This document shows, piece after piece, positions 1-14,984 of a DNA stretch of 14,984 nucleotides (the stretch's first letter is position 1; the number at the start of each line of letters is the position of its first letter). The translations under genes were made by a program, and so were the position numbers. The stretch lies in the NCBI GenBank assembly GCA_963849245.1, contig CAWKIY010000061.1:1-14984 (forward strand), given 5' to 3'. Under the pieces are notes generated by a model. The model was not told where the DNA came from. It saw nothing but the letters and a program-made list of their open reading frames with translations, and made no database searches. Source of the DNA: a candidate division FCPU426 bacterium (GTDB lineage: Bacteria > Oederibacteriota > Muellerivitia > Muellerivitales > Muellerivitaceae).

Positions 1-329
1 AAAAGACTATTGAGGGAGACACCTACCTGAACCAAGATTTGAAACTGAATGAAGACGGGCAAGTTACTCTTCTGTGGGCGGACAGCCCGGCGGATCAAGC
101 GGGTTTGAAATTGGGGGATTATGTTTGGAACGTGGGGAAGTACGCAAACCAACAGTCGAACCATGCGGCCCTGGAAGCGCAATTACAATCTCTCGCGGCG
201 GGACAATATCCGTTATATGTCGTGACTTCGGCGGATTGGATCAAGGCGAGGACCGATGTCGCCAACGGACAGGCGGATGAGTTTAACCCCACGCGACACA
301 GGTTGAAATTGGTGGTGCCCCTACCCTGA
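1..329 (+). CDS. C-terminal fragment of a PDZ-like domain protein (gene begins upstream of window; frame enters at base 3)
   Basis: The frame is open from the window edge to TGA at 327-329. It contains a PDZ-like GLKLGDYVWNVG motif. The ORF track calls only the Met-initiated part (39-329), but the upstream codons KTIEGDTYLNQDLKL are also open. Confidence 0.45.
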   Translation, partial: KTIEGDTYLNQDLKLNEDGQVTLLWADSPADQAGLKLGDYVWNVGKYANQQSNHAALEAQLQSLAAGQYPLYVVTSADWIKARTDVANGQADEFNPTRHRLKLVVPLP

Positions 330-360
330 GGCGACCAGCCGAAGGGTGAGGTTTGGGTGT

Positions 361-385
361 GCCAATTTCCGAATAAGAAATTGGC
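361..385. repeat. Stem-loop GCCAATTTC-(7 nt)-GAAATTGGC just downstream of the PDZ-like gene
   Basis: A 9-bp perfect inverted repeat read directly from the sequence. No T-run follows, so it is not a canonical terminator. Confidence 0.4.
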
Positions 386-452
386 GGCCTAAGAAAGGGT
401 TTAACCTCCGTCGAAATTGTAAAATAAAAATCGAGCTCCGAGATTTGATGTG

Positions 453-483
453 AACTTGAAGTGCCAAGTTGGCACTTCAAGTT
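453..483. repeat. 31-bp perfect palindrome AACTTGAAGTGCCAA-G-TTGGCACTTCAAGTT (candidate operator or protein-binding site)
   Basis: Read directly from the sequence: 15-bp arms around a single central base. It lies in the AT-rich leader about 180 bp upstream of the ORF6N gene. TGCCAA/TTGGCA half-sites recur nearby at about 360 and about 613. Confidence 0.6.
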
Positions 484-660
484 GAGAGTTTCTAAGGTCC
501 AGCTTGTGACCTTCGAAACTGGAAAAGGTCGAATGAAGATTACGTTTCTTGGGGAAGTCGTAAATTTAATATTCCAAATTGGAACATCAAATAAAAATAT
601 AGAAGGTTTGCATGTGGCAATTTTCAATATACGATTAAATGTAATTGGTAAGGAAAAACT

Positions 661-1203
661 ATGAGTGAATTGGTTTCGAACAGCAATGTCGAACAGAAAA
701 TATTTCTTGTTCGCGGTCTGAAGGTAATGTTTTCACAAGATCTTGCGGAACTTTATGGAGTCGAATCAAGGGCTTTGGTGCAAGCTGTAAAACGGAATCG
801 GGAAAGGTTTCCAAACGATTTCATGTTTGAATTATCCCCTCAGGAACTGAAGAACTTGAAATCACAATTTGTGATTTCAAGTTGGGGTGGTTCACGCAGG
901 GCCAAACCGTACGTTTTTACCGAACAAGGTGTCGCCATGTTATCCAGCGTTTTGCGGAGCAAGAAGGCTATTCGGGTAAACATCGAAATCATGAGGGCAT
1001 TTGCCCGATTGAGGGAAATTTTGGCGGTCAACAAAGACTTTGCCCGCAGGCTGGAAGAATTGGAGAGGAAGTATAATGCCCATGACCACCAGTTTCAGGC
1101 GGTATTCGATGCCATTCGGGATTTGATGAAAACTCCGGAGAAACCGAAACGTCGAATTGGGTTTAACGCGGAGGAGTTCCGGGCGCTCTATCGTGTGCGT
1201 TAA
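661..1203 (+). CDS. ORF6N / KilA-N-like domain protein (phage anti-repressor-like DNA-binding protein)
   Basis: A 180-aa ORF with AGGA 6 nt upstream of the ATG. The N-terminal region (KIFLVRGLKVMFSQDLAELYGVESRALVQAVKRNRERFPNDFMFEL...KSQFVISSWGGSRRAKPYVFTEQGVAMLSSVLRS) matches the ORF6N domain consensus as I remember it. The C-terminus is a predicted helical or coiled region. Confidence 0.8.
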   Translation: MSELVSNSNVEQKIFLVRGLKVMFSQDLAELYGVESRALVQAVKRNRERFPNDFMFELSPQELKNLKSQFVISSWGGSRRAKPYVFTEQGVAMLSSVLRSKKAIRVNIEIMRAFARLREILAVNKDFARRLEELERKYNAHDHQFQAVFDAIRDLMKTPEKPKRRIGFNAEEFRALYRVR

Positions 1204-1323
1204 AGAGATTTTATATAGGGCTGGAAAATGTATTGATAGAGGTTTTCTATCGATTCACAAGGAAATTTCAAGCAATTTAAGTTGGGTGGTAACAAAATAT
1301 AAAAGCACGGCCTTAATTTTAAC

Positions 1324-1590
1324 TTGTTGATTTTCTTTATCATGCTTGTGTTTATTCCGGAAATAACATCTTGGCAAAAGAGAATTGTGTTCGTTTTCGG
1401 CATATATGTTTTACTTCTTGTTTTGTATTACGTTCATGAAAAACTTATTCCGAATACTATGATTGTACTGAATGATAAACAGCCGAACATAATTTCTAGA
1501 AGTTGGCCTTCAATTGTATCTTGGCTCTTTGCGATTGTTGCATCGTTAATTGCGGCTTATTTATTTAATTATTTACAAACTAAAAATTAA
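1324..1590 (+). CDS. Possible small hydrophobic (about 3-TM) protein; may be a spurious ORF in AT-rich DNA
   Basis: An 88-aa ORF with three hydrophobic stretches. It is an unusually long open frame for AT-rich DNA, but I saw no clear RBS. AT-rich sequence inflates Phe, Ile and Leu content, so confidence is low. Confidence 0.3.
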   Translation: MLIFFIMLVFIPEITSWQKRIVFVFGIYVLLLVLYYVHEKLIPNTMIVLNDKQPNIISRSWPSIVSWLFAIVASLIAAYLFNYLQTKN

Positions 1591-1618
1591 ACTGATTTTC
1601 TTTAAAAACTTGTTGTGC

Positions 1619-1635
1619 GGATTTTTAAAAAATCC
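1619..1635. terminator. AT-rich hairpin GGATTTTT-A-AAAAATCC lying between the convergent ends of the 1324-1590 ORF and the 1641-2390 gene
   Basis: A near-perfect palindrome followed by TTTTATC on the plus strand. It is a weak candidate bidirectional terminator, with a short AT-only stem. Confidence 0.3.
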
Positions 1636-1640
1636 TTTTA

Positions 1641-2390
1641 TCAAAACCTCTGAACCAACCCCAACTCCACCTGATGCGGGCCTGGCTCGACTAAGAAGGA
1701 AACCGGGTTTTCGTCCTTCACCACGTAGTTATAACGGGTGACCGCGGAATACCTGTCATTGATCGCGTTCGTTTCAAGCGCCAAACCGGCGAGTCCCATT
1801 CCTGCTCCGATTAGTTCGGCTATTACATCCACGGTCAAATCGGGTTGGGTCTGGGTGGGTGTGGTTAAGTTGCCGGTGGCCTGGAAATTGTTGAAACTTT
1901 GGTTTTGGCTGTTCACGTTGGCTTGATAATTGGCCGACAGCCGTCCAATCATATCGATGGTGCCGATGACAACCGCCGCCGCGCCGCCGCCGATGAGTCC
2001 CCAACCCACTGCCTCCTCATCCTTAGCGGCTTCAATCAAGTGGGTCGCTTGCGGGTCTTGAAGGGGATTGATCACACTTTCTAACTGGTCATAACTTTGC
2101 AGGACCGTCCCCTCGTAAGTAAAACTGAGCGGGACATAACAACGCCTAGCCAAGTCCCAGCGGGCTGAGATATCGATGGGTTGGAGATGGCTTTTCGGGG
2201 AGTCCTGTGAATCCGAGTTGTCGGTAGGGGACGCCGCGGCTGGGGTCTGTAATTGCGCTTTTGGCGCTGGAGGCCGGGTATCTTTTGAGGGAATGGGGGT
2301 GGCGGTTGGGAAATCCCAAACGCCCTCTTCTTCGGCCTGGACTTGGGAAAGTCCACTGATCAGCAAAAGAAACACGATCAAGAAACGCAT
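1641..2390 (-). CDS. Secreted hypothetical protein with a Pro/Thr/Ser-rich linker and two Gly-zipper-like hydrophobic segments
   Basis: A 249-aa ORF. GGAGAGG lies 6 nt upstream of the ATG on the minus strand. The N-terminus MRFLIVFLLLISGLSQVQA is a classic signal peptide. The segments GWGLIGGGAAAVVIGTIDMIG and VIAELIGAGMGLAGLALE are Gly-zipper-like. I saw no recognisable catalytic motif. Confidence 0.6.
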   Translation of the reverse strand: MRFLIVFLLLISGLSQVQAEEEGVWDFPTATPIPSKDTRPPAPKAQLQTPAAASPTDNSDSQDSPKSHLQPIDISARWDLARRCYVPLSFTYEGTVLQSYDQLESVINPLQDPQATHLIEAAKDEEAVGWGLIGGGAAAVVIGTIDMIGRLSANYQANVNSQNQSFNNFQATGNLTTPTQTQPDLTVDVIAELIGAGMGLAGLALETNAINDRYSAVTRYNYVVKDENPVSFLVEPGPHQVELGLVQRF

Positions 2391-2730
2391 AGGTCACCTC
2401 TCCAGAATCAGATTTGTCCATCTCGGGGGCGGTTCAACCTATCCCCATTCAATAGAGTCTCGACCTGCGGTTTTATTCCGTTTTTTTGGAATAAAATTTC
2501 ATCGGAGCGCGCTTCCGTTGGTTAGGACGAAGGAGTTTTGGAAAGGTGTCGCGGATATTATTTCCACGAAAAAAATACATCGGAAAAACACGGCCGCGAC
2601 GGCACAAAAACAGCGGAAGGGAGCCGCATTAAATGGGGTCAAAAGTGGAAAAAGAGAATTTTTTAGAATGACAAATTCTTTCGTAAATCCTCTAAAATTG
2701 GATATAAATACCTTCGATCAAGGAATTGGA

Positions 2731-4794
2731 ATGAAAAAATCCCTCTTTGGCCTCATCCTCTTCGCCCTCGCGTCCCCCCTTTTCGCCGATCAAGACCTCT
2801 ACACCGCCCAGGTGCTGGGGAACGGGGTGGTGACGGTTTATCGGAATCAAAACCCCGTGGTCAGCATCGCTCCCCGGATTTACTTGGAGGGGTATGAGAA
2901 TGTCCACATCGATTCCTGGGTGAAAGACCCGGTTTACAACGGGATGGCGACTCTTCCAACGGGAGAACAGGTGGGGCTGGTTTCCTCCGTGACGGTTTCG
3001 GGCGGGGAGATTCACGCCCATTACCGCTTTACGCCTTTGAAAGACGTGAAGGTTTTTCGAGTGCAGGGGCTGGTCTATTGGCCTTATCCGGATTGGGTGG
3101 GGGCGCCTTACCAAATGGGTGAGAGTAAGGGTGTTGTTCCTTCGCAAAAGAAGAAAAATTTTATCCTGGCCCGTTCGAAAGCGGATTCTTTTTCCCTGGG
3201 GCCGACGGCTTCGGAGGAACTGACTTTTCAGGTGAAGGGGGAAGGGCTTAATTGGGGGCTGGTGGATCCTGGGGCAGCTTATCCTTTTTTGGGGCTGGTC
3301 TTGGACCACCACGAGCCGGAGGATAAAACCTGGGTTTGGAAGGCGGGAGAGACAAAGGATTTTGATTATACCGTGACGCTGAACCATGACATTACCACCG
3401 CGGACAGCCTGAGCCGGACAAATCAAGAAGGGTTTGAGGGGACTTGGTACGGGATGGCGCAGGCCAAGGAACGCCGGTTACGGACAGCCCTGCTCATTAC
3501 CCGTGGAACCGATGGGAAATGGACGGTCTATTATGACGACCTGGAAGGCGGGCGGTACCATCAGGTAAATAAAAACGTCACGGTGAAAGGAAACAAGCTT
3601 CACTGGGGAATTGGGCCCGATGTCACGGATATGAGGTTGGACCCGAAGACGGATACGATTCAAGGCGAGGGCAGTTACAAAGGGTTCACCTACACACTGG
3701 ATTTAAAACGGGGCTTGAACTACACCCTGCCCCGGGTGGACGTGGACGGCCAGGCGGTGACGGACTATAGCTACCAGGTGCCCCAAACCCTGGATGACGG
3801 CTGGGCGGTGGGTGATTTGAAAGACAGCCCTTTGAACCCGAAGATTGTTGAAAAGGGAATCCAGGAAATCCTGAATCAAAAGTATTTGAATCAGCAAGGC
3901 CTGGTGGTGGTCCAGAAGGGCAAGCTTTTGGTGGATGAGTATTTCGAGGGCTTTGGGCCGGGGGATATGCATCAACTGCAATCCGTCTCCAAGTCGGTTT
4001 TCTCGATTCTGTTTGGGATCGCCCAGGACCAGGGTTTAATGAATCTGGAAGACAAGCTTTACGACTATTACCCCGACTACCGAAACAAGCCGAATTGGAC
4101 GGACCAGAAGGGCAGAATTAAACTGAAGCATCTCTTGTCGATGTCTTCCGGTTACGATTGCGACGATTGGATGGCGCCGGCGGACAAGTGCTTGAAGGAA
4201 ATGCTGAAGTCTCCCGATTGGATATCGCTGATCCTTTCAGAGCCGATGGCCCATGAACCGGGCACTCATTTCGCTTACTCTTCCTCCAGCATGGAACCCC
4301 TGGGCGAGATTTTGAAAAATAAGAGCGGGTTGAGCGTGTCCGACTTCGCCCAGAAATACCTGAATGATCCCTTGGGGATTCCTTATTTCCATTGGTCTGA
4401 GGGGCCCCATGAGGTTGTGGGAATTTCCGGCGGGGATAAGTTAAGGCCCCGGGACATGGCCAAACTGGGCCAGCTTTATCTGCAGAATGGCAGATGGAAA
4501 GACAAGCAGATCGTGTCCAAAAGATGGGTCGAGGATTCCACCCAGCCCCAGGTGCCCAACCCCAAAGAAGGTCACCGCTACTTTGAGTACGGCTATTTGT
4601 GGTGGATGGAGCAGATGCCCTGCCAGGGCAAGATGGTTCGGGTCTTTTACGCGGCGGGCAAAGGCGGGCAATTTATTTTCGTAGTCCCCGAACTGGAACT
4701 GGTCTGCGCCATGACCGCGGGGGATTATCAATATGATCAAGCCACCTACCCGGGCCATGATTTTTTTGAGACGTATATACTAGGGGCGTTTTAA
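2731..4794 (+). CDS. Secreted two-domain protein: unknown N-terminal domain (~370 aa) plus C-terminal beta-lactamase-fold serine hydrolase (PBP/class-C-like) domain
   Basis: Start is chosen at ATG 2731 for three reasons: AGGA sits 7 nt upstream, the signal peptide MKKSLFGLILFALASPLFA follows immediately, and the 2176-2730 extension is antisense to the neighbouring gene. The C-terminal domain has a SVSKS motif (S-x-x-K) and an AAGKGGQFIFVVPELELV motif typical of the beta-lactamase / esterase family. It also has the motifs HFAYSSS and LVVVQKGKLLVDEYFEGFG. Confidence 0.8.
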   Translation: MKKSLFGLILFALASPLFADQDLYTAQVLGNGVVTVYRNQNPVVSIAPRIYLEGYENVHIDSWVKDPVYNGMATLPTGEQVGLVSSVTVSGGEIHAHYRFTPLKDVKVFRVQGLVYWPYPDWVGAPYQMGESKGVVPSQKKKNFILARSKADSFSLGPTASEELTFQVKGEGLNWGLVDPGAAYPFLGLVLDHHEPEDKTWVWKAGETKDFDYTVTLNHDITTADSLSRTNQEGFEGTWYGMAQAKERRLRTALLITRGTDGKWTVYYDDLEGGRYHQVNKNVTVKGNKLHWGIGPDVTDMRLDPKTDTIQGEGSYKGFTYTLDLKRGLNYTLPRVDVDGQAVTDYSYQVPQTLDDGWAVGDLKDSPLNPKIVEKGIQEILNQKYLNQQGLVVVQKGKLLVDEYFEGFGPGDMHQLQSVSKSVFSILFGIAQDQGLMNLEDKLYDYYPDYRNKPNWTDQKGRIKLKHLLSMSSGYDCDDWMAPADKCLKEMLKSPDWISLILSEPMAHEPGTHFAYSSSSMEPLGEILKNKSGLSVSDFAQKYLNDPLGIPYFHWSEGPHEVVGISGGDKLRPRDMAKLGQLYLQNGRWKDKQIVSKRWVEDSTQPQVPNPKEGHRYFEYGYLWWMEQMPCQGKMVRVFYAAGKGGQFIFVVPELELVCAMTAGDYQYDQATYPGHDFFETYILGAF

Positions 4795-5018
4795 CCACAG
4801 ATGCCCCAAAACCCATTACTTAAAGCAGTTAAGTTGTTTTTTGGGGGCAATACCGATCACTTTGATTTTATTTTTTCAGAGCTAATCGGCATGAACGCGA
4901 ATCAATACCGATAAAACAAATTGATGTTTTTGAAGCTGGGGATTTTACCATCAGTGTTGATCTGTGTTCATCTGTGGTAAAGGTTATATTTATTTTCGAT
5001 TAGTGCATCACAGAATAG

Positions 5019-6458
5019 TTAGGCGATTAAAGTTTTCTTCCTCAAGTCGGTGTTGCTCAAGTGAAGCTGAATGTCCTTGATGATTTGATCGACCGCCAGA
5101 CCCTCCACACAACGGGCTTTCGCGCAGGTTTTCATCATCTTATTGACGCAGGTAATGTTGCGGCAGGGACTTTGGGAAACGTAGGTTTTGGAGGGCGCGT
5201 CCTGATTGGCGGGAGGATAGAGGGGATCGGTGGAATCGTAACCCGACATTCTTGAGGGGGTCGCGCCAAAAACCGAAATGACGAAAGTTTTGTTTCGAAA
5301 CGCGTGATTCCCGGTGCGTGAAACTTTCCGGGCCGCCCCGATATGCAGAGGTCCCGTATCCCCGGAAAGAAAAACATCCGCGTAATCAATTAAAACCGCG
5401 TAGGACTCGATCGGCAGGGTAGGCGGGGGAAGAAAAACCCGGCTTCTTTCCTGCGGGGACAAGGTTTCCAAAAGCTTTTCTCCCATTTCCTCATGAGTAA
5501 AAGACGCCCCCAGCAGGACAGAACAGTCCAGCTTCAGCCATTCCTTGAGAATCCGGGCCTGGTGCCCGAGGGGGATGAGGGTATAGGGGGAAGCCGTATC
5601 AGGATTTAAAAAGAGAATCGGCTTATTCAGGGGAACATCCCGCGCGCGCAGGAAGGTTTGGGCTTTCTGGACAGCCTCATCCGACAGGGTGACCGGAACG
5701 CCCTGAAACCGCCGGGCGGGGGCGGGCAGACCCAGGGTTTGGAAAAGCTCTTCCAGATAGGAATAGGACAAATGCAGGAAATGATTGATGCCTTCGCGGT
5801 TCATTTCACGCCGGATGACTTGAGGGGCGGTGGTCATAAAGTTGAGGACCGCCTGTTTTTTGGAAAAAAGCCATTTGTCCTGCAAAAGGGATGAGGCGTT
5901 GAAGCAAAGGTCATAATGGTTTTCCTGAACCAACTGATGGACAGCTTGGATGTCCTCCGGAGCGGGAAAAACGGATCCCGTGAAGAGGGGATAAAGACGG
6001 GTGATGGCGGGATTACCCCCGATCAGGCCCGCCACTGATTTTTTGACCACATAGTCAATTTGGGCGCCGTGGAAATAATCCCGAAAAGCCATGACCGCCC
6101 CCTGCATCATGACCGCGTCGCCGATATGAATATCCGAGATGACGAGGATTTTGCCGAACCGGGGGATGCCCTTGAGTATCCGAAGGTTTTTGTTGAAAGC
6201 GTTTTTGACGAGAAGTTGATGGCCCAGGACAGGGGGAATGAGGGCGTTCAAAAGCCGGGAACCGCTTTGGGGAAACCAGGCGGTCAGCAGGCTGGTCAGG
6301 TGAAAAAGAAATTTTTGGATTTTGTTTTCAAACCGGGGTTTGGGGGAGTGGAAGAATTTTCGCCGTAACAGACGCCAATGGGTAGTGAGGCCGGGAAAAT
6401 TTGCCGGGAAATTATTTTTGGATAAGCGGCGATCCATTGGAACGGTTAAAAATTTCAT
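5019..6458 (-). CDS. Glycosyltransferase family 9 protein (ADP-heptose:LPS heptosyltransferase-like)
   Basis: The GT9 N-terminal motif ILVISDIHIGDAVMMQGAVMAFRDYFHGAQIDYVVK and C-terminal motif FLSGDTGPLHIGAA...VISVFGATPSRMSGY are both present. The first about 100 aa (MKFLTVPMDRR...) form an unusual extension; the start codon is uncertain and the true start could be internal. Confidence 0.8.
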   Translation of the reverse strand: MKFLTVPMDRRLSKNNFPANFPGLTTHWRLLRRKFFHSPKPRFENKIQKFLFHLTSLLTAWFPQSGSRLLNALIPPVLGHQLLVKNAFNKNLRILKGIPRFGKILVISDIHIGDAVMMQGAVMAFRDYFHGAQIDYVVKKSVAGLIGGNPAITRLYPLFTGSVFPAPEDIQAVHQLVQENHYDLCFNASSLLQDKWLFSKKQAVLNFMTTAPQVIRREMNREGINHFLHLSYSYLEELFQTLGLPAPARRFQGVPVTLSDEAVQKAQTFLRARDVPLNKPILFLNPDTASPYTLIPLGHQARILKEWLKLDCSVLLGASFTHEEMGEKLLETLSPQERSRVFLPPPTLPIESYAVLIDYADVFLSGDTGPLHIGAARKVSRTGNHAFRNKTFVISVFGATPSRMSGYDSTDPLYPPANQDAPSKTYVSQSPCRNITCVNKMMKTCAKARCVEGLAVDQIIKDIQLHLSNTDLRKKTLIA

Positions 6459-6631
6459 TTTTTCACCGATATCCGCCCGGAATTACAAACCAAGCGGTTA
6501 ATTTTTTGGGGTTCCTTTGGGGGTAAGTTAAAGCAAATACCATACCCGTTTTGTGAGTCAGGGGAAGATTAAGAATTCAGGCAGAAGAAGGGTTAAGGAT
6601 GGGACGGAAAATGATTTTTTATTTCCATCAC

Positions 6632-6666
6632 AATCAAAATGATAGTTTTTTTCGATCATTTTGATT
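6632..6666. repeat. Inverted repeat AATCAAAATGAT-(11 nt)-ATCATTTTGATT in the spacer between the GT9 gene and the GT-A pair
   Basis: A 12-bp perfect inverted repeat read directly from the sequence. It lies downstream of the stop of the 6746-7513 gene and upstream of the GT9 start. It could be a terminator-like hairpin or an operator. Confidence 0.5.
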
Positions 6667-6745
6667 TGGGTATTCACTAAAACCGGGAAGGCCTTTCGAT
6701 AAAAAAATAAAAACTTCAAGACAAGAGGGGCGGCGGCGACGGGAC

Positions 6746-7513
6746 CTAGGAGCCTTGGGGAGTGAATTGGGTGGATAAATCCCCGTCGAAAACAATGGGA
6801 CCCACATGCTGAAGGCGGCTTTGGGTGTCCACCCAGATCTCGCCGCCCATACGGGTCCAGCGGCGGCTGAAGCTGAGGTCTTCCGGGAGGTAACGGCCGG
6901 TGGTTTCGTCGATGAACTCGTTGAAAAGCGCGAAACGGTTGGGGCTGTTGGGGAAGGGATCGGTGGCCAGAAAACCGCTGGTATATTTGAGCTCGGGATA
7001 GCGCTGGATCATCTTCTGGAAGACGGATTTTTTAAACAGGACAAAACCCATCCCGGCGTAAAGCGCCTGGGCGAAACCGTTTTTGAGATTTATTTTGGCC
7101 GGATTCTCAAACTCCACCCCGTAGGACCAAAGCTCGCCGCTCTGGACCTTTTTTTGACTTTGATAGATTTGCCGAACCTGATCCAGGTCCAAGCGCTTGT
7201 AGGGATAAACCGCCGCGGTCATTTCCGCGTCAAATTCCAGGAGCCGCAGGACTTGTTCGGGCTTGAAACCGATATCCGAATCGATGAAGAGCAGGTGCGT
7301 CGCCTGCGGGGTTTCCATAAAGCGGGTCACTAAATCCTGGCGGGCCCGGGAAATCAGGGCGTCGCCCCATTGAACCGAGACTTCCACATGGTGGATGCCG
7401 AATTGATGGCTGACTTCCAGAAAGCGCAGGACCGAAGAGGCGTAAACGGCGGAAAGCTGGCCCCCGTAAGCGGGAGTGCCGATCATCAGGTGGAGGGGGG
7501 AATTGGTTTTCAT
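6746..7513 (-). CDS. Putative GT-A-fold glycosyltransferase (paralog A of a tandem pair)
   Basis: A 255-aa ORF. Its motifs are N-terminal LMIGTPAYGGQ, a DxD-like THLLFIDSDIGF, YAGMGFVLF and EDLSFSRRW, which match the Fringe/GT31-like pattern (DxD, GxGF, ED..). It sits adjacent to the GT9 gene. The family assignment is tentative. Confidence 0.55.
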   Translation of the reverse strand: MKTNSPLHLMIGTPAYGGQLSAVYASSVLRFLEVSHQFGIHHVEVSVQWGDALISRARQDLVTRFMETPQATHLLFIDSDIGFKPEQVLRLLEFDAEMTAAVYPYKRLDLDQVRQIYQSQKKVQSGELWSYGVEFENPAKINLKNGFAQALYAGMGFVLFKKSVFQKMIQRYPELKYTSGFLATDPFPNSPNRFALFNEFIDETTGRYLPEDLSFSRRWTRMGGEIWVDTQSRLQHVGPIVFDGDLSTQFTPQGS

Positions 7514-8313
7514 GACGGCTTCTTCGGGGCGTTCATGAGGAAATTCTGGGCCACATCGCCTTTGAAATTCTCGGGTCCCATGTGGTTCAAGCGGCTTTGG
7601 AAATCCGCCCAGATTTCCCCGCCCATGTCGGTCCAGCGTTTACAGAAACTATAATCCTCGGAAAGATAATCGCCTTTTTCGTCGATCAGGCAGTTGAAAA
7701 GGGCGAAATGGTCTTTCTCGCCCTGGGGACCGAGCACCTTGTATTTCAACTCGGGGTACTTTTGCGCCATGGCCTCCAAGACCTTCCGCTGGATCATTAA
7801 AAAACCGGTCCCGGCTTGGGCGACCCGGCCGAACCCATTGACCATTTGGTATTGTTCTTTTAATTCAATGACGTAGGAAAGCCCCGCCGATTCCAAGTTT
7901 TCGTAGCCCGCCAACATTTTCTTTTTCAGCATGTCCCAGTTGTAGCGCTTGAGGGGATAAATTCCCGCGCAAACTTCCTTATTGAACTGAAGGAACCGCA
8001 GAACCTGTTCGGGCTCATAGCTGATATCGGCGTCGATGAACAACAAGTGTGTCGCGGTAGGGTCCTCTAAAAAATAAGAAACGATATTTTGACGGGTCCG
8101 GGTGACCAAAGCGTCGCCCCAGGGCATGGCGAAGGACAAGCGGATTCCGTTTTTCGCGCAAAAGTTTCGGAGCCGTAAAGCGGCGAGGAAGTTGGCGACG
8201 GTGATCTGGCCCCCGTAACAGGGGGTGCCAATGACGAGGTGAACAGGGGTGTTGGACAAAGTGGAAACCTTTGGTTCGGGTTTATCCGGATATTCTGAAA
8301 AGGACAGGCGCAT
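7510..8313 (-). CDS. Putative GT-A-fold glycosyltransferase (paralog B; overlaps paralog A by ATGA)
   Basis: A 267-aa ORF homologous to 6746-7513 along its whole length. Shared motifs are GTPCYGGQ, THLLFIDADISYEPEQVLRFL, AGTGFLMIQRKVL, YPELKY, EDYSFCKRW and GGEIW. There is a 4-bp overlap between its stop and the start of paralog A. Confidence 0.55.
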   Translation of the reverse strand: MRLSFSEYPDKPEPKVSTLSNTPVHLVIGTPCYGGQITVANFLAALRLRNFCAKNGIRLSFAMPWGDALVTRTRQNIVSYFLEDPTATHLLFIDADISYEPEQVLRFLQFNKEVCAGIYPLKRYNWDMLKKKMLAGYENLESAGLSYVIELKEQYQMVNGFGRVAQAGTGFLMIQRKVLEAMAQKYPELKYKVLGPQGEKDHFALFNCLIDEKGDYLSEDYSFCKRWTDMGGEIWADFQSRLNHMGPENFKGDVAQNFLMNAPKKPS

Positions 8314-8530
8314 TATATTTCACTTTTTGTCTTTTCACCAAGAAAGGGATTTGGAGACTTAATTTCCACTTCGTACTTAAAAGTTATGTTTGTAGGAAGT
8401 TAATCCTACCTCTTGCGCTAAAGCGCGATGCGGTTCTCGTTATGAAAATAAATAGCGGAACAGTATGGAAAAGAGGAATTTGCCATTAGGCGCAACCCTA
8501 AATACCCCTAAATCCTATGTTCAAATGGGC

Positions 8531-8559
8531 TTGACAGGTTGATATCAAATAGATATCAT
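8531..8559 (+). promoter_or_regulatory. Sigma70-like promoter for the SPFH operon (-35 TTGACA 8531-8536; 17-bp spacer; -10 TATCAT 8554-8559) embedded in operator-like repeats
   Basis: Consensus -35 and near-consensus -10 with ideal spacing lie about 30 bp upstream of RBS AGGGAGG (8577-8583) and ATG 8588. Three 11-bp-phased GATAT(C/T) repeats overlap the spacer and -10. An outer inverted pair CTTGACA (8530-8536) / TGTCAAG (8572-8578) encloses the region. Confidence 0.45.
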
Positions 8560-8587
8560 TTAGATATTAATTGTCAAGGGAGGAATT

Positions 8588-9484
8588 ATGTCGATATCCA
8601 ATGTTTCCGTGGGTGGGAAAAAAGGCGGGATTCAAGAGAAGGTTGTCGGGGCTATGAACGGGATTACCATGATTCTCATTTGGCTGGTCGCCGCGATTAT
8701 CATCGCAGGTGTGCTTTCCACCGGGACGGGGTTCGGGGGGGCGTTGGCGGTTTTGGCTTTGATTGGTTTTGTCCTCTCATTGAAGGGTTTTTTTACCGTA
8801 AACCCGAATGAGGCCAAAGTGCTTCAGCTTTTCGGCACCTATGTGGGAACGGTTAAGACAACCGGTTTATGGTGGACCAACCCTTTTTACGCTTTTCGGA
8901 GCGTTTCCTTAAGAACCCGCAACTTTGAGACGGAAAAGCTGAAGGTGAACGACAGCACGGGGAATCCCATTGAGATCGCCACGGTGGTCGTCTGGGAAGT
9001 CGGCGACTCGGCGCAGGCGGTTTTCCAAGTGGATGACTATGAGAAATTTATGAAGGTTCAAAGCGAGTCCGCGATCCGCAATCTCGCGTCCCAGCATCCT
9101 TACGACCAGCACGAGGAAGGGGATTTATCCCTGCGGACCCATACCGAGTCCATCGCCCAAAAACTGAAAGAGGAGATTGAGGAGCGGGTGGCCGGCGCGG
9201 GAATTGAAATCCTCGAGGCGCGGATCAGCCATTTGGCTTACGCCCCGGAAATCGCCAGCGTGATGCTCCGCCAACAGCAAGCCACGGCCATTATCGCCGC
9301 CCGGCAGAAAATCGTCGAGGGCGCGGTGGGCATGGTGGAAATGGCGCTCAACCAAATCGAGAAAAAAGGACTGGCGGAACTGGACCCGGAGCGCAAGGCG
9401 GCCATGATCAGCAACTTGATGGTCGTTCTTTGCGGGGACAGCGACGCCAAACCGGTCGTCAACGTGGGAAGCCTCTACAATTAA
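8588..9484 (+). CDS. SPFH / band-7 family membrane protein (stomatin/prohibitin/flotillin/HflKC superfamily)
   Basis: A 298-aa ORF with a strong RBS. It has an N-terminal hydrophobic region of two predicted TM helices. The SPFH core has these motifs: FFTVNPNEAKVLQLFGTYVGTVKTTGLWWTNPFY, KLKVNDSTGNPIEIATVVVWEV, FQVDDYEKF. The C-terminus is helical. Confidence 0.88.
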   Translation: MSISNVSVGGKKGGIQEKVVGAMNGITMILIWLVAAIIIAGVLSTGTGFGGALAVLALIGFVLSLKGFFTVNPNEAKVLQLFGTYVGTVKTTGLWWTNPFYAFRSVSLRTRNFETEKLKVNDSTGNPIEIATVVVWEVGDSAQAVFQVDDYEKFMKVQSESAIRNLASQHPYDQHEEGDLSLRTHTESIAQKLKEEIEERVAGAGIEILEARISHLAYAPEIASVMLRQQQATAIIAARQKIVEGAVGMVEMALNQIEKKGLAELDPERKAAMISNLMVVLCGDSDAKPVVNVGSLYN

Positions 9485-9485
9485 G

Positions 9486-9674
9486 ATGGCCGCCGACCCG
9501 AGAAAAACCTTTCTGGTTCGTCTGGACCCCCAGACGGTCGAGGCATTGCGGCGCTGGGCGGAGGACGAGTTCCGCAGTTTAAACGGCCAAATCGAGTTCG
9601 CCCTCCGCGAGGCCCTGCGCAAACAAGGCCGGTTGCCCAAACCGAAAGAGGCTCCTAAACCAGGGGACGATTAG
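9486..9674 (+). CDS. Arc-family ribbon-helix-helix DNA-binding protein
   Basis: A 62-aa ORF starting 1 bp after the SPFH stop, so translational coupling is likely. TFLVRLDPQTVEALRRWAEDEFRSLNGQIEFALREAL matches the P22 Arc pattern F-x-L-R-x-P-x-E...A-E-E-x-G-R-S-x-N-x-E-I closely. Confidence 0.75.
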   Translation: MAADPRKTFLVRLDPQTVEALRRWAEDEFRSLNGQIEFALREALRKQGRLPKPKEAPKPGDD

Positions 9675-9915
9675 TCAGCAGCTTGTTGATCCTCTGGCCG
9701 CTAGTGTTTGTTGGTTCTTCCTTTTAAACTCAAAAATAAGTTCATTCACATGAATCCACTTCTAATCCCGTTGATTTATTTATGTTGGTCAAAATCGTCC
9801 AAATTATAAGCGGGCGAAAGATTCGGAATATTTACCATCTCTTTACTTTAATCCCGGGTAAATGGGAAAATAGTCTTGGGTATCGGGTTCTATTTAATTA
9901 TTTAAGGGAGGTTTT

Positions 9916-11991
9916 ATGGATATGGGGATGCTTTTATTGGGTTTTGGCGTTTTTATTCTTCTGATTGTTTATTTCAACTCGGTCGTGCTGGTGGGTGGAA
10001 CTCAAATCGCGGTTTTGGAAAGACGCTATTTCGGTAAGCATATGCCGGAAGGCCGGGTTGTGGCCATGGCCGACGAAGTGGGTATGCAGGCCCGTTTGCT
10101 GGGACCGGGACTTCACATGTTAACTCCTTTTATATATCGAGTTATGAAAAGCCCAATGATCACCATTGGCGAAACCGAAATCGGTTTGGTCGAATCCATT
10201 GACGGCAAGCCGGTTGCCCCGGGACAAATCTTCGCCAGGGAAGTGCCGGAGCATAACCTATTTCAGGATGGAGAAGCCTTTTTGCGTAATGGCGGACAAA
10301 AAGGTTCGCAGGTTCAGATTTTGCCTCCGGGGCTTTACCGCATTAATCCCTATCTTTTTCGCGTTGAAAAAGAACCCGCGGTGAGCGTGGCCAATAATAT
10401 GGTAGGCGTGGTGGTCGCGACGGACGGCGAACCCATCAGCCCGGGCCGGCTGTTGGGTAAAAAAGCGGACGGCCACAACAACTATCAAAATGGCCAAGCC
10501 TTTTTACAAAATGGCGGTCAAAAGGGACCCCAAATTGACCCGCTTCTTCCGGGAACTTACCGCATCAACACCAAACTGTTTCAAGTGACGATTCAGGACG
10601 CCACCGTGGTTCCAACCAAGAAAGTGGGATTGGTCACGGCGCGAGACGGCGAGCCTTTGCCATCCACCGAATATGTGGCGCGGACCACTCAAGGCCATCG
10701 GGACTTTCAGGACGCGGCGGCTTTTTTGCAAAACAGCGGCCAAAGAGGACCCCAACTCGATTTTCTGCGTCCCGGCACTTATTACGTGAATCCTTATATG
10801 TTTGGTATGACGCTGGATGACGTATTGATGGTTCAGCGTGGCGAAGTGGCGGTGATTGTTTCCAACATCGGGAAAGACCCGGTTTTGGCCGCGGCAGACC
10901 CTCAGGTGACTTCCATGGACGGCCAATTAAAAGACGGTATGGAGCATTATGTGGTGGACGCGGGTTTCCGCGGTATTCAAAAGGAAGTTTTGGGTCCTGG
11001 AACTTATTACCTCAATAAGCTGGCCTTTACCTCCTACATTATTCCCACGACAAACATCACTATCGACTGGGCTTCGGAAATCAACAGCGCCCAGACTCCC
11101 CGGGTTTTCAACCCGCTTTCCATTGTTTCCAAAGACGGGTTCGAGATGACGGTGGAAGTCAAGGTGATCCTGAGGGTCCAGCCGGAACAAGCGCCCCACA
11201 TGGTGGCCCGGATCGGAACCATCGAGAACTTGATCGAGCATGTGATCCATCCCCTGGTGGACAGTTCTTTCCGCAACCAAGCTTCTTCCTCAGAGGCCAT
11301 GAAATTCATGCAAGACCGGCATGAGGAACAAAGTAAGGCGGAAGACCATATCATCGATGAGCTCAAGAAATACCATGTGGAGTGCGTGAGCGTGCTCATC
11401 TGCCAGATTAAACTGCCCGAGAGATTGATGGAGACTATGACCAATAAGGTTGTGGCGAACCAGCAGATGTCCATGTATGACGCCCAGCAGGAAACCGAGG
11501 GACGCCGGCGCGAAATGGAAAAGACCAAGGCTCAAGCGGATTTACAGCCCAGTCTGGTGAAGGCGGAAATTGACGTACAGATCGCCACCCAGCAGAAGCA
11601 ACAGGCGGTCATTTTGGCCGAGGGAAAAGGCCAGTCGACGAAGCTGGAACAGGAGGGTATCGCGGCGGGCGTAGAGGCGGTGGGTAAGGCGGAAGGCGAA
11701 AAAATCCGGGCTATCGGCCAGGCGACGGCGGAAGCTTATTCCAAACAGGCCCAAGCTTTGGGCCAGCAGCCTCTTTCCATTATTGAAATTATGAAACAGG
11801 TATCGGAGGGCAACGTCAAGATTACTCCGGATATCGTGGTTTCGGGGAATGGGGAGGGAGGCTCCAGCAACGTGCTCGCGGCATTTATCGCCAGCATGAT
11901 GGCGGGCGGAGTGAAGTTGGCTCCGGCCTTGGCTCCGCCGCCGCCAAGCGCGCCGGCCGTCCCCAGCGCCCCGGCTTCCGATAAAAAGTAA
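9916..11991 (+). CDS. Flotillin-like SPFH protein (691 aa) with an expanded N-terminal array of ~74-aa tandem repeats
   Basis: RBS AGGGAGG lies 4 nt upstream of the ATG. The protein has an N-terminal TM helix. An SPFH entry motif GPGLHMLTPFIYRV is followed by repeats carrying PPGLYRINPYLF, LPGTYRINTKLF, RPGTYYVNPYMF and GPGTYYLNKLAF. Next comes an SPFH core (FEMTVEVKVILRV), then a flotillin-type E/A/Q-rich coiled region, and finally a Gly-rich/Pro-rich C-terminal tail. Confidence 0.88.
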   Translation: MDMGMLLLGFGVFILLIVYFNSVVLVGGTQIAVLERRYFGKHMPEGRVVAMADEVGMQARLLGPGLHMLTPFIYRVMKSPMITIGETEIGLVESIDGKPVAPGQIFAREVPEHNLFQDGEAFLRNGGQKGSQVQILPPGLYRINPYLFRVEKEPAVSVANNMVGVVVATDGEPISPGRLLGKKADGHNNYQNGQAFLQNGGQKGPQIDPLLPGTYRINTKLFQVTIQDATVVPTKKVGLVTARDGEPLPSTEYVARTTQGHRDFQDAAAFLQNSGQRGPQLDFLRPGTYYVNPYMFGMTLDDVLMVQRGEVAVIVSNIGKDPVLAAADPQVTSMDGQLKDGMEHYVVDAGFRGIQKEVLGPGTYYLNKLAFTSYIIPTTNITIDWASEINSAQTPRVFNPLSIVSKDGFEMTVEVKVILRVQPEQAPHMVARIGTIENLIEHVIHPLVDSSFRNQASSSEAMKFMQDRHEEQSKAEDHIIDELKKYHVECVSVLICQIKLPERLMETMTNKVVANQQMSMYDAQQETEGRRREMEKTKAQADLQPSLVKAEIDVQIATQQKQQAVILAEGKGQSTKLEQEGIAAGVEAVGKAEGEKIRAIGQATAEAYSKQAQALGQQPLSIIEIMKQVSEGNVKITPDIVVSGNGEGGSSNVLAAFIASMMAGGVKLAPALAPPPPSAPAVPSAPASDKK

Positions 11992-12006
11992 TAAAGGCGC
12001 GTTTCG

Positions 12007-12501
12007 ATGAGAAAACTTACCTCGAGTGAATTAACCCAATCGGGATTCGGAACGGCTTCTGAATTTATTTCGCACGGGACGGGAGAGGATCTGACAAAAG
12101 AGATCCAAAAAGACTTCCGGAAGCATGGATCGGTTGAGAAGTTCTTTTACTTTTGGGAAGGAATGTTTTCCAAACTTGGGTGGCAATTGACCCGGGACGA
12201 GCTGCTGGCGATTGGCATGGGCGACTCCTTGCTTGAGGGCCAGACCGACGGCGATCTGGTAAAAAACTCGAAAACTTCCTTCTTGCGGATCTTGACCCGG
12301 AGGGAAAGCAACAACGATATCGATCTGGAGCCGGGCTGCGCGATTGGTTCGCAGCAAGTTGGCAAACAGGTTCATTATGTGATTAAGGGGACAGATGGAA
12401 ACATCCTGGGCTGGCTCCCGTTTGGATCCGTGAAAAGCATTAAGTTAGTTACCGGCGTTGCCGGAGTTTCGGAGCCGCATGATGGTTCGGAAAGTTTTTA
12501 A
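12007..12501 (+). CDS. Hypothetical protein (164 aa) sharing a C-terminal ~40-aa motif with the next ORF
   Basis: The ATG lies 15 bp after the flotillin-like stop, with a weak AAAGG 9 nt upstream. The C-terminus is CAIGSQQVGKQVHYVIKGTDGNILGWLPFGSVKSIKLV. There are no TM segments. Confidence 0.55.
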   Translation: MRKLTSSELTQSGFGTASEFISHGTGEDLTKEIQKDFRKHGSVEKFFYFWEGMFSKLGWQLTRDELLAIGMGDSLLEGQTDGDLVKNSKTSFLRILTRRESNNDIDLEPGCAIGSQQVGKQVHYVIKGTDGNILGWLPFGSVKSIKLVTGVAGVSEPHDGSESF

Positions 12502-12542
12502 ACTGGAATTTATAGTATCGTTAATTATTCAAGGAGGGTTCT

Positions 12543-12788
12543 ATGAGTTTATTTGATTCTGAAAATCCTGTTGAGAAAAAACCGAAGAAAATAAAACCTT
12601 TTTACCGGGTTTATACCATGACAGAAGATGAAGCGGTTGACCATGAACCCGATTGTCTCGTCGAGGCGGTCGCGGTGGGGAATGAGGCTCATTACGTGGT
12701 CAAAAAAGCGGATGGCACGATCGACGGAATGTATCCTTTCTCAAACGTTGAGTATGTCATTCGAGTTACTGAGGAAGAGGAAGAATAG
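12543..12788 (+). CDS. Hypothetical protein (81 aa) with an acidic tail, paralogous in its core to the C-terminus of 12007-12501
   Basis: Strong RBS AAGGAGGG (12531-12538) 4 nt upstream of the ATG. The core CLVEAVAVGNEAHYVVKKADGTIDGMYPFSNVEYVIRV aligns with the upstream ORF's C-terminus. It ends in EEEEE. Confidence 0.6.
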   Translation: MSLFDSENPVEKKPKKIKPFYRVYTMTEDEAVDHEPDCLVEAVAVGNEAHYVVKKADGTIDGMYPFSNVEYVIRVTEEEEE

Positions 12789-12845
12789 GGAAAGCAAAAC
12801 AAGAAGAGGGTTCGGTGGCATTTTACGAAAATTGTGATTAACCCG

Positions 12846-12882
12846 GGGGCGGCTTTCGTTTTGAAAGCCGCCCCATTTTTTT
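12846..12882 (+). terminator. Rho-independent terminator closing the five-gene plus-strand operon
   Basis: GGGGCGGCTTTC-GTTTT-GAAAGCCGCCCC is a 12-bp GC-rich perfect stem. It is followed by ATTTTTTTATC, a 7-T run, and lies 58 bp after the last stop codon. Confidence 0.85.
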
Positions 12883-12942
12883 ATCTTTTAGTGTTATTGG
12901 AAAAAGTGAGCGTCAGAAGATTTTTGACGTCGTCTTTGGAGT

Positions 12943-13860
12943 TTATGCTGTTTTCGAGGAATGTTTTAACACATCCTCCAACAACCGCCGGCTGAAAGCG
13001 GGGTCCTGGAAGGGGAGAACGGAAGCGTTGGGGGTGAAGGTGAACTCGCTGAAATAAACGCCGTCCGGCAGGTCGTAAAGATCTACCCTGACGAAATCAA
13101 AAGGCTTGGAAAGCTGTGAGGCGATCTTCAGCATATCCTCCCAATGGGCGGGTTTTTCGGGTAAGGGTTCGGGCAGGGGATAATCATCGGGGATCGGGAT
13201 GTGACGATGGTCCGGCACGGTGAAGAGGGCCTGGCGGTGGTCAGTGAAGCGCCCTTGGTCGTATTGGCAGAAAAGAACGCGGCCCCGGGTTGAATAGAAC
13301 CGGAAATCCGGCGGCGGCTCGGCGCTTAAAGACTCCTCCACCAAAATTTTCAGCGGCAAGTGGAGGTATTGGGCCTCGAACTGGTTGAAGAAAAAGTTCT
13401 GTTTCGCGAATTGGAAAAGAGTCAGGCTTTGGGCCGCGACCACGGAGGCCGGTTGGTTCAGAAAAAGGATGCCGCCGGAAGTATGGGTGGGTTTGGCGAC
13501 GAAGGGTTTTCCCAGGAACGGGAAGATGAATTTTCCAACATCCTGCAGGGTGGTTTGGGATTGAACGGGGTAGACGGCAGCGGTGCGGGCGGCTTTGAGG
13601 CCGGGAGCCAGGGTGAGGGCGATAAGCTTCGCGTGTTCTTTGTCCACGCAGGTCTCGTGAAAAGGCGTCCAGGGCCGGATCATGTGATGGAAAATATAAT
13701 CCTCAAAAACGGCCCGGGGTGAGGAAGGGTTCCACGGGAAGCGCCGGTGGTGTTTTCGGAAAAAAGGAAGGGCGAAAACCCAATTGACGGCTACGCTGGC
13801 CGGAAGCGCCCGCCACAAAAACCTTTTGGCGTACTTGTTCAAAACCACCGCCTTTTCCAA
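12943..13860 (-). CDS. ATP-grasp fold amidoligase, TupA-like (teichuronopeptide-biosynthesis-type) protein
   Basis: A 305-aa ORF. FVAKPTHTSGGILFLNQ corresponds to the FVLK-x-NHGSG ATP-grasp motif. FDFVRVDLYDLPDGVYFSEFTFTPNAS corresponds to the TupA-like VRVDLY..GKIYFGELTF-P motif. It starts 4 bp after the serC stop. Confidence 0.7.
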   Translation of the reverse strand: MEKAVVLNKYAKRFLWRALPASVAVNWVFALPFFRKHHRRFPWNPSSPRAVFEDYIFHHMIRPWTPFHETCVDKEHAKLIALTLAPGLKAARTAAVYPVQSQTTLQDVGKFIFPFLGKPFVAKPTHTSGGILFLNQPASVVAAQSLTLFQFAKQNFFFNQFEAQYLHLPLKILVEESLSAEPPPDFRFYSTRGRVLFCQYDQGRFTDHRQALFTVPDHRHIPIPDDYPLPEPLPEKPAHWEDMLKIASQLSKPFDFVRVDLYDLPDGVYFSEFTFTPNASVLPFQDPAFSRRLLEDVLKHSSKTA

Positions 13861-13864
13861 AAGA

Positions 13865-14968
13865 TTATTTCGAGTGCCAGGCCTTAAAAGTCGCCATGAA
13901 TTCCAAAAGCTGGTCCACGTCCTCTTGGGTGACGGAATTATACAAGGAAGCCCTGATCCCGCCCAGGGAGCGGTGGCCTTCCAAACCGTAAAATCCAGCG
14001 GCGTTGGCTTCTTCCAGAAAAGTTTTTTCCAGTTCGGGGCTTGGCAGGTGAAAAGTGACGTTCATGCGGGAGCGGTCTTTTTTAACCGCGTGGGCGATGA
14101 AAAACTTTGGATGTCGGTCCAGAAATTGGTAAAGGGCCTGAGCTTTTTTTTCGTTCAAGGCTTTCATTTCGTCCAAACCGCCGATAGTGTTCCTCAACCA
14201 GCGGGCAACCAGCAGAGTGACGTAAATGGAGAAAACCGGAGGAGTGTTGTAGACCGAACCCATTTCCACATGGTTGCGGTAATCCAGCATGCTGTGAACA
14301 TTGTCGGGAGCGGTTTTTAAGAGATTCTTTTTGAGGATGACCAGGGTGAGGCCTGAGGGTCCCAGATTTTTCTGGGCATGAGCGTAAATAAGACTGTAGT
14401 CGAGAATATCAAAAGGATGACTTAAAAAGTCGGAGGACATGTCGCAGATACGAGGTACCTCGCCGAGTCCCGGAAGGTAATTGAATTGAAGGCCTTCCAC
14501 GGTTTCATTGGAGACGTAATGCAAATAGGCCGCTTCGGGATCGTGGGTGAGTTCCCTTTTTTCCGGCAACCGCGTGAAACGCTGGGCCTCGCCGTCATAA
14601 AGAACACGGACTTGACCCTCCCGGCGGGCGTCTGGAATGGATTTGGCGCTCCAATACCCGGTTTTTAGGTACTCGGCGGTCTTTTTCTTGCCGCGAAGAA
14701 GGAGAATGGGAACCATAGAAAACTGAAGACTGCTGCCGCCTTGAAGCTGGAGGATATGGTAGTTCGGAGGAATTTGGAGAAGCGCCCGGAAGTGATCCTC
14801 AGATTCCCGGAGAATTTCATTGAAATAATCGGATCGGTGGCTGACGCCCAGGATGGACTGGTTCGTGCCGGGGGCCCGCAGGATGGCTTCACTGGCTTCC
14901 AACAAAACCTGTTCGGGTAAGGCCCCGGGTCCACCTGAAAAATTAAGACGCGCGTCGCCTGCCATCAC
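13865..14968 (-). CDS. serC: Phosphoserine aminotransferase
   Basis: A 367-aa ORF with full-length colinearity to SerC. Matching motifs are LNFSGGPGALPEQVL, SHRSDYF, HAQKNLGPSGLTLVI, YNTPPVFSIY, RSRMNVTF and GHRSLGGIRASLYNS. Confidence 0.88.
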   Translation of the reverse strand: MMAGDARLNFSGGPGALPEQVLLEASEAILRAPGTNQSILGVSHRSDYFNEILRESEDHFRALLQIPPNYHILQLQGGSSLQFSMVPILLLRGKKKTAEYLKTGYWSAKSIPDARREGQVRVLYDGEAQRFTRLPEKRELTHDPEAAYLHYVSNETVEGLQFNYLPGLGEVPRICDMSSDFLSHPFDILDYSLIYAHAQKNLGPSGLTLVILKKNLLKTAPDNVHSMLDYRNHVEMGSVYNTPPVFSIYVTLLVARWLRNTIGGLDEMKALNEKKAQALYQFLDRHPKFFIAHAVKKDRSRMNVTFHLPSPELEKTFLEEANAAGFYGLEGHRSLGGIRASLYNSVTQEDVDQLLEFMATFKAWHSK

Positions 14969-14984
14969 CAGTCCTTGGATTTCC

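Follow-up and report, generated by a model that had tools for sequence, protein, structure and literature searches.

Does a run of five closely spaced genes on one strand, two of which encode SPFH proteins, form a single functional module? We addressed this question for g1 to g5 in a stretch of 14,984 nucleotides (the window) from a candidate division FCPU426 bacterium. A first-pass annotation had proposed that the five genes are one uncharacterised membrane-associated operon under the control of an Arc-type repressor. All five genes proved to be genuine, but together they do not make up a conserved system, and we dropped the idea of one functional module. [quoted passage not shown]

Gene layout and transcription signals

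The basic description of the locus held up. Five plus-strand open reading frames were confirmed, separated by 1, 241, 15 and 41 bp in that order, and each of the domain calls was upheld (SPFH, Arc-type ribbon-helix-helix [RHH], long SPFH and two paralogs). The promoter-like site and the terminator-like hairpin were also present. The features are as follows.

8531-8559, plus strand: promoter-like site of the SPFH-RHH cassette (TTGACA, 17 nt, TATCAT; 11/12 matches)
8588-9484, plus strand: g1, an SPFH/Band 7 protein of 298 aa whose N-terminus carries a hydrophobic hairpin (Band_7 match)
9486-9674, plus strand: g2, a 62-aa Arc-type RHH protein that is predicted to autorepress the cassette (Arc match)
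9675-9915, no strand: 241-bp AT-rich spacer between the g1-g2 and g3 units
9916-11991, plus strand: g3, a 691-aa membrane-anchored SPFH protein with an MVP-like layout (AF2 model, fold matches)
12007-12501, plus strand: g4, a 164-aa soluble protein whose helical N-domain precedes a small beta-barrel of five strands
12543-12788, plus strand: g5, an 81-aa acidic soluble protein with a g4-type beta-barrel domain and a poly-Glu tail
12846-12884, plus strand: intrinsic-terminator-like hairpin and T-run at the end of the plus-strand block

The hairpin (12846-12874) has 13 pairs, 9 of them G-C, and is followed by the T-run ATTTTTTTAT. The ribosome-binding sites had been called strong, and a strong context common to three genes, AAGGGAGG, precedes g1, g3 and g5. 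Promoter-like sites in the region numbered 5, compared to 3.5 expected from shuffles, and thus were not above shuffles. Neighbouring genes include glycosyltransferase-like genes, a TupA-type ATP-grasp gene and a class-V aminotransferase gene.

A sequence scan of the spacer between g2 and g3 found no terminator-like or promoter-like site and no GATATC box pair in its 241 bp, leaving g3 without upstream operator boxes. There was no Rfam match, the RNA fold was no better than that of shuffles (z = -0.15), and alignment to the regions upstream of g3 in relatives gave patchy similarity only; an RNA element or terminator in the spacer was rejected on these results. A single transcription unit spanning g1-g5 would be compatible with the sequence. 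It is also conceivable that g3 may have a separate promoter.

The long SPFH protein g3 and the major vault protein

g3 is a member of a large and highly conserved family. Its product matches Band_7 at residues 351-526 (E 9e-22, 78.4 bits versus a cut-off of 23.6 bits). We found more than 4000 homologs, with 312 species hits across many phyla and 55-75% identity across phyla, including the cultured species Legionella massiliensis, Solidesulfovibrio aerotolerans and Geomesophilobacter sediminis. g3 had been called an unusual flotillin-like protein. The SPFH assignment was correct, but the label falls short of a protein with a family of this size and conservation, and its predicted fold is closest to that of MVP. 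The public gene call for g3 on the source contig is 689 aa, versus 691 aa here.

The predicted parts of g3, in order, are a membrane anchor, repeats, an SPFH core and a long helix.

9922-9981, plus strand: N-terminal transmembrane helix, residues 3-22 (AF2 model, hydrophobicity)
9982-11085, plus strand: five beta-rich repeats (R1 9982-10197, R2 10198-10419, R3 10420-10641, R4 10642-10863, R5 10864-11085)
11086-11418, plus strand: SPFH alpha/beta core, residues ~391-501, equivalent to the vault 'shoulder'
11419-11805, plus strand: long helix, residues 502-615 and then 618-630, equivalent to the SPFH coiled-coil wall or the vault cap-helix (AF2 model)

The AF2 model was confident in the repeats and of moderate confidence overall (pLDDT 74, pTM 0.55), and the C-terminal tail after the long helix was of low confidence. 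The transmembrane helix lies directly before repeat 1 in g3 and in 63 aligned homologs. Averaged over 64 g3 homologs, K+R residues number 0.06 ahead of the helix and 3.0 within the 20 residues that follow. Based on this positive-inside bias, the body of the protein is predicted to be cytoplasmic.

The repeats of g3, reported earlier as an expansion, are real at the protein level, and they are old. There are five units with a period of 74 aa, and R2-R4 are 39-47% identical in protein sequence. Tandem Repeats Finder found no DNA repeats and the ungapped DNA identity of the units was 50-57%, ruling out a recent expansion. Relatives of g3 have either five or seven repeats.

The predicted fold of g3 is closest to that of MVP. 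When the g3 model was compared to the PDB with Foldseek, the top 11 matches were all MVP (E 2e-11 to 1e-8), and the R1-R7 fragment of MVP matched g3 with an E of 2.7e-6 over 432 columns. Two independent fold-comparison methods placed MVP above every SPFH cage protein. The order of modules is also that of MVP: stacked small beta-domains, then the SPFH-type 'shoulder', then a long helix. By predicted fold and module order g3 fits the MVP family; by sequence it does not. There was no match of g3 to Pfam Vault or MVP_shoulder at E <= 1, and among PDB sequences no MVP chain matched the g3 profile at E <= 10, whereas QmcA, prohibitin, flotillin and HflC did. The Pfam and PDB profile searches thus gave no sequence link between g3 and MVP.

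g3 also differs from MVP in its repeat length of 74 aa, its membrane anchor and its distribution. MVP is soluble and its halves join through their N-termini, whereas g3 starts with a transmembrane helix and so does not fit a soluble closed particle of the MVP type. Prokaryotic MVP homologs have been described from a small number of gliding bacteria and cyanobacteria (PMC3762200; bioRxiv 10.1101/872010), and recent papers regard MVP domains as unique to vaults, with prokaryotic homologs known from few bacteria only (PMC13100048, PMC12962969). In contrast, the g3 family is widespread. Asgard archaeal MVPs have five repeats (PMC12962969), as does g3.

A tentative joint reading of the locus, which we rate below an even chance by some distance, is that g3 is a widespread bacterial 'membrane-anchored half-vault' whose repeats are true MVP homologs and which forms a barrel-and-cap cage on the cytoplasmic face of the membrane, with g5 and g4 as its first partners or cargo, and with the SPFH-RHH cassette and its pan-bacterial TGATATCA operator as a new regulatory unit. 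The alternative, which we also regard as possible but doubtful, is that g3 is a long bacterial flotillin (YqiK-like) in which the N-terminal SPFH hairpin subdomain has been duplicated, giving a conventional dome with a thicker wall and a convergent likeness to MVP. Each repeat of g3 does carry the canonical SPFH 'PG-h-x-x-P-f' hairpin, and the Pfam Band_7 alignment starts from repeat 5. Several family members are labelled 'YqiK' or 'HflC' by JGI, and with tblastn the family extends to 'flotillin family proteins' of Rhizobium, which share 27% identity across 85% of the length. The g3 profile matched QmcA, prohibitin and flotillin-2, with no match to MVP; QmcA was the sole PDB chain that it matched at E <= 0.01 (E 0.0015). 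The profile matches to the helices of prohibitin and flotillin-2 (g3 residues 547-674) were weak, as was that between g3 residues 566-674 and flotillin-2 residues 298-406 (E 0.015). On the other side, both fold-comparison methods favour MVP even with the R1-R7 fragment, which lacks an SPFH or helix part, and the order of transmembrane helix, repeats, SPFH domain and helix in g3 parallels the repeats, shoulder and cap helix of MVP.

Compared directly with SPFH cages and flotillins (QmcA cage, PDB 8z5g), g3 likewise has an SPFH domain that is anchored in the membrane and leads into a long helix, and by analogy with bacterial flotillins and QmcA it would be expected to form a cage. It differs in carrying about 300 extra beta-repeat residues between the anchor and the SPFH core, and in having no Pfam Flot match. 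The resemblance of g3 to MVP could be convergent, if the SPFH hairpin subdomain at the N-terminus was duplicated within the protein. Such convergence would be compatible with deep homology, since the domains of MVP may have arisen through duplications of this kind as well.

In our main reading, the product of g3, with the transmembrane helix, five stacked MVP-repeat-like beta-domains, SPFH 'shoulder' and long 'cap' helix, most likely forms a tall, ring-symmetric half-cage, as vaults and every solved SPFH cage would suggest by analogy. The membrane would take the position of the second half of the vault, and a patch of it would be enclosed by the cage together with a cytoplasmic lumen. If, in addition, the repeats are true MVP homologs, the g3 family would supply the intermediate that is missing between canonical SPFH half-cages and the free vault of eukaryotes, and the origins of the vault would be rooted in bacterial SPFH proteins. 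The function and origin of vaults are long-standing puzzles, and a bacterial family that is conserved, anchored in the membrane and built with MVP-like repeats, found in hundreds of species, some of them cultured, would make both the evolution of the vault wall from SPFH cages and the contents of such cages testable.

The SPFH-RHH gene pair and its predicted operator

g1 and g2 are a conserved pair. g1 matches Band_7 (PF01145; E 1e-24, 88 bits versus a cut-off of 23.6 bits), has two predicted hydrophobic segments within about residues 18-73, and belongs to a large family of ~289-aa proteins with ~60% identity. Both g1 and g3 fit the SPFH layout of N-terminal anchor, SPFH domain and C-terminal helical region, as judged by prediction only. 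g2 matches Pfam Arc (PF03869; 21.8 bits versus a gathering cut-off of 20.4 bits) and the PHROG family 'Arc-like repressor', and among PDB Arc repressor chains its best match was pArc (E 8e-6), with P22 Arc at E 0.015-0.04. An RHH homolog was directly downstream of the g1 homolog in 69 of 74 loci and farther downstream, in the same operon and orientation, in 3 more (72/74); in the remaining 2 the contig ends at the start of the RHH gene. The median spacer across related loci was 9 nt, and we found no third conserved gene of the cassette among them. g2 homologs are about 55-66 aa with a conserved RHH consensus, and the gene pair together with the GATATC motif also occurs in Bacillus thuringiensis and Deinococcus. 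Public annotation leaves the g2-type gene unnamed or labels it an antitoxin, and g2 is not called on the source contig. A literature search of our library for SPFH genes linked with RHH, Arc, CopG or antitoxin proteins found nothing relevant.

The partner of g1 sets it apart from SPFH-NfeD operons (FloT-YuaF, FloA-YqeZ, YqiK-YqiJ, QmcA-YbbJ). The absence of NfeD had been pointed out before, and HMM searches gave no NfeD match for the five proteins at E <= 1; an NfeD partner adjoins neither g1 nor g3 here or in 163 related loci. The place of NfeD next to g1 is taken by an RHH repressor.

A conserved, operator-like motif overlaps the promoter of the cassette.

8541-8568, no strand: predicted RHH operator of three boxes, GATATC (8541-8546), GATATC (8552-8557) and GATATT (8563-8568), with 11-bp spacing

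The boxes sit within a pseudo-palindrome bounded by TTGACA (8531-8536) and TGTCAA (8572-8577), and the -10 hexamer (8554-8559) overlaps the central GATATC box. This is the only site in the 15-kb window with two boxes 11 bp apart (<=1 mismatch). Paired GATATC boxes were found upstream of 56/65 g1 homologs, in marked contrast to 1/1294 control windows. Because the central box looks like an extended -10 (TGnTATCAT) as well, its conservation could be due in part to promoter function.

The earlier suggestion of Arc-type autoregulation of the SPFH gene is strongly backed by the conserved gene pair and by the conserved operator-like motif over the promoter. From these sequence features, g1-g2 is best read as an autorepressed unit, in which we infer that g2 binds the boxes. 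Dimers of g2 would bind cooperatively to the three GATATC boxes spaced 11 bp apart. Since the boxes overlap the -10, both g1 and g2 would be repressed, and this would keep steady the dose of g1, a putative hairpin-anchored, cytoplasm-facing SPFH scaffold that would assemble into large stoichiometric cages. Like the Arc, Mnt and CopG autorepressors, g2 is small, matches Pfam Arc and P22 Arc chains, and has a predicted operator that overlaps the promoter and whose boxes, tandem or palindromic, are spaced by about a helical turn. Unlike them, it is outside a phage immunity or plasmid copy-control context and is the obligate downstream partner of one SPFH subfamily in many phyla, with the three copies of TGATATCA in the predicted operator conserved over that whole range.

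We considered whether g1-g2 is instead a toxin-antitoxin-like or abortive-infection pair, in which the RHH protein would act as antitoxin to an SPFH 'toxin' that perturbs the membrane, and would autoregulate the operon. An RHH protein whose operator overlaps the promoter is a typical feature of type II antitoxins, g2 has weak matches to Pfam ParD_like and FitA-like families, RefSeq calls the Bacillus homolog a 'HicB family antitoxin', and the cassette is found in variable genomic contexts and on some plasmids. However, g2 lacks a toxin-neutralising domain, because all that follows the RHH fold is a short (about 12 residues), Pro/Lys-rich tail that varies among homologs. g1 matches no toxin or PADLOC entry and is an ordinary, highly conserved SPFH protein, and the putative toxin-first gene order is the less common one. 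We conclude that a toxin-antitoxin function of g1-g2 is highly improbable. Read as an autorepressed unit, the cassette would provide a simple handle, a repressor with a defined operator, on the level of an SPFH scaffold in bacteria. Tractable strains of both Bacillus and Deinococcus carry it, and its presence in the Bacillus cereus group makes it experimentally tractable.

Relationship among the five genes

The five genes are not syntenic in related genomes. Neither g1 nor g2 was near the long SPFH gene in any of 80 g3 loci from many phyla, and g3, g4 and g5 were absent from the vicinity of g1 in all 83 g1 loci. In relatives with 86-88% identical g3, g1-g2 is absent and g4/g5 are on the opposite side of g3; the gene order in the closest relatives is g4-g5-g3 or g5-g3. 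Clustering the open reading frames of the 80 g3 loci gave no conserved partner, with response regulators as the commonest neighbour family (15/80 loci). g3 is normally a stand-alone, strongly conserved gene.

The proposal that all five genes make up one autoregulated membrane module, possibly stress- or phage-responsive, with co-assembly of the two SPFH proteins, control of the whole operon by Arc and an adaptor role for the paralogs, is largely refuted by this lack of synteny, including the absence of g1-g2 beside g3 genes of 86-88% identity, and we consider it highly improbable, even though the genes share a strand, one strong promoter-like site, one strong terminator, a 241-bp gap free of terminators and similar ribosome-binding contexts before g1, g3 and g5, and hetero-oligomeric SPFH cages are known (HflK/C, flotillin-1/2, prohibitin-1/2, erlin-1/2; PDB entries). 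The missing operator boxes upstream of g3 also count against it, as do the following results on defence and mobility.

The locus does not look like a defence system or a mobile insert; a phage-responsive system had been suggested on account of its repressor, and an accessory insert on account of its position between minus-strand units. None of the five proteins matched PADLOC at E <= 1, and the neighbours are non-defence genes save for one candidate, an ORF6N protein 7.4 kb away that matches PDC-S05; a defence system was rejected on these grounds, and the 'phage-responsive' label has no support. We found no tRNA and no direct or inverted repeats of note flanking the locus, and the GC content of the region was within the range of the window; a mobile insert was rejected on these results. 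The glycosyltransferase-like and other neighbours likewise lend no support to an accessory insert.

Some local functional coupling in this organism is possible, because co-orientation, the terminator-free spacer and the common ribosome-binding context fit co-transcription, and g3-g5 might be reached by read-through from the g1 promoter.

g4 and g5 are lineage-restricted small beta-barrel proteins that are kept beside g3 in its closest relatives. They share a domain of roughly 60 aa (39% identity, E 3e-14) and had no family match in the domain search. A broader family was rejected on the few relatives found: an index of 5.8 billion proteins gave 3 matches, and a set of 1.84 billion representatives yielded about 5 that are true relatives. 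An HMM of the shared domain matched only next to g3, at loci L001 and L081-83 and on the source contig, which represent three genomic contexts; a further close relative (L084) has g3 with neither g4 nor g5 on an 8.3-kb contig. g4 and g5 are orphan proteins of this candidate-phylum lineage that travel with g3, probably as accessory partners or cargo of its assembly.

Gene content of the block and its conservation in relatives

The block contains five plus-strand open reading frames (g1 to g5) separated by 1, 241, 15, and 41 bp, as the first-pass annotation had stated.

Features of the block
8531-8559, promoter-like site, 11 of 12 positions matched
8541-8546, 8552-8557, and 8563-8568, three GATATC-like boxes upstream of g1
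8588-9484, plus strand, g1, 298-aa ORF, SPFH protein
9486-9674, plus strand, g2, 62-aa ORF, Arc-type ribbon-helix-helix (RHH) protein
9916-11991, plus strand, g3, 691-aa ORF, long SPFH protein
12007-12501, plus strand, g4, 164-aa ORF, small paralog
12543-12788, plus strand, g5, 81-aa ORF, small paralog
12846-12874, terminator-like 13-pair hairpin and T-run

Pfam agreed with the domain calls made earlier for the first three proteins. g1 matched Band_7 (E 1e-24), g2 matched Arc (PF03869) with a score barely over the gathering score and also matched Arc repressor chains in the PDB, and g3 had a Band_7 match at residues 351-526. No Pfam family matched g4 or g5, and none of the five proteins matched NfeD, the absence of which had been noted before. 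There was no terminator-like structure in the 241-bp spacer between g2 and g3. Nonetheless, g3 may have its own promoter, separate from that of g1, and the five genes may be one transcription unit or more than one. A translation-initiation context of approximately 25 nt (TTAATTATTxAAGGGAGGxxxTATG) was common to g1, g3, and g5 (8566-8590, 9894-9918, and 12521-12545), and the copies of this context before g3 and g5 were 84% identical.

The five genes were not found together in relatives. We scanned one genome per species and found a g3 relative encoded in 312 species. We then analyzed the neighborhoods, with flanks of up to 8 kb, of the best 80 of these 312 species' loci, a set that samples Elusimicrobiota, Oligoflexia, Fibrobacterota, Legionella, Coxiellaceae, and Myxococcales, and further includes Acidobacteriota, Nitrospirota, Bacteroidota, Chloroflexota, Geobacteraceae, and Desulfovibrionales. 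None of the 80 loci had a homolog of g1 or g2 near g3, and clustering of all their flanking ORFs revealed no conserved neighbor of g3. Reciprocally, homologs of g3, g4, or g5 were found around none of 83 g1 homologs.

The closest relatives gave the same picture. An exact match to the g1 protein is encoded on the 16.9-kb Logan contig ERR11630394_26601, which is the source contig. The nearest genome is a metagenome-assembled genome of 'candidate division FCPU426' (L001), in which g3 is 87% identical. Among the contigs with a g3 that is 86-88% identical, the gene order was g4-g5-g3 in three (L081-83) and g5-g3 in L001, both g4 and g5 were missing from L084, and g1-g2 was missing from every one (L001 and L081-84). 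Based on the lack of synteny in the 80 g3 loci, the 83 g1 loci, and the closest relatives, an outcome that the first-pass annotation had itself named as refuting its proposal, we conclude that the five genes are not the one conserved module that had been proposed, and that the locus is a fortuitous tandem of an SPFH-RHH cassette beside a widespread vault-like SPFH protein and its putative small partners, which are specific to the lineage. From the first-pass annotation, the sequence features and the lack of an NfeD gene stand, as does, at the level of a prediction, autoregulation by the Arc-type protein; its readings as a five-gene module, as an accessory insert, and as a defense system do not hold up. 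The interest of the locus lies in the vault-like family and an unusually well-conserved predicted operator, rather than in the proposed five-gene operon.

The SPFH-RHH cassette and its operator-like boxes

The pairing of g1 with g2 was conserved. Among 74 g1-homolog loci with sufficient downstream sequence, a g2 homolog was directly downstream of the g1 homolog in 69, with a median spacer of 9 nt. In three others it was farther downstream on the same strand, with one or two small genes between, and in the remaining two the contig stops where the RHH ORF seems to start. There was no third conserved gene in the cassette at the g1-homolog loci. The RHH consensus (rK.flLRidp.vl.A.QRWA.DdLRSlNaQIEflLR.ALr.aGRl) was strongly conserved across the fold, and the C-terminal tail was short and variable.

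Boxes resembling TGATATCA recurred upstream of g1 homologs, spaced by one helical turn. We scored pairs of GATATC hexamers that were 11 bp apart with no more than one mismatch in total, and found such a pair in 56 of 65 upstream regions versus 1 of 1294 size-matched control windows taken from these loci. The usual layout was three boxes, often forming a perfect palindrome (e.g., GATGTCAAAGTGATATCACTTTGACATC). The boxes at 8541-8568 were the only such site within the 15-kb window, and the -10 hexamer TATCAT (8554-8559) sits within the central box. This box resembles an extended -10, which may account for part of its conservation. Both the gene pair and the three-box motif were also present in Bacillus thuringiensis and a Deinococcus sp.

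The most economical reading of the gene pairing and of the boxes over the -10 is that the SPFH and RHH genes form a bicistronic operon and that g2, a predicted Arc-like autorepressor, would bind the boxes and repress it; in this form, the Arc-type autoregulation suggested earlier holds as an inference. That g1 and g2 are instead a toxin-antitoxin pair is unlikely because g2 lacks a conserved neutralizing tail, and g1, an ordinary SPFH protein, had no PADLOC match. We found no paper linking SPFH genes to RHH proteins, and the presumably autoregulated cassette, which is widespread, is apparently undescribed.

The cassette tolerates insertions between its two genes. In Permianibacter sp. (GCA_013179735.1; L086, 4001-6330), the SPFH gene is separated from the RHH homolog (6090-6269) by genes for a DUF4177 protein and a hydrolase and retains its upstream GATATC boxes. 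The inserted gene in two other loci (L104 and L106) encodes a small membrane protein. Annotation also seems to miss or misname the RHH family systematically. RefSeq calls the small gene a 'HicB family antitoxin' in B. thuringiensis and a 'hypothetical protein' in Deinococcus, and the public source contig (L085) carries no gene call for g2 (8634-8822, corresponding to 9486-9674 of the window).

The long SPFH protein and its possible small partners

g3 belongs to a large family (>4000 matches) with a typical length of 690-700 aa and 55-75% identity across phyla. We modeled g3 with AlphaFold2 from 64 input sequences. The mean pLDDT was 74, with values mostly of 79-93 over R1-R4, the first four of five beta-rich repeats.

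Modules of g3 in the AlphaFold2 model
Residues 3-22, transmembrane helix
Residues 23-94, repeat R1
Residues 95-168, repeat R2
Residues 169-242, repeat R3
Residues 243-316, repeat R4
Residues 317-390, repeat R5
Residues ~391-501, SPFH α/β core
Residues 502-615, single long helix
After the long helix, low-confidence tail

R2-R4 were 39-47% identical to each other, R1 and R5 were more diverged, and DNA-level comparison indicated that the repeats are ancient. The canonical SPFH 'PG...P' hairpin is present in every repeat, so the repeats probably arose when the N-terminal SPFH subdomain was duplicated within the protein. Some relatives have two extra repeats, including a Chitinilyticum litopenaei protein, and are 820-850 aa long; the extra units occupy alignment columns 117-333 in two proteins (P0005 and P0018). 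This variation in repeat number would change the height of any cage. In the 64 aligned sequences there was almost no K/R before the transmembrane helix and approximately three in the next 20 residues, from which the body of g3 is predicted to be cytoplasmic.

[quoted passage not shown] The 11 best Foldseek matches were all MVP (E 2e-11 to 1e-8, approximately 720 aligned columns), ahead of prohibitin, erlin, HflK/C, stomatin, flotillin, and QmcA. An MVP fragment with only the repeat domains R1-R7 also matched (E 2.7e-6, 432 columns). We found no sequence-level link between g3 and MVP; the likeness is one of fold and module layout. The MVP domains may share the origin of the g3 repeats in the SPFH subdomain or may be convergent. 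By analogy with vaults and every solved SPFH cage, g3 would form a tall, ring-symmetric half-cage on the membrane. A handful of bacterial MVP-like proteins have been described (PMC3762200; bioRxiv 10.1101/872010), among them a Herpetosiphon 'band 7' protein (UniProt A9AUD4) with a reported MVP-like fold (PMC3762200), as have Asgard MVP homologs with five repeats (PMC12962969). In view of these proteins, the g3 family is not of a wholly new kind.

Distant relatives of g3 (25.7-34.5% identity) were encoded by a 642-kb uncultured phage (LR756502.1, 343892-345547), several large Vibrio phages (e.g., MG592609.1 and MW824375.1), and Ralstonia megaplasmids (L169), with phage and Ralstonia matches spanning 53-90% of g3. 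Those of the megaplasmids and the 642-kb phage were ~33-35% identical over 90% of the length. On the Ralstonia plasmid, small hypothetical genes follow the SPFH gene in a row, and a search with the g5-domain HMM found no g5-like ORF at that locus.

g4 and g5 have a domain of approximately 60 aa in common (39% identical, E 3e-14) and are near-orphans, with three matches in an index of 5.8 billion proteins; a search of 1.84 billion representatives gave about five true relatives. Those of the g5 type (P0244-P0246) are ~80 aa with a poly-Glu tail at the end. The other two match only the N-terminal helical domain of g4, which is also found by itself. We ran an HMM of the shared domain over six-frame ORFs of 171 loci, and it matched only beside g3 (L001, L081-83, and the source contig), in three different genomic contexts and with the small genes on either side of g3. 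That adjacency outlasted rearrangement suggests a lineage-specific functional link, in which g4 and g5 may be partners or cargo of g3.

Genomic surroundings

Nothing marked the block as a mobile insert, although an accessory insert had been suggested, or as a defense insert. We detected neither a tRNA or an integrase nor flanking repeats or Rfam elements around it, and the only PADLOC match was to a protein encoded 7.4 kb upstream of g1. This 180-aa ORF6N-domain protein (661-1203, plus strand; Pfam E 8e-34, weak Rha match) matched the candidate defense model PDC-S05 (E 2e-57) and is unrelated to the SPFH genes. The longest ORF (2176-4794, plus strand, 872 aa) probably has an internal true start; on the source contig, public annotation gives the protein as 708 aa, corresponding to a start at 2668. 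Its long N-terminal region matched no family, and its C-terminal domain is beta-lactamase/transpeptidase-like (E 8e-28).

The flanking minus-strand genes encode two tandem glycosyltransferase-like paralogs, a GT9 protein, a TupA-type ATP-grasp protein, and a class-V aminotransferase. The genes for the paralogs (6746-7513 and 7510-8313, minus strand; 255 and 267 aa) have a 4-nt overlap. Their products matched no Pfam family; they matched phrog_1574 (E 1e-31 and 4e-35) and had a weak match to a phage glycosyltransferase PHROG. The two genes adjoin the GT9 heptosyltransferase-like gene (5019-6458), and are thus probably part of a glycan-synthesis cluster.
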